This document shows, piece after piece, positions 1-64,000 of a stretch of DNA of 64,000 nt. Position numbers and translations under genes: made by a program. Source of the DNA: Longimicrobiales bacterium (GTDB taxonomy: Bacteria; Gemmatimonadota; Gemmatimonadetes; Longimicrobiales; RSA9); contig JBOHRF010000001.1 in assembly GCA_050732575.1 (NCBI GenBank), positions 25,595 through 89,594 of the forward strand, read 5' to 3'. The notes under the pieces are model-generated. The model saw nothing but the letters and a program-made list of their open reading frames with translations, was not told the origin of the DNA and ran no database searches. The stretch's first letter is position 1. Every line of letters starts with the position of its first letter.

Positions 1-435
1 GATCGACTGCTGGAACAGGAGAAGGAGCCGCCCCGGCGATTCCGGCTAATGGTGGAAAACCACCTGCGCTTCTTCGTGAACAACATGAAGGAAATGAAGG
101 TGTTGTCTCACGAGCTGCACTCGCTGACGGGCGAGTTTCGTGAGACGGTCAATGCCACGAAGCGGCGCTACACAGACACGTGCCGGGGAATTCTGCAGGC
201 GGTGGCGCCGGTGGGCAGCCCGATCGATGCGCGGGTTGCGGTGTATGCGCTGTTTGGGATGATGAACTGGATCTACAACTGGTATCGTCCGGAACGGGAT
301 GTGCCGGTGGCGAAGCTGGCGGATGATATCAGCCAGCTTTTTTTGCGAGGGTATCTATCGGGTGCGGCCGGTGCCCTGCAGGAGTGGGCCAGCGCGGTAT
401 CGATCGAGCCCAGTCCATCCATATGGCGGACGTAA
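1..435 (+). CDS. TetR/AcrR-family regulator, C-terminal part (5' end lies outside the window)
   Basis: Frame 1 is open from base 1 (DRLLEQEKEPPRRFRLMVENHLRFFVNN...). The sequence is helical and TetR_C-like, and it sits directly upstream of an acyl-CoA catabolic operon. The HTH domain is not in the window, so the family call rests on resemblance and context. Confidence 0.55.
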   Translation, partial: DRLLEQEKEPPRRFRLMVENHLRFFVNNMKEMKVLSHELHSLTGEFRETVNATKRRYTDTCRGILQAVAPVGSPIDARVAVYALFGMMNWIYNWYRPERDVPVAKLADDISQLFLRGYLSGAAGALQEWASAVSIEPSPSIWRT

Positions 436-449
436 CGAACGGAGGATCA

Positions 450-1283
450 ATGGCGAAAGTGATGGCGAAGCCGGCGGCAGAAGAAGCAGTGAAGAAGCTG
501 GTTCGCTATGAGAGGCGCGGCGGCATCGCGCTGCTCACATTGGAGGATCCGCCCGCGAACACGTACACGCACGAGATGATGCGGGACCTTGACGACGCGA
601 TTCTGCAAGCCCGTTTCGATGATGACGTGCATGTGATCGTGCTCACGGGCGCAGGTGAGAAATTTTTCTGTGCGGGCGCCAACATCAGTATGCTCAACAG
701 CGTGACGCCGCAGTTCAAGTACTACTTCTGTCTGCACGCCAATGAAACGCTGAACCGGTTGGAGCAAACGCCCAAGCTGGTGATTGCCGCGCTCAACGGG
801 CACACGGTTGGTGGCGGTCTGGAGATCGCCATGGCCGCTGACCTGCGTATTGCGCGGCGCGGCGCGGGCAAAATCGGACTGCCTGAAGTCAACCTGGGTG
901 TGTTGCCGGGGACCGGCGGCACGCAGCGTCTCACACGGCTGGTGGGTAAAGCTGCAGCCATCGAACTGATGATCACGGGCCGCACATTCGACTTCGATGA
1001 AGCCAAGAAGCTGGGCATCGTGACCGACGTATGGGATGCGGAGAGCGCGGGTCCGTTCCTGGATCGCGTACTCGAATACGCAGCGCAGTTCGCGCCCCCC
1101 AACATGGCGTCCAAGGCGGTGGGCAACATCAAGCGGTCGGTGCAAACGGGCGCCGAATTGCCGTTCCAGGATGCGTTGGCGGTAGAGCGCGAGCTGCAGC
1201 AGTTGCTGTTCCAAAGTTCGGATGCCAAAGAGGGGCTGGCTGCCTACGTCGAGAAGCGAAAGGCCGAGTTCAAGGGTCGCTGA
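450..1283 (+). CDS. enoyl-CoA hydratase/isomerase (crotonase family)
   Basis: Crotonase hallmarks are present: VIVLTGAGEKFFCAGANI, GHTVGGGLEIAMAADLRIA, GLPEVNLGVLPGTGGTQRL. Start chosen at ATG 450, preceded by GGAGGA. The track ORF begins at 384. Confidence 0.85.
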   Translation: MAKVMAKPAAEEAVKKLVRYERRGGIALLTLEDPPANTYTHEMMRDLDDAILQARFDDDVHVIVLTGAGEKFFCAGANISMLNSVTPQFKYYFCLHANETLNRLEQTPKLVIAALNGHTVGGGLEIAMAADLRIARRGAGKIGLPEVNLGVLPGTGGTQRLTRLVGKAAAIELMITGRTFDFDEAKKLGIVTDVWDAESAGPFLDRVLEYAAQFAPPNMASKAVGNIKRSVQTGAELPFQDALAVERELQQLLFQSSDAKEGLAAYVEKRKAEFKGR

Positions 1284-1320
1284 GTGAAGAGAACGGCTGG
1301 GTGAGGGCGAGGTTTCGAGG

Positions 1321-2790
1321 ATGGCGACTACGCAGACAGAGGTTGCTCGCAAAGCGCCCGACCGATTGTTCATTGGCGGCGAATGGGTCGATTCCGCGAC
1401 TACGTTTGCGGTCTACAATCCGGCGACGGGCGATGTACTGACCGAGGTAGCCGAGGCCGGTGAATCACACGTTGATGCCGCAGTAAATGCGGCCAGGCGC
1501 GCGTTTGGCGCCCAGGAATGGAGCGGTCTGGATGCCACGGATCGCGGCGCGTTGTTGTGGCGGTTGGCCGACGCCGTACAGGCGCGTTCGGCCGACCTGA
1601 TTCGGCTGGAAGTGCTCAACAACGGCAAGCCGCTGCGCGAAGCACAGATCGATCTGCGTGAAACCGTAGATGCATTTCGCTACTACGCAGGCTGGACCAC
1701 AAAGCTGCAGGGTGACACCATCCCGGTGCGCGGCAACGTCCTCAACTATACACTGCGCGAGCCGGTGGGTGTGGTCGGCGCCATCATTCCCTGGAATTTT
1801 CCCCTGCTCATGGCGGCCTGGAAAGTGGCGCCCGCGCTTGCGTGTGGTAACACGGTTGTGCTCAAGCCGGCGGAACAGACGCCGCTCACCGCGCTCGAAC
1901 TCGCTGCCATTGCAACGGAGGCCGGCCTTCCGAAAGGTGTGCTCAACGTTGTGCCCGGGCTGGGCGAAACGGCAGGTGCGGCCCTGGTCCGCCACCCGGG
2001 AGTGGACAAGATCGCGTTCACGGGTTCGACCGCAGTGGGCAAGATCATCATGCGGGATGCGGCGGAATCGCTGAAGAAGGTCTCGCTGGAGCTGGGCGGA
2101 AAGTCTCCCAACATCGTGTTTGACGATGCCGATGTCGAAGCGGCAGTGCGCGGTTCGTTCAACGCCATCTTCTACAATACGGGCCAGTGCTGTACGGCTG
2201 GCTCGCGGTTGCTGGTTCACAGGGCCGTGCACGACCAGCTCATGGACAAGCTGGTTGAGCGGGCAAAAAAGCTGCAGCCGGGCGACCCGTTGGATCCAAA
2301 AACGCGCGTGGGCCCGCTCATTTCGGAAGAACAACTCAAACGAGTCCTGAGCTTCATCGAAAGCGGAACGGGCGAGGGCGCATCCCTGCTCACGGGCGGT
2401 CGGCGCTGGCAGCAGCACGGTTTCGAGCGCGGCTACTGGGTGGAGCCAACCATTTTCGATGGTGTGGCCGCTGAGCACACCATAGCGCAAGAAGAAATCT
2501 TTGGGCCCGTTCTGGCCGCGCTCACCTTTTCCGATGAAGATGAGGCGGTGGCCCTCGCCAACCGCACGATTTATGGGCTGGCCGCGGGGGTATGGACGTC
2601 CAGCGTGAAACGAGCGCATCGAGTAGCTCGGCGGCTGCAGGCAGGAACCGTTTGGATCAATACCTATCATCCGCTCGATGCGGCCTCACCGTTTGGTGGC
2701 TATAAGCAGTCGGGCTACGGTCGAGAACTCGGCGCCTATGCGCTCGATCTGTACACGCAGATCAAAAGCGTTTGGGTTGACCTCAACTGA
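1321..2790 (+). CDS. NAD(P)-dependent aldehyde dehydrogenase
   Basis: 489 aa with ALDH motifs: WNFPLLMAAWKVAPALACGN, SLELGGKSP (catalytic Glu) and GQCCTAGSR (catalytic Cys). Confidence 0.9.
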   Translation: MATTQTEVARKAPDRLFIGGEWVDSATTFAVYNPATGDVLTEVAEAGESHVDAAVNAARRAFGAQEWSGLDATDRGALLWRLADAVQARSADLIRLEVLNNGKPLREAQIDLRETVDAFRYYAGWTTKLQGDTIPVRGNVLNYTLREPVGVVGAIIPWNFPLLMAAWKVAPALACGNTVVLKPAEQTPLTALELAAIATEAGLPKGVLNVVPGLGETAGAALVRHPGVDKIAFTGSTAVGKIIMRDAAESLKKVSLELGGKSPNIVFDDADVEAAVRGSFNAIFYNTGQCCTAGSRLLVHRAVHDQLMDKLVERAKKLQPGDPLDPKTRVGPLISEEQLKRVLSFIESGTGEGASLLTGGRRWQQHGFERGYWVEPTIFDGVAAEHTIAQEEIFGPVLAALTFSDEDEAVALANRTIYGLAAGVWTSSVKRAHRVARRLQAGTVWINTYHPLDAASPFGGYKQSGYGRELGAYALDLYTQIKSVWVDLN

Positions 2791-2795
2791 ATAAC

Positions 2796-4001
2796 ATGGC
2801 ACGCGAAGTCTGGATTGTCGCTGCAATGCGCACGCCCATTGGACGGCATGGCGGCGCGCTCGCCCAAGTGCGTCCCGATGATTTGGCCGCGGTTGCGATC
2901 GATGCGGCGGTCAAGCGGGCGGCGATAGACCCGGCCACCATTGACGATGTCGTGCTGGGCTGCGCGAATCAGGCGGGAGAAGACAATCGCAACGTAGCGC
3001 GCATGGCCGCGCTGCTGGCCGGCCTTTCCGTCGACGTGCCCGGCCAAACGGTGAACCGCCTGTGCGGCTCTGGACTGCAGGCCGTCAATAGTGCGTTTCA
3101 CACGTTGGCTACAGGCGAGGCGGACGTGATCGTGGCCGGTGGCGTGGAATCGATGAGCCGCGCGCCCTATGTCATGCTGAAGCCTGAAGAGGCATACGCG
3201 CGGGGTGTGCCGCCGGTGGCGGACACCGTGCTGGGCTGGCGCTTCACGAATCCGCGCTTCCCCAGTGACTACACAGTTGCGCTGGGTGAAACCGCGGAGC
3301 GCGTGGCGGACCGCTTCGGCGTGACGCGCGCGCAGCAGGATGCGTTCGCGCTGCATAGTCAGCAGCGCACGGCGGCAGCGCAAACGAGTGGCCGATTTGC
3401 CGCAGAACTGGTGGGCGTGAGCCTGCCGAGTCGAAAAGGCGAATCCAAATGCGTTGACCAGGACGAGCATCCCCGACCGGACACCACCCTCGAGCAGCTC
3501 GCCCGATTGCCGGCCGCGTTTCGCAAGGACGGTACGGTCACCGCAGGCAATTCATCCGGCATCAACGATGGCGCTGCTGCCCTGGTGGTCATGAGCGCGG
3601 AGCGCGGGCAACATTCGGGTCTCTCACCACTGGCACGGGTGGTCAGCACGGGCGTTGCCGGTGTGGAGCCCGACTACATGGGCCTGGGTCCAGTACCGGC
3701 CAGTCGGCGTGCATTGAGCCGTGCAGGTTTGCGCGCGAATCAACTTCAGCTGGTGGAACTCAATGAAGCATTCGCGTCCCAGGCATTGGCTTGTATTACG
3801 GAACTCGAACTCGATCCCGAGACCGTCAACGTGAACGGCGGCGCCATTGCGCTGGGTCACCCGCTGGGCTGCTCCGGCGCTCGCATTCTGACCTCGCTCG
3901 TGCACGAGCTGCGGCGGCGCGGCGGTGGTTATGGCCTGGCCAGCATGTGCATCGGCGTGGGTCAGGGAATCGCAACCATTGTGGAAGTGTTTCCAGAATG
4001 A
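2796..4001 (+). CDS. acetyl-CoA C-acyltransferase (thiolase)
   Basis: 401 aa with NRLCGSGLQAV (active-site Cys), NEAFASQ and GGAIALGHPLGCSGARI. Confidence 0.9.
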   Translation: MAREVWIVAAMRTPIGRHGGALAQVRPDDLAAVAIDAAVKRAAIDPATIDDVVLGCANQAGEDNRNVARMAALLAGLSVDVPGQTVNRLCGSGLQAVNSAFHTLATGEADVIVAGGVESMSRAPYVMLKPEEAYARGVPPVADTVLGWRFTNPRFPSDYTVALGETAERVADRFGVTRAQQDAFALHSQQRTAAAQTSGRFAAELVGVSLPSRKGESKCVDQDEHPRPDTTLEQLARLPAAFRKDGTVTAGNSSGINDGAAALVVMSAERGQHSGLSPLARVVSTGVAGVEPDYMGLGPVPASRRALSRAGLRANQLQLVELNEAFASQALACITELELDPETVNVNGGAIALGHPLGCSGARILTSLVHELRRRGGGYGLASMCIGVGQGIATIVEVFPE

Positions 4002-4828
4002 CCACACAGGCAGAGATCCTCAGCGAGCGGGAAGGTGCAGTGGGCTGGGTGCGCATCAATCGGCCGGCCCGACTGAATGCGTTTTCGCTTACCATGCGCG
4101 ACGAGCTGGAAGCTGCCCTCGCGCAGATGGAAGCGGATGCCGACGTCCGCTGTGTCATCCTGACCGGTGTGGGACGCGCATTCTGCACGGGCGGCGATGT
4201 GCGTGTGATGCAGGAATTGATCGAAGCCGATGATATCGATCGGTTCGAAGAGCTGGTGCGCGCGGGCGCGCGCGTCGTGCAGCTCATCGACCGAATGAAC
4301 AAACCGGTGATTGCGGCCGTGAATGGACCGGCTGTCGGTGCGGGTGCGTGCCTGGCTCTGGCCTGCGACCTGCGGCTGGCCAGTGAAGCAGCCACCGTTG
4401 GTTTCGGCTTCCTGCGAGTTGGGTTGCATCCGGATTGGGGAGGCAGCTACTTCCTGCCGCGCCTGCTGGGCAGCGCGCTGGCCGCTGAGTTCCTCTATAC
4501 GGGCGAAATGATCAAGGCAGAACGAGGCGAGCGATTGGGTTTGTTCAATCGCGTGGTGGCACCCGGTGAACTGGATGCCGCCGCCCGCACGCTGGCCGGT
4601 CAAATCGTCGCGGGCCCGGCCGGCATCGTGACCGACGTAAAACGCACGTTGCGCCGCAGTCTCGAGAGCTCGCTCGATCAGGTTCTGGAGATGGAGACGG
4701 ATGCGCAGCTCAGGGCCTTCAATTCACCGGATTTTCGGGAGGGCATTCTCTCCTTCCTGGAAAAGCGGGCTCCGCGTTTTTCGCGCCGTCCGCCCAATGG
4801 TATTCCGGTCCGAGAGCCAACCGTGTGA
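3998..4828 (+). CDS. enoyl-CoA hydratase/isomerase (crotonase family)
   Basis: MTTQAEILSEREGAVGWVRINRPARLNAF..., with ILTGVGRAFCTGGDV and NGPAVGAGACLALACDLRLA. ATG 3998 overlaps the thiolase stop (ATGA). The track ORF start at 3791 lies inside the thiolase gene. Confidence 0.85.
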   Translation: MTTQAEILSEREGAVGWVRINRPARLNAFSLTMRDELEAALAQMEADADVRCVILTGVGRAFCTGGDVRVMQELIEADDIDRFEELVRAGARVVQLIDRMNKPVIAAVNGPAVGAGACLALACDLRLASEAATVGFGFLRVGLHPDWGGSYFLPRLLGSALAAEFLYTGEMIKAERGERLGLFNRVVAPGELDAAARTLAGQIVAGPAGIVTDVKRTLRRSLESSLDQVLEMETDAQLRAFNSPDFREGILSFLEKRAPRFSRRPPNGIPVREPTV

Positions 4829-5682
4829 GCCGCACCATCCAGCGGGTCTGCGTGGTCGGCGCAGGCACCATGGGCCACGGCATTGCGCAGGTGAGCGCCA
4901 TGGCAGGCTACGACGTGCTGCTGCTGGACGCCAGCCGTGAGCTGGCCGAGCAGGGTCTGAGCCGTTTGCGCGAAAACCTGGAAGAAGGCGTAAAGCGCCA
5001 GAAAGTCTCTGGTGCGGAGCGGGATCAAACACTGGTTCGCATCAATGTGGGGCATGATGCAGCGCAAGCCGCGAGCTGCGATCTGGTGATTGAAGCCGTA
5101 CCGGAACGCATCGAGCTCAAGCAGAGCATCTTCCGTACTCTCGAGCAACACATCGACAGGACCGCGCTCCTGGCCACCAACACATCGAGTCTCAGTATCA
5201 CGGAACTGCAAGCGCAACTCCGGCGGCCCGACCGTTTTCTTGGTCTGCACTTTTTCAATCCCGTGCACATCAATCGGCTGGTCGAAGTCATCCACAGCGC
5301 ACACACGGCGCCCGCCACCGTCCAGTCCGGGCTCGAATACGTGCACCGACTGGGAAAGGAAGCCGTGGTGGTTCGAGACTCGCCCGGTTTTGCCACGTCG
5401 CGCCTGGGTGTCCTGCTGGGCCTGGAGGCGATGCGCATGGTGGAGGAAGGCGTAGCCAGTGCAGAGGACATTGATAAGGCATTGGAGCTCGGCTACCGCC
5501 ATCCCATGGGTCCGCTCAAGCTGACCGACCTGGTTGGACTGGACGTGCGGCTCGACATAGCGCGCTATCTGTACGAAAAACTCGGTGCCGAGCAATTCCG
5601 GCCGCCCGAGATCCTGGAGCGAATGGTGGCACAGGGCAAGCTGGGCAAAAAAACCGGTGAAGGCTTCTACACGTGGAATTGA
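4825..5682 (+). CDS. 3-hydroxyacyl-CoA (3-hydroxybutyryl-CoA) dehydrogenase
   Basis: VCVVGAGTMGHGIAQV Rossmann motif and 285 aa typical of HBD/PaaH-type enzymes. GTG start overlaps the upstream stop. Confidence 0.9.
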   Translation: MSRTIQRVCVVGAGTMGHGIAQVSAMAGYDVLLLDASRELAEQGLSRLRENLEEGVKRQKVSGAERDQTLVRINVGHDAAQAASCDLVIEAVPERIELKQSIFRTLEQHIDRTALLATNTSSLSITELQAQLRRPDRFLGLHFFNPVHINRLVEVIHSAHTAPATVQSGLEYVHRLGKEAVVVRDSPGFATSRLGVLLGLEAMRMVEEGVASAEDIDKALELGYRHPMGPLKLTDLVGLDVRLDIARYLYEKLGAEQFRPPEILERMVAQGKLGKKTGEGFYTWN

Positions 5683-6467
5683 AGCAGCCTGCGTTCGAGA
5701 CCTTGCGGCTGGAGCGGGATGGCCGCGTTGCCATCCTCATGGTAAACCGACCGGACAAACGCAACGCACTCAACGGCACAGTGCGGCGCGAGATCGTGCA
5801 GGCGCTCGACCATTTGCGCACGGATGATGAGGCGCGTGTGGTCATTTTCACGGGCGCGGGTGACAAGGCTTTCGTGGCCGGAGCCGACATTACCGAGTTT
5901 GCCGAGCGCAACGCGCTGGACCAACGTGCGGTCATGTCGGGCCGCGTCGTTTTTGAGGAAGTGGCGAATTTCGCCAAGCCAACTCTGGCTATGATCAATG
6001 GTTTCGCGCTGGGTGGCGGGTGTGAAATCGCGTTGGCCTGCGACCTGCGCTTGGCTGCGCGCTCGGCCCGATTGGGCCAACCGGAGATCAAGCTGGGCAT
6101 CATTCCCGGCGGCGGCGGCACTCAACGACTCCCTCGAATGGTAGGACCCGGTCAGGCCATGCGGCTGATTCTTTCCGGTGAACTGATCAGCGCCGATGAA
6201 GCGGCGCGCATTGGTCTGGTAGATCAGGTATACGAAGACGCCGAACTGCGTGCTCAAACGCTGCAGCTGGCGCACTCCCTGGCCGGACATTCGCCGCTGG
6301 CCATGCAGCTGGCCAAAGACGCCATACGCGCAGCACTCGAGTCACCTTTGTCAGCCGGGCTACGCTACGAACGCGAATTGTTCCTCACCGCTTTTGCCAG
6401 TGATGACAAACGAGAAGGCATGGCCGCCTTCCTGGAGAAACGAACGCCCACTTTCCGGGGCCGTTGA
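5673..6467 (+). CDS. enoyl-CoA hydratase (crotonase family)
   Basis: VNRPDKRNALNG, FTGAGDKAFVAGADI and NGFALGGGCEIALACDLRLA. GTG start overlaps the upstream gene by 10 nt. Confidence 0.85.
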   Translation: MELKQPAFETLRLERDGRVAILMVNRPDKRNALNGTVRREIVQALDHLRTDDEARVVIFTGAGDKAFVAGADITEFAERNALDQRAVMSGRVVFEEVANFAKPTLAMINGFALGGGCEIALACDLRLAARSARLGQPEIKLGIIPGGGGTQRLPRMVGPGQAMRLILSGELISADEAARIGLVDQVYEDAELRAQTLQLAHSLAGHSPLAMQLAKDAIRAALESPLSAGLRYERELFLTAFASDDKREGMAAFLEKRTPTFRGR

Positions 6468-6469
6468 TC

Positions 6470-6718
6470 ATGAGAAAAAATCCATTCGGTGATGAACCAT
6501 CGGACACGCAACGAAACAACCCGTTTGGTGATTCGGAAGCCACCATGACCCCGGTGGAAGCAGCCATTCGCATGGAGCAGGCAGCGCGCAAGATTCGCAA
6601 CTTGCGCTCACAACTCGGCGCCGAAGGATTGACCGTGCCCGCTACCCGGGAATTGATCGACGAAGTGGCTTCCGCACTGGAAGCAAGTGCGCGCGCATTG
6701 CGCCAAGTACGAGGCTGA
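6470..6718 (+). CDS. small hypothetical protein with duplicated NPFGD motif
   Basis: 82-84 codon ORF that overlaps or abuts the crotonase stop (TTG 6464 or ATG 6470). Sequence MRKNPFGDEPSDTQRNNPFGDSEAT followed by a helical C-terminus. I recognise no family. Confidence 0.45.
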   Translation: MRKNPFGDEPSDTQRNNPFGDSEATMTPVEAAIRMEQAARKIRNLRSQLGAEGLTVPATRELIDEVASALEASARALRQVRG

Positions 6719-7138
6719 CTAGGCGGCCTCCTCGCCCTGGCCTCCGGGACCGATGATGTCAGGCGCTGGCTCGGCGCCACGGGCGTTGGGTTCGGTCAGC
6801 TTCTCGCGGGCGGGCGTACGGTCGATCAATCGGGCCAGGAGAATACGTTCGGCCCGAATATCGTTGCCCACCGTGATCAGCAGCCGCGTGAGGTCGCCCG
6901 CGCCCCACAGGACTACGGCCATGACCACGGTCCGCGCCAGCTCGCCCATGAGAATGGGCAGCGCGCGCATGCCCTCGAAGCGGATGCCGGCAATGAACTC
7001 ACCCACCACGGCAATCGCCAGGAAAATGGCGGCCGACTTGAAGAGCGTGCCGACCCACTTGAGGGCAGTGTACGGCTCGATGTCCGTCCGACGCACCGAA
7101 GTCACCAGAGCGCGGGGCGCCCGCTTGTTCGTTTCCAT
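6719..7138 (-). CDS. hypothetical membrane protein (2 predicted TM helices)
   Basis: 139 aa ORF with hydrophobic stretches AAIFLAIAVVGEFIAGI and TVVMAVVLWGAG. Its stop directly abuts the convergent small ORF. Confidence 0.5.
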   Translation of the reverse strand: METNKRAPRALVTSVRRTDIEPYTALKWVGTLFKSAAIFLAIAVVGEFIAGIRFEGMRALPILMGELARTVVMAVVLWGAGDLTRLLITVGNDIRAERILLARLIDRTPAREKLTEPNARGAEPAPDIIGPGGQGEEAA

Positions 7139-7220
7139 TCCCGAATCCCGTTTAATTCGCGTGAATCCGGGTGCAGAAACGGGGCCAGCAGGGACAAGTA
7201 GGGGTGATGTAAGGCGAGAG

Positions 7221-7255
7221 AAAGGAAAAGGCCGGTCGACGAACCGGCTTTTTGC
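7221..7255 (-). terminator. intrinsic terminator after rpmA (possibly bidirectional)
   Basis: Stem GCCGGT(7231-36)/ACCGGC(7243-48) with a 6-nt loop. On the minus strand it is followed by CUUUUCCUUUCUC, and on the plus strand by TTTTT. Confidence 0.6.
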
Positions 7256-7258
7256 GCA

Positions 7259-7516
7259 TCAGGCCAGTGGGTAGACCGATATCCTTTGCCGCTTGCGATC
7301 GCGACGCTCGAATTGGACCACGCCATCGATCAGGGCATAGAGCGTGTCATCCCGTCCAATCGCCACATTGCGGCCTGGATGAAATACAGTGCCGCGCTGG
7401 CGCACCAGAATATTGCCCGCCAGCACATGCTCACCGCCGAAGCGCTTTATGCCCAACCGCTGAGAGTTGGAGTCCCGGCCGTTGCGGCTCGAGCCCACGC
7501 CCTTTTTGTGTGCCAT
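7259..7516 (-). CDS. rpmA: 50S ribosomal protein L27
   Basis: [28 protein letters not shown]... is the canonical L27 N-terminus. 85 aa. Confidence 0.95.
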
Positions 7517-7531
7517 ACGCGTTACCCCTGT

Positions 7532-7846
7532 TCAGCGCGTGCGAATCGCGTCGATCCGAACTTCAGTGAACCCCTGGCGATGACCCTGCTTACGACGGTA
7601 GTTCTTGCGCCGTTTCCACTTGAAAATGATGACCTTCCTGGCCTTACCGTGGCGAACCACTTCACCGGTCACCTGCGCGCCCGCGACCTGGGGCGCGCCC
7701 ACGGCCACAGCGCCCTCACCACCGGTCAGTAGAACCTGGTCAAACGTGACCTGGTCGCCGACATCGGCTGACAACGACGGCACCTTGATGGTCTGGCCGG
7801 GCTCAGCGCGGAACTGTTTACCGCCGGTCTGAATAATCGCGTACAT
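7532..7846 (-). CDS. rplU: 50S ribosomal protein L21
   Basis: MYAIIQTGGKQFRAEPGQTIKV... is canonical L21, 104 aa. ATG at 7846. The longer track ORF (to 8071) runs into the repeat array and is not credible. Confidence 0.9.
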   Translation of the reverse strand: MYAIIQTGGKQFRAEPGQTIKVPSLSADVGDQVTFDQVLLTGGEGAVAVGAPQVAGAQVTGEVVRHGKARKVIIFKWKRRKNYRRKQGHRQGFTEVRIDAIRTR

Positions 7847-7925
7847 ATCGCTCGGCTCGAGTTTCGTAACAGACCGTAGAATTTGGTGGTTCTGAGAAAA
7901 ACCGTCAACCCAGAATGGCAACAGA

Positions 7926-8064
7926 TTGAACCGGGTGAGGCGGGATGAACCGGCTGCAGCGGATGAATTGGGTGAGGCGGATGAACCGGATGAAGCGGGT
8001 AAACCGGATGAATCGGCAGGACCGGATGAACCAGGTTGGTTCGGTTGAACCAGGGTTGAACCGG
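7926..8064. repeat. degenerate 9-bp-phased tandem repeat array (consensus about GATGAACCG)
   Basis: Consecutive 9-mers read ttgaaccgg, gtgaggcgg, gatgaaccg, gctgcagcg, gatgaattg, ggtgaggcg, gatgaaccg, gatgaagcg, ggtaaaccg, gatgaatcg, gcaggaccg, gatgaacca, ggttggttc, ggttgaacc. GATGAA recurs at 7944, 7962, 7980, 7989, 8007 and 8025, all in the same 9-nt phase. Confidence 0.8.
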
Positions 8065-8163
8065 TGCCCACCGGTTGGCTGCACCGGTGATCCGGCGGCC
8101 CAGAGTGTGGTCCCGAGGAAACCGGGGTCTGGTGTTATCCGGGGCATCCCGGTTCAACCGGGT

Positions 8164-9699
8164 TCATCCCAATGCGTACTTGGTGGTGACATCGGCGTCG
8201 GCGGGGCCGGCCAGGAGTCGGAATTCGTCCTGACGCATGAGCGGATCATCGCGCAGGTCGACGTTGATCTTGAAGGATTGCTCGAGGTGGCGCAGGAAGC
8301 CGGGCTCTTCTTCCAGGATGAAGAGCGCCACATGCGGGTGCACGCGGACGGTGACTTCTTTTTCCTTTTGCTGGACGGCGGCTCTGCGCACGGCGCGTTC
8401 GATTCTGCGGATCACGGTTTCGGGCCGGAATACGCGGCCCGTGCCGCCGCAGGCCGTGCACGACTCGGTCATCGAGTGGTAAAGCGAGGGGCGCACGCGT
8501 TGGCGCGTCATTTCCACCAGGCCAAGTTCGGAGACCTGGAATGCGCGCGTGCGGGCCCGATCGCGAGACAGATGCTGGCGCAGCTCCTGGAGGACACGCT
8601 CCTGGTTGGCGCGAGTCTCCATGTCGATGAAGTCGCAGACGATGATGCCGCCTATGTCACGCAGACGAAGTTGGCGTGCGACTTCACGAGCGGCATCGAG
8701 ATTGGTCTTGAGAATGGTCTTCTCGGGATCCTTCTTGCCGGTGTAGCGACCGGTATTCACATCAATGGAAACGAGTGCTTCCGTGGGCTCGATGATGATG
8801 TAACCGCCGGAGGGCAACTCGACCCGGCGCTGGAAGGCCTCGCGAATGGAATCTTCGACGCCGTACACGTCGAAGAGGGGCACGGGGTCCGAGTAGAGCT
8901 GCACGCGCTCCATCAGCTCGGGGTCGATGGCGCGCAAGTATTGCCGCACCTCGTTGTGCACATCCTTGTTGTCGATGATGAGCTTGTCCACCTTGTCGGT
9001 GAACACATCGCGGATGATGCCACTGGTGAGCTTGGCCTCGCGATGAATCAGTGACGGTGGCCGCGCCGATTTTGCCTTTTTCTGGATTTTCTTCCAGGTG
9101 CCGTGCAAGGTGTTGAACTCGCGTTCGAACTTCTCACGCGTGAGCTCCTCACCGACCGTACGGATGATGACGCCGCCTGCACCCTCGGGTACTACTTCGC
9201 GCGCAATGCCACGCAGGCGGGAGCGCTCGTCGCGCTCCTGGATCTTGCGGCTGACACCGATGTGACGTGAGCCCGGCATATAGACCAGAAAACGTCCGGG
9301 TAACGAGACGTGCGTGGTGACCCGCGCACCTTTGGTGCTGATGGGCTCCTTGGAGACCTGAACGAGCTTGCGTTCACCCTTCTGAATGAGGTCCTGGATG
9401 GGCGAGTATTTGCGTCGATCGCGCTCATCTTCGTCCTCTTCATCATCGGCGTCATCATCGGCGCCATTGGTCTCGGGCGAAACGTCGGAAGCGTGGAGGA
9501 AGGCGGCTTTCTCGAGGCCAATATCCACAAATGCGGCCTGAATGCCGGGCAGGACTGCCTGGACCGCACCCAGGTAAATATCGCCCACGATCCGCTCCGT
9601 ATCGGCGCGGTCCACCATGAGCTCAACCAGCGTGTCATCTTCCAGAATGGCCACGCGCGTTTCCTGCGGCGTGGCGGATATGAGAATCTCTCGCTTCAT
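8164..9699 (-). CDS. rng: ribonuclease E/G family protein (Rng/CafA-like)
   Basis: 511 aa with an S1 domain (GDIYLGAVQAVLPGIQAAFVDIG) and a catalytic core typical of RNase G. Contains an acidic insert, DDDADDEEDEDERD. Confidence 0.9.
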   Translation of the reverse strand: MKREILISATPQETRVAILEDDTLVELMVDRADTERIVGDIYLGAVQAVLPGIQAAFVDIGLEKAAFLHASDVSPETNGADDDADDEEDEDERDRRKYSPIQDLIQKGERKLVQVSKEPISTKGARVTTHVSLPGRFLVYMPGSRHIGVSRKIQERDERSRLRGIAREVVPEGAGGVIIRTVGEELTREKFEREFNTLHGTWKKIQKKAKSARPPSLIHREAKLTSGIIRDVFTDKVDKLIIDNKDVHNEVRQYLRAIDPELMERVQLYSDPVPLFDVYGVEDSIREAFQRRVELPSGGYIIIEPTEALVSIDVNTGRYTGKKDPEKTILKTNLDAAREVARQLRLRDIGGIIVCDFIDMETRANQERVLQELRQHLSRDRARTRAFQVSELGLVEMTRQRVRPSLYHSMTESCTACGGTGRVFRPETVIRRIERAVRRAAVQQKEKEVTVRVHPHVALFILEEEPGFLRHLEQSFKINVDLRDDPLMRQDEFRLLAGPADADVTTKYALG

Positions 9700-10922
9700 G
9701 CTCCCGGGTCTTCGGGCCTATCAGCGAACAGGCTACGGGCAATGACCATGCGTTGCACTTCGCTGGTGCCCTCTCCGATTTCGCAGATCTTGTTGTCACG
9801 CATCATGCGTTCGACCGCGTACTGCGTACTGTAGCCATGGGCACCGTGCAGCTGGACGGCGCGCGTGGTAATGCGCATTGCGGCTTCGCTAGCGAACAAC
9901 TTGGCCATCGATGCCGCCTGAGTGTAGGGACGTGCTGTCTCTTTGAGCCAGGCGGCGTAATAGATGAGGTGGCGGGCCGCGGCGATCTCGGTCGCCATAT
10001 CGGCCAGCGTAAACTGAATACCCTGAAAATCCTTGAGGGGTCGATCGAACTGGCGGCGACCCTGAGTGTAATTGATGCACGAGTCCAGGGCGCCCTGAGC
10101 CAGTCCCAGGGAAAGCGCGGCCACGCCGATCCGGCCTGCATCCAGCGTCTTCATGAAGTTGATGAAGCCGTCGCCTTCCTGACCCAGACGATTCTCCAGG
10201 GGCACCTCCACATCCTGCAACAGCAACTCTCGAGTATCCGATGCGCGCCAGCCCATCTTGTCTTCTTTCTTGCCCGCCTTCACACCATGCATGAAGGGCT
10301 CGAGCTCGGGCGCATGCCCGATGCCAAGCGAGCGCGTCACTTCCAAGTCGGTGGTGGGCTTGGTGACAATGAAGCTGGTAATGCCGCGCGCTTTCTTCTG
10401 GCGATCGGTGACGGCCGTTACGACGAAGATTTCACCCACGCCCGCATGGGTAATGAAGATCTTGCTGCCGTTCAGGCGATAGCCACCGTTTGAGGGAACG
10501 GCCGTGGTACGGGAAGCACCTGCATCCGATCCAGCGCTGGGCTCGGTGAGCCCAAAGCCACCCAATACCCGGCCGCTGGCCAGGAGCGGAACGTAGCGGC
10601 GCTGTTGCGCATCACTTCCGAAATTCACGATCGGCGAGGTAGCCAGTGTGGAGTGCGCGCTGACTGTAATGGAATGGCTGGCATCGACACGGGCGAGCTC
10701 TTCGATGGTCAGAATGTAGCTGAGGTAGTCCCTTCCCTGACCGCCCAGATCCCTGGGTACATTGACGCCAAACAGGCCGAGCTCGGCCATTTTTTTGACG
10801 TTTTGCCAGGGGAAACAACTATCCAGATCCGCTCGGGTAGCGATGGGCGCAATCTCCGCTTCCGCGAATTCGCGCACCTGGCTGCGAAAGGTCTCGTGTT
10901 CTTTTGTGAGGTAGATCTCCAT
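9696..10922 (-). CDS. acyl-CoA dehydrogenase
   Basis: 408 aa. Has the ACAD C-terminal signature ICEIGEGTSEVQRMVIAR and a GLTEPSAGSD-like motif. Its stop overlaps the rng start (ATGA). Confidence 0.9.
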   Translation of the reverse strand: MEIYLTKEHETFRSQVREFAEAEIAPIATRADLDSCFPWQNVKKMAELGLFGVNVPRDLGGQGRDYLSYILTIEELARVDASHSITVSAHSTLATSPIVNFGSDAQQRRYVPLLASGRVLGGFGLTEPSAGSDAGASRTTAVPSNGGYRLNGSKIFITHAGVGEIFVVTAVTDRQKKARGITSFIVTKPTTDLEVTRSLGIGHAPELEPFMHGVKAGKKEDKMGWRASDTRELLLQDVEVPLENRLGQEGDGFINFMKTLDAGRIGVAALSLGLAQGALDSCINYTQGRRQFDRPLKDFQGIQFTLADMATEIAAARHLIYYAAWLKETARPYTQAASMAKLFASEAAMRITTRAVQLHGAHGYSTQYAVERMMRDNKICEIGEGTSEVQRMVIARSLFADRPEDPGA

Positions 10923-11018
10923 CCCAACCCATCATTCAGGAAACCCGGAAAGCTACCCATCCGTCCAGAGAGTGGGAAGGGCGCTCTACTCAGGCAAAGC
11001 CATCGATCAAGACCGTAA

Positions 11019-12773
11019 TCAGGATTTGCGCCACGTTCGACGGATCCGCCCTATCCCGGGCCAGAGGCGGGCCGTAGACCGGGCCTGGCAGTTGTCGCAA
11101 CCCATACAATGAGGGGCCTCGGGCTGCTCGCCGAAATAACGCAGCAGGAAAGCGCGCCGGCAGCCCGGGTAGGTCGTGTAGCCACGCATACGCTCCAGTC
11201 GGATTTGCTCGCGCCGGCGCTGTTCCTGCACTTCGCGCCAGTCGCTGGCGGTCGGTGCCCGCAGCAGCTGAAAGGCGCTGGCCGAACGATGCGGCTCCCA
11301 TTCGATGAACCGATCATTGGCCAGCAACGTGAGGTCTTGCATCACGGCATCGAAATCGCCGTGGCGGCGTAACTCGCTCCAGCTGAACTCAATACCGGCA
11401 TAAAGGCGGTGAGCGCCCAGCCGGTCGCCGAGTGCCTGCAGCAAGTGAGCGGCCCGCACAGCACGCGCATTGGCGTACGTGAGAGCGCGCTCCAGGGTCA
11501 CGACCAGACGAAGACGCGGTAGGCCGTTGCGGTGCGCCACAATCTCGAGGCAGCCCAAACGACGCAGTGTGGCGAAGGCAGCTTCCGCCTGTCGTGCACT
11601 GCACCCGCTCACGGCGCGCGCTACGGAATCGGCCGTGAGCAGCACATCATCCGCAGCAATGCGTTGGGCCATCGTACGCCACACGTTTTCCAGAAGTGTC
11701 TGAGATGGGTGAGCCTGATCGAGCAGGAACTCGTGAGTGCGATAGTCCTCGCGGCCACAGAGAATGAGGCAATGCGCGGGTTGATTGTCCCGGCCCGCGC
11801 GACCGGCCTCCTGATAGTACGCCTCCAGCGAACCGGGATGGTCATAGTGCACGACCAGGCGCACGTCCGGCTTATCGATCCCCATACCGAACGCATTTGT
11901 GGCCACGACAACACCTGCTGTACCGGCAATGAATTTCTCCTGCAAGCGGTGCCGATCTGCAGGTGACAAGCCAGCGTGATACGCCACCGCGCGAGTGCCG
12001 CGTGCGTTGAGCAAATCACTGAGCGCTTCCACGCGTTTGCGCGTGGACGCATAGGCAATCGAAACGCCATCGTGCCGACCGGGCTTCAGCAGCCGCGCGA
12101 ATTCACGATCCTTCGCCGACTCGTTTTCAGCCGGTTGAACGGCCCAGGAGAGATTGGGCCGGTCAAAGCCGCGGGCAATGATCTGTGGACTGCGCAGCGC
12201 CAGCATGCGCACAATGTCGGAGCGAACTTCAGGCGTAGCCGTAGCGGTCAACGCGATGACCGGGCAGCGCAAATCGCGACGCAGGCGTCCGAGTCGAGCG
12301 TAGCTGGGACGGAAATCTTTGCCCCATTGGGAAACGCAGTGTGCTTCATCGACAGCCAGCATGGATACCGCGAGTTGTCCCAGCTGCTGCTTGAAGGCAG
12401 GGCTGTCGAATCGTTCGGGTGCAAGGTAAAGCAGTTTGACCAGGCCACAGCGCACGGACTCGAGACGGTCGAGGATCTCTTTGGGCTTGAGCGTGGAGTT
12501 GATGAAGGTGGCGGCAATACCACGGCCGCGCAGATTGTCCACCTGGTCTTTCATCAGAGAGATGAGTGGACTGACTACGATGGTCAACCCGGGCAACACT
12601 TGTGATGGGATCTGATAACAGAGGCTCTTGCCACCACCCGTGGGCATGAGCACCAGTGCGTCGCGTCCAGCAAGAACGCACTCGATGGCCGGCTTCTGGC
12701 CGCCCCGGAAATCCGGGTAACCGTAATGCCGCTGCAGGACGGCTCGTGCCTGCTCGAGGAGATCCACGCCCAA
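11019..12773 (-). CDS. recQ: ATP-dependent DNA helicase RecQ
   Basis: [31 protein letters not shown] (Walker A), [10 protein letters not shown] (DEAH) and a C-terminal Zn cluster CMGCDNC. The start codon at 12773 is TTG; GTG 12767 is an alternative. Confidence 0.9.
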
Positions 12774-12926
12774 CGTTGGCTAACGGCACGGGGCACTACC
12801 ATGGCAGTATCGGCATCCGCGCAAGCAACAGCATAGCGCAGGCTTCGAGCTTAACAGATTTACGGGACGAGCATCAGAACGACCACAACGGGTGCTCGTC
12901 TGTAAGTCGTTATCTGTTCCGCGAAA

Positions 12927-13136
12927 TCACTCTGTGGGCGGTGGCGAACGGTCGCGTCCCAGGAACCGCAGACAGACACCTAGCAGCAACACGCCGATGG
13001 CGACGTTGACGATCCAGCTTTTCTTCATGATGATGCCAGCACTGGCAATAGCGGCGCCCAGGCAGAAAATCGCGATCTTCGCGTTGATGAAGCGGTCCGG
13101 CCCCGTTTTCTTGCGGGACGGCCGGAACAGGCTCAT
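12927..13136 (-). CDS. small hypothetical membrane protein
   Basis: 69 aa from ATG 13136 (TGATG overlap with the upstream crotonase stop). Two hydrophobic helices: IAIFCLGAAIASAGIIM and IVNVAIGVLLLGVCL. Confidence 0.4.
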   Translation of the reverse strand: MSLFRPSRKKTGPDRFINAKIAIFCLGAAIASAGIIMKKSWIVNVAIGVLLLGVCLRFLGRDRSPPPTE

Positions 13137-13918
13137 CAGGACTTCCTCTTTCGACCGGCCAGGAACTGCTGCACACCCTGACGGCAATCCGGTGTCAAAC
13201 GGGCGAGGGTGTTGACTTCGATGCCGCGGCGCACGGCCTGGTCGAACGTGAAGCCGTCGGTATCGTAGAGCAGGCGCTTGATGAGTTGGAGCGCCGATGC
13301 CGAGCGAGTGGCCAACTCATCGGCGAGTGCTTGCACCTCCCGGTCCAGTTCGGCATCCGCAACCACGCGATTGAACAAGCCCAGCCGTTGAGCTTCCAGC
13401 GCCGGAATCACAGTGCCCAGAGTGGTCAACTCAAAGGCAACCTTTTCGCCCACCACGCGCTTGAGCAGGGCCATGACCATGGCCGGTACAAATCCGAGTT
13501 TCACCTCGGTGTAGCTGAGTTTGGCTGAATTCGTAGCGATGACCAAATCGCAAGCGGTGGCCAGGCCTGCTCCACCGGCAAAAACGTTGCCGTGCACGGC
13601 GGCCACGATGGGTCGGGGCAATTGCCGCATGCGGATGAGCAGATTTCCGATGGTAGCCGCATCATCCATGTTGGCAAGCGGATCCGAGGTAGCGGCCATG
13701 CGCTCCAGCTGATCCAGATCCGCGCCCGCGCAGAAGTCCGGGCCGGCGCCGCGCAACACGATCACGCGGATGCCGTCTTCCTGGCTGGCCAGCTCAAACG
13801 CCTCCGCCAGCTCGCGCAGGGTCAGGTCATCGAGTGCGTTACGCTTTTCCGGTCGATTCAGGGTGAGAGTGGCGATGGCGCCATGCACGCCATAGTGAAT
13901 GCGCTGATACTCGCTCAT
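13136..13918 (-). CDS. enoyl-CoA hydratase (methylglutaconyl-CoA hydratase-like, LiuC/AtuE-type)
   Basis: LNRPEKRNALDD, LRGAGPDFCAGADL and HGNVFAGGAGLATACDLVIA. The subtype is suggested only by the neighbouring MccB-like gene. Confidence 0.8.
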   Translation of the reverse strand: MSEYQRIHYGVHGAIATLTLNRPEKRNALDDLTLRELAEAFELASQEDGIRVIVLRGAGPDFCAGADLDQLERMAATSDPLANMDDAATIGNLLIRMRQLPRPIVAAVHGNVFAGGAGLATACDLVIATNSAKLSYTEVKLGFVPAMVMALLKRVVGEKVAFELTTLGTVIPALEAQRLGLFNRVVADAELDREVQALADELATRSASALQLIKRLLYDTDGFTFDQAVRRGIEVNTLARLTPDCRQGVQQFLAGRKRKS

Positions 13919-14250
13919 AGACCCTGCAGCAGATCATCGGGCACGTTGACCTCCATGCGCAGAAGCGCGGTGGAGAAGGTTTTGCCCTGCGCGTCGGTCA
14001 TGAGCGAGACCGTGCCACCGCCGTCCAGCGCTTCATGCAGCAGGAAGTTGAGCGCCCAGATGTTGGGCAGCTCGAAGCGCTCGACCCGTCCCTTCACCAT
14101 GTCGCCGAAGTGTTGCTTCACGCGTTGGGCCGTGATTTCCTTCACAATGATGGGATAGAGCGCGGGCCGGAGCGCGATCACGCCCACATTCACCGTATCG
14201 CCCTTGTCACCAGAGCGGCCGTGCGCAATGCGGACCAGCAGCACTTTCAT
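13915..14250 (-). CDS. small conserved partner of AtuA-like proteins (DUF4387-like, from memory)
   Basis: 111 aa. Translationally coupled on both sides and sits directly downstream of a DUF1446/AtuA-like gene. The family name is recalled, not searched. Confidence 0.55.
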   Translation of the reverse strand: MKVLLVRIAHGRSGDKGDTVNVGVIALRPALYPIIVKEITAQRVKQHFGDMVKGRVERFELPNIWALNFLLHEALDGGGTVSLMTDAQGKTFSTALLRMEVNVPDDLLQGL

Positions 14251-15620
14251 GCGGAAGTGACCTCGACACGCAGATGCGGTTCTATCTCGCGTCGGTCGAT
14301 CAGGGCCGGCCAGTACGCAACGATGTCCTGCACCTTGGGACGGCCACCCGCAAACCCGGTCACGGTAGGCGGGCCGGTCAACACGAGGGGCGCCAACTCG
14401 CGCGTGAACATCTCAATGGGCGGCTTTTGCGCTGCGCGCACGGCAATGCGCAACTCTACTTCGGGCTGGTCGGCGCGCGGTGGACCGGCCAGGTGGCCGT
14501 GGATTGCGTTCCAACCCACGAGCTCGGTACGAATGGCGTCGAACGTTGCGCCCATGCGATCGAGACGCTCGCGCAGCACTCGGTCCGCGAGCTGCGCCTT
14601 GGCCACGGCATCGGGCCAACCATACACGAGCGTGCCCACGGCCTTGTAGCCGGCTTGATACGAGATGGAGACCTTGAGCTTGTCGGTGTTGGGGCGTCCC
14701 TTCACGCCCGTCACCTGCACGCGGTCGGTCCCGACCTCCGCGAGTTGAATGGTAGTGAAATCCGCCACCACGTCGGGCGTGATGTATTCGACTGGGTTAC
14801 CCAGTTCATACAGGATCTGCTCGGCTACCACGGCGCGGGTGATTTTGCCACCGGTCCCGTCATGCTTGGTCACCACGAAACTGCCATCGGCCGATGCTTC
14901 GATGATGGGAAACCCGATATCGGCCAGATCCGTGATATGTTGCCATTCGATCAACGAATTGCCGCCCGATGCCTGGGCGCCGCACTCGTTGATATGGCCT
15001 GCCACGACCCCCGCGGCCAGACGGTCCCAGTCACCGTTGTTCCAGCCAAACGCGTGCACCATGGGCGCGTAGGTCAATGCCGTGTCCGTGGAGCGGCCGG
15101 TGATGACCACAGTTGCGTTGCGCGCCAGCGCCTGAACGATGGGCTGAGCGCCGAGGTAGGCGTTGGCGCTGAGCACACTCGGCAACACGTCCGTGAGCGG
15201 CCTGCCCGTGTCCAGATTGGAGAGTTGGTGTCCACGTTCAATCAATTGCGGGAGACGGAGCAGAATGTCATCGCCGAGTACGACACCAACGCGCACGCTG
15301 TCTTTCAGGCCCGCCTTCCTGGCCTCTGCCAGGACGGCATCACGGCAGGCTTCGATGTTCACGCCGCCGGCATTAGCAATCACCCGTATGTTGCGTTTGA
15401 CGCAGTCGGGCAGAATGTCGGCCATGAGCGGCACGAAGTCACGCGCGTAGCCCTGCGTCGCGTCACGCGACCGCTGCTTTTGCAGAATCGACATGGTGAC
15501 TTCAGCCAGGTAGTCGAGCATCAGATAGTCGATGGGGCCGCGCCGCACCTGGGCCGCAGGTGCGCTGAGCAGATCACCCCAAAAGCCCTGGCCGGCGGCA
15601 ATACGGATAGTCCGCTTCAC
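14247..15620 (-). CDS. acyclic terpene utilisation AtuA-like protein (DUF1446)
   Basis: 457 aa. The N-terminus IRIAAGQGFWGDLLSAPAAQVRRGPIDYLMLDYLAEVTMSIL matches my memory of the DUF1446 family. Confidence 0.75.
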   Translation of the reverse strand: MKRTIRIAAGQGFWGDLLSAPAAQVRRGPIDYLMLDYLAEVTMSILQKQRSRDATQGYARDFVPLMADILPDCVKRNIRVIANAGGVNIEACRDAVLAEARKAGLKDSVRVGVVLGDDILLRLPQLIERGHQLSNLDTGRPLTDVLPSVLSANAYLGAQPIVQALARNATVVITGRSTDTALTYAPMVHAFGWNNGDWDRLAAGVVAGHINECGAQASGGNSLIEWQHITDLADIGFPIIEASADGSFVVTKHDGTGGKITRAVVAEQILYELGNPVEYITPDVVADFTTIQLAEVGTDRVQVTGVKGRPNTDKLKVSISYQAGYKAVGTLVYGWPDAVAKAQLADRVLRERLDRMGATFDAIRTELVGWNAIHGHLAGPPRADQPEVELRIAVRAAQKPPIEMFTRELAPLVLTGPPTVTGFAGGRPKVQDIVAYWPALIDRREIEPHLRVEVTSA

Positions 15621-17260
15621 GGCGCGATTTGCGGCAAAGCGCCAAAGGGTCCAACATGCGGTCCGGCGTTGTGCAACGTGCTGCGCAGCGCCAGAGCCAG
15701 CACTTCCCGCGTGTCCTCGGGTTGGATGACGGCGTCCACGAAACCGCGCGCCGCCGCGTAACGTGCATCGAGCTGCTGCTCGTAGTCGGCGCGCACGGCG
15801 TCTATGCGGCCGCGCAACTCTGCATCCGGCTCACGTTTCTGCTTCTTCAGTTCCTCCAATTGCGGGCCGAACAACGCCATGACGGCACTTTCCCCTTCCA
15901 TCACGCCCATGCGGCCAGTCGGCCAGGTAAAGATGAAGTCGGGATCGAAGCCCTGACCCGCCATAGCGTAATAGCCGGCACCGGATGCGTGATTGATGGT
16001 CAGCACGATCTTGGGCACGGTCGCGGTGGCCATGGCCTCAACGAAACGTGCACCGGCGCGAATAATGCCGCTGTGCTCGGCCTCCGATCCGACCATGAAG
16101 CCACTCACATCCTGGATGAACAGCAAGGGCGTGCGGTGACGGTTCATGGTTTCGATGAAATAGGCCGTTTTCTCCGCGCTCTCCGTGTAGATGATGCCAC
16201 CAAAACGTGGCGGGCCGCCTTTCTTCGGCTTGATCATGCCGCGCGCATTGGTGATGACGCCAACGGCAACCCCCTGTATACGGCCGGTTCCGCAAATCAT
16301 CTCGGGCGCATACCCCGACTGGAATTCGTCCAGGTGGCCTTCGTCGAGCAGGGCTTCCAGCAGCTGGCGCATGTCATAAGGCTGGCGGTGGTCGTCGGGC
16401 AGAATGGTGGCCAGGGAGGAAGCCGGGCGAGCCGGATCCACAACTGCGACCTGCGCGTCTGCAGGCGGATTGTAAGGAAGCTCAGCGATCAGCTCGCGCA
16501 GACGCGCGATGCAGCTGCGGTCGTCGGGCAGCTTGTAGTGGGCAACGCCGCTGATCTCCGTGTGCACGGCCGCGCCACCCAACTCTTCTGCATTGACACT
16601 CTGGCCGGTTGCGCCTTTGACCAGGTTAGGCCCGCCCAGACCCATGAAGCTCGTGTTTTCGACCATGAGAATGACGTCCGATAGCGCGGGCAAGTACGCG
16701 CCTCCGGCAATACACGGTCCCATGACGGCGGCAAGCTGTGGCACGTGGAGAAAACGCCGCATGAGAGAATTGTAGAAGAAGAGACGGCTGGCTCCGTACT
16801 GTCCGGGAAAGACGCCGCCCTGGTAGGGCAGGTTCACGCCCGCGGAATCGACCAGGTAAAGGATGGGCAGGCGCGAGCGCATGGCGATCTCCTGCGCACG
16901 CAGCATCTTGGTAATCGTCTCAGGCCACCACGAACCCGCCTTCACTGTGGCATCGTTGGCGATCACCACCACGGGGCGCTGCTGCACCAGGCCCACGCCC
17001 GTCACTACACCCGCGGCTGGCGCTTGCCCATCGTAGCGATCGTAGGCGACCAACAGGCCAATTTCCAGAAAATGCGCACCGGGATCGAGCAACAACGCAA
17101 TACGCTCGCGCGCGGTGAGCTTACCCTGGGCATGCTGGCGCTCGATCTTTTCGGGCCCACCGCCCTCACGCAGGCGCGCCTCCAGCGCACGCAGTTGTGT
17201 GCTGAGTTCGGTCAGGCGCGAACGTGCACGGGGCGTGCGCGTCTTACTGCTTTGTTGCAT
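15617..17260 (-). CDS. acyl-CoA carboxylase carboxyltransferase (beta) subunit, MccB/AtuC-like
   Basis: [66 protein letters not shown] and LGGAAVH. Start chosen at ATG 17260 (MQQSSKTR...). The track ORF start at 17386 lies inside the upstream gene. Confidence 0.85.
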
Positions 17261-17657
17261 GTCGCTCGAACCAGTCGCGCACGAAGTCGATAGGCGCCGT
17301 GGTTGGTGTGCCGGGTCCGAACAATTTGCCCACACCCAGCGTCTCGAGGGCGGCGATATCCTCCTCGGGCATGATGCCACCGCCAATCACGAGTACGTCA
17401 TCCTTGCCATCCTGGCGCAAGAGTTCGAGGATGCGCGGAAACAACGTCATATGCGCGCCCGAGAGTATGGAAAGAGCGACCACGTCCACGTCTTCCTGTA
17501 CGGCGGCGGCGGCAATCATTTCCGGGGTCTGGTGCAGCCCGGTATAGATCACCTCGAAACCGGCGTCGCGGAAGGCACTGGCAATGACCTTGGCGCCGCG
17601 GTCATGGCCGTCCAGTCCGGGCTTGGCTACCAGAATGCGAATCTTACGTGAGTCCAT
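17244..17657 (-). CDS. B12-binding small subunit of an acyl-CoA mutase (IcmB-like)
   Basis: 137 aa with [20 protein letters not shown] (DxHxxG cobalamin motif) and [10 protein letters not shown]. Confidence 0.9.
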
Positions 17658-17711
17658 TGTGCTCGGGTCAGTCGAAAAAGCGTGGATGAGAATGGCGACG
17701 CGGCAACGAAT

Positions 17712-18488
17712 CTAGCAAGCGGAAGCAAGGGCGATCAGGTGTGGTGAGCGTTGCGTGAGTGGTGCACCGTCCCAATCGCCGCAGTAACGAACAGTCGTGA
17801 ACCCGGCTCGGGCCAGCAACAAGTCCACCTCGGTCGCCGTGCGTAGCCGCAAGGCATGGCGTTTTTCGCCATGCTGGGCACCACGCCGCCAGCGCAGGCG
17901 CTCGTAGCTGATGCCGCCCACTGGATCGAAACGACGACGCACACGCACCTCGGTGCCGTCCGGCAGGGTCCAGTGATCCCGCTCGGCGTAGGCACTGATC
18001 ACCTCATCACGGTGCATGCTCTCCAGCAACAACGGCGCACCTGGCCGCAGTACTCGGCGGAGCTCGGCCAGGGCAGCGATATGGTCGGCATCATGCTGGA
18101 AGAGGCCAAGGCTGGTGAAGACGTTGATCACGCCATCAACGCTCGCGCGCGGCAGCGGCAGCGACCGGATATCGCACATGATCCAGCCGTACAGTTGACG
18201 GCCGGCCGGTCGCGCGCGGGCATGGCGTAACAATGGCAAGGACAGATCGGCGCCCACTACATCATAGCCGGCCTCGGCCAGGAGGTGACTGTGACGCCCC
18301 CAGCCGCACGGCACATCCAGGATGCGTGAACCGACGGGCAAGCCCAACAGTTCGATGATGGCCGAGACTTCACCACGGCTTTGTTCTTCCGGAAAGAGGT
18401 CGTGGTGAAGCTGAAAGAAATCTTCGCCGAAGTAAGACTGCCACCAGTTGTCGATCACGATGTCCGACCGCGGCCAAGACGGAGCCAT
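17712..18488 (-). CDS. class I SAM-dependent methyltransferase
   Basis: Motif I RILDVPCGWGRHS. 258 aa. Confidence 0.75.
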   Translation of the reverse strand: MAPSWPRSDIVIDNWWQSYFGEDFFQLHHDLFPEEQSRGEVSAIIELLGLPVGSRILDVPCGWGRHSHLLAEAGYDVVGADLSLPLLRHARARPAGRQLYGWIMCDIRSLPLPRASVDGVINVFTSLGLFQHDADHIAALAELRRVLRPGAPLLLESMHRDEVISAYAERDHWTLPDGTEVRVRRRFDPVGGISYERLRWRRGAQHGEKRHALRLRTATEVDLLLARAGFTTVRYCGDWDGAPLTQRSPHLIALASAC

Positions 18489-18494
18489 GCGGGC

Positions 18495-19177
18495 TCAGTC
18501 GACTTGAAGAGCCAGCTCACTGAAAGCGCGAATGGTGCGCACACCAGCGGGCGCGGGACCGCCGCTTGCCACGAGCAGGATCGCTTCAATGCCGGCCGCG
18601 CGCGCGCCCAACACATCGACCTCATAAACGTCGCCCACGTGCACCGCCTCTGCCGGCTGCACGCCCGCTTGCCGGAGCGCAATCTCGAAAATACCCGGAT
18701 GCGGCTTCTCCACACCGACAGCGCCGGAATCGACAACGAAATCGAGCCAACGGCCCAGCCCTACCAATTCCAGAAAGCTGGCCACGCGGCCATCGGCGTT
18801 GGATACGACGCCCAGCTTGTAACCGCGGGCCTTCAGCTCAGCCAAGGTCTCGGCCGTACCCGGCTCGACATGCGTCCACAACGTGCCCGCCCGATGGCGG
18901 GCCCGGACCCGGGCGTACACTGACTCCGCGGCCTCGCCGGCGGCTTCCAGCAACGCGAGTAAATGGGACGCGTAAATGCGCCAGGAACTTGCGTCGTCGA
19001 GCACTTCGCCGCCGCGAATGGCCGCAGAGCGCCGCTCGCGCGCGGCCTGATCGGCAATCAGGAAAGCCGCTTCATCCTTGTTCACGCCGACGTCCGCCAA
19101 CGCGTTCAGGATGAAGGCGCGGTCGAGGTGGATGAGGGTTCCGCCCGCGTCGAGGAAGATGGCGCGGTGTCGCCGCA

Positions 19178-19178
<1 letters not shown>
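18495..19178 (-). CDS. HAD-superfamily hydrolase (subfamily IA-like)
   Basis: Starts MRRHRAIFLDAGGTLIHLD (motif I). VVSNAD and HVGDVYEVDVLGA are also present. ATG 19178 overlaps the upstream stop (TGATG). Confidence 0.75.
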
Positions 19179-20920
<1,742 letters not shown>

Positions 20921-21002
20921 AGTGTTCTCCCGCTTTCGAAACGCTCGGCACGAACCGCGCTGCCGGGACCATACCTCTTTCGACCCCCTGGTTTACTCTT
21001 GC

Positions 21003-22052
21003 CTACCCCAGGGCGGCGCGCACGATTCGGTCCGCGACGCCATAGGGTGTTTCCGCACCTGATTCCAGTGCGGGCAATGCCGAATCCAGGAGCTCCTGGC
21101 CACCCGACTCCTGCCATACGTTGGTCTGGATGCGGCGTGCCACCGCCTCGCGTACGCGATCTTCCAGCCGCTGGCGCCGGCGCCGGGCCAGCTCTCCAGA
21201 ATCTTGCAACCACTTGCGATGGCGGTCCAGTGCGTCCTCGAGTTGCGGGACACCCGTGCCATTTTCGGCAACGGTCTGAAGAACGGGTATCTCCCAGGTG
21301 GTCGCGACCACGGGCGCACTGGTGGGTGCGCCCGTAGCGCGCACGCGCTTGTGATGAACGCCATGATGCGCGGGCACATTGCGCAGCGCCTGACCGTGGC
21401 GCAAATGCAGCATCATCTGGATCTCACGCGCAATTCGATCCGCACCCGGTCGATCCGATTTGTTGATGACGAACAGGTCGGCCGCTTCCATCAGTCCCGC
21501 TTTCATTGCCTGAATCGAGTCACCGGACTCCGGTACGAGTATCACTACGGTCGAGTCAGACGCGGCGGCCACATCGAGCTCGGATTGACCCACGCCCACG
21601 GTCTCGAGCAATACGCGGTCGAAGCCGTACGCATCCATGACATCAGCAACTTCTTTGGTCGTGATCGCGAGTCCGCCCAGGCTGCCGCGCGAGGCCATGG
21701 AACGGATGAACACGCCATCATCGAGGGCCAGCTCGTTCATGCGAATGCGATCGCCCAGCAGTGCACCTCCCGTGTACGGCGATGTTGGATCTACCGCGAC
21801 CACGCCCACGCGCTCACCCTTCTGTCGGTACTGGTGGGTGAGTGCAGCGGATAACGTGGACTTCCCTGCGCCTGGTGGTCCGGTAATTCCGATGCGGTGG
21901 GCGTGTCCAAGGCGGCTGTGCAAAGCATGAAGAAACGCCTCAAAACCAGCGCGCCGATTCTCGACCATGGAAATGGCACGGGCCAGGGCCGTTTTCTGCT
22001 TCCGCCCAAAGGCCTCCAGCAGCGTCGAAAGTTCGGCTGTTGGCTGGGTCAT
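21003..22052 (-). CDS. meaB: mutase-associated G-protein chaperone (MeaB/ArgK family)
   Basis: ITGPPGAGKSTL P-loop. Also VAVDPTSPYTGGALLGDRIRM and VINKSD. 349 aa. Confidence 0.9.
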   Translation of the reverse strand: MTQPTAELSTLLEAFGRKQKTALARAISMVENRRAGFEAFLHALHSRLGHAHRIGITGPPGAGKSTLSAALTHQYRQKGERVGVVAVDPTSPYTGGALLGDRIRMNELALDDGVFIRSMASRGSLGGLAITTKEVADVMDAYGFDRVLLETVGVGQSELDVAAASDSTVVILVPESGDSIQAMKAGLMEAADLFVINKSDRPGADRIAREIQMMLHLRHGQALRNVPAHHGVHHKRVRATGAPTSAPVVATTWEIPVLQTVAENGTGVPQLEDALDRHRKWLQDSGELARRRRQRLEDRVREAVARRIQTNVWQESGGQELLDSALPALESGAETPYGVADRIVRAALG

Positions 22053-23716
22053 TTGCGCGGACCGGGCGAGGGCGGCCGAATCCCGCGCGCGTGGCGCAGC
22101 GGGTTCTCCAGCAGATGCGTGGGCAGGAAGAGCACCACGACAAACATGACAACGGCCACCAGCAAGCCGCCGGTCAGCAGGAAGGGATTGCGCAGTGCCA
22201 GAAATGTGATGGACGCAATGAGAGCAATGGTGAGCGCAAAAATGCTGAGTAGAATGCGCCGGACCTGAAGCAGGCCAAAACGCTCGAGATGCAGGATATC
22301 GCGCGGATGCACGCGCACGCGAAATTCCTCCCGCTCGGCGCGCGTAATCACATCACGGATGGCGTTGAACCCGGAGCGCACGTCATCAAATACGTTGCGC
22401 GCCACTTCCTGCGGCTGCCGCAGCTGGGCACGCAGCAGCTCATCTTTCATGTCCTTGATGACCGGACGGGCAATGTCCAGCCCATTGAACGCGGGGTCAT
22501 AGCGGAAGCCAATGCCTTCCAGGAGCGCAACGGCGCGGAAGAAATAGACCAACTCGCGAGGCAATAAGAGCGGCCAGGTGTAGAACGTGTTCATGATGTC
22601 CTGCACCATGTCCTGCACCTGGTGCACACCCAATTCACGAATGCGCGTGATGATGGCCAGGATTTCCACGGCCGCGTCGCGGATCTCGGCCCGCGAGATA
22701 TCCGGATCGATCATGCCCAGCTCGTACATGCCATTGATCATGCTGTCCAGATCATCTCGCCCGGCGGCCAATGCCAACTTGACCAGGTTGTCTCGCGTGG
22801 ACCGGCTCAGCTTGACCACCATGCCCCAGTCCAGAAAGACCAGTGTGCCATCCTCCTGTACCAGGATGTTGCCCGGATGCGGGTCGGCGTGCAGGAAGCC
22901 GTCTCGCACCAGCATGCGCAGGTAGGTGCTGGTCAGTCGGCGCATGAGCTCGCGAAAGTCCAGGTCACCCGCCACGAAGCGGTGGCTCAGGCGATCGATC
23001 TTGTCACCGGCCACCCATTCGAGGACGAGCACGCGGCGCCGAGTGTACTCGGCGTACACGCGCGGCGCACGAATGCGCTGTTCGCCGGCAAAATGCTGGT
23101 GAAACAGTTCGATGTGTTCCGCTTCCTGCGTGAAGTTCATTTCTTCCTGGATGCGTACGCTGAACTCACGCACCACGTTGGTCAATGCGCGGATATGGTG
23201 GTTGGGGAAGAATACATTCAGAAGGAACAGGACACGGAAGGAGATATCCAGGTCGACCGCAATCAACTCTTCTACGCCTGGACGAAGCACCTTGACGGCC
23301 ACATGCTGGCCGTTGACGCGGGCCCGGTGCACCTGGCCCAGGCTGGCGGCGGCAACCGGTGTTCGTTCGAACTCCTCGAACAGCTGCTTGGGCGGGGCGC
23401 GCAACTCTTGCATGATGACGCGTTCGATGGCGTCTGGTGGATCGGCCGGAACCTGGTCCTGGAGCGTGCTAATGGCAGACAGGTAGGGTTCCGGCAGAAT
23501 GTCTGCGCGCGCACCCAACACCTGGGCCAGCTTGATGAATGTGGGTCCCAGCGATGCAATGGACGCGGTGAGCTTGTGCGCGCGTCGAGCATGCGCCGGC
23601 GCGGCCACGCGCCGCGGACGGCCAAAGAACAGCCAGCGTCTGCGGTCTCGTAGAAACGCCAGAACGAAAGGCGTGAGACGCACCAAAATGACAAGGCCGC
23701 GTCGCCAGCGGTTCAC
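22049..23716 (-). CDS. ABC1/UbiB-family atypical kinase
   Basis: 555 aa with VAVKVLRPG, HADPHPGNILV and C-terminal TM helices. ATGA overlaps at both ends. Confidence 0.85.
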   Translation of the reverse strand: MNRWRRGLVILVRLTPFVLAFLRDRRRWLFFGRPRRVAAPAHARRAHKLTASIASLGPTFIKLAQVLGARADILPEPYLSAISTLQDQVPADPPDAIERVIMQELRAPPKQLFEEFERTPVAAASLGQVHRARVNGQHVAVKVLRPGVEELIAVDLDISFRVLFLLNVFFPNHHIRALTNVVREFSVRIQEEMNFTQEAEHIELFHQHFAGEQRIRAPRVYAEYTRRRVLVLEWVAGDKIDRLSHRFVAGDLDFRELMRRLTSTYLRMLVRDGFLHADPHPGNILVQEDGTLVFLDWGMVVKLSRSTRDNLVKLALAAGRDDLDSMINGMYELGMIDPDISRAEIRDAAVEILAIITRIRELGVHQVQDMVQDIMNTFYTWPLLLPRELVYFFRAVALLEGIGFRYDPAFNGLDIARPVIKDMKDELLRAQLRQPQEVARNVFDDVRSGFNAIRDVITRAEREEFRVRVHPRDILHLERFGLLQVRRILLSIFALTIALIASITFLALRNPFLLTGGLLVAVVMFVVVLFLPTHLLENPLRHARGIRPPSPGPRK

Positions 23717-24390
23717 GGATTGGATCGCTCCGCGGTATTATGGGCCGCGACGTTGGCGGGGGTGACCGAGCCGGCCGAGAGGGCAAAGGTGAAGACCTGG
23801 TCCACAGTCAGATCGATGGGCCTGACCATCGAGCGCGCCACAATCACCAACCTGCCCGTGGCCACGTTGGGCGTATTGGGAATGAACACGCTCACGCGTT
23901 CGTCAGTACCTTGCTGAACAGCATCGGGTGCGCGCGCCGCAATGAAGCCGATCGACCACCGCCCGGGTCCTGGATACTCCAACATGACGACTTCGCTAAA
24001 CGGTCGCTCCTGCTGGCTCAACACCGTTCGAATGATTCGATTGGCCGCGCTGTAAACCCGACGGGCAACCGGAATACGCTCGAGCAGCCCGTGCCACCAG
24101 TGCACGATGCGTGAGCCGAGCGCGCGTTCCGCCACCCAGCCGATGCCGAGCAACAGCAGAATGAGCGCGACCAGTCCCAACCCTGGCACGCGCATGCCGA
24201 GTGCGGGATAGAGGAAGCGACCCAGCAGGCCGTCCACGCGCTGGAACACCCACCAGAGCACGGCTCCCGTAACGGTGACGGGTGTGATGACAATGAGGCC
24301 AGCGATCAAATGCCGTTTAAAGGCACGTACGAGCGGTCTGCGTTTCAACGTCGGAGCACCTTCTGTAAAATGGCTTCCTGACGTTGCCAC
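23713..24390 (-). CDS. DUF502-like membrane protein
   Basis: TM helices (LIAGLIVITPVTVTGAVLWWVF, GLGLVALILLLLGIGW) followed by a conserved soluble domain. An ATG 24390 start overlaps ybeY by 46 nt. TTG 24348 (TTGA overlap with the ybeY stop) is an equally plausible start. Confidence 0.6.
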   Translation of the reverse strand: MATSGSHFTEGAPTLKRRPLVRAFKRHLIAGLIVITPVTVTGAVLWWVFQRVDGLLGRFLYPALGMRVPGLGLVALILLLLGIGWVAERALGSRIVHWWHGLLERIPVARRVYSAANRIIRTVLSQQERPFSEVVMLEYPGPGRWSIGFIAARAPDAVQQGTDERVSVFIPNTPNVATGRLVIVARSMVRPIDLTVDQVFTFALSAGSVTPANVAAHNTAERSNP

Positions 24391-24791
24391 AAGTCGCTGC
24401 GTTCCCGAGCATCCAGGTCAGGGTGGGTGTAACCGAGCACGTGCAGCGTGCCATGAATGGCCAGACGTGCCAACTCGGTGTCGAGTGGGATTTGCAGCTC
24501 CTCGGACTGACGACGCGCCTGATCGAAGCCTATGTAGATGTCGCCGACCGGCGCCTCGTCCTTCTCGAACAGCGGAAACGACAACACATCGGTTGGACCT
24601 TCGTGCTGCAGGTAGTGGGCGTTGAGGCGAGCGATCTCGGCATCGTCCACCAGAGTGACGGAAACGGCCGCCTGCTGGACGCCTTCATGCTCGAGTGTGC
24701 TGCGCACGGCGCCCTCCAGCCAATGCTGCCAGTGGGATTCGTCCTCGGCCGCCGCGCCCGGCAAGTTGATGTCGATCCGGAGATCGCTCAC
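24345..24791 (-). CDS. ybeY: rRNA maturation endoribonuclease YbeY
   Basis: HGTLHVLGYTH zinc motif. 148 aa. Sits downstream of phoH, as is usual. Confidence 0.9.
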   Translation of the reverse strand: MSDLRIDINLPGAAAEDESHWQHWLEGAVRSTLEHEGVQQAAVSVTLVDDAEIARLNAHYLQHEGPTDVLSFPLFEKDEAPVGDIYIGFDQARRQSEELQIPLDTELARLAIHGTLHVLGYTHPDLDARERSDLWQRQEAILQKVLRR

Positions 24792-25774
24792 TCGCCGGTC
24801 CGCTCGACATCCGCGCTGGCGTACGCATCAATGATCTCTTTGACCAGCCGGTGGCGCACAACGTCTACGGAATCGAGATAAACGAAGCCAATGCCATCGA
24901 TACCGGGCAGGATACGCTCGATCTCGAGCAGCCCGGAATCCTCGCGGCGCGGCAAATCGATCTGGGTCTTGTCACCGGTAATCACGACCCTGGAATTCAC
25001 GCCTACACGCGTGAGGAACATCTTCATCTGGGATGTAGTGGCGTTCTGTGCTTCGTCCAGGATGACAAAGGCATCGGCCAGCGTACGGCCACGCATGTAG
25101 GCCAGCGGTGCAATCTCGATGGTGCGCGACTCGAGCGCGCGCCGCACCCAGTCGGATGGCATGATGTCCTCGAGAGCGTCGTAGAGCGGGCGCAGGTAGG
25201 GATCGACCTTTTCCTGCAGATCACCAGGCAGGAAGCCGAGATTTTCACCCGCTTCCACGGCCGGCCGCGCCAGGATGATGCGCTTCACGCGGTTCTTGCG
25301 CAGCGCATCCACTGCGGCCGCCACGGCCAGGTAGGTCTTGCCCGTGCCGGCCGGTCCAATGGCCACCACAATGTCATTGTGAGCCACGCTCTCCAGATAC
25401 AAGCGCTGGCCCTCTGACTTGGAGGCAATGAGCTTGCGCAATCCGGCCAACAACACCTGACCATCGTCCGACCGCCCAGAGGAGCCATCGGCTGCCGCGC
25501 TTTTCCCGTTGCGTTGCGTGCGGAATGCGCGGCGCAAATCATCCAGGTCGAAGGACTGGCCGGTGCGCGCCAGATTGATGAACCGCTCCGCAACCGGAAC
25601 GGTGCGCTCGACATCCGTGAGTTCGCCCGAAAGAATCAGGTGATCGCCGCGCAGGATCACGCGGCAGTTCGAAAGTTTTGCAAGTTCCTGGAGGTGTGCG
25701 TCATTGACGCCGGCCAAGGTGAGGTAATCGGCTCCCTCCGCATCGATGCGGTGCTCAACGGTGCTACTGTCCAA
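24788..25774 (-). CDS. phoH: PhoH-family ATPase
   Basis: GPAGTGKTYLAVA Walker A and ILDEAQN. Start chosen at TTG 25774, preceded by AAGGAG plus 8 nt, giving 328 aa. The ATG 25897 start in the track overlaps aspS by 134 nt. Confidence 0.82.
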   Translation of the reverse strand: MDSSTVEHRIDAEGADYLTLAGVNDAHLQELAKLSNCRVILRGDHLILSGELTDVERTVPVAERFINLARTGQSFDLDDLRRAFRTQRNGKSAAADGSSGRSDDGQVLLAGLRKLIASKSEGQRLYLESVAHNDIVVAIGPAGTGKTYLAVAAAVDALRKNRVKRIILARPAVEAGENLGFLPGDLQEKVDPYLRPLYDALEDIMPSDWVRRALESRTIEIAPLAYMRGRTLADAFVILDEAQNATTSQMKMFLTRVGVNSRVVITGDKTQIDLPRREDSGLLEIERILPGIDGIGFVYLDSVDVVRHRLVKEIIDAYASADVERTGE

Positions 25775-27653
25775 TCCGTTCGCTCCTTTCCACGCGTTTA
25801 GTAACCGCGACGTGTAACTCGCGCAGCTCGTCGTCTTGCACGGGCGCAGGCGCACCCTCGAAGAGCGCGCGCGCCGCGGTCGTCTTGGGGAAGGCAATCA
25901 CATCGCGCAGACTGCTCAGCCCCGCCATGAGCATGACCAGCCGGTCGAATCCGAAGGCAAAGCCGCCGTGGGGCGGCGCACCATAACGGAATGCCTCCAG
26001 CAGGAAGCCGAACTTCGACTCCGCTTCTTCATCGGTCATGCCCAGGGCGCGAAACACATGACGCTGCAGGCTCTGATCGTGAATGCGGATCGATCCGCTG
26101 GCCAGCTCGTTGCCGTTATACACCGCATCGTAGGCTCTGGAGCGCAGCCCCGCCTCATAAAGGCGCTTCTGTGTGGCCGAGTCGGCCGGCGCAGTTCCCG
26201 TGATACGTACGAGGGCGTCGACATCCTCGAGATGGGGCATGGTGAACGGGTGATGGGCGGCCACCACTCGCCCGGAATCCGCATCCCAGTCGAACATGGG
26301 GAAATCGGTCACCCAGGCCCAGGCATGACCCGACCGGCCTCTCAAATTCAGGCGATCCGCCAGGTGGCGGCGCAGCGCGTCCAGCGCGCCATCCACGTAG
26401 GCGCTGCGCGTTTCGGGTCGGCCGGTCGCCCAGCGAAAGTGCCCAACCACGGCGACGAAAAGGTCGCCCTGATCGAGAGCTGCGGCTTTGGTAAAGGCAG
26501 CGGTCTGCTCGGGAGTCAAAGATCGGGCAAAGCTGCCGTTCAGACCCTCTTCCGTGCGGCGCACCCAGAGCGCGCCAGCCGCGCCCGCGGCTTTGGCTAC
26601 GTCAGCCAGCCCATCGAGTTCTTTGCGCGAGAGGGCGGCGCCACCCGGCGCTACCACACCGCGGATACGCGCACCACTGACCCGGGCCTCCTGGAAAACG
26701 CGGAATTCCGTATGACCGAGCATTTCCGTGTGATCTTGAAATTCCAGGCCAAAGCGCAGGTCCGGTTTGTCCGTGCCATACCGCTCCATGGCTTCGATGT
26801 AGGTCAGGCGCGGGAAGGGCGTGGCCAGCTCGATCCCCAGGAGTTCACGCCACACGGTCGCAATCATGCTTTCGGCCACCGAAAACACGTCGCTTTCCGT
26901 GACGAACGCCATCTCGGCATCGATCTGCGTGAACTCGAGCTGGCGATCGGCTCGCAAGTCCTCGTCGCGCAGACAGCGCGCGATCTGGAAATAACGGTCA
27001 TAACCGGCCACCATGAGCAACTGCTTGTAGATCTGCGGTGATTGCGGCAGCGCGTAGAACTCGCCCGGATGCAACCGGCTGGGGACAAGAAAGTCGCGCG
27101 CGCCTTCCGGTGTACGACGCGTCAACATGGGGGTGTCGATTTCCAAGAAGCCGCTGGCACTCAAATGCCTGCGCACGACCTGCATGGCGCTGTGACGCAA
27201 GGACAGCGCACGCTGGAAATCCTCGCGCCGCAGATCGAGGTAACGGTAGCGCAGGCGCAGTTCCTCCGCGGGCAACTCATCACCAGGCGCCACTGCAACC
27301 GGGATTACGGGTGTTTCCGATTCGTTGAGAACGACCAGTTCATGAACGCGTATTTCGATCTCGCCTGTGGCCAGCTCCGCATTGATGTTGGCGGCGGGCC
27401 TTTGGCTGACTACGCCCGCAACGTTGATGACCCATTCCTGACCCAGCCGGCGGGCCGTTTCCAGGACGCCAGGTTTTGCGTTCGGCCCGAAAGACAGCTG
27501 CACGCGGCCCGACCGGTCTCTCAAATCAACAAAGATGAGTCCGCCCAGATCGCGACGACGATGCACCCATCCCACGAGCCGTACCTCCGACTGGGCATCG
27601 GCCAGGCGCAGCGATCCAGCCAGGTGGGTTCGGTAATGCGTGGCCTGACTCAT
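25764..27653 (-). CDS. aspS: aspartate--tRNA ligase
   Basis: Starts MSQATHYRTHLAGSLR. LIFVDLRDRSG and class II motifs, including GGFAFGFDRLVM, are present. ATG 27653 overlaps the upstream stop (ATGA). Confidence 0.93.
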   Translation of the reverse strand: MSQATHYRTHLAGSLRLADAQSEVRLVGWVHRRRDLGGLIFVDLRDRSGRVQLSFGPNAKPGVLETARRLGQEWVINVAGVVSQRPAANINAELATGEIEIRVHELVVLNESETPVIPVAVAPGDELPAEELRLRYRYLDLRREDFQRALSLRHSAMQVVRRHLSASGFLEIDTPMLTRRTPEGARDFLVPSRLHPGEFYALPQSPQIYKQLLMVAGYDRYFQIARCLRDEDLRADRQLEFTQIDAEMAFVTESDVFSVAESMIATVWRELLGIELATPFPRLTYIEAMERYGTDKPDLRFGLEFQDHTEMLGHTEFRVFQEARVSGARIRGVVAPGGAALSRKELDGLADVAKAAGAAGALWVRRTEEGLNGSFARSLTPEQTAAFTKAAALDQGDLFVAVVGHFRWATGRPETRSAYVDGALDALRRHLADRLNLRGRSGHAWAWVTDFPMFDWDADSGRVVAAHHPFTMPHLEDVDALVRITGTAPADSATQKRLYEAGLRSRAYDAVYNGNELASGSIRIHDQSLQRHVFRALGMTDEEAESKFGFLLEAFRYGAPPHGGFAFGFDRLVMLMAGLSSLRDVIAFPKTTAARALFEGAPAPVQDDELRELHVAVTKRVERSERIGQ

Positions 27654-27982
27654 CCAGAATTCCTCACTCGGGCCGCGGCCCGATGGCTGCGCACCGTATA
27701 CGCAATGGTAATCCCGGCCGCGTCGCTGATGAAATCGAGCCACTCCGCCGAGCGGGTGGGCACAGTCCTCTGATGAAGTTCATCCATCGCTCCAACCACC
27801 ACGGCAAAGAAAAGCGGCCAAAACCGGGCCGGCTGTCTCAGCGCGGTCCAGCCGCGCGCCGCCAGCCAGCCAAGCAGGCCGTACAAAAGAAAGTGAGCGG
27901 CTTTGTCCAGCGGCAGGTCGGCTTGGACCGTCGGGATCTCGCTCCGCCCACCCAGGAACAGCAAAAACGCGCCCCAAACCAT
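27650..27982 (-). CDS. VanZ-like membrane protein (start uncertain: 27982, 28129 or 28162)
   Basis: DKAAHFLLYGLLGWL and MDELHQ...R...DFISDAAG are VanZ-like. Residues upstream of Met 27982 are Arg/Gly-rich and look non-coding. Confidence 0.5.
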   Translation of the reverse strand: MVWGAFLLFLGGRSEIPTVQADLPLDKAAHFLLYGLLGWLAARGWTALRQPARFWPLFFAVVVGAMDELHQRTVPTRSAEWLDFISDAAGITIAYTVRSHRAAARVRNSG

Positions 27983-28127
27983 GGCCGGCGCGTACGGCTG
28001 CAGCTTCAATGCGTGACCCGTGCAAAGGAAAATGGCGCATCTGCCAGCGGCAAAAATGCCGCGCCAGCCCGGCACGGACAAGCGCACCGCTCGACGACCG
28101 CCTCCGCCGAGCGTTACCTTCCGGACC

Positions 28128-28502
28128 ATGGCAGGCAGACTGAGCCCCGTGGCCGCGACCAAAGTTGCCGAACTTCAGGCGTTTACGCCGAAGGTTGCGC
28201 GCATCAATTCATTAGTCGAAAACTACGCCACCGCGCGCACCAACGCAGAAACGTATCAAACCAGTCTCAAGCGCGCGGCCGATCAACTGCGACTGCAATT
28301 CAATGCATCCGGATTCGATCAGCTATCCCAACTGTGCGGTACCATCGCAATGGCAACCATACGGGCCGGAAACCAGAACACGAAAATGCGCACATTGCGT
28401 GAGTTGGTTGGCAGTCTCCGCTTTCAAGTTGATCTCGCGATTCGCATCATCATTCGTGATGATGAAGAGTTGCGTGGCAAGAGTGAAACAAACGAAGTGT
28501 GA
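28128..28502 (+). CDS. hypothetical helical protein (124 aa), lower GC than surroundings
   Basis: An open frame of 124 codons in a roughly 50-55% GC stretch, with a sensible helical composition (MAGRLSPVAATKVAELQAFTPKVARINSLVENYATARTNAETYQ...). There is no obvious SD and I recognise no family. Confidence 0.4.
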   Translation: MAGRLSPVAATKVAELQAFTPKVARINSLVENYATARTNAETYQTSLKRAADQLRLQFNASGFDQLSQLCGTIAMATIRAGNQNTKMRTLRELVGSLRFQVDLAIRIIIRDDEELRGKSETNEV

Positions 28503-28526
28503 TGCTCCGAAATCGGCCCGAAGGAC

Positions 28527-28555
28527 TTGTCAGTAAAACACACGTGCGCTAGAAT
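28527..28555 (+). promoter_or_regulatory. sigma70-like promoter TTGTCA-17 nt-TAGAAT
   Basis: TTGTCA at 28527-32, a 17-nt spacer, and TAGAAT at 28550-55. It lies in a locally AT-rich patch right after a stop codon. Confidence 0.45.
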
Positions 28556-28561
28556 ACTCAT

Positions 28562-28846
28562 GCGCGTTTGAAGTGCGGTCGCTACTTCGAGTGCGCGGCC
28601 GATGTACAGGAATCTGTGTGTCGGCAGCTCGTCGAGAGGTTCGGTCCATCGATGAGCCGGTTGCGGGGTCGCTGGTCGCAACTGTATGCCCCTGAGCTCC
28701 GGGGCACCTGATCCGCTGACCGCGCGGAGAGGGTCAGGGAAGCAACTTCGATCGCCACACGTGGCGAGTCCGAACACAATGAGGTTGATCCCGCCAGCGG
28801 AAAGAGAGCCCCCAGGCTGCGATGTGTCGCACCTGGGGGCTTCTTG
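28562..28846 (+). ncRNA. candidate structured small RNA of unrecognised family
   Basis: No credible ORF. Seven consecutive hairpins can be drawn by hand: 28570-88, 28599-624, 28627-57, 28659-83, 28687-706, 28716-37 and 28752-67. A strong terminator follows. The next gene is convergent, so this is not a leader. Confidence 0.4.
28808..28846. terminator. strong intrinsic terminator hairpin, T-rich on both sides (bidirectional candidate)
   Basis: The hairpin is GCCCCCAGG-C-TGCGA-TGTG-TCGCA-CCTGGGGGC. It is followed by TTCTTG on the plus strand and by TCTCTTTCC on the minus strand. Confidence 0.7.
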
Positions 28847-28985
28847 CATCTGCGCGCTGCGCGCGGGCGCACTTCGTGGGCGCACTTCGTGGGCGCGCGA
28901 GTTTCACCGCGGGCGCGCCTTTCGGCGTAACGGACTCCGGTTCGTCGTCTCCTTACTTCGCCTCCTAGCGCCCGGCCGCAGGCCG

Positions 28986-29444
28986 TTAAACGCGCTCCGC
29001 GTCTTTCAATGCTGACAGGAATTGTTCGGGTGTTTGCGCGGCGAGCAAAGTGCGCCGCACGTCATCATTGCGAATCAAACGCGCAATGCGACTGAGTGCC
29101 TTGATGTGCGGACCGGCGGCGGATTCGGGACCGACGAGAAGAAAGAGCAGTTGAACGGGTTGTCCATCCAGAGCATCGAAATCGACCGGCCGGTGCACGG
29201 TACCGGCCGCCATGCGCAACTCGGGAACGACCGATGACTTGCCGTGGGGAATCGCCACACCGTTGCCGATGCCAGTAGAGAGCACAGCCTCGCGCTCGCG
29301 CACAGCGCGCAAGAGCTCGGCTCGCTGCTGCTCATCGCCGCCATTGGCGATCACGCTCACCAATTCGCGCAGGACATCCTCCTTGGTCCTGCCCTGGAGC
29401 GGGATCTTGACGCGATCGATGGTCAACAGCTCGGTCAGCAACAA
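28986..29444 (-). CDS. ptsN: PTS IIA-type nitrogen regulatory protein (PtsN-like)
   Basis: LLTIDRVKIPLQGRTKEDVLRELV... followed by STGIGNGVAIPHGK (phospho-His motif). No internal ATG gives the expected size of about 150 aa. TTG 29444, preceded by GAGG plus 8 nt, gives 152 aa. The track ATG 29606 would overlap the divergent gene. Confidence 0.72.
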   Translation of the reverse strand: MLLTELLTIDRVKIPLQGRTKEDVLRELVSVIANGGDEQQRAELLRAVREREAVLSTGIGNGVAIPHGKSSVVPELRMAAGTVHRPVDFDALDGQPVQLLFLLVGPESAAGPHIKALSRIARLIRNDDVRRTLLAAQTPEQFLSALKDAERV

Positions 29445-29540
29445 AAGGGGAGCCTCACGGATCCTGTCAGGTGTTCGCAAATGGGGCAGCCCGGTTAAGT
29501 TAAGGGGGACGCAAGAGTGCGCCAACCACGTGGAGATTGC

Positions 29541-30422
29541 ATGCAGGTTGAACGTTTGTTGGCTTTCGCGGTGATGCTGAACACGGTGATTCCGGCGGTG
29601 GGACACGCGCAGAGGCTGGTGGACTGGCCGGTTCGGACCTCGGCACTTCCGGACGCGATCGTCACGGGTGCTGCGGCCACGTTCTGGAACCCGGCCGGCC
29701 TTACGACCGGGAATTATCGCGCGCAGGTGCTAGTCGTTAATCTGCGCACGCCAGAGTCGCTCGAGCTGCGCGGGCTGGCCGCGGCGGGCGCCCTCCAACT
29801 GGACCGCACGATCCTGGCGGCCGGCTTGGAGCATGTGGGTATCGATGACTTCACGCGCACGGATGATTCACCCAGCGGTCCTGGCGCGGAAGAGTTCGAT
29901 CTGGGTGAGAATCATTTCACGTTGGCCGCTGCCCATCGTGTGAGCCCCGCGTTCACCGTGGGAGCATCGGCCCGTTACACACGCGACAACCTGAATGAAA
30001 CGGATCCAGTAGTGGGCGTGGGCGCGGGTTTCAATGGCACATTCACCCTGCCCTGGCGAGTGCAGGTCGGTGCGTACGCGGGGAGTGAGGCCGATGAGCT
30101 CGCCTGGGCGGCGGGCGCTGAAGTCGAGCTGCCATCGTTTCTGGGCGACCCGTATCGAATCGGGTTGTCGTATGGCGCTCAGGCCGATGCGCGCGTAGTC
30201 GGACCGGTACACCGACTGGCCGCTCGGTTCGATTGGAAAGAACGAGGCTCGGTCTCCGCCGGGCTGGCCCGCGAACCCGACGTTCTGCAGGCGCATTGGA
30301 CGCCCGTCTTGGCGGCAAGCTTGCAATTGAATCGCTACACGCTGGGCGTGGTGAGGGAGAACCTGGTGAGTGATTTCGGCGCTACGTACACGTTCCGCTT
30401 GCAGATCGGTCTGGGTCCGTGA
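29541..30422 (+). CDS. putative outer-membrane beta-barrel protein with signal peptide
   Basis: GGAG plus 6 nt precedes ATG 29541. The signal peptide is MQVERLLAFAVMLNTVIPAVGHAQ. The body has an alternating beta-strand pattern, a FWNPAGL motif and a C-terminal YTFRLQIG. Confidence 0.55.
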   Translation: MQVERLLAFAVMLNTVIPAVGHAQRLVDWPVRTSALPDAIVTGAAATFWNPAGLTTGNYRAQVLVVNLRTPESLELRGLAAAGALQLDRTILAAGLEHVGIDDFTRTDDSPSGPGAEEFDLGENHFTLAAAHRVSPAFTVGASARYTRDNLNETDPVVGVGAGFNGTFTLPWRVQVGAYAGSEADELAWAAGAEVELPSFLGDPYRIGLSYGAQADARVVGPVHRLAARFDWKERGSVSAGLAREPDVLQAHWTPVLAASLQLNRYTLGVVRENLVSDFGATYTFRLQIGLGP

Positions 30423-31549
30423 AGCCCGAGGCGGCTGAAACAGCGCGGCCCGACCTGCTTGAAATGCCGCCCACCACAGTAGAGCAGCTGCTGGTTGAGC
30501 ATTTCGAAAGACGAGGTCAGGGTCGCTATCGTACAGGCCAGGCCCTGGTCTGGTTGTATCAGCGAGACGCGATCTCCTTCGCCGAAATGACTGATCTGCC
30601 CGCGCCCGAGCGCGCAGCACTCAACACCGCCTTCCAGTTATGCACGCCTGAGCTCACGCACACCGCCCAATCAATGGATGGGACGGTCAAGCACCTGTGG
30701 CGATTGCACGACGGCGAGCTCGTCGAGTCGGTGTTGATTCCGACCACCAGCCGCATGACGTTGTGCCTCTCCTCGCAGGCCGGCTGTGCCATGGCCTGCG
30801 TGTTTTGCGCAACCGGCTGGTCTGGCTACCGACGACAGCTCACGGCCGGCGAGATCGTAGCACAATTCCGGGGTGCGCGTCGCTGGGCGCGCGAGCATGG
30901 GCGGGGAGCCATGTCGAACCTCGTGTTCATGGGCATGGGCGAACCGCTAATGAATTGGCGGGCCGTGCTACGCGCCTTGATGCTGCTGAACCGGGCGTAC
31001 CGTTTTGGGTCCCGTCGCATCACGGTCTCTACCGTAGGCGTCGTTCCGGGCATTCTGGAAATGGCGCAACGCAAGGAGCAATTCCGGCTGGCCGTCTCGT
31101 TGCATGCGCCCAATCACGAGCTTCGGCAGAAGCTCGTGCCTCTTGAAAAGAAGTATCCGCTACCCGAACTGCTGGACGCGTTGGGGAAGTTTGATGCCGC
31201 GGGTGGACGGCGCATCACGTTTGAGTACGTGATGATCGACGGCATCAATGACGCGCCTGCACTGGCCCACGAGTTGGTTGAGCTGGTCAGGCCCTTTGGG
31301 GCTCACGTCAACCTGATTCCGTTCAATCCCATTCCCGGCTCGCCCTGGCGCCCCTCAACCAAAGACCGACTGCTGGCATTCCTGGACATACTGCACGAGC
31401 GGAGCGTGAAAGCCACTGTGCGCGGTCCACGAGGCCGAGACATTGCCGCCGCTTGTGGGCAGTTGCGTGCGGAACACGAGCTGCGACCGCCCGGGCCGTA
31501 CTTGAGCCTGGTTGGAATGAGTGAGGCAATCCGAAGGGAAAAACCGTAA
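30419..31549 (+). CDS. rlmN: 23S rRNA/tRNA (adenine-C2)-methyltransferase RlmN (radical SAM)
   Basis: CAMACVFCATG is a CxxxCxxC radical-SAM cluster. GMGEPLMN and ISTVG-like motifs are also present. GTG 30419 overlaps the upstream stop. Confidence 0.9.
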   Translation: MKPEAAETARPDLLEMPPTTVEQLLVEHFERRGQGRYRTGQALVWLYQRDAISFAEMTDLPAPERAALNTAFQLCTPELTHTAQSMDGTVKHLWRLHDGELVESVLIPTTSRMTLCLSSQAGCAMACVFCATGWSGYRRQLTAGEIVAQFRGARRWAREHGRGAMSNLVFMGMGEPLMNWRAVLRALMLLNRAYRFGSRRITVSTVGVVPGILEMAQRKEQFRLAVSLHAPNHELRQKLVPLEKKYPLPELLDALGKFDAAGGRRITFEYVMIDGINDAPALAHELVELVRPFGAHVNLIPFNPIPGSPWRPSTKDRLLAFLDILHERSVKATVRGPRGRDIAAACGQLRAEHELRPPGPYLSLVGMSEAIRREKP

Positions 31550-31592
31550 GGAAAAACGTAAGGAAAAACGTAAGAAGAATGGTAAGAGGAAG
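31533..31592. repeat. 12-nt purine-rich tandem repeat x5 (CGTAAGGAAAAA-like)
   Basis: The five units are gaagggaaaaac, cgtaaggaaaaa, cgtaaggaaaaa, cgtaagaagaat and ggtaagaggaag. The array spans the rlmN stop codon and most of the 48-nt gap to the convergent gene. Confidence 0.8.
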
Positions 31593-31597
31593 TGCCG

Positions 31598-32059
31598 TCA
31601 ACGACGGTTTTCTGGTGGGCGGGTGACCGTGCTGTCGAGAGCGGGCCAGTCTGCAGCCAGGATTACGGTCACCTCCACCAGACGCGTCGAGTCGATGCGT
31701 GTTTCCACTCTCCTGATGTTCAAGCGCGCGGCAATCGCTCTGGCAATGTCTGGTTTCCCCACGCGGTCCAGGACGATCGATCGGCTTTCCTGCGCTCGGG
31801 TAAGGGTTCCGAAGTAGACCACATCGTAGCCACCGGCCCGAAGCGACTCGGTTGCGCTGCGGGCCAGCCCTGGGATGCCAGCCGCGTTGAAGACCTCGAC
31901 CCTACGCCCGGAAAAGACGCCAGGTACAGCACGCACGGGATCCGCCACCTCTATGGGCGAGTTGGCCCGAGGCCGCAAACCGAGAGCAAACGAGACTAGA
32001 AACGCAACGGCAGCGGTACTGCTGGCGGACAGGATGAAGAGCTGGAACGGGCGCTTCAT
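31598..32059 (-). CDS. LytR_C (LytR cell-envelope-related C-terminal) domain protein
   Basis: An N-terminal TM/signal segment, then VEVFNAAGIPGLARSATESLRAGGYDVVYFG... and DSTRLVEVTVILAADW, which is typical of the LytR_C domain. Confidence 0.6.
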   Translation of the reverse strand: MKRPFQLFILSASSTAAVAFLVSFALGLRPRANSPIEVADPVRAVPGVFSGRRVEVFNAAGIPGLARSATESLRAGGYDVVYFGTLTRAQESRSIVLDRVGKPDIARAIAARLNIRRVETRIDSTRLVEVTVILAADWPALDSTVTRPPENRR

Positions 32060-32628
32060 GTGCGCCTCACCAGCGTATTCCAGAACTCCATGGTTTCTGG
32101 GCGCAGCGGCTGGTTGTGGCGCAACATGTGGGTCATGCGAGCACGCACGACTTCCTGCAACACGTCATCCATGGCGAGGGGCATGCGTGCGCGCAGCACG
32201 GCTCTCCAGATGGGGGAAAAACTGCGTCCTGGCTCCAGAAAATCGGCCAGGTAAAGGGCACGTCCCAGCGGCTCCAGACGGGGGTGGCCTACCGTGTGGT
32301 AGGTCACGGCATCCAGCACGGCTTGCGGCGCATCGGGCTGCTCCTGGGCAATGCGGCGGGCCACGGCAGGTCCGTGCAACAGCGCGCCGGGCCAGGAATG
32401 GAACCGCAGGTCCACCTGATCGAGCAACTTGTGTGGATCGGAATCACGCAGGGCATCGTGCAACCACGCGGCGGCGCGCCAAGAGTCTGCCTGCTGCGGC
32501 GCCAGCTGTTGGGCCCACTCATCGAGTATCGTGGCAACGCGAGCAATGTGCGCGTGCCGCTGCGGCGAAACGCAGGCCCAAGCGGGCAATTCACCCGCGG
32601 CGGCCAGGTCGAAACTGGTTCGACTCAT
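32056..32628 (-). CDS. HD-domain phosphohydrolase (YqeK-like size and layout)
   Basis: 190 aa from ATG 32628 (ATGA overlap with the panC stop). RHAHIARV ... AAWLHDALRD is an H...HD motif. Confidence 0.55.
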   Translation of the reverse strand: MSRTSFDLAAAGELPAWACVSPQRHAHIARVATILDEWAQQLAPQQADSWRAAAWLHDALRDSDPHKLLDQVDLRFHSWPGALLHGPAVARRIAQEQPDAPQAVLDAVTYHTVGHPRLEPLGRALYLADFLEPGRSFSPIWRAVLRARMPLAMDDVLQEVVRARMTHMLRHNQPLRPETMEFWNTLVRRT

Positions 32629-33470
32629 TTCAGGATGATGTTGTCGATGAGACGAGTCGTGCCCAGGAACGCTGCGCCTGCCAGGACGTCTCCTGCACGG
32701 GCCCGTTCGACCGGTTCCAGCCGCTCCGGACCTACCAACTCGAGGTATTGAGTCTGCACCAGTGGCTCGGCCAGCAACGTTTCCTGCGCGGCGGCGCAAA
32801 TCTGCGCGGCCGAATCCTGGCCTCGCGCAAATGTGGCCTGTCCAGCGGTCAGCGCTCGAAACAGCGTGGCTGCCGCCGCGCGCTGTTCGGGGGTGAGATA
32901 GATGTTGCGCGAGCTCAGGGCCAGGCCATCAGACTCACGCACAATGGGCGCGATCACGATGTGGATGGGAAAATCGAGATCGGCTACCATGCGCCGAATG
33001 AGCACTGATTGCTGAAAATCCTTTTGTCCAAACACGGACACGTCAGGCTGCGTTGCATTGAATAGTTTGGCCACGATAGTCAGCACACCCTCGAAATGAC
33101 CGGGGCGGAACCGACCACACAACCGGTCCGTGAGGTCAGGCGCAATGAGTGTCACAGCGGGGCGTTCGCGCGGCAACAATTCCGCGCTGGCGGGGGCAAA
33201 CACCGCGTCCACGCCGCGGCCGCGGGCCAGCTCGAGATCCCGCTCCAGATCGCGCGGGTAGGTCGCCAAATCCTCGCGCGGCCCGAACTGCAGCGGATTC
33301 ACGAAGATCGACATGATCGCGATGTCGGCGTGCCTGCGTGCGTGATCGACCAACGACAGATGACCCTCATGCAGGAAGCCCATGGTGGGGACGAGCGCGC
33401 AGCGTTTGCCTTGCGTGCGCCACGCGCGCACCTGATGCCGCAACTCGGCGGTCGCGTTCAGGACTCGCAT
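32625..33470 (-). CDS. panC: pantoate--beta-alanine ligase
   Basis: VPTMGFLHEGHLSLV (HxGH) and 281 aa. Confidence 0.93.
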   Translation of the reverse strand: MRVLNATAELRHQVRAWRTQGKRCALVPTMGFLHEGHLSLVDHARRHADIAIMSIFVNPLQFGPREDLATYPRDLERDLELARGRGVDAVFAPASAELLPRERPAVTLIAPDLTDRLCGRFRPGHFEGVLTIVAKLFNATQPDVSVFGQKDFQQSVLIRRMVADLDFPIHIVIAPIVRESDGLALSSRNIYLTPEQRAAAATLFRALTAGQATFARGQDSAAQICAAAQETLLAEPLVQTQYLELVGPERLEPVERARAGDVLAGAAFLGTTRLIDNIILK

Positions 33471-33479
33471 GAAATCGAA

Positions 33480-34301
33480 TCAGAAGGAGTGATTTGTGCC
33501 CGGGTACTGGCCGTCACGCACTGCGCGCACGTAATCGGCCAGGCCCTGGCGGGCCGGACCGGCGAGCGTGGCAAAATGGTGCAAGAATTTTGGGCGGAAC
33601 TCATCATTGAGACCCAGCATGTCGTACAATACGAGCACCTGTCCGTCCACCATGGGGCCCGCGCCAATGCCGATGGTGGGTATGGAAAGCGAGCGCGTGA
33701 TGTCACCGGCCAACACAGCGGGAACCAGCTCCAGTACCAGGGAAAAACAACCTGCCTCTTCGAGTCGCTGCGCCTCTTGTCGAATCCGCTGCGCATTCTG
33801 CTCGTCGCGGCCCTGGACGCGATAGCCGCCCAGCGCGTGCACGGACTGCGGTGTCAGCCCGACATGGCCCATGACCGGAATGCCGGCGCGCACCAGGGCC
33901 CGCACATGCTCGGCGGATTGTTCGTCACCGCCTTCCATTTTAACGGCCTGGGCCCCGGTTTCCTTGAGTACACGGCCGGCGTTGCGTACGGTCTCGGGCG
34001 CGGAGATCTGAAAGGTGAGGAACGGCAGATCGACCACGAGCAAGGCCCGGTGCACAGCACGGCGTACGGCGGCCGCATGATGAATCATTTCCTCGAGCGT
34101 AACCGGCAGCGTTGAGGCGTAACCCAGAACCACCTGGCCCAGCGAATCACCGACCAGGACCACGTCGACGCCAGCTTCATCGACCAGTTTAGCAAAGAGA
34201 TAATCGTGGGCGGTCAGCACTGCGATTTTTTCACCGCGCCGTTTCATCTCGATCAGGTCGCGCGTGCTGACGTGTCGCTGAGGATCGCTTTGCGCGCTCA
34301 C
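33480..34301 (-). CDS. panB: 3-methyl-2-oxobutanoate hydroxymethyltransferase
   Basis: Contains LTAHDYLFAKLVDEAGVDVVLVGDSLG, VKMEGG and IGAGP. 273 aa. Confidence 0.93.
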   Translation of the reverse strand: MSAQSDPQRHVSTRDLIEMKRRGEKIAVLTAHDYLFAKLVDEAGVDVVLVGDSLGQVVLGYASTLPVTLEEMIHHAAAVRRAVHRALLVVDLPFLTFQISAPETVRNAGRVLKETGAQAVKMEGGDEQSAEHVRALVRAGIPVMGHVGLTPQSVHALGGYRVQGRDEQNAQRIRQEAQRLEEAGCFSLVLELVPAVLAGDITRSLSIPTIGIGAGPMVDGQVLVLYDMLGLNDEFRPKFLHHFATLAGPARQGLADYVRAVRDGQYPGTNHSF

Positions 34302-34350
34302 GTAGATACTCTCGTTGCCGGGTGCCGCAACCTAGTCGCATCTTGCAGGT

Positions 34351-35943
34351 GTGTCAAACACAATACGTTACGACTCTTTGCTGATTCGCCAACTGGCGCG
34401 CGAGCTGCACGCAGCATGGTCCGGGCAACGCGTGCTGGCTGTGCGTTTCGACCGGGAGCACCGCACCGCCCATATGGTGCTGGAAAACGGGACGTGGCAA
34501 TGGAGCCTGTTTCAGGGTCCCAGTGTTTCAACCTCTCCAGATCAGGGGCGCACGCTCACAGGATTGCGCCATGCGCGCGTCGCGCACGTTGGTGCATTGC
34601 CTGATGAACGTGTGTTGCGCATCGAACTGGTGGGCGGCGCACGCAACAATGCGGTTGCAACGTTGCTCATCGAGCTGCTGCCGCCACAACCGAACATTAT
34701 CGCACTGGATGCGGAAGAGCGCGTACTCAAGATGCTTACGCCCAGTGCAGGTCGGCCACAGACGCGCGGTCAGAAGTACCAGGCGCCCGCACCACTCAAG
34801 CGGCTGGGCCTGCACGCACCCATCGAATGGCCGGCATGGCTGGATTTGTTGGGTCACCTGCCGCCCCCGGATCGGGCCCAGGTCCTGGTTGCGCGAGTGG
34901 CCTACACCAGCCCGATCAATGCCCTGCCCATTCTCGGTGCAGCGGGAGATGATGAAGATCCCTCGCACTTGCGCAGCGCCTACGATCGCTACTGCGAGGT
35001 GCGTTCGGCCCAGGGCGAAGCCTTCTTGCTGGATCAGCGAAAGCAGCCGTACAGCCATGCACTCTGGCAAAGCGCGCAGCCCTTCGATTCGCTGCTGGCA
35101 GCCTTTGCGCACGCAAACGCCGCCCCCCAAAGCCATGCCAGCGAGCGACTGGAGCGGGCCATCGCGCATGCACAACGCAAACGATCACGGCTGGAAGCGG
35201 AACTGGAACAGGCCGCGCAGGACGCTAACCGGCTTCGTCAGGACGCGGAATTGTTGCTGGCTCATGTGCACGCGGTGCCGCGTGGCATGCAACAGGTGGA
35301 GCTGCTCGATTTCCAGGGACAGCCGCGCCGTCTGCAGCTGGACCCCGCGCTGAACGCCGCGGCCAACGCGCAAGCGTGGTATGCCGAGGCACGCAAACGG
35401 GATCGGGCCGCGCAGCGTCTGCCCTCACTGATCAAGGCGACCGATCGGCGCTTGATCGAGTTGCGTCAGGCACTGGAAGCTGGTGGTGATGTCGACCAGC
35501 CGCCGGCGCAGGTGCCTCGCCGAAGTCAACGCTCGTCAGCTCCGAGTTTGCCTTACCGCCGATTCCGCACCAGCGGTGGCCTCGAGGTGCGCGTGGGCCG
35601 CAACGGGCGCGCCAATGATGACCTCACCTTTCATCATTCCGCACCCAACGATATCTGGATGCATGCGCGCGACGTGGGCGGGGCGCATGTGGTATTGCGC
35701 TGGAACGACGCGGACGCAAACCCACCACGCCGCGATCTGGAACAGGCCGCCGGATTGGCTGCGCTGCACAGCAAGGCCCGCCATTCGGGCGTTGTGCCCG
35801 TGGACTGGACACGTCGCAAACATGTGCGCAAGCCGCGCCAGGCCGCCGCCGGCACGGTGCGGATAGAGAGGGTGAAAACGATCTTCGTGAAGCCTGAAGC
35901 CAGCCAGCTGGAATCGCTGCAGTGGGCAGACGATCGGGACTAG
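34351..35943 (+). CDS. NFACT-family protein with C-terminal DUF814 (RqcH/FbpA-like)
   Basis: 530 aa with a central coiled-coil region. The C-terminal DIWMHARDVGGAHVVLRW is the DUF814/NFACT-R motif. Confidence 0.72.
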   Translation: MSNTIRYDSLLIRQLARELHAAWSGQRVLAVRFDREHRTAHMVLENGTWQWSLFQGPSVSTSPDQGRTLTGLRHARVAHVGALPDERVLRIELVGGARNNAVATLLIELLPPQPNIIALDAEERVLKMLTPSAGRPQTRGQKYQAPAPLKRLGLHAPIEWPAWLDLLGHLPPPDRAQVLVARVAYTSPINALPILGAAGDDEDPSHLRSAYDRYCEVRSAQGEAFLLDQRKQPYSHALWQSAQPFDSLLAAFAHANAAPQSHASERLERAIAHAQRKRSRLEAELEQAAQDANRLRQDAELLLAHVHAVPRGMQQVELLDFQGQPRRLQLDPALNAAANAQAWYAEARKRDRAAQRLPSLIKATDRRLIELRQALEAGGDVDQPPAQVPRRSQRSSAPSLPYRRFRTSGGLEVRVGRNGRANDDLTFHHSAPNDIWMHARDVGGAHVVLRWNDADANPPRRDLEQAAGLAALHSKARHSGVVPVDWTRRKHVRKPRQAAAGTVRIERVKTIFVKPEASQLESLQWADDRD

Positions 35944-36752
35944 TGTGCGTTGAGGGCAAGGCGTAGCTCATGCAGCCACGCACGCGCGGCCGGAATGCCG
36001 GATTGTTCGATCCGGTCTATCAGCGCGCTGCCCACGACCACGCCATCTGCAATGCGGCCCACGGCGCTCGCCTGGTCGGCCGTTGATATGCCGAAACCAA
36101 CGGCGATGGGCACACTGCCCAGGGCACGCAACTCGTTCACCTCGGCCTGAAGTGTTGTGCGCAAGTCGGCGCGAGCCCCAGTGACACCGAGGCGCGCCAC
36201 GTAGTACAGGAAGCCCTGCGTGCGTTGCAAGATTTCGCGCCCGCGTTCGGCTGCCGTAGTGGGAGCAAGCAGGCGCACCAGAGAGAGCGCAGACTCCTCC
36301 AGAGTCTGCTCCAAACGTGGCTCGGCATCGAGCGGCAAATCCACAACCAGCACACCGAGCGCACCGGCCTGCACGGCCGCGCGCACGAAGTTCTCGATGC
36401 CATAACTGAGCAGCGGATTGAGGTACGAGAAGATCACCACAGGCACATCATGCGTGCGCCGGAACTCAGCCAGAATGGAAAGAACCCATCCCAGGGTGAC
36501 GCCCTGGTCAAGCGCGATTTGCGAGGAGCGCTGGATGGTGGGGCCGTCCGCCACCGGATCGCTGAAGGGGACACCGAGCTCAATGATGTCGGCGCCGCCG
36601 TCGACCAGCGCGCTCAGCAGCGCCAGCGTTTCCTGTTTGGTTGGATAGCCAGCAGTGACGTACGGGATGAGCGCCGTATGACCCCGCGCTCGCCAGGCGG
36701 CGAAGCTCGCGGCCAGCGGATCAGACGAAATAGTCAGCGACGCTGATGGCAT
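35940..36752 (-). CDS. trpA: tryptophan synthase alpha chain
   Basis: ALIPYVTAGYP and ELGVPFSDPVADGPTIQ. Start chosen at ATG 36752 (MPSASL...), which overlaps the upstream gene by 32 nt. Confidence 0.9.
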   Translation of the reverse strand: MPSASLTISSDPLAASFAAWRARGHTALIPYVTAGYPTKQETLALLSALVDGGADIIELGVPFSDPVADGPTIQRSSQIALDQGVTLGWVLSILAEFRRTHDVPVVIFSYLNPLLSYGIENFVRAAVQAGALGVLVVDLPLDAEPRLEQTLEESALSLVRLLAPTTAAERGREILQRTQGFLYYVARLGVTGARADLRTTLQAEVNELRALGSVPIAVGFGISTADQASAVGRIADGVVVGSALIDRIEQSGIPAARAWLHELRLALNAH

Positions 36753-38166
36753 AACGGTCCGGGTCCGTGGTCTTGAGAATGGTGCGTAGGGGCCGACCCG
36801 TCGCGGCATCGAGCTCCGCGAGGTCCACGGTGGCCGGCTCGGCGTTCATGACACCCAGATCATTGGCAATCAGCTTGACGATCGGTTGGTGCACACGAGA
36901 CGGGTCGGGATTGCGGCCAATCACCACCGCCAGCTCGTGTGTGTCCAGGATGCAGAGCGTACCGACCGGAAAAACTCCCGTGACATTGATGAATGCCTTG
37001 ACCAGAAGCGGATCGTAGCCGCGTTGCGGGTTCTCCCGCATTTCGCGCAGCACTTCGTCCGGTGGCCAGGGCTGGTTCTGGTAGCTACGCTTGGAGGTGG
37101 CCGCGTCAAATCCATCCGCCGTGGCAACAATACGGCTGAATAGCGTGGGTGCGCGTGGACGCTTGTTCTTGGGATATCCAGTCAGATCGCGTTTCATGTG
37201 ATGCTCGTACGCCAGCAACATGGCGCGATACGGCACTTCACTCAGGCCGCGCATGGAAAACAGTGAGAGCAGACCCTCGGTGGGATGCTGCTGCATCTGG
37301 TGCCACTCGTCTTCGGTCAAGCCGCTGGTCTTGTTGATGATGGTCTGATCGATGCGTTGCTTGCCGATGTCGTGAAACAAGGCGCCCAATCCGAGCTCGT
37401 ACAACTGCACCTTGGTCAAACCAAGCTTTTGGCCGATCACCACACTAAAAATGCAAACATTGACCGAATGCGTGAACGTATACTGGTCGTAGTCGCGCAG
37501 TGTGGTCATGCCCACAATCGACGTCTCGTTGTTGAGTACCTGGTCGACAATGGACTGCACGGCTCGTTTCACCCGGCGCAAATTGACGGCGCGTCCCAAG
37601 CGCATGTCGGTCAGTACTTCCTTGGCTACCTGCACGGACTGAAAATAGGTGAGCTTGGCCGCCTGCTTGGAATGGCCATCCTCCTCGTGCAGCGGCTGCT
37701 CGACACCCTTGCTCGGTTCGATGCGCAGATTGCGTGCATTGGTCTGAAACAAGCGGTCGCGCAAGCGGATGAAGGGGTCGTCAGGGCCGGCATCCTGCAA
37801 CAACATGGATACGAGCGGTACGAGATCCTCCCGGCGCAAGCCCGGCTCGAACTCGATTTCGCCCACATTGTGCTTGTGCAGCAGACCGGCCACGTAGGAG
37901 AATCCCAGGTAGTCAGTCAGGTCGAGACGCAGTCGGGCATCGTTCAGGAAAAGGAAGTCACCTACGCACTTGAGATCGACTCGCTCTTCACGGTCGAGAA
38001 TGCGCTTGCACGCGCGGTACAACTCGTCAAGCGCTTTCTGCACGGTGGCATTTTCGATGGGATACAACTTGAGCGACTGAGCCGTGGCATAGAACGCCGT
38101 GATGAGCGCGCGTCCCAGCGGCTGCAGAATGGTTTCACTTTGAACGAGCGCGGCACGGTCGGTCAT
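36721..38166 (-). CDS. HD-GYP domain c-di-GMP phosphodiesterase-type protein
   Basis: 481 aa. The C-terminal half carries HDIGK and HHMKRDLTGYP (the HD ... HHxxxDxxGYP pattern). I do not recognise the N-terminal half. Confidence 0.82.
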   Translation of the reverse strand: MTDRAALVQSETILQPLGRALITAFYATAQSLKLYPIENATVQKALDELYRACKRILDREERVDLKCVGDFLFLNDARLRLDLTDYLGFSYVAGLLHKHNVGEIEFEPGLRREDLVPLVSMLLQDAGPDDPFIRLRDRLFQTNARNLRIEPSKGVEQPLHEEDGHSKQAAKLTYFQSVQVAKEVLTDMRLGRAVNLRRVKRAVQSIVDQVLNNETSIVGMTTLRDYDQYTFTHSVNVCIFSVVIGQKLGLTKVQLYELGLGALFHDIGKQRIDQTIINKTSGLTEDEWHQMQQHPTEGLLSLFSMRGLSEVPYRAMLLAYEHHMKRDLTGYPKNKRPRAPTLFSRIVATADGFDAATSKRSYQNQPWPPDEVLREMRENPQRGYDPLLVKAFINVTGVFPVGTLCILDTHELAVVIGRNPDPSRVHQPIVKLIANDLGVMNAEPATVDLAELDAATGRPLRTILKTTDPDRYAISVADYFV

Positions 38167-40019
38167 TGCGCGGGCACTTCTTGGCGCAACGCTTTGAGCA
38201 CGGCGTTGCGTACCATGGGATGGGTTTCACTGGTGGCCCGGTCCAGCGCCGCGCGCGAAGCCGGTGTGCCGACCCGGCCCAGCGCCATGGCGGCACAGGC
38301 GCGCACTTCGGCGGGCTGCTTCTGGCGCAGCAGGTTCTTGCCATTCAGGAGCCGGTCCAGCTTGGTCACGCTTTCCGCGTTGGCCACGGCGCCGAAGGCT
38401 TCGAAGAAGGCAATTTTTTCAGTCAGGTCCGCTCCGCGCATCCAGCTGCTGCCAATGATGGTCTCCAGGCGCTGACGCGCTGGCTGATAGCGCAGCGAGG
38501 CCAGGCCGCGCACGGCGGTCACGCGCACATCACGATCGCCATCTTCGAGTGCGGCTTGCAGCGCTTCCAGGGCGGCGCCCGAACGGATTTGAATCAGGCT
38601 CTCGACGGCGGCCCGGCGCAGCGGCGCAGACGGCCGGCTCATCAACGCGGCCAACGCAGGCGCGGCCAGCGGCAAGGCCAACTGACCTGACAACCGGCCG
38701 GCACCCAGGGCAATCAACTCGTCCTCAGAACGAATCAACTCGATGAGTCGTTCGGTATGGGCGCGGCCCAAATGTTCGGAGGCCGTGCGCAGACGCGTTT
38801 GCAGTGCGGGTACGGTCGTGGTTTCGGTAGTGCGAATCAACAGCGGCAGCGCTTGACTGCCCAGATGGCGCAGGAAGACGCCCAGTTCGACACCGCTCGG
38901 ATCGATGGCGCCTTCCTCGAGCGACTTGAGCAGCTGCGCCAGTACGGCCGGTTCGCTCAACTCGTCGAACAGGGCACGCGCTTCTTTGGCCTGCTCCGCA
39001 CCCAGGATGTTGTTGACTTCGACCAGCGCGCTCAATTCAACCAGGATGGTGGAGGCCGACGCAAGATCGCCGCGCGCCAGAAAAGCGGGCATGAGCTGAC
39101 GCAGGATGCGCACGATCTCGGTCTGCCGCGTCATCACTTGATCTTCCAGGCGATCAAACAAGGCGCTGAGAACGTCCGCCTTCAGTTCGCGCTGCGCTTC
39201 TTTCTCGACCTCCTCGCGCAGTTGTTCCAGCTCTGCCGAGTCGAGGAAATACACGGTTTCCTCGAAGTCATCGCGCGTGATGCTGGCCGCTACCGAAGGC
39301 ATGCCGTGCTGCATGGCAAACGGCTGATCCGTGGGGGCAGCTGCATCACTCTGGATCTCCTGGCGTACGTACTCGCCTTTGCCCGATTGCGCTTCCTTCA
39401 GCGGGACGACATCAGGCAGGATCAAGCCCTCGGACAACGCATCCACATAACTGTACTGGAAGGCGGCAAACTCGCGCTCCCACAGGATCGTCACCATGTC
39501 GTCATCGGCATTGTTGTCCAATGAGCGCGCCCGGTGCACGATTTCCAGAAAACGCTCCAACTCTTCCTCGAACGTAGGCAGGAAGGTCAGGTAGCGAATC
39601 CCATCCTTGTAAAAGAGAAAGGCCAGATTGTCTCGCCCCTCGCCCGCGGAGAGTGGTACCTCGCCCCAACGGAAGTTGTGTTCTTCCACCGCTACCGAAA
39701 TGGAATTCGTGAGCGCCCACAAGCGCGTAAACGCGTCTCGCAAGGCAGCCAGGAAATTCAGGTAGGTCGGGTTTTTGGCGTGGTACAGTCTGCGCGCGCG
39801 CACGGCCTTGTCGAGTGCCGTGAAGAGATGCGAGACGTCCACAGCACTCAGCTCATGCTCGGCCGGTGTTTCTGTGGATGGAGCGACCCGGCGCGCGGGG
39901 GCGGGCGCCGGACCAGGCTGGGCGTCGGGAGTGGACGGCGGCGCGCCGGGCGGGGGCGAACTGGCGGCCTGCTCGCCCTCCCCCTGGTTCAGGTCCGGAA
40001 CATCGGATCCGGCTGCCAA
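38163..40019 (-). CDS. HEAT-repeat protein with low-complexity Pro/Ala N-terminus
   Basis: 618 aa. The C-terminus has repeated HEAT/PBS-lyase-like units (RRAAVESLIQIRSGAALEALQAALEDGDRDVRVTAVRGLASL; VRACAAMALGRVG...). Its stop overlaps the HD-GYP start. Confidence 0.62.
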   Translation of the reverse strand: MAAGSDVPDLNQGEGEQAASSPPPGAPPSTPDAQPGPAPAPARRVAPSTETPAEHELSAVDVSHLFTALDKAVRARRLYHAKNPTYLNFLAALRDAFTRLWALTNSISVAVEEHNFRWGEVPLSAGEGRDNLAFLFYKDGIRYLTFLPTFEEELERFLEIVHRARSLDNNADDDMVTILWEREFAAFQYSYVDALSEGLILPDVVPLKEAQSGKGEYVRQEIQSDAAAPTDQPFAMQHGMPSVAASITRDDFEETVYFLDSAELEQLREEVEKEAQRELKADVLSALFDRLEDQVMTRQTEIVRILRQLMPAFLARGDLASASTILVELSALVEVNNILGAEQAKEARALFDELSEPAVLAQLLKSLEEGAIDPSGVELGVFLRHLGSQALPLLIRTTETTTVPALQTRLRTASEHLGRAHTERLIELIRSEDELIALGAGRLSGQLALPLAAPALAALMSRPSAPLRRAAVESLIQIRSGAALEALQAALEDGDRDVRVTAVRGLASLRYQPARQRLETIIGSSWMRGADLTEKIAFFEAFGAVANAESVTKLDRLLNGKNLLRQKQPAEVRACAAMALGRVGTPASRAALDRATSETHPMVRNAVLKALRQEVPAQ

Positions 40020-40039
40020 GCGCTACCTCGATCTCACGG

Positions 40040-41236
40040 TCATCGCTGCGTCGCGTTGTGGGCCGTCTGTGCGGCCACGTGCTCGACGTCCTTGTCGCCC
40101 CGTCCGCTCAAACAAATCACGACCGGACCGCGCTCCGACCATTGTTGTCCAGCACGTAGAAAATGAGCAATGGCGTGCGCGCTCTCGAGAGCCGGGATGA
40201 TACCTTCCAAGCGGGCGAGCGCGGCAAATGCGTCGAGCGCTTCCTGATCCGTGACGGCCACGTATCGGGCTCGGCCGGACTCCTTCAGAAACGCGTGTTC
40301 GGGTCCCACACCGGGGTAATCCAAACCAGCCGATATGGAATGTGCGGGTGCAACCTGACCCGCTTCATCCTGGAGGAGATAGCTGAGCGAACCGTGTAAC
40401 ACCCCGGGTCGTCCGGCCGACAGAGAAGCGGCGTGGTGGGCCGTACCCAATCCCTCACCGGCAGCTTCTACGCCAACCAACTCGACCTTCGTATTCGGTA
40501 CAAACTCGTGGAAAATCCCCATGGCATTCGAACCGCCACCAACGCACGCCAGAACCGCAGCGGGATCGGGTCGGTGCAACGCCTGCAGCTGCTGGCGCGT
40601 CTCACGACCAATGACCGCTTGAAAATCGCGTACGAGGCGGGGATACGGATCGGGGCCCACGACGGAGCCAATAATATAGTGACTGTGCTGAACGGTCGCC
40701 ACCCAATCGCGCATTGCTTCGTTTGTTGCATCCTTTAACGTGCGTGTTCCAGAAAATACCGTTCGAACCTCCGCACCCAACAATTGCATACGGTAGACAT
40801 TCAGCGCCTGCCGCTTTACATCATCAGCACCCATGTATACGGCACATTCCAGACCAAAAAGCGCGCACACGGTAGCGGTGGCCACACCGTGCTGACCGGC
40901 TCCGGTCTCCGCAATAATGCGTTGCTTGCCCATGCGACGAGCCAGCAGGATCTGGCCGAGTGTATTGTTGATTTTGTGCGCGCCCGTGTGATTGAGGTCT
41001 TCGCGCTTGAGGTAGACCTCGGTGCCGCCTGCCCGTTCACCCAATCGATGGGCACGATAAAGCGGTGTGGGCCGGCCCACATAATCACGCCAGAGCACAT
41101 CGAGAGCGGCCCAGAAGGCCGGGTCCTGGCAGGCGAGGTCGTAGGCGCGCGCGAGCTCATCGAGGGCGGCGATCAACGTCTCAGGCACGTAGCGCCCACC
41201 GAATCGGCCAAAGCGCGTGGCCACTGTACTACTCAT
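40040..41236 (-). CDS. trpB: tryptophan synthase beta chain
   Basis: [16 protein letters not shown] (PLP Lys) and GGGSNAMG. 398 aa. Confidence 0.95.
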
Positions 41237-41882
41237 GCATGCTACCGTTCTCTGCGGCGCGAGCCGCGGTCACGAACCAAATCATCAGCTCGGGAGATTT
41301 TTCACCTACCACACGTTCGACTCCCGAGCTCACATCTACAACGTGCGGAGCCAACCAGCGAATGGCCGCTGCAACATTGTGGTGCGTGAGACCACCGGCC
41401 AGAACGACCTGCAAGTCTGCTGGCAACCCATTACGATCTTGGACCAGCGCCGCCCAATCCAATCGTGCGCCCGATCCCCCAGCCAGATCCGGGTGATAAG
41501 CATCGAGTAGCAACGCGGCCGCGTGCGGATAGTGGTTGGCCGCGTCGCGCAATTCGTGCGGTGCACGCACTCGGACAGCCTTCCAGACAGTCACCGATTG
41601 CGCCAGTGATGCAACCAGAGCGGGCGACTCCTGCCCATGCAGCTGGACCACGGACAGCGACAACTCCGAAATGGCCGCGTTCACCTCCTGCGCCTGCGGG
41701 TCTACAAACACACCAACGCGCCGGGCGCCCGCAGCGGCCGCGAAAATCTGCGCAGCCGCTTGATAGGACTGCGACCGACGCATGCCGGGCGCGAGGATGA
41801 CACCAACGTAATCCGCACCTGCGGCCACAGCCGCGGCCGCATCGTCCGGCCGACAAAGTCCACAGATCTTGACGCCCATCAT
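41229..41882 (-). CDS. trpF: phosphoribosylanthranilate isomerase
   Basis: Starts MMGVKICGL, with a later VQLHG motif. ATG 41882 overlaps the trpC stop (ATGA). Confidence 0.85.
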
Positions 41883-42697
41883 GCCGGCGCTGCAGCCACG
41901 CGCGAGGCCCGAGCACAACCGACAAAACTCGCCGCAGCGGCCGCCGGCTCACGTGCACGCATCAGGGTTTCACCAATCAATACCGCATGAAAGCCCGCGG
42001 CACCGTAGCGCTCAACATCGGCGCGGCCGCGAACACCACTCTCCGCGACGACAATCACATCACTTGGAATGGCGGACAGCAATTTCATGGCCGTCTGCGA
42101 GTCGGTTTGGAAATTGGACAGATCTCGATTGTTGATACCCAACACGCGCGCGCCGGCTGCCAAAGCTCGCTCAACCTCGTTTGCATCGTGCGCTTCGACC
42201 AGAACATCCAGCGCATGAGCAACCGCCGCGCGCAACAGTGACGTCAACTGTTCCTGCTCCAGAATCCGAACAATCAGAAGGATAGCGTCCGCTCCCGCAG
42301 CACGCGCTTCCAGAATCTGCAACTCATCAAGTATGAAGTCCTTGCGCAGGACGGGCAGCCTCGACACCTTCCGTGCCTCTTCAAGATCGACGAGGTTGCC
42401 CCCGAAGAACTCGCGGTCCGTCAGAACGCTAAGCGCGGCTGCGCCGGCCGCTTCATACGCTGGCACAACCGACGTAACTTGCGCGTCCTGGCTGATCCAT
42501 CCTGCGGAAGGCGATCGTCGCTTGAATTCGGCGATCAGTTGCACGGTCGCAGCGCGCAATGCCGACTCCAGCGATCGTGGCGGCGGCGCCGATTGGGCCG
42601 CACGGACCAGCGCAGCCTGCGCCGGTCGCAACCGGTCGATTTCCCGGCGCTTGGCAGCCACAATCGAATCGAGAACGCCCCTTGCGTTTCGGTCCAT
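41879..42697 (-). CDS. trpC: indole-3-glycerol phosphate synthase
   Basis: IAEFKRRSPSAG, LRKDFI and INNRDL motifs. ATG 42697 (MDRNARGVLDSIV) is preferred over the TTG at 42724. Confidence 0.9.
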   Translation of the reverse strand: MDRNARGVLDSIVAAKRREIDRLRPAQAALVRAAQSAPPPRSLESALRAATVQLIAEFKRRSPSAGWISQDAQVTSVVPAYEAAGAAALSVLTDREFFGGNLVDLEEARKVSRLPVLRKDFILDELQILEARAAGADAILLIVRILEQEQLTSLLRAAVAHALDVLVEAHDANEVERALAAGARVLGINNRDLSNFQTDSQTAMKLLSAIPSDVIVVAESGVRGRADVERYGAAGFHAVLIGETLMRAREPAAAAASFVGCARASRVAAAPA

Positions 42698-42756
42698 CTT
42701 CGGTATAAGTTGACCTTCGGTCAATCTTCGGATCGTGTCTTGGACGAGGACACCGG
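42696..42756. promoter_or_regulatory. trpC-lexA divergent control region with two palindromes and a candidate lexA promoter
   Basis: TTGCGT(42682-87)-16 nt-TATAAG(42704-09). Palindromes are TTGACC-TTC-GGTCAA (42710-24) and GTGTC-N9-GACAC (42735-53). ATCTTCGG is a direct repeat at 42696 and 42724. Confidence 0.35.
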
Positions 42757-43365
42757 ATGCCCCTGACGAAACGGCAAAAAGAGATTCTGGACTTCCTCGA
42801 GGAGTTCCTGGCGGAGAACGGGTATTCGCCGAGCTTCGAGGAGATCGCCAAACACTTCGGCTACACGTCGCTGGCGACGGTGCACGAACACCTCGAGAAT
42901 CTGCGCCAGAAGGGGTACATCCGGAAGAGTTACAATGCCAGTCGATCCGTGGAGCTGGTGCCGGCCGGGGTCAAGGTTGCGGCGGTCGAGCTGCCGCTCA
43001 TGGGCCAGGTGGCCGCGGGCTCGCCGATCGAGGCTATCCGAGACAACGAGACGGTGGCGGTGCCGGATGATTTCCTGGCGCGCGGCGGTGAACACTATGT
43101 GCTGCGCGTCAAAGGGGATTCCATGATCGACGAGCAGATCCGGGACGGCGACTACATCGTCGTGAGTGCCAAGAATACGGCGTCCAACGGCGAGACGGTG
43201 GTGGCGCTCGTGCACGGCGAATCGGCCACGGTAAAGAAATATTTCCGCGAACACGATGGTCGGGTGAGGTTGCAGCCGGCAAACACGACCATGGGCCCCA
43301 TGTTTTTCCGGGGCAATGAAGTAGTGGTACAGGGCGTAGTGATTGGCGTGCTGCGCCGCTATTAA
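42757..43365 (+). CDS. lexA: LexA repressor
   Basis: MPLTKRQKEILDFLEEFLAENGYSPSFEEIA is a winged HTH. The cleavage site is VAAGSP, the catalytic Ser is in GDSM, and the catalytic Lys is in VKKY. Confidence 0.93.
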   Translation: MPLTKRQKEILDFLEEFLAENGYSPSFEEIAKHFGYTSLATVHEHLENLRQKGYIRKSYNASRSVELVPAGVKVAAVELPLMGQVAAGSPIEAIRDNETVAVPDDFLARGGEHYVLRVKGDSMIDEQIRDGDYIVVSAKNTASNGETVVALVHGESATVKKYFREHDGRVRLQPANTTMGPMFFRGNEVVVQGVVIGVLRRY

Positions 43366-43383
43366 GCGTGAGCGCGCGTGCGT

Positions 43384-43413
43384 GCCCGCAGCCGGTGGAG
43401 TGCGGGCCTTTCG
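43384..43413 (+). terminator. candidate intrinsic terminator after lexA
   Basis: Stem GCCCGCA(43384-90)/TGCGGGC(43401-07) with a 10-nt loop, followed by CTTTCGC. The U-tract is weak. Confidence 0.5.
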
Positions 43414-43545
43414 CATGGGAGGCGGTTGATGAAGCGGATCTTCCTGGTGGGGCGAAGCACCTGCAGGCTGCGCGCCGTTTGGCTGGTGGTAGGTGTGCGC
43501 GCGCCAATCGCCGGGCCATTCACGTTGTGCGGCGTAGTCACGGGG

Positions 43546-44613
43546 TTACGCCGGTAGTTCGAGCACTTCACGCGTCGTATTGCGCAACCGCGCCAGAGCA
43601 GCCGCGCCTTTTCCGTCGGTGAGCGCGCGCTCTGCGCGCTGCACGCCATTCAGAAGATCTTCAGCGATTCCAGCGACATAAAGAGCAGCGCCGGCATTGA
43701 GCGTAACGGCCAGGCGCGCAGCGCCTTTGCGTTTTCCGGCCAACACATCCTCCACCAGACGCGCGTTCTCCGCCGGCTCACCGCCGCGCAGGTGTTCTTC
43801 ATCCAGATCCAGGTCACCAAAATGCAGGGCTGGCTGAAACTGATAGCGGTGTTGTTCGCCATTGCGGACTTCAATGACCTCCGACGGTCCAATGGGGCTG
43901 AGCTCATCCATACCGGGCGCACCATGCACGACCAGAGCGTGCTCATGACCGAGCTGCTGCAGGGCGCCAGCAATGAGACTGAGCATGCGTGGGTGTGAAA
44001 CACCAATGACTTGTCGGCGGGCGCCAGCCGGGTTGGTGAGCGGGCCAAGCAAGTTCATGATGGTCGGCATGCCGAGTTCGCGGCGAACGGGTGCAACGTG
44101 GCGCATAGCCGGATGGAGCAGCGGCGCAAACATGAAGACAATACCAGCGCGTTCGAAAACGGCGGCCATCTGGGCCGGCGTCAGTTCAATCTGAATGCCG
44201 AGTGCCGAAAGGACGTCTGCGCTGCCACACTTTGAAGTGAACGAACGGTTGCCGTGTTTGGCGATGCGAGCACCGGCCCCGGCGGCGAGAAATGCAGCCG
44301 CGGTCGAAATGTTGAAGGTCATGAACGCGCCTCCGCCCGTGCCGCAGGTATCGACAACGGACCAGTCAGCGGGTGCGGCGATGGGGATCATGGCGCGGCG
44401 CAGCGCGCGCACGCCGCCTGCAACATGGACGGGCGACTCACCGGCAGTGCGCAGCGCGACCAGCAACGCGGCGATTTGTACGGGCGAGGCGCGTCCTTCC
44501 ATGACCGTGATGAAAGCCGCTTCGGCTTCCTCCAGGGTCAGAGGCTCAGCGTTGACGATACGAGGAATCAGCTCGGCGAGGCCGGGAAAGACTTCGCCGC
44601 CGTCTGCCTGCAT
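43546..44613 (-). CDS. trpD: anthranilate phosphoribosyltransferase
   Basis: VDTCGTGG, KHGNRSFTSKCGSADVL and 355 aa. Confidence 0.92.
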   Translation of the reverse strand: MQADGGEVFPGLAELIPRIVNAEPLTLEEAEAAFITVMEGRASPVQIAALLVALRTAGESPVHVAGGVRALRRAMIPIAAPADWSVVDTCGTGGGAFMTFNISTAAAFLAAGAGARIAKHGNRSFTSKCGSADVLSALGIQIELTPAQMAAVFERAGIVFMFAPLLHPAMRHVAPVRRELGMPTIMNLLGPLTNPAGARRQVIGVSHPRMLSLIAGALQQLGHEHALVVHGAPGMDELSPIGPSEVIEVRNGEQHRYQFQPALHFGDLDLDEEHLRGGEPAENARLVEDVLAGKRKGAARLAVTLNAGAALYVAGIAEDLLNGVQRAERALTDGKGAAALARLRNTTREVLELPA

Positions 44614-44681
44614 GACCAGCTCCGCGTGGGATTCGAGAGCCGGAAGCTAGAAACGGCGCCGCAGTGCAACAAGGTTAAGCC

Positions 44682-45836
44682 CTACCGCGGTCGCAGAGTG
44701 ACGCCGCCCGAGCCGGTGTCGATGGTCATCATGCCCTGCCCATCGCCAAGGCGACCTCGGAGATGGTAGCGCCGCTTCTGTATCAGTTGAATGGGCGTGC
44801 TCACGTTGATGCCGCCGCTGCCCGTATCGACCGTCAGGTCGGCACCGAGATCGGAGGGCAGGAGCACGGTCACGCTGCCGGACCCCGTGTCGAGCCGGGC
44901 AGTGCGGACGTCGGTTAGCAACTCGAGCGTGATGGAACCGCTACCCGTGTCCAACTCGACGTCGCGCGTGTTCACGTGGTGCGCCCGAATGCCACCGGAG
45001 CCGGTGTTCAGGCGCATCTCCGGAGCGCTGGCGCCTTCCACCCGGATGCTCCCGGAACCCGTGTCAATATCGAGCGCGGAAACCTCCAAACTCGTGGCAT
45101 CGACACCGCCCGAGCCGGTGTCGATAAAAAGCGTGCCGTTGCCCACATCATCGGCCCGCACCGAGCCCGAGCCAGTGTCGATGCGGACATGGCCCCGCAC
45201 GGCGGCTACCGAGACCCCACCCGATCCAGTGGTGATGAGCAGGGAGCCATTCACGCCGTGCGCGTCGACTGATCCAGACCGTGCTTCCGCGCGGACGTGC
45301 CCATCGACATTGGCAACATTGATCCCGCCCACGCCCAGGTGGAGTGCAACCGTGCGGCCCTCAGGCACGAGCACGCGCAGGTCAGCCCAGGCTTCCAGTC
45401 CGGATCCGGTGCTGCTAACGCGCACGCGGCCATCCCGTGAACCCAGCCGAATGGAAGAAGGTACGGCAAAGCCATCCTCGGTAAGTCTTGCGCGCAACAT
45501 GCGGCCACCAAACGTGCCATCGGCGTTGACGTCGAATTCCGTGCGTGAGAAGCGACCCATGCGGGGATAGACAATGCGATCGGCGGGATATTGAATGAAC
45601 AGGGCGCGCCAGCCATCGACATCGGAGTTGCGAACCGTGAGGCGATCGGCATCGCTACCCTGTCGCATGACCTCGACCACTACGGCCGAACCGGTGCCTC
45701 GCTCGATGCGGACCTCACCAGCCAGGTTGAAAATCGCAACCTGCTCTCCTGCCAATGAAAAGCGTTCGGGCGCCTGCGCAACCGCAGCCGAGCCACTGCC
45801 GAAGGCCAGAATCAGGCCTACTCCGATGTATCGCAT
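44682..45836 (-). CDS. secreted beta-strand-repeat protein (DUF4097 / putative adhesin-like)
   Basis: ATG 45836 gives the signal peptide MRYIGVGLILAFGSGSAAVAQA. The C-terminal half has many repeats of (I/L)DTGSGS(V/I). Confidence 0.6.
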   Translation of the reverse strand: MRYIGVGLILAFGSGSAAVAQAPERFSLAGEQVAIFNLAGEVRIERGTGSAVVVEVMRQGSDADRLTVRNSDVDGWRALFIQYPADRIVYPRMGRFSRTEFDVNADGTFGGRMLRARLTEDGFAVPSSIRLGSRDGRVRVSSTGSGLEAWADLRVLVPEGRTVALHLGVGGINVANVDGHVRAEARSGSVDAHGVNGSLLITTGSGGVSVAAVRGHVRIDTGSGSVRADDVGNGTLFIDTGSGGVDATSLEVSALDIDTGSGSIRVEGASAPEMRLNTGSGGIRAHHVNTRDVELDTGSGSITLELLTDVRTARLDTGSGSVTVLLPSDLGADLTVDTGSGGINVSTPIQLIQKRRYHLRGRLGDGQGMMTIDTGSGGVTLRPR

Positions 45837-45989
45837 GGGGAATCTCCAGAACGAGACGCCGCTCCACCTTAACAGGCACCTACGCCAGTCGATCCTATGT
45901 GGTTTCGCGCCTTGCGTCCAAAGACGCTGGAAGTATCCTTCCAGCCGTTTCAGCGGCGGGTCGATCGGCCGACTCCAGTGGAGTGTTGG

Positions 45990-46955
45990 ATGAAGCGGAT
46001 TCTGGTCACGGGCGCGGCCGGACAGGTGGGCACGGAATTGGTGCCCGCCCTGCGCACCATCTACGGAGCAGCGCAGGTATTGGCAACCGACCTGAAACCG
46101 GCCCGGGACGCAGTTTCGGAGGGCCCGTTCCACCAGCTCGATTGCCTGGACGCCGCTGCACTCGGTGCTGTCCTGCGGCAGCATCGACCGGATACCATTT
46201 TCCATCTGGCGGCGCTGCTTTCGGCCACGGCGGAGAACCATCCGCAGCATGCTTACCAGGTCAACATGGGCAGCCTCCTGAACGTGCTGGAAGCTACGCG
46301 CGAATTGGGCTGCGCCCTATTCACGCCCAGCTCGATTGGTGCGTTCGGCCCCGGCACACCCCGGGATCCCGCCCCGCAGGATACCATGCAGCGGCCGACC
46401 ACCATGTATGGCGTGACCAAAGTGGCCGGCGAGCTGCTTTGTGACTACTACCACGCACGCTATGGCGTGGACACACGCGGCCTGCGCTACCCGGGGCTCA
46501 TTTCGCACGTGACGCCGCCGGGCGGCGGGACCACGGACTATGCGGTCGAGATTTTCTATGCCGCGATCGAGGAAGGCCGCTACACCTGCTTTCTGCGAGC
46601 GGATACACAACTCGACATGATGTACATGCCGGACGCAATCCGAGCTGCACTGGAGCTGATGGAAGCAGACGCCAGCCGACTTAAGCATCGAAATGCTTTC
46701 AATGTAACCGCCATGCAGTTGACGCCTTCCTCGCTGGCGGCGCGCATTCGCGACCACGTGCCCGACTTCCAAATCGAATACCGCGTGGACACGCTTCGAC
46801 AGAACATCGCGGATTCCTGGCCGCGCCGACTGGACGATAGCGCGGCGCGCGCGGAATGGGGGTGGCGCGCGCACTACGATGACCAGGGCATGGTGCAGGA
46901 CATGTTGCTGCAACTCAGACAGAAGCACTTGCCCGGAGCAAAACGAGTGTCATGA
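45990..46955 (+). CDS. tdh: SDR/epimerase-type L-threonine 3-dehydrogenase
   Basis: MKRILVTGAAGQVG, YGVTK (YxxxK) and GGGTTDYAVEIF. The C-terminal NIADSWPRRLDDSAARAEWGW is typical of short-chain TDH. It is followed by kbl. Confidence 0.75.
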   Translation: MKRILVTGAAGQVGTELVPALRTIYGAAQVLATDLKPARDAVSEGPFHQLDCLDAAALGAVLRQHRPDTIFHLAALLSATAENHPQHAYQVNMGSLLNVLEATRELGCALFTPSSIGAFGPGTPRDPAPQDTMQRPTTMYGVTKVAGELLCDYYHARYGVDTRGLRYPGLISHVTPPGGGTTDYAVEIFYAAIEEGRYTCFLRADTQLDMMYMPDAIRAALELMEADASRLKHRNAFNVTAMQLTPSSLAARIRDHVPDFQIEYRVDTLRQNIADSWPRRLDDSAARAEWGWRAHYDDQGMVQDMLLQLRQKHLPGAKRVS

Positions 46956-46971
46956 TTGCGGGAGAACGTGG

Positions 46972-48198
46972 ATGCCGCTGGATCGGGTGAGCCTGGCGTT
47001 GGATAGCGCGGTGGCCGGCCTGGTGGAACGAGGCACGTCCAAAGGGGCCGAAACGGTCGTAAGCGCGGTCATCAAGCCGCGCGCGGGCCGCGGGCCTCGC
47101 TTTCTTCTGGAAGGCGAGGGTGCACGGGAATTCCTGCGCATGAACTCCAACTCGTACCTGGGTCTGGGACTGCGCGAGGAGATCATCGCCGCCGAGGAAA
47201 TAGCGGCGCAAAGTTATGGCGCCGGACCGGGAGCCGTGCGCTTCATCAGTGGCACCTACGATACGCATCTGCGGCTGGAACAAAAGCTGGCTTCATTTCA
47301 CGGGCGCGAATCAGCGATGCTCTTCAGTGCGGCTTATGCCGCAGTGCTCAGCGTGTTCGCCGCGCTCACCACCGATCAAACGATCATCATTAGCGATGAG
47401 CTGAATCACAATTGCATCATCAATGGCATGCGGTTGGCCCGGCCGCTGGCCAAAGCCATCTATCGACATGTCGATCTCGCCGGCCTGGGAGCGGAGCTCG
47501 AGGCGGCTTCAGGAAAAGCGCGGCGCGTGATCGTGGTGACGGACGGCATTTTCAGCATGCGCGGCGATCACGCCCCACTGGCCGAGATCATGGCGCTGGC
47601 CGCCGAGCACGATGCCAACTTCCCGGAAAACGTGATGGTCGTGGTGGATGATTCCCACGGTGTGGGCGCGTTTGGCACCACGGGCAGAGGCACCGAGGAA
47701 TACACCGGTGCGCCGCCCTCCGATATCCTGGTTGGCACGCTGGGCAAAGCGTTCGGCGTAAATGGCGGCTATGTGGTAACCAGCGCCTCCGTGATCGGAT
47801 TCCTGCGCGAGACCAGTCCAACGTACATCTATTCCAACCCGATTACGCCAGCAGAAGCCGCGGCCGCGCTACGATCCCTGGAAATCGTGGATAGCGCGCG
47901 CGGCCGCGAGCTGCTCGACCGGCTGCGCGCCCTGACCAAACGGTTTCAGCAGGGCTTGACCCGGCTGGGGCTAGAAATCATCCCGGGCGACCACCCGGTC
48001 GTGCCGCTCATGGTACGCGACACCACCCGGACCCGTGCGCTGGTCAACCACTTGCGCGCGCACGGCGTGCTGGCCACCGGCCTGGCCTACCCGGTGGTGC
48101 CTCGTGGTGATGAGGAGATCCGTTTCCAAATCAATGCCGATCATACGGAAACGGATGTGGACGAGGTGCTGGGCGTGCTACGCGGGTTCACGGGCTGA
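46972..48198 (+). CDS. kbl: glycine C-acetyltransferase (2-amino-3-ketobutyrate CoA ligase)
   Basis: Alpha-oxoamine synthase fold with NSNSYLGL, DDSHGVG and GTLGKAFG (PLP Lys). GGGAGAA lies 5 nt upstream of ATG 46972. Confidence 0.85.
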   Translation: MPLDRVSLALDSAVAGLVERGTSKGAETVVSAVIKPRAGRGPRFLLEGEGAREFLRMNSNSYLGLGLREEIIAAEEIAAQSYGAGPGAVRFISGTYDTHLRLEQKLASFHGRESAMLFSAAYAAVLSVFAALTTDQTIIISDELNHNCIINGMRLARPLAKAIYRHVDLAGLGAELEAASGKARRVIVVTDGIFSMRGDHAPLAEIMALAAEHDANFPENVMVVVDDSHGVGAFGTTGRGTEEYTGAPPSDILVGTLGKAFGVNGGYVVTSASVIGFLRETSPTYIYSNPITPAEAAAALRSLEIVDSARGRELLDRLRALTKRFQQGLTRLGLEIIPGDHPVVPLMVRDTTRTRALVNHLRAHGVLATGLAYPVVPRGDEEIRFQINADHTETDVDEVLGVLRGFTG

Positions 48199-49011
48199 GT
48201 GGGCGTGACGGGCGTGACGCTCTCCACCGAGCGTGCGGAGCGCCGAATTAAGCTCACGCTGCACTACGACGGCGCCGGGTTCGTGGGCTGGCAAGTCCAA
48301 CCCGGCGCCCGGACAGTACAGTCGGAGCTGGAGGCAGCGCTCACCCGATTGGCGGACCAGCCGATCACCGCCCTTGCTGCGGGTAGAACGGACCGCGGCG
48401 TGCACGCGACCGGCCAGGTAGTGTCTACGCTGGTACCGTCAAAGTGGACCCCTGCATCTCTCCAACGTGCTTTGAACGCCATTCTTCCAGACGACATCTG
48501 GGTCGCGGCGGCGCGTGAGGTTCCGCTGGAGTTTCACGCTCGCTATTCTGCGAATGCGCGGAGTTACGCGTACCGCGTGGGCACGCGGCCGGAATCGGCG
48601 TCGCCGTTCCAGCGGCGCTGGTGCTGGCCCCTCCGGGAGGCGCTGAATGCGCATGAGTTGGACGCGCTTGCCGGGGTCATCGTGGGCCGACACTCGTTTC
48701 GGGCCTTTGCCAAGTCCGGGCAGCCGGAACGTGGTGAGTTCTGCGAGGTAAGCGTGAGTCGGTGGGGTTCCTGGAAGCACGGTGTGGTGTACGAAGTTAC
48801 GGCCGATCGTTTTCTGCATCACATGGTGCGCTACCTGGTTGGAACCATGGTCGACGTGGCGCGTGGGCGCCGTTCAGCCGATGATGTCGTTGGCCTGCTG
48901 CACAACCAAACGGGCCTGGAGACGTCGGCGCCCGCGCCGGCCCAGGGTTTGTTTTTGACTGGTGTTTCATATCCACCCGATTTGCGAGGCGTTGAGGAGC
49001 ATCACGCATGA
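48199..49011 (+). CDS. truA: tRNA pseudouridine38-40 synthase
   Basis: [14 protein letters not shown] and [13 protein letters not shown] (catalytic Asp). GTG start. Confidence 0.9.
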
Positions 49012-49676
49012 AATTCTTTTTGGACTCCGCCGATCTGACCGAAGTGCGGCGCGCCCTGGATGCGGGTATGATCGACGGGATGACGACCAACCCTTCCCTG
49101 CTCTCCAGGGCGGCAGGCGCCGCAGGCGATCCGCGCGAGATTCTGGCCGAAATCTGCCGACTGGTGCCCGGGCCGATCAGCGCAGAAGTAGTGGCTACCC
49201 GCAAAGACGATATGCTGCGTGAAGGGCGGGAGCTGGCCCGGTTGGCCGACAACATCGTGGTAAAGGTGCCGCTGACCGAAGATGGATTGCGCGCCTGCCG
49301 CGCGTTCCGCTCGGAAGGTATCAAGGTGAACGTCACGCTCTGTTTCTCGCCTGCCCAGGCGCTGCTCGCGGCCAAAGCGGGTGCCAGCTACATCTCGCCG
49401 TTTGTTGGGCGGCTCGATGATGTAGGCAGTGACGGCATGGATTTGATTGGGCGCATCATCACGATCTACGACAACTATGATTTTCAGACCGAAGTGCTGG
49501 TCGCCTCCGTGCGCCATCCCATGCATGTGGTGGAAGCGGCCATGCTGGGTGCCCATGTGTCCACTATGCCACTCAAGGTATTGCTGCAGTTGTTACAGCA
49601 TCCGCTCACGGACAAAGGGCTGGATGCGTTCCTTGCGGACTGGGGCAAGTTGCCCAAGGAGCGACAGGGGATTTAA
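49008..49676 (+). CDS. tal: transaldolase / fructose-6-phosphate aldolase (short type)
   Basis: [32 protein letters not shown], with VKVP (Schiff-base Lys). 222 aa. Confidence 0.9.
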
Positions 49677-51121
49677 TGCGCGCGTCTCAAACACTGGGAA
49701 TCGCTCTGGTTGGCGCGACCGCGGTGGGGCTGGGCGTGGCCGGTGCGCGCTGGGCCAATCCAACCAAAGCCGCGCCGCTTACCATTGCGCAGTCATCCGT
49801 CCCGGCGTCCGACCTGCGAGCCGCTGCGCTCCAGGACACGATCTCGAGAGCGCGGCGCAACGCGATCGTGCTGGCCTCACAGCGGGTGGCGCCCTCGGTG
49901 GTAACCGTATCTGTACAAAACCGTGCGGCCGCGCGCCCGCGCACGATGTTGGAGAGTTTCTTCTTTCCAGAAACGAACCGGCCGCGGATGGGGATGGGCT
50001 CGGGCTTCATTATCCGCGCGGACGGCCTGGTGCTGACCAACGAGCACGTAGTACGTGGTGCCGCGGAGATCGTGGTGACGCTGCCTGATGGTCGCGATTT
50101 CGCCGCGCAGGTGGCGGGCGTGGATGAAGTCTCTGACCTGGCCCTGCTTCGGTTGCGCGATGCGCGCGATCTACCGGTGGCACCACTGGGCAACAGCCAG
50201 GGCCTGATCATCGGTGAATGGGCGATCGCTATTGGTAATCCGTTCGGCTTTGCGTTATCCAATGCGGAACCCACAGTGACGGCAGGCGTGATCAGTGGTG
50301 TGGGCCGCAACATCATCCCGAACGGCTCCGACACCGAAGGCCTGTATTTGGACATGATCCAAACTGATGCCTCGATCAATCCGGGCAATTCGGGCGGTCC
50401 GCTAGTCAACGCTCTGGGTGAAGTGATTGGCGTCAACTCATCGATTATCTCGGCCAGTGGCGGCAACATTGGACTGGGCTTCGCCATTCCCATCGATCGG
50501 GCGCAGCGCATTGCGGCCGATCTACTGGCCAGTGGACATGTGCGCCGCGCGTGGATAGGTGCGGACGCCAAAGCGGCGGCGCCCAATTCCTTCGGCCGCA
50601 GCCGATTCGTTGAATTGGATCAGGTAGCGGAGGGCTCACCCGCGGCGCGTGCAGGGCTGCGCACGGGGATGCAGGTCCTGCGCGTGGGTGGCCGTCCCGT
50701 CTACAATCCACTGGACTGGCAGGCGCGCGTCATTGATGCTCGTGTTGATCAGCCGCTGGACATCGTGGTGAATGATGCGGGTCGTGAGCGGGCTTTTCGT
50801 TTGACACCGGCGGATGTGCCGTCACTGGCGGCCGAACGGGTGCGCGTGCTGAGTGACGAGCTCGAGTTGATCACGCTCACCTCCGCCATCAGAAGCGAGC
50901 GGCGAATGGTCAGCCAGCGCGGAGCACTGATCGTCAATCTGTCGCCCGCGGCCCAACGCGTGGGTTTGCGCCAGGGCGATGTGATCGTGGAAATCAACCG
51001 CGTGGGCGTGCGCAGTGCGGAAGAGGTAGCGCAAGTGATGCGACAGCTGGAGGGCCGTGGCGTGCGTCTCACCATCGAGCGGCATGGCGAGTACCTATTG
51101 GTCTCCTTCTACGTTCAGTGA
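49676..51121 (+). CDS. htrA: HtrA/DegP-family serine protease with PDZ domains
   Basis: TNEHVV (His) and GNSGGPLVN (Ser), with two PDZ-like C-terminal regions and an N-terminal anchor. Confidence 0.9.
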   Translation: MRASQTLGIALVGATAVGLGVAGARWANPTKAAPLTIAQSSVPASDLRAAALQDTISRARRNAIVLASQRVAPSVVTVSVQNRAAARPRTMLESFFFPETNRPRMGMGSGFIIRADGLVLTNEHVVRGAAEIVVTLPDGRDFAAQVAGVDEVSDLALLRLRDARDLPVAPLGNSQGLIIGEWAIAIGNPFGFALSNAEPTVTAGVISGVGRNIIPNGSDTEGLYLDMIQTDASINPGNSGGPLVNALGEVIGVNSSIISASGGNIGLGFAIPIDRAQRIAADLLASGHVRRAWIGADAKAAAPNSFGRSRFVELDQVAEGSPAARAGLRTGMQVLRVGGRPVYNPLDWQARVIDARVDQPLDIVVNDAGRERAFRLTPADVPSLAAERVRVLSDELELITLTSAIRSERRMVSQRGALIVNLSPAAQRVGLRQGDVIVEINRVGVRSAEEVAQVMRQLEGRGVRLTIERHGEYLLVSFYVQ

Positions 51122-51131
51122 GGCAAAACGC

Positions 51132-52598
51132 TTGAGTGAAGAAGCGCGGCAACTCACACTCGAGTCCGAGCAGAGTTACCGCAACCCTCTGGTCGAGCGT
51201 TATGCCTCGGCCGAAATGAGCTACATCTTCTCGCCCGCCTACAAATTCACGACCTGGCGCCGACTGTGGCTGGCGCTGGCCGAGTCCGAAGCGCAGCTGG
51301 GCCTGCAAATCTCGCAGGAAGCACTGGCCCAGATGCGCGCCAACCTGGAAACCATCGACCTGCAACGCGCCGAGGAGCTGGAGCGGCGCTTTCGTCATGA
51401 CGTGATGGCGCATATCCACCACTTTGGTGAAGTTGCGCCCGCTGCCCGCGGCATCATTCACCTGGGCGCTACCAGTGCTTTTGTAACGGACAACAGTGAG
51501 CTGCTCCAGCACCGCGCTGCCTTGCGCCTGGTGCGCCGGCGGCTGCTCGCCTGCGCGCGCGCGCTGGCCGCGTTTGCGCGCAAGTATCGCGCGTTGCCCA
51601 CGCTCGGCTTCACGCATTTCCAGCCCGCCCAGCCCACGACCGTTGGCAAACGAGCCACGCTCTGGTTGCAGGATTTCCTGCTCGACATCGAAGAAATCGA
51701 CCACCGTCTGGCCACACTCCGATTTCGGGGCGTGCGCGGCACGACCGGGACGGAAGCCTCGTTTCTGGAGCTGTTCCATGGTGATCACGCCAAAGTCGAG
51801 GCCTTGAACCGCCGCGTAGCGCAGGCCATGGGCTTCGACCGACTGTATGGAGTGACCGGCCAGACGTATACGCGCAAGAGTGACTACGCATTCCTGGCCA
51901 GTCTGGCGGGTGTGGCCATATCGGCATCCAAGTTCGCCCATGACATCCGACTGCTGCAGCATCTGAAAGAAGTCGAAGAGCCATTCGAGGTGGAACAGAT
52001 CGGCTCTTCGGCTATGGCCTACAAGCGCAATCCCATGCGCACCGAGCGCATCACCGGTCTGGCTCGGCACGTCATCACGCTGTCTCTGGATCCCGCATTC
52101 ACGGCGGCTACCCAGTGGCTGGAACGCACGCTCGATGATTCGGCCAATCGCCGCATCGCGATTCCGGAGGCTTACCTGGGAACCGATGCGGTGTTGCTGC
52201 TGGCGCACAACGTTTCCGCAGGTCTGGTGGTGCGCGAGGCGGTGATTCGTCAGCACCTCGAGGCCGAGTTACCGTTCATGCTGACAGAAGCAATCCTGAT
52301 GCGCGCCGTGCGCAACGGTCGCGACCGCCAGATCGTGCACGAACGCATCCGCCAGCACGCGCGTGCAGCCGCGGAACGCGTAAAGGAGCAGGGGGCCAGC
52401 AACGATCTGGTCGAACGCATGATCGCCGACCGTGACATAGGGCTCAGCGCGGATGACTTTGCCGATACGCTGGACCCGGCCGGCCACATTGGGCGTGCGC
52501 CTGAGCAGGTGGATGCGTTTCTGCACGATGAGGTAGCGCCGCTGCTGCAAGGCGACGGCGGGGGCGAGGGCGAGGGAGTACCGGAGTTACGGGCATGA
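51132..52598 (+). CDS. purB: adenylosuccinate lyase
   Basis: YRNPLVERYASAEMSYIFS and SSAMAYKRNP (signature). Start chosen at TTG 51132, preceded by GTGAGG plus 8 nt. The ATG 51084 alternative overlaps htrA. Confidence 0.9.
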   Translation: MSEEARQLTLESEQSYRNPLVERYASAEMSYIFSPAYKFTTWRRLWLALAESEAQLGLQISQEALAQMRANLETIDLQRAEELERRFRHDVMAHIHHFGEVAPAARGIIHLGATSAFVTDNSELLQHRAALRLVRRRLLACARALAAFARKYRALPTLGFTHFQPAQPTTVGKRATLWLQDFLLDIEEIDHRLATLRFRGVRGTTGTEASFLELFHGDHAKVEALNRRVAQAMGFDRLYGVTGQTYTRKSDYAFLASLAGVAISASKFAHDIRLLQHLKEVEEPFEVEQIGSSAMAYKRNPMRTERITGLARHVITLSLDPAFTAATQWLERTLDDSANRRIAIPEAYLGTDAVLLLAHNVSAGLVVREAVIRQHLEAELPFMLTEAILMRAVRNGRDRQIVHERIRQHARAAAERVKEQGASNDLVERMIADRDIGLSADDFADTLDPAGHIGRAPEQVDAFLHDEVAPLLQGDGGGEGEGVPELRA

Positions 52599-53527
52599 CC
52601 GCGACAGCGATCTCGAGAACCGCACTTCCCTTCCCGCTCTTACGGCGCGGCAAAGTGCGCGATGTGTACGATGTTGGTGGTGACCGGTTGCTGATCGTGG
52701 CGACCGATCGCATCAGTGCGTTCGATGTCGTGTTGCCCCAGCCCATCCCACTCAAAGGGTACGTGCTCACGCAGATCACGGCCTGGTGGCTGGACCAACT
52801 GCAGGCGGCCGACCCGCACCACCTCATCAGTGTTGAGGTTGGACCGATTCTCGAGGAAGTGCCGGAGCTGGATGCGTCCGTGGACGTCTGGCGTGGCCGT
52901 GCCATGCTGGTCAATGCCACGCAGCCGCTGCCCATAGAATGTGTGGTGCGCGGCTACTTGTCGGGCTCGGCGTGGCAGGAATACGGCAAACACGGCACGC
53001 TGGCAGGTGAACCGCTAGCCACCGGCCTGACGGAGAGCGCGCGGCTGGACCCGCCCATTTTCTCACCGGCAACCAAAGCCGAAGAGGGTCACGACCAGAA
53101 CATCACATTCACCGAAGTCGAGCGCACCGTGGGTCCGGAAAGGGCGGCACAGTTGCGCGCACGCTCGCTGGCGCTTTATGCGGAAGCGCGCCGTCGCGCG
53201 GAGCAAAGTGGGATCATCATTGCCGACACGAAGTTCGAGTTCGGCCTGCACGCGCGCGGCCAACTACTATTGATCGATGAAGTGCTGACCCCTGACTCGT
53301 CGCGGTTCTGGCCGAGCGTTGACTATCGGCCGGGCCGCGCGCAGGCATCCTTCGACAAACAGCCCGTGCGTGATTACCTGGAAACGCTCACGCGCGCAGG
53401 TGACTGGAACAAGCAGCCGCCTGCGCCCGAATTGCCTGAGCAGGTCGTGCATGCGACCAGCGAGCGGTATCGTCAGGTGTACGAACGGTTGACCGGGCAA
53501 CGCTTGACGGTGCCGGAGGCAAGATGA
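52595..53527 (+). CDS. purC: phosphoribosylaminoimidazole-succinocarboxamide synthase
   Basis: GKVRDVYDVGGDRLLIVATDRISAFD and LIDEVLTPDSSRFW. Confidence 0.92.
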   Translation: MTATAISRTALPFPLLRRGKVRDVYDVGGDRLLIVATDRISAFDVVLPQPIPLKGYVLTQITAWWLDQLQAADPHHLISVEVGPILEEVPELDASVDVWRGRAMLVNATQPLPIECVVRGYLSGSAWQEYGKHGTLAGEPLATGLTESARLDPPIFSPATKAEEGHDQNITFTEVERTVGPERAAQLRARSLALYAEARRRAEQSGIIIADTKFEFGLHARGQLLLIDEVLTPDSSRFWPSVDYRPGRAQASFDKQPVRDYLETLTRAGDWNKQPPAPELPEQVVHATSERYRQVYERLTGQRLTVPEAR

Positions 53528-54444
53528 GACTGCAGCGTGGCGTGATCATCCTGCCCAGCGCAATGACGCTGGCCAACCTGTTTTTTGGGTTGTGGGCCGT
53601 AATATCCGCGTCGCGCGGCCAGTTCATGATGGCGGCCTGGCTCATCGTGTGGGCGGCCGTCTTCGACACGGTGGATGGTCGCGTCGCACGGTACACGCAA
53701 ACCGGCAGCCGCTTCGGTGAAGAACTGGATTCGCTGGTCGATGCCATCAGCTTCGGCGTGGCGCCCGGACTCATCACGTACTACCTCTTTTTGACCGATG
53801 GCACCTGGGGCTGGGTAGCCAGCTTCTTCTATATTGCCTGTGCGGTCATTCGATTGGCCCGCTTCAATGTCGAGCAGGCCGGTCATGCCAAGGTCGTTTT
53901 CCATGGCCTGCCATCGCCCTCGTCCGGCATGACCCTGGCCACGTTCTATCCGTTCAGTCAGACCGATTTCTTCCGCACGTACCTGACCGAGTGGCGCTGG
54001 CCGACCATCATGATCGGGCTCATGATCGTGCTCGGCTTCCTGATGATGAGCCACGTGCCTTATCCGGTGGTGCCCAAGTTCGGATTCCGCACGCGGCGCG
54101 GTTTCCTGAACTTTCTATTCATCATGACCATGACCGTGCTGGCCATCACGGTTCCGGCCATCTTCTTCTTCCCTGCGGCCATTGCGTACGTCTCCTATGG
54201 TCTACTGAAAGCGTTGTTTCTCGGATTCTTCGAGCGTCTGCCCGAGCATGATCCGCTGCTCGATGCGGAGCCCGATGAGGCGGGCGCAGAGCTGCGTGTC
54301 ATCGATTACGCCGAAATCACGCCGCACCGGCGCTTTCGCATTCCCGGCTATCGCCGGCGCCGCCGCAGTGGAAGACGCGGCCGCATCGAGCGCAGACAAT
54401 TCGAGGATAAGCCACCGGACCAGAAACCCCATGAGGCATCGTGA
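53524..54444 (+). CDS. pssA: CDP-diacylglycerol--serine O-phosphatidyltransferase
   Basis: CDP-alcohol phosphatidyltransferase motif DTVDGRVAR...G..LDSLVD. Multiple TM helices and a basic C-terminal tail. Confidence 0.85.
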   Translation: MRLQRGVIILPSAMTLANLFFGLWAVISASRGQFMMAAWLIVWAAVFDTVDGRVARYTQTGSRFGEELDSLVDAISFGVAPGLITYYLFLTDGTWGWVASFFYIACAVIRLARFNVEQAGHAKVVFHGLPSPSSGMTLATFYPFSQTDFFRTYLTEWRWPTIMIGLMIVLGFLMMSHVPYPVVPKFGFRTRRGFLNFLFIMTMTVLAITVPAIFFFPAAIAYVSYGLLKALFLGFFERLPEHDPLLDAEPDEAGAELRVIDYAEITPHRRFRIPGYRRRRRSGRRGRIERRQFEDKPPDQKPHEAS

Positions 54445-54698
54445 CCGAATACCAGGCAGCTGTACGCGTTACGACCCGCGCGGGTCTGCTCGATCCGGAA
54501 GGCAAAGCCATTCACAACGCGCTGCACTCGCTCGACTTTGGCAATGTAGACGAAGTGCGGGCCGGCAAGTTGATCCAGATTCGGCTGAAGGCACGATCGG
54601 AACAGGAAGCGCAGGCGCAGGTGGAGGCGATGTGCCGCAAGCTGCTGGCCAATCCGGTCACGGAAGACTACCACGTTGCCTTCGAACAAATGGTGTGA
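54441..54698 (+). CDS. purS: FGAM synthase subunit PurS
   Basis: 85 aa. VRVTTRAGLLDPEGKAIHNAL is typical of PurS. It is followed by purQ and purL. Confidence 0.9.
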   Translation: MTEYQAAVRVTTRAGLLDPEGKAIHNALHSLDFGNVDEVRAGKLIQIRLKARSEQEAQAQVEAMCRKLLANPVTEDYHVAFEQMV

Positions 54699-54699
54699 C

Positions 54700-55440
54700 A
54701 TGCGGGTGGCGATCGTGACGTTTCCCGGCTCCAACTGCGACTACGACTGCTACAAGGCGCTTACCGACGTGATCGGTGTCGATGCCTATTTCGTGTGGCA
54801 CCGCGCGCTCAGCCTGGAGCGGCCCGATGCGGTGATCCTGCCCGGCGGCTTCAGCTACGGCGACCATTTGCGGGCCGGCGCCATTGCCCGCTTCAGCCCC
54901 ATCATGCCTGCCGTAATAACCCTTGCCCGCGCCGGCGGACCTGTGCTTGGCATCTGCAATGGATTCCAAATCTTGTGCGAGGCGCACTTGCTGCCGGGTG
55001 CGCTGCTGCGCAACGCAGCCCTGAAGTTCGTGGGCTCACCCATTCACGTGCGCTGCGAGAACGACGCTACTTGCTTCACCAATGCATATAAGCGCGGTGA
55101 TGTGCTCAAGTACCATGTGGCCCATGGCATGGGCAACTTTGTGGCCGATGCGGCGACCATCGAACAGCTCGAGGCCGAGGGACGCGTCGTGTTCAGGTAC
55201 GTAACAGCAGCGGGTGTGCAGAACGCAGAGGCAAATCCGAACGGCGCCACCAACAACATTGCTGGCATCATCAACGAGCGCGGCAACGTGATGGGGCTCA
55301 TGCCGCACCCGGAGCGCGCCGTAGAAGCGTTGCTCGGCTCGACCGACGGCATCGGCATTTTTGAGTCACTGCGCCGTTTCATTGACCAGGGCATTGCCGT
55401 GGGAGGCTCACCACAACGCCACCTGGCGGGAGCTTTGTGA
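54700..55440 (+). CDS. purQ: FGAM synthase glutaminase subunit PurQ
   Basis: MRVAIVTFPGSNCD, GGFSYGD, GICNGFQIL (Cys nucleophile) and MPHPER. Confidence 0.92.
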   Translation: MRVAIVTFPGSNCDYDCYKALTDVIGVDAYFVWHRALSLERPDAVILPGGFSYGDHLRAGAIARFSPIMPAVITLARAGGPVLGICNGFQILCEAHLLPGALLRNAALKFVGSPIHVRCENDATCFTNAYKRGDVLKYHVAHGMGNFVADAATIEQLEAEGRVVFRYVTAAGVQNAEANPNGATNNIAGIINERGNVMGLMPHPERAVEALLGSTDGIGIFESLRRFIDQGIAVGGSPQRHLAGAL

Positions 55441-57722
55441 TGTCGAGTATGGCTGCCCCTGTGCGCCACGAGCCGCCCATCACACCTGAACTGGTGGCCG
55501 AACACGGACTCAGTTCGGAAGAGCACGAGCAGATCAAGGAAATCCTGGGTCGTGAGCCGACCTTCACGGAGTTGGGTGTATTCAGCGCGCTCTGGTCGGA
55601 GCACTGCGGATACAAGAATTCCAGGCCGCTGTTGCGGCAGCTGCCAACCCAGGCGCCCTGGGTGCTGCAGGGGCCGGGTGAAAACGCCGGTGTCATCGAG
55701 CTGGGCGATGGTTTTGCCCTAGCGTTCAAGATCGAATCGCATAACCATCCCTCGGCCATCGAGCCGTATCAGGGTGCGGCCACGGGCGTGGGCGGCATCT
55801 TGCGGGATGTGTTCACCATGGGCGCACGACCAATTGCCGTGCTCGACTCGTTGCGCTTCGGGTCCCTCGCCTCGCCGCGCGTGCGCTACCTCTTTTCCGG
55901 CGTGGTCAAAGGTGTCGGCGATTACGGCAACTGCGTCGGCATCCCCAACCTGGGCGGGGAGGTCTACTTCGACGACGCCTACGAAGGCAATCCGCTGGTC
56001 AATGCCATGGCCATCGGCCTCCTGAAGAAGGAAGAGCTGATCCGCGCCACGGCGGAGGGTCCGGGCAATCCCATCATTGCCGTGGGCGCGCGCACCGGCC
56101 GCGATGGTATTCACGGCGCTACCTTCGCCAGTGAAGAATTGTCCGAGGCAAGCGAAGCGCGACGTCCGCAGGTTCAGGTAGGCGATCCGTTTACCGAGAA
56201 GCTGTTGCTCGAAGCTTCGCTCGAGCTGATCAAGAGTGGTCACATCGTAGGCATCCAGGATATGGGCGCGGCCGGCCTGGCGTCCTCCTCCAGTGAAATG
56301 GCCGCGCGCGCGGGCACGGGAGTCGACATCGATGCGCGCCTGGTACCCGTGCGCGAAGAGGGAATGACGCCCTACGAAATCCTGCTTTCCGAGTCACAGG
56401 AACGCATGCTGGTGGTGGCCAAGCAGGGCCGCGAGAGTGACGTGATTCGGATTCTGCAGAAATGGGAGCTGGAAGCCGCAGTGATTGGTCAGGTCACCGA
56501 CGATGGCCAGTATCGCGTGCGCGATGGCGCTGAAGTCGTGTGCGAGATACCCGGTGAACCGCTGGTGAAGGGATGTCCAACCTATGTGCGTGAGGCGCGT
56601 GAGTCCGACGAGATCGCACGCCTGCGCGCCTGGCGACCCGGCGAAAAGGAGTATCATCCGGCGGCCGCGCATCCGCTCAAGATCCTGCTGCGTCTGTTGG
56701 GCTCACCGAATATCGGCTCGCGCAAATGGATCTACCGGCAATACGACACGACCGTACGCACGAATACTGTGATTGCACCGGGTGGTGATGCCGGGGTGTT
56801 GCGAGTGCGCGGCACACGTCGCGGCATTGCGGCGAGCGTCGACTGTAATGGTCGGTACTGCTATTTGAACCCGCGGCGCGGGGCCATGATCGCCGTGGCT
56901 GAAGCGGCCCGCAACGTAGCGTGTACGGGCGCACGGCCGCGTGCCATCACCAACAATCTCAACTTCGGCAATCCCCTGAAGCCGGAGGTGTACTACCAAT
57001 TGCGCGAGTGTGTGCTGGGCATGGCCGAAGCCTGCCGCCATTTCGAGACACCGGTCACGGGTGGCAACGTCTCGCTCTATAACGAGAATCCGCGCGGTGC
57101 CATCTATCCCACGCCAGTTGTGGGAATGATCGGTATACTGGATGACGTGGAACGTCACGTGGGTGCGCATTTTCAGACGCCTGGTGATGCCATCCTTTTG
57201 CTGGGTACCACGCGCGACGAGCTGGGCGGCTCGGAATACCTGAAAGTCGTGTTCGGCAAAGTGGCAGGTGATGCGCCGAGCGTTGACCTGGCCGCCGAGT
57301 TGGCCTTGCAGCGTACGCTGGTAGAGCTGGCCGAGTTGGGTTTGCTGCGCAGCGCTCACGATTGTTCGGAGGGCGGGCTGGCCGTGTGTCTGGCGGAAAG
57401 CTCTGTGCGCAACGAGAGCGGCATGCTGGGCCTGGAAGTGGAACTGCTCGATGAGCTGCCCACGGCAGCGCTGCTATTTGGTGAAACGCAGGGGCGGGTC
57501 GTGGTGTCATGTGCGGCGGAAGATGCGGATCAAGTGCAAACCGTGATCGCCCGCAACAGCGTGCCCGTTCGCAGAATTGGGCGCGTGGGTGAGCGGAACG
57601 GCAGCTTTGTCTTGCGCACGCCGGCTACCTCCATCAAAGCGGCGGTGCGCGACCTGGCCGAGGTTTACTACGAAGCCATCCCCCATCTCATGGGCGGTAC
57701 GGGAGAGGCCGAAGGGGAGTAG
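55437..57722 (+). CDS. purL: FGAM synthase subunit PurL
   Basis: 761 aa with SEHCGYK, ESHNHPS and VGGILRD motifs. Confidence 0.93.
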   Translation: MMSSMAAPVRHEPPITPELVAEHGLSSEEHEQIKEILGREPTFTELGVFSALWSEHCGYKNSRPLLRQLPTQAPWVLQGPGENAGVIELGDGFALAFKIESHNHPSAIEPYQGAATGVGGILRDVFTMGARPIAVLDSLRFGSLASPRVRYLFSGVVKGVGDYGNCVGIPNLGGEVYFDDAYEGNPLVNAMAIGLLKKEELIRATAEGPGNPIIAVGARTGRDGIHGATFASEELSEASEARRPQVQVGDPFTEKLLLEASLELIKSGHIVGIQDMGAAGLASSSSEMAARAGTGVDIDARLVPVREEGMTPYEILLSESQERMLVVAKQGRESDVIRILQKWELEAAVIGQVTDDGQYRVRDGAEVVCEIPGEPLVKGCPTYVREARESDEIARLRAWRPGEKEYHPAAAHPLKILLRLLGSPNIGSRKWIYRQYDTTVRTNTVIAPGGDAGVLRVRGTRRGIAASVDCNGRYCYLNPRRGAMIAVAEAARNVACTGARPRAITNNLNFGNPLKPEVYYQLRECVLGMAEACRHFETPVTGGNVSLYNENPRGAIYPTPVVGMIGILDDVERHVGAHFQTPGDAILLLGTTRDELGGSEYLKVVFGKVAGDAPSVDLAAELALQRTLVELAELGLLRSAHDCSEGGLAVCLAESSVRNESGMLGLEVELLDELPTAALLFGETQGRVVVSCAAEDADQVQTVIARNSVPVRRIGRVGERNGSFVLRTPATSIKAAVRDLAEVYYEAIPHLMGGTGEAEGE

Positions 57723-57745
57723 GAGGGAAGGCCGCGAGGAGATTT

Positions 57746-59122
57746 ATGTGCGGAATCGTGGGTGTTTCCGGAATTGACCGGGCGGCCGAGCTGGCCTTTC
57801 TGGCGTTGTATGCGTTGCAACATCGCGGACAGGAAGCAGCCGGTATTGCCGCCGTTCGTGATGGCCGTGCGCGCGTGCACAAGGCATTCGGTTCCGTGTC
57901 AGAGGGTTTTAACGATGAACGGCTGGCTCACCTGAGCGGACGAGTCGCGCTGGGCCACACGCGCTACTCGACGGCGGGTGGCGCAGGGCTGGTGAACGCG
58001 CAACCCGTTGTGGTGACCTACCATCAAGGTGACCTGGGCCTGGTGCACAACGGCAACCTGACCAATGCTACGATGTTGCGTGACGAGCTGGTGGCCGAAG
58101 GTGCGCTCTTCCAATCGACCGTGGATAGTGAAGTGATCGTACATCTGATCGCGCGCTCACGCCTGCCCAGTGTGGATGAGCAGGTGCGTGATGCACTGTC
58201 CCGATTGACGGGTGCGTTCTCGGTCATCATGACCATCGGGGAAGTTCTGTATGCCGCACGCGATCCGCACGGTTTCCGCCCGCTCGTGCTGGGCCGCAAA
58301 AAGAACGGCTGGGTGCTGGCCAGTGAGACCTGCGCATTGGACCTGATCGGCGCCGAGCTGGAGTGCCCACTCGAACCGGGTGAGATCATCAAGATCGAGG
58401 ATGGTGAGGTCATCCATCTGGAGGGTCTGGAGCCGGCGGACGAGCCTGCTCCCTGCATTTTCGAGCTGATCTACTTTGCGCGTCCGGATTCGCGCGTCTG
58501 GGGCGCCAGTGTGGACAGGGCGCGCCGCGCGTTTGGTCGCCAGCTGGCGCGCGAGCATCCGGCGGCTGCCGATTGCGTGTTCAGCGTACCCGACTCATCC
58601 AACTCGGCAGCCCTTGGCTTCAGTGAAGAAAGTGGCACGCCGCTCGAGCTGGGATTGATCCGCAATCACTACGTCGGTCGCACGTTCATTCACCCCACCC
58701 AAGCGGGGCGCGATTTCCGCGTGCGCATCAAATACAACACGGTACGCGAGGTCATTGAAGGCAAGCGTGTGGTGGTCGTGGATGACTCGCTGGTGCGGGG
58801 TACGACCAGTCGCGGGCTGATTCGGCTCATCCGGGAAGCCGGCGCCCGGGAGGTCCATTTCCGGGTGGCCAGCCCGCCGGTCATTTCGCCTTGTTATTAC
58901 GGCATCGACATGCCGACCCGCGAAGAATTGATCGGGGCGCGCAAAAGTGTGGAGGAAATCCGACAACATCTGAACGTGGACTCGCTGGGTTATCTGTCGC
59001 GCGAGGGTATGCATGCGGCGGTAGCCGAGCATGGGCCGTTTTGTGACGCCTGCTTCAGCGGCCGTTATCCCGCGCCACTGGTGGACTTGCAAATGGGGAA
59101 GCCCGTGGAAAGCCACTGCTGA
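57746..59122 (+). CDS. purF: amidophosphoribosyltransferase
   Basis: MCGIVG is the N-terminal Cys nucleophile. LGHTRYSTAG, the PRPP loop VVVVDDSLVRGTT, and C-terminal Fe-S cysteines are also present. Confidence 0.95.
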   Translation: MCGIVGVSGIDRAAELAFLALYALQHRGQEAAGIAAVRDGRARVHKAFGSVSEGFNDERLAHLSGRVALGHTRYSTAGGAGLVNAQPVVVTYHQGDLGLVHNGNLTNATMLRDELVAEGALFQSTVDSEVIVHLIARSRLPSVDEQVRDALSRLTGAFSVIMTIGEVLYAARDPHGFRPLVLGRKKNGWVLASETCALDLIGAELECPLEPGEIIKIEDGEVIHLEGLEPADEPAPCIFELIYFARPDSRVWGASVDRARRAFGRQLAREHPAAADCVFSVPDSSNSAALGFSEESGTPLELGLIRNHYVGRTFIHPTQAGRDFRVRIKYNTVREVIEGKRVVVVDDSLVRGTTSRGLIRLIREAGAREVHFRVASPPVISPCYYGIDMPTREELIGARKSVEEIRQHLNVDSLGYLSREGMHAAVAEHGPFCDACFSGRYPAPLVDLQMGKPVESHC

Positions 59123-59255
59123 ACAGGCGCGGCAAGCCGGCACTTGTCCCGCAAGTAACGTCAGAGAATCGTCGCTCCCGGGGCTTGGGCGCTGAATCCC
59201 GGCGCTACCGCGCATCAATCCGATCCTGCGCTGTCGAATTCTGCAGCCGCGCTAT

Positions 59256-59780
59256 TTATTGATCCGCAGCGGATGAACCCATAAGTGCCTGATGCAATGC
59301 AGCCAATTGATTCTGTCCGATTGGAATATTGGCGATCAAAGTCTTCCCATCGCAGGAGGCGATCTGGACCGACGAGCGCATCAGGTTGACAGACACGCGG
59401 CTCGCAACCTTGGGCGCCAGCTGCAGCACTTGATCAATGTCATCCGCGGCTGCGGCCGCCAGTAACGAATCGTAAGCTTCTTCCTCAGCACCAACATCGC
59501 TGCCACCTTCGATACCCGTACAGCTGTGACAATTCTCGGGTTCAACGGGGTTCCCGCCTTGCGAGCAAACAAAGCACGCGCCCCCGTGATTCTGACCACC
59601 AAACTCCCCGCCGGGTCCTCTCGACGAATGATGGCCTGTGCTGGCCGAACAGAATTGACCACCCGTAGCAATGAACAGGTTACAGGCCATGGCCGAAGAC
59701 ATTTCTGGCGTATCGTATGTCGGCGCGGCGCCGAGCAGGATGCCGATCGCCATAGGGAGCAGAAGTGCCTGAATCTTCAT
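59256..59780 (-). CDS. secreted Cys/Gly/His-rich hypothetical protein
   Basis: GGAGG 6 nt upstream of ATG 59780. Signal peptide MKIQALLLPMAIGILLGAAP. The mature N-terminal half contains 6 Cys including CFVC and CHSC, plus HH and NHGG. An acidic linker and a helical C-terminus follow. Confidence 0.5.
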   Translation of the reverse strand: MKIQALLLPMAIGILLGAAPTYDTPEMSSAMACNLFIATGGQFCSASTGHHSSRGPGGEFGGQNHGGACFVCSQGGNPVEPENCHSCTGIEGGSDVGAEEEAYDSLLAAAAADDIDQVLQLAPKVASRVSVNLMRSSVQIASCDGKTLIANIPIGQNQLAALHQALMGSSAADQ

Positions 59781-59838
59781 TGGAGTCCTCCGATCGAGGT
59801 TTGTTTGATGGTTTGCCCAAGGCCCCGGGCGCGAAAGA

Positions 59839-60963
59839 TCAACGAGTAAGACGCAGTCTAACAATCCGTATTTGAATCCATCCGTCGGGAGTCGTGTTGG
59901 GAATCGCTATCAAACCGTTCGGCATTACCGCGCGTACGGGCCCGTCCAATAGGGTTGACGTTACAACTCTTCTGGAGTTGGGGTCGATTACTTCGACCCT
60001 GGTGTTATAGAGGAACTCGTAATCGATCTTTGAGGCCGGTATTTCGGTGACGCCTCTCTTCAGGTCGGCCGCCACTTGACGCCAAGCTCTTGCATAGGTG
60101 GGCGCAGGAACCAAGACGTATATCCATAGCAGGCCGTCGGGGGCTTCTCTAGCGCCCAACAATCGCGGCGAGGCGGGCTTCTCCGGGCCTCCGGGCAAGC
60201 CGTCCGATGGTTGCGCGAACCAAACTGGCCGTCGCTCAAACGTTGTTACGAGTTCATCGTTGGAATCCCACCTTGAGACGGTATACGTGTACGCCGCTGC
60301 ACTCCAGTACGCGCCACTTGATGCCCGCGCGAGTTGGTGCCGCATGGCCAGCCTGCCTTGAGAACCCGGTAATACCTTCCCATCTCCTGGTCCGAACGAC
60401 CGCGTGATTCGGGTCACCTGGCCGCTGACGTCCAAGGCGTGAAACGGCCACCCAAGACGGTCACTCGTTCTGATCTGACCATTCACCACTATGCGCTTTG
60501 GCCAGTCAAGTATGAGCGTCCCCAGCGGATCAAGAATCGGAATCATGAAATTGCGAACGAACTTCAAGGCCGGGTCGAACACACTCACTCGCCCACCGCC
60601 CTCGATCACAGCGACTGAATCGCCCGGGAGCGACCAAACTGTGTAGGGCATTCGAAACTCGCCCGGTCCAGATCCGGTTCGACCAACTCGCGTTAGAAAT
60701 TGTCCAGTCGACGCAAACACCAGTGGAGCCTCGGGTCCGTTGAACACCCAATATCGACCATTCGCGTCACCTTCGATTCCCGGCACCGCACCCAGCGCAC
60801 CCGGACCATCGGCCGTGCCAACGGTTGCTATCACCTCTGTGGTGATCGTGCACCGGGAACAGGTCGGTTCGTTTGGTATCGACACAACTTGAGCTGATGC
60901 AAGTGAACGCCATGGGACAATAGCGACGTGCGTCAACACGAATGCGAACGTTGCGCTATTCAT
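59839..60963 (-). CDS. secreted 6-bladed beta-propeller-like (NHL-like) hypothetical protein
   Basis: AAGGAG 9 nt upstream of ATG 60963. Signal peptide MNSATFAFVLTHVAIVPWRSLASAQ. GSGPGEF motif and a repeated beta-strand pattern. GC is lower than the flanks. Confidence 0.55.
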   Translation of the reverse strand: MNSATFAFVLTHVAIVPWRSLASAQVVSIPNEPTCSRCTITTEVIATVGTADGPGALGAVPGIEGDANGRYWVFNGPEAPLVFASTGQFLTRVGRTGSGPGEFRMPYTVWSLPGDSVAVIEGGGRVSVFDPALKFVRNFMIPILDPLGTLILDWPKRIVVNGQIRTSDRLGWPFHALDVSGQVTRITRSFGPGDGKVLPGSQGRLAMRHQLARASSGAYWSAAAYTYTVSRWDSNDELVTTFERRPVWFAQPSDGLPGGPEKPASPRLLGAREAPDGLLWIYVLVPAPTYARAWRQVAADLKRGVTEIPASKIDYEFLYNTRVEVIDPNSRRVVTSTLLDGPVRAVMPNGLIAIPNTTPDGWIQIRIVRLRLTR

Positions 60964-61345
60964 TGCACGCAATCTCCTTCTTGGTGAGTACCCATTCTTG
61001 CTGTTTGACCCGACATTCATGTCAAGAGGTAACGGTTTGCGATTCAATCTGTACACATTGTCATGACGAGCTATCTTTCAAAAGACAAGTCGCTGCGCAT
61101 TGCCATGTGACTGGCTGGCCGTGAGCTTCGCGAACCGGCGGCGACCGCGACATTCAGGTGCCACTTGTTGCGACGGCGAATCGAGCGCAGTTGGCTCGAT
61201 CAGGCACCCCTCACGAGTCGAGGTGAAGCACAGAACGTCACCTGCCAATAACTACTGCAAAGCGGGCTCTTCGATCGTTGGGGGAAGACGGGCGGCATCG
61301 CCGAAAAACTAGGCAAGGCAGATCCATGCCCGGTTTCATTTCACC

Positions 61346-61420
61346 CAGCGGGTGCAGCGGGTGCAGCGGGTGCAGCGGGTGCAGCGGGTGCAGCGGGTGC
61401 AGCGGGTGCAGCGGGTGCAG
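61346..61420. repeat. perfect 9-bp tandem repeat, 8.3 copies (CAGCGGGTG)
   Basis: Read directly: cagcgggtg x8 and then cag, with no mismatch. It is intergenic, between the beta-propeller gene (minus strand) and ppdK (plus strand). Confidence 0.95.
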
Positions 61421-61580
61421 TGACAAGTTAGTGAGGAGATATAGCAACGGTCAACGCTGTAAGCATCCTGAAAGCGGCATTCTGGGCCGGCTGATACTCA
61501 TTCACGTTGCATGGGACTCTGGCCTAATTCTTGTGAAGGCCCCACTCAGAAGCGCCGAGCAATCCTGCGGGAGCAACAAC

Positions 61581-64000
<2,420 letters not shown>

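Follow-up and report, generated by a model that had tools for sequence, protein, structure and literature searches.

A Putative Stand-Alone Gene for a Highly Structured Noncoding RNA in Longimicrobiales

The Locus and Its Transcription Signals

Between an upstream "hypothetical" gene and a converging ptsN gene, the window (the whole 64-kb stretch of DNA that was analyzed) contains a unit that is made up of a promoter (28527-28555), a hairpin-rich body of ∼285 nt and a 14-bp terminator hairpin (28808-28846). The first-pass annotation had described this unit as an orphan structured noncoding RNA (ncRNA) with its own promoter and had set it apart from cis-leaders and protein genes; the family, conservation, coding and minimum free energy (MFE) tests described below support that description. 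The Gemmatimonadota, and the Longimicrobiales in particular, are abundant and largely uncultured soil bacteria. The features of the unit are collected in Table 1.

Table 1. Features of the RNA gene in window coordinates
Feature	Position	Strand	Remarks
Candidate activator-binding direct repeats (two CGAA boxes)	28507..28526	+	CCGAA 28507-28511; CCGAAGGAC 28518-28526
-35 hexamer TTGTCA	28527..28532	+	promoter scan; TTG invariant in 13/13
-10 hexamer TAGAAT, spacer 17 nt	28550..28555	+	promoter scan; T1, A2, T6 invariant
Predicted transcript, ∼285 nt	28562..28846	+	5' end set 7 nt past -10, at start of P1; 3' end in U-rich tail
P1 hairpin, 13 bp, loop GCGGUCGCU	28562..28596	+	GCGGUC 28575-28580 invariant (motif a)
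P2 variable hairpin, 12 bp, GAAU loop in window	28598..28625	+	longer in group B, with GA/AA internal loop
P3 hairpin, 9 bp	28627..28657	+	loop with invariant AGGUUCG(G) 28637-28644 (motif b)
P4 hairpin, 7 bp, 11-nt loop with conserved GGUCGCUGG	28659..28683	+	CGCUGG 28670-28675 (motif c)
P5 hairpin GCCCC/GGGGC, 8-nt loop UGAGCUCC	28688..28705	+	palindrome GAGCUC 28694-28699; stem kept in 13/13
P6: CCU/GGG, GA/GA internal loop, UCCGC/GCGGA	28707..28733	+	loop UGACCGC; GACCGC 28718-28723 (motif a')
P7 domain: outer stem GGGA/UCCC; stem CAACUUCG/UGAGGUUG	28737..28792	+	encloses inner hairpin
P7 inner hairpin (P7b) UCGCC/GGCGA	28752-28767	+	loop ACACGU 28757-28762 (motif d)
P7 3'-side single strand with CCGAAC (motif b')	28770-28775	+	
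Linker GCCAGCGGAAAGAGA, single-stranded	28793..28807	+	CCAGCG 28794-28799 invariant (motif c')
Terminator: GCCCCCAGG, bulged C, UGCGA, loop UGUG, UCGCA, CCUGGGGGC, tail UUCUUG	28808..28846	+	hairpin 28808-28840

A promoter scan recovers the near-consensus promoter TTGTCA-17-TAGAAT that had been claimed earlier, with 10 of 12 consensus matches; two promoter-like sites are observed in the 2.5-kb region, where 0.6 are expected. Across 13 homologous sequences the TTG and TAnnnT elements are fixed at the 17-nt spacing, and the spacer and remaining -10 positions vary. The AT-rich character ascribed to this patch is borne out as well, with a GC content of 40% in the promoter stretch compared to 63.5% in the RNA and 62% in the window as a whole. 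No sigma-54 promoter was seen at the RNA gene, and we propose that it would be transcribed from its own sigma-70-type promoter. Directly upstream lie CGAA boxes that are 11 bp apart in the window, the second adjoining the -35 hexamer; 2-4 such boxes, in 11-bp phase and with variable bases between them, are found in each of the 13 homologues, and they stay with the RNA gene in locus L097 despite different neighboring genes there. The boxes look like an activator site, and an activator bound to these phased repeats abutting the -35 element probably aids the promoter.

The claimed 14-bp terminator hairpin and its tail are likewise recovered by the consensus structure, the tails being U-rich in all homologues, and transcription would be ended by this intrinsic terminator at 28808-28846. 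In the alignment of homologues sequence conservation extends from ∼28562 to ∼28850, consistent with the probable transcript ends given in Table 1.

Distribution and Genomic Context

Conservation beyond the source genome is clear. Thirteen distinct sequences, drawn from genomes of Gemmatimonadota/Longimicrobiales and from soil metagenomes, carry the whole unit at full length with compensatory base-pair changes; they split into two main subgroups (A and B in what follows). The known occurrence of the unit is narrow, all 13 variants being from Gemmatimonadota/Longimicrobiales. Its carriers include a Longimicrobiales MAG with proteins MGH7466400-405 and run SRR27067778, in which the copy is identical. 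A scan of the genome collection with AspS as bait returned 2 Gemmatimonadota loci among 80. Pattern matches in one viral (L114) and two metagenomic (L091, L095) sequences were rejected as chance occurrences in unrelated sequence. Relative to the homologous locus L001 the RNA region is 88% identical, compared to amino-acid identities of 77% for AspS and 48% for the protein encoded upstream, so that the RNA unit is more conserved than its protein-coding neighbors.

The context of the gene varies among lineages. It is inverted in a distant partial homologue (L099), sits among different neighboring genes in L097 and is absent from an otherwise identical gene block in L101-L113, all of which speaks for independence of the RNA from its neighbors. 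In RNA-less sister lineages the flanking stop codons are 14-35 nt apart or overlap, and the P0120, P0185 and P0152 genomes carry the same gene block without space for the RNA, with both nhmmer and a covariance model of P3-P6 negative there. Loci lacking the RNA are found in GCA_040879335.1, GCA_035513345.1 and GCA_038257485.1. Such a patchy distribution, together with the inversion in L099 and an IS-type transposase fragment that adjoins the RNA gene in L001, is what might be expected if a mobile or repeat element had left behind a structured remnant, lodged between converging genes and devoid of cellular function. We nevertheless consider this origin very unlikely, as the unit is present in a single copy in the 64-kb window, terminal inverted repeats and target duplications were not found, no match was obtained in plasmid, phage and viral collections, and there is strong purifying selection on loops and pairing while the neighboring protein falls to ∼50% identity.

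The upstream gene encodes a 124-aa protein, predicted to be a four/five-helix bundle with weak Hpt similarity that is histidine-less. A functional partnership between this gene and the RNA was considered and rejected: the protein family is broader than the RNA (82 clusters at 50% identity, 155 profile matches), there are blocks without the RNA, the RNA occurs without the gene nearby in L097, and it is inverted in L099. Because the Hpt-like gene is found without the RNA beside it, and the RNA without the gene, the link between the two is positional only.

On the downstream side the RNA is followed by ptsN in convergent orientation, both in the window, where that gene lies 140 nt past the terminator, and in six other loci (L081, L084, L087, L089, L090, L094); together with the inversion in L099 this upholds the earlier statement that the RNA is not a cis-leader. 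It is conceivable that the fold controls its own terminator, such that read-through would drive a PAP2 phosphatase gene or produce an antisense RNA against ptsN. A PAP2 gene does lie on the same strand 30-40 nt past the terminator, only in L082/L083, L093 and L098; the converging ptsN of the window lies only the 140 nt away noted above; and a complex fold with pseudoknot-like contacts is reminiscent of large riboswitch aptamers. However, at least six distinct loci have the converging ptsN next and no same-strand gene, the gene is inverted or in another context elsewhere (L099, L097), inspection of the alignment revealed no conserved competing pairing able to open the 14-bp terminator hairpin, and the terminator is among the most conserved and most stable parts of the unit. 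A cis-acting element of this kind is thus improbable in our estimation.

Secondary Structure

The body (28560-28846) folds with an MFE of -142.8 kcal/mol (z = -4.9), and none of 200 dinucleotide shuffles is as stable. Folds computed for the homologues from their own sequences are in each case better than shuffles, with z between -3.6 and -6.4, so that the window and all homologues lie far below shuffled controls. The minus strand is likewise stable (z = -4.4) and the strand is therefore not fixed by energy alone; it is the conservation of promoter and terminator that establishes the plus strand.

Standard pairs occupy 97.2% of the pair cells of the consensus structure, compared to 88.4% in shuffles and 37-43% in controls in which the register was slid. 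Changes on both sides of a pair are seen for 33 pairs, versus 18.1 ± 2.2 in shuffles and 2-9 in slid controls, where few independent events, inherited by several sequences, lie behind many of these changes because the 13 sequences form two main subgroups. The covariation score is 0.34 (0.05-0.07 in slid controls), and eight helices show covariation.

Of the seven hairpins that had been drawn by hand in the first-pass annotation, six, along with the terminator, reappear in this covariation-supported consensus. The sixth in the drawing (CTGACC/GGTCAG, 28716-37) is not conserved, being broken in L001 and in every group-B sequence; the conserved helix at that place is P6. Missing from the drawing was the long P7 stem (28737-28750 with 28780-28792), which encloses the TCGCC/GGCGA hairpin. 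The threefold GGTCGC motif that had been pointed out in loop regions is not itself conserved: what is invariant is GCGGUC in the P1 loop and, in the P4 loop, GGUCGCUGG, within which CGCUGG is invariant in 13/13 and the preceding bases differ in 3; the third copy belongs to the variable 3' arm of P4.

The support for individual helices is as follows. P1 folds in all 13 homologues, with both-sided changes in 8 of 10 core pairs, and P3 shows such changes in 8 of 10 pairs. The position of P2 is occupied by a hairpin in every homologue despite differing sequence and length (for example CCGUC/GACGG versus CCACC/GGUGG). Pair 178/200 of P4 is UA in 7 sequences, GC in 4 and CG in 2, and pair 233/249 of P6 is GC in 4, AU in 3, UA in 3 and CG in 1. 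P7 has the same architecture in the MFE folds of 11 of the 13 homologues (its outer part differs in L082 and L098), with both-sided changes in 4 of the 5 pairs of the inner hairpin and an outer pair, 259/317, that is AU 7 times and GC 6 times. In the linker that follows, CGCCAGCG is invariant in 13/13 and is present also in the distant partial homologue L099. In the terminator the basal stem covaries (339/363: CG 7, UA 5) and the apical 5 bp and loop are invariant.

Two long-range pairings proposed by RNAalifold were discarded, GGC(138-140)/GCC(319-321) since the bases belong to P2 in group A, and CCG(4-6)/CGG(324-326) since it falls on promoter DNA upstream of the transcript. A likeness of GAGCCGGUUGCG...GUCGCA to domain 5 of group II introns was also dismissed, the helix geometry being wrong and there being no Rfam match.

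Complementarity between Loops

Many of the invariant unpaired segments are complementary to one another. The P1 loop GCGGUC matches GACCGC of P6 (a/a'), GUUCG of P3 matches CGAAC in the P7 internal loop (b/b'), CGCUGG of P4 matches CCAGCG of the linker (c/c') and CACG of P7b matches the terminator apex YGUG (d/d'; AUGUGU, 28822-28827, in the window). Three inter-loop 6-mer complements are observed versus 0.19 expected (P = 0.006); with the terminator apex counted as unpaired, a choice made post hoc, there are 4 versus 0.24 expected (P = 0.004). All eight complementary segments are invariant and the stems around them vary. In L099 the apical terminator stem is wholly different, and its loop still contains GCGUG, a complement of that locus' own P7b loop, CACGC. 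In the lineage of L099 (GCA_033853925.1) the segment that corresponds to b' reads CCGAAA in place of CCGAAC. Because all partners are invariant, covariation is unable to support these loop-loop contacts, and inspection of the alignment for covariation of flanking positions that might extend the tertiary pairs gave no consistent compensatory signal.

A fifth loop, that of P5, is palindromic. The variants GAGUUC (L087) and GGGCUC (L097) retain self-complementarity via G-U pairs; in L092 the loop is GAGCUA and only AGCU is retained. Four complementary loop pairs and a palindromic fifth loop suggest a compact or oligomeric fold, in which the loops would make tertiary contacts with each other. It is equally conceivable that the invariant loops serve as seeds for other RNAs or as mutually unrelated protein sites.

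The former of these options corresponds to a regulatory sRNA that acts by base pairing, in the manner of the multi-hairpin RNAIII, with invariant loops that would be the seeds for mRNAs encoded elsewhere in the genome; an example is CUCC in the loop of P5, which could pair with Shine-Dalgarno regions. The RNA has features that such regulators would have, including its own promoter and intrinsic terminator with conserved footprints, hairpin loops with invariant single-stranded motifs 5-9 nt long and a probably activator-dependent promoter, as is typical of stress-induced sRNAs. Against this, eight of the conserved unpaired motifs have a conserved partner within the same RNA, beyond chance; a length of 285 nt with eight covarying helices represents far more structure than is usual for seed-type sRNAs; and a crude duplex scan against the start regions of six neighboring genes gave no outlier (ranks of 0.16-0.96 in the background). 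We regard a seed-based sRNA as a minority prospect, of the order of one chance in a handful.

Coding Potential and Known RNA Families

That there is no credible ORF between the flanking genes, as stated in the first-pass annotation, agrees with the homologue alignment, where variable columns are spread evenly over the codon phases (60/58/59, p = 0.98), leaving no sign of the 3-nt periodicity of a hidden small protein, where indels are mostly 1-2 nt and hence frame-shifting, and where no reading frame is open across all homologues. Two ORFs do exist, a 47-codon TTG ORF on the plus strand (28568-28711) and a 153-codon ORF on the minus strand (28424-28885); the former is open in L001 too, some contigs have the minus-strand ORF annotated, and a 184-aa minus-strand ORF is called over the RNA in L081. 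Yet in L001 the 47-aa ORF is shifted by +1/-1 indels with 20 codons changed where the DNA is ∼90% identical, and neither ORF has a Pfam match. Taken with the flat phase counts, the short indels and the lack of a common frame, this makes a small protein gene exceedingly improbable. Gene callers place spurious proteins over the RNA gene.

The statement that the RNA belongs to no recognizable family also stands. No match at the gathering threshold was obtained in the 64-kb window with the 4227 models of Rfam 15, which include RNase P, SRP, tmRNA, 6S, Y RNA/YrlA, raiA, OLE, ROOL, GOLLD, HEARO and riboswitches. The best hit within 28350-29050 is to sRNA P35 (22.4 bits, E = 0.56, versus a gathering threshold of 70 bits) and extends over the terminator hairpin alone; ten homologous loci gave nothing in the RNA region, and ARAGORN found no tRNA or tmRNA genes in the window. 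No ncRNA specific to Gemmatimonadota was described in the literature searched. Gemmatimonadota are sparsely sampled in the seed alignments of RNA families, which might leave the Rfam models unable to detect a strongly diverged representative of an established one, for instance 6S, a CsrB/Rsm-type sponge, RNase P, SRP, tmRNA, Y RNA or raiA. We hold such an identity to be highly unlikely: the window region, searched to E = 10, and the ten homologous loci, searched to E = 5, yielded nothing but chance hairpin matches; ARAGORN is negative; the helices that have support form a series of local hairpins whose ends stay unpaired, and not a 6S rod; and GGA is both conserved and unpaired at no more than one or two places.

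This last point bears on the idea of a CsrA sponge, which was rejected; five or more exposed GGA would be expected, and the only conserved unpaired one is in the linker (GCGGA, 12/13), that of the P2 loop being confined to group A. The remaining conserved loops, GCGGUC, AGGUUCGG, GGUCGCUGG, UGAGCUCC, GACCGC and CACG, are free of repeated GGA. A closing stem of the 6S type is absent as well, as P1 holds the 5' end, the terminator holds the 3' end and there are local hairpins only. Judged from its sequence and that of its homologues, the RNA thus appears to represent a genuine new family of stand-alone structured ncRNA that matches no described RNA family.

Relation to Other Noncoding RNAs and Possible Function

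The reading that we favor, and that we think somewhat better than even, is that of a clade-restricted, stand-alone gene for a highly structured ncRNA of ∼285 nt with its own promoter and terminator, a compact fold and probable action in trans. The RNA would fold as seven hairpin domains plus the terminator hairpin, and the a/a', b/b', c/c' and d/d' contacts would draw the successive hairpins together as a compact particle, with the palindromic P5 loop GAGCUC remaining free to pair with a second copy. Its likeliest mode of action would be in trans, the folded particle binding or sequestering a protein; it seems improbable that the RNA serves as an mRNA or a leader, or that it is a simple antisense RNA.

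Several known RNAs offer points of comparison. Like the raiA motif RNA, OLE, ROOL and GOLLD, the present RNA is (putatively) transcribed independently, exceeds 200 nt, has many covarying helices with invariant loops and junctions, lacks coding capacity and has a function that is not deducible from gene context. A conserved compact architecture has been described for raiA RNA (PMC12968392), and in OLE, ROOL and GOLLD complementary or palindromic loops mediate the formation of RNA-only homo-oligomers (PMC12286853). Unlike all four, it shows no sequence or covariance-model similarity to them and has a much narrower distribution; it is smaller than OLE, ROOL and GOLLD, and oligomerization is here only suggested by the loop sequences.

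With regulatory RNAs under two-component-system control (CsrB/CsrC, RsmX/Y/Z, GlmY/GlmZ and Qrr) it shares a stand-alone gene that has a conserved upstream array of candidate protein-binding sites by the core promoter and ends in a strong terminator, as well as several hairpins whose loops are conserved. The proposed likeness extends to action in trans, on a protein (as for CsrB and Rsm) or on RNAs, but the repeated GGA loops that define the Csr/Rsm sponges are missing. The GacA/UvrY site of Csr/Rsm genes is a palindrome, in place of which there are direct CGAA repeats here. A resemblance to 6S RNA, also proposed, would be that of an abundant, protein-binding, structured RNA of a few hundred nt driven by a housekeeping promoter; unlike 6S RNA, it lacks both a closing stem between its 5' and 3' ends and a central bubble, and the Rfam 6S model does not match it. 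Staphylococcal RNAIII is similarly long, with a row of hairpins, conserved loops as possible seeds and its own promoter under a response regulator (presumptive in the present case). The two are not homologous, the present RNA has no peptide gene embedded in it, and the C-rich anti-Shine-Dalgarno seeds of RNAIII contrast with loops that are here chiefly complementary to one another.

For its size the RNA ranks with the more elaborate of the orphan RNAs: eight of its helices covary, and nearly every invariant loop has an invariant complementary partner. Elaborate orphan RNAs have repeatedly proved to be ribozymes, protein-regulating particles and, recently, RNA-only assemblies. A bolder reading, which we put forward as speculation and rate slightly below the seed-based sRNA, is that of a self-organizing particle whose four invariant Watson-Crick contacts between loops and palindromic kissing loop would cause it to fold, and to join additional copies, in a defined RNA-only or RNA-protein assembly or a new ribozyme-grade fold, with an activator of the response-regulator type at the CGAA boxes. 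Were the assembly to form, the RNA would in principle be a sub-300-nt natural relative of the ROOL, GOLLD and OLE homo-oligomers. It is, in addition, a well-defined target for structure determination, for metatranscriptome mapping and for a search for the regulator of the CGAA boxes.

Results and Discussion

A Stand-Alone RNA Gene

The unit in the gap between the 124-aa gene and ptsN represents, we are confident, a genuine new family of structured, stand-alone ncRNA. Its promoter, TTGTCA-17-TAGAAT, claimed in the first-pass annotation, was recovered by a scan (10 of 12 positions match), and the plus-strand body folds at -142.8 kcal/mol (z = -4.9) with none of the shuffles as good, so that the structured unit described there is indeed present. 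Because the minus strand of the body reaches z = -4.4, energy alone leaves the strand open and it is the conserved promoter and terminator that set it as plus. The coordinates of this and neighboring features are collected in the table.

Features of the RNA locus and of relatives' loci (window positions unless a relative is named)
Feature	Position	Strand	Remark
AspS		-	first in gene order around the RNA
VanZ-like gene		-	after AspS
124-aa gene	28128-28502	+	upstream of the RNA gap
Intergenic gap holding the RNA	~480 nt		between 124-aa gene and PtsN
CGAA boxes	28507-28511, 28518-28526		abutting -35 of the RNA gene
Promoter	28527-28555	+
Inferred transcript	28562-28846	+	~285 nt
Terminator hairpin	28808-28846	+
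CTGCGCG x2	28850-28864		precedes the tandem repeat
GGGCGCACTTCGT x2.5	28865-28896		perfect tandem repeat
PtsN/EIIA-2	stop 28986	-	converging
293-aa protein		+	no Pfam match; after PtsN
RlmN		+	after 293-aa protein
153-aa ORF	28424-28885	-	crosses RNA gene; protein in public gene calls
184-aa ORF	L081 3192-3746	-	crosses RNA gene; protein in public gene calls
PAP2 gene	L082 3800-4402		30-40 nt after RNA terminator
PAP2 gene	L093 77-646	-	30-40 nt after RNA terminator
PAP2 gene	L098 409-1008	-	30-40 nt after RNA terminator
Low-complexity repeats	L001 60-640		downstream of RNA, in place of ptsN; translate as ...SLSLSLSL.../...ETETETE...; also a fragment like IS256-type transposase
Hpt-like gene and ptsN, no RNA	L101 2872/2886		convergence
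Hpt-like gene and ptsN, no RNA	L113 3372-3375		convergence

That this is a known RNA family missed by the searches is less likely, as Rfam 15 gave no matches at the gathering threshold across the whole 64 kb and nothing meaningful at E up to 10 over 28350-29050, and ARAGORN returned nothing, with no tRNA gene anywhere in the window. A literature search on structured RNAs of Gemmatimonadota likewise found nothing.

Homologues were collected in three ways. A scan of genome representatives with AspS as bait fixed the phylum and yielded one syntenic relative, L001, in which the whole RNA unit is 88% identical to that of the window while the AspS protein is only 77% identical. The 124-aa protein belongs to a small family, and contigs encoding its members were fetched and examined, giving full-length RNA at the equivalent position in L081, L082/L083, L084-L086, L087, L089 and L090, the last identical to the window. 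Finally, L092, L093, L094, L096, L097 and L098 came from scanning metagenomes with CAGGNTGCGAYGTGTCGCACC, the block of highest conservation; L091 and L095 were chance matches. The 13 distinct full-length sequences (alignment A3) form two main subgroups plus L097 and stem from two to three lineages.

Comparison of these sequences bears out the claim that the unit is non-coding. A 47-codon TTG ORF is open in L001 as well, for no other reason than that the DNA is nearly identical, and +1 and -1 indels there move 20 of its codons to another frame. Variable columns are spread evenly over codon phases (60/58/59, p = 0.98), indels between homologues are mostly of 1-2 nt, and no reading frame common to the homologues was found. 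The minus-strand ORFs across the RNA gene, whose frame is not conserved, are annotation artefacts.

Secondary Structure and Candidate Loop Contacts

RNAalifold, run on A3, predicted 81 pairs with compensatory changes in 32; two spurious long-range helices were removed and the candidate tertiary pairs added before pairs were counted. In the resulting structure 97.2% of pair cells are standard pairs (column shuffles, 88.4%; slid controls, 37-43%), 33 pairs are changed on both sides (18.1 +/- 2.2; 2-9), and the covariation score is 0.34 (0.16; 0.05-0.07), with most of the signal in P1, P3, P6, the inner P7 hairpin and the terminator base. P2 is a hairpin in every homologue, variable in sequence and length. 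All 13 RNAs are more stable than their own shuffles (z -3.6 to -6.4), and their individual MFE folds agree on P1 and P2 in 13/13 and on the P7 architecture in 11/13, the outer part of P7 folding differently in L082 and L098. One hand-drawn hairpin, CTGACC/GGTCAG, is not conserved and gives way to a supported helix, CCU/GGG plus UCCGC/GCGGA, closing the loop UGACCGC.

Unpaired positions that never vary form four complementary pairs: GCGGUC (P1 loop) with GACCGC (P6 loop), a/a'; GUUCG(G) (P3 loop) with (C)CGAAC (P7 internal loop), b/b'; CGCUGG (P4 loop) with CCAGCG (linker), c/c'; and RCACG(U) (inner P7 loop) with (A)YGUGU (terminator apex), d/d'. When unpaired nucleotides were shuffled, at least three inter-loop complementary 6-mers arose in 0.6% of trials, and at least four in 0.4% with the terminator apex treated as unpaired, a post hoc choice. 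Since the motif order (a, b, c, a', d, b', c', d') is not nested, these candidate contacts would be kissing or pseudoknot interactions rather than ordinary helices, either within one molecule or between molecules; as none of the partners varies, covariation offers no means of confirming them. A hint of independent support for d/d' is given by L099, a distant partial homologue in which the apical terminator stem is entirely different and its loop keeps GCGUG, the complement of CACGC in the inner-P7 loop of that sequence. The remaining conserved loop, UGAGCUCC in P5, includes the palindrome GAGCUC, whose variants GAGUUC and GGGCUC keep self-complementarity via G-U pairs, as would be expected of a dimerizing kissing loop.

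A near-consensus promoter with activator-type boxes, a strong terminator, dense covarying helices and invariant loops that are nearly all partnered together suggest that the RNA is a compact folded particle, possibly a dimer or oligomer, that works in trans, either on a protein or within an RNP; a seed-type sRNA is less likely. Its closest relatives, conceptually, are the orphan ornate RNAs, for which RNA-only assemblies have recently been solved (PMC12286853, PMC12968392).

Promoter Region

The promoter stretch is 40% GC vs 63.5% for the body. In A3 the TTG of -35 and the T, A and final T of -10 are invariant, and variation is seen in the 17-nt spacer and in all sequence 5' of the boxes. Conservation of the body starts ~7 nt past -10, exactly at the start of P1, and stops in the U-rich tail 3' of the terminator. 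Directly 5' of -35 every homologue carries 2-4 CGAA boxes (yCCGAARGrC) at 11-bp spacing; they are also found in L097, despite its different neighboring genes, and are therefore part of the RNA gene rather than the tail of the gene upstream. Activator sites of the response-regulator type usually take the form of direct repeats that are spaced by one helical turn and adjoin -35, and we read the boxes as candidate sites of this kind. The box core CCGAA has the same letters as the invariant internal-loop motif CCGAAC of the RNA, possibly by coincidence.

Gene Neighborhood and Distribution

The MAG from which the window derives, annotated as Longimicrobiales bacterium (Gemmatimonadota), has AspS and RlmN in NCBI as MGH7466400 and MGH7466405. 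More distant relatives of the upstream protein (P0120, P0185 and P0152, 37-48% identity) share the block PhoH-AspS-VanZ-X-PtsN-OMP-RlmN, in which the converging stops are 14-35 nt apart or the genes overlap, and neither nhmmer nor a P3-P6 covariance model found the RNA in their loci or in a Gemmatimonas locus. In the RNA-less relatives L101-L113 the stops of the Hpt-like gene and ptsN lie 14-35 nt apart, or the genes overlap by 4 nt, leaving no room for separate terminators. In L099 the RNA follows the same protein gene on the opposite strand, and L097 carries it in another neighborhood. Absent from sister blocks, inverted in one relative and elsewhere in another, the RNA is a self-contained gene that, judging from these loci, arose, or arrived, in one subclade, its association with the upstream protein being positional. 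Arrival as the relic of a mobile element is less likely, as neither copies in viral, phage and plasmid collections nor terminal repeats around the unit were found.

Three relatives in group B have a gene for a PAP2-family phosphatase inserted between the RNA terminator and ptsN, on the RNA's strand. On the minus strand the hairpin of the terminator precedes CUCUCUUUCC and could serve a second purpose as terminator for ptsN, which converges on it from 140 nt away. A role as conditional terminator for PAP2 or ptsN is less likely for the unit than that of the trans-acting particle.

The upstream protein is confidently predicted to be a helical bundle (pLDDT 89) and weakly resembles Hpt; its family consists of ~120-aa helical-bundle proteins restricted to Gemmatimonadota. 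Pfam Hpt is matched by 8/39 members (best E = 6e-6), and the top natural Foldseek matches are Hpt proteins. Lacking any histidine, the window copy cannot function in phosphotransfer as an Hpt domain would. The Hpt-like gene is always convergent with ptsN (EIIA-Ntr), which encodes another phosphotransfer protein. In the window the stretch from the RNA terminator to the stop of ptsN is 72% GC, and its tandem repeat, which homologues do not conserve, is 73% complementary to the RNA 5' end.
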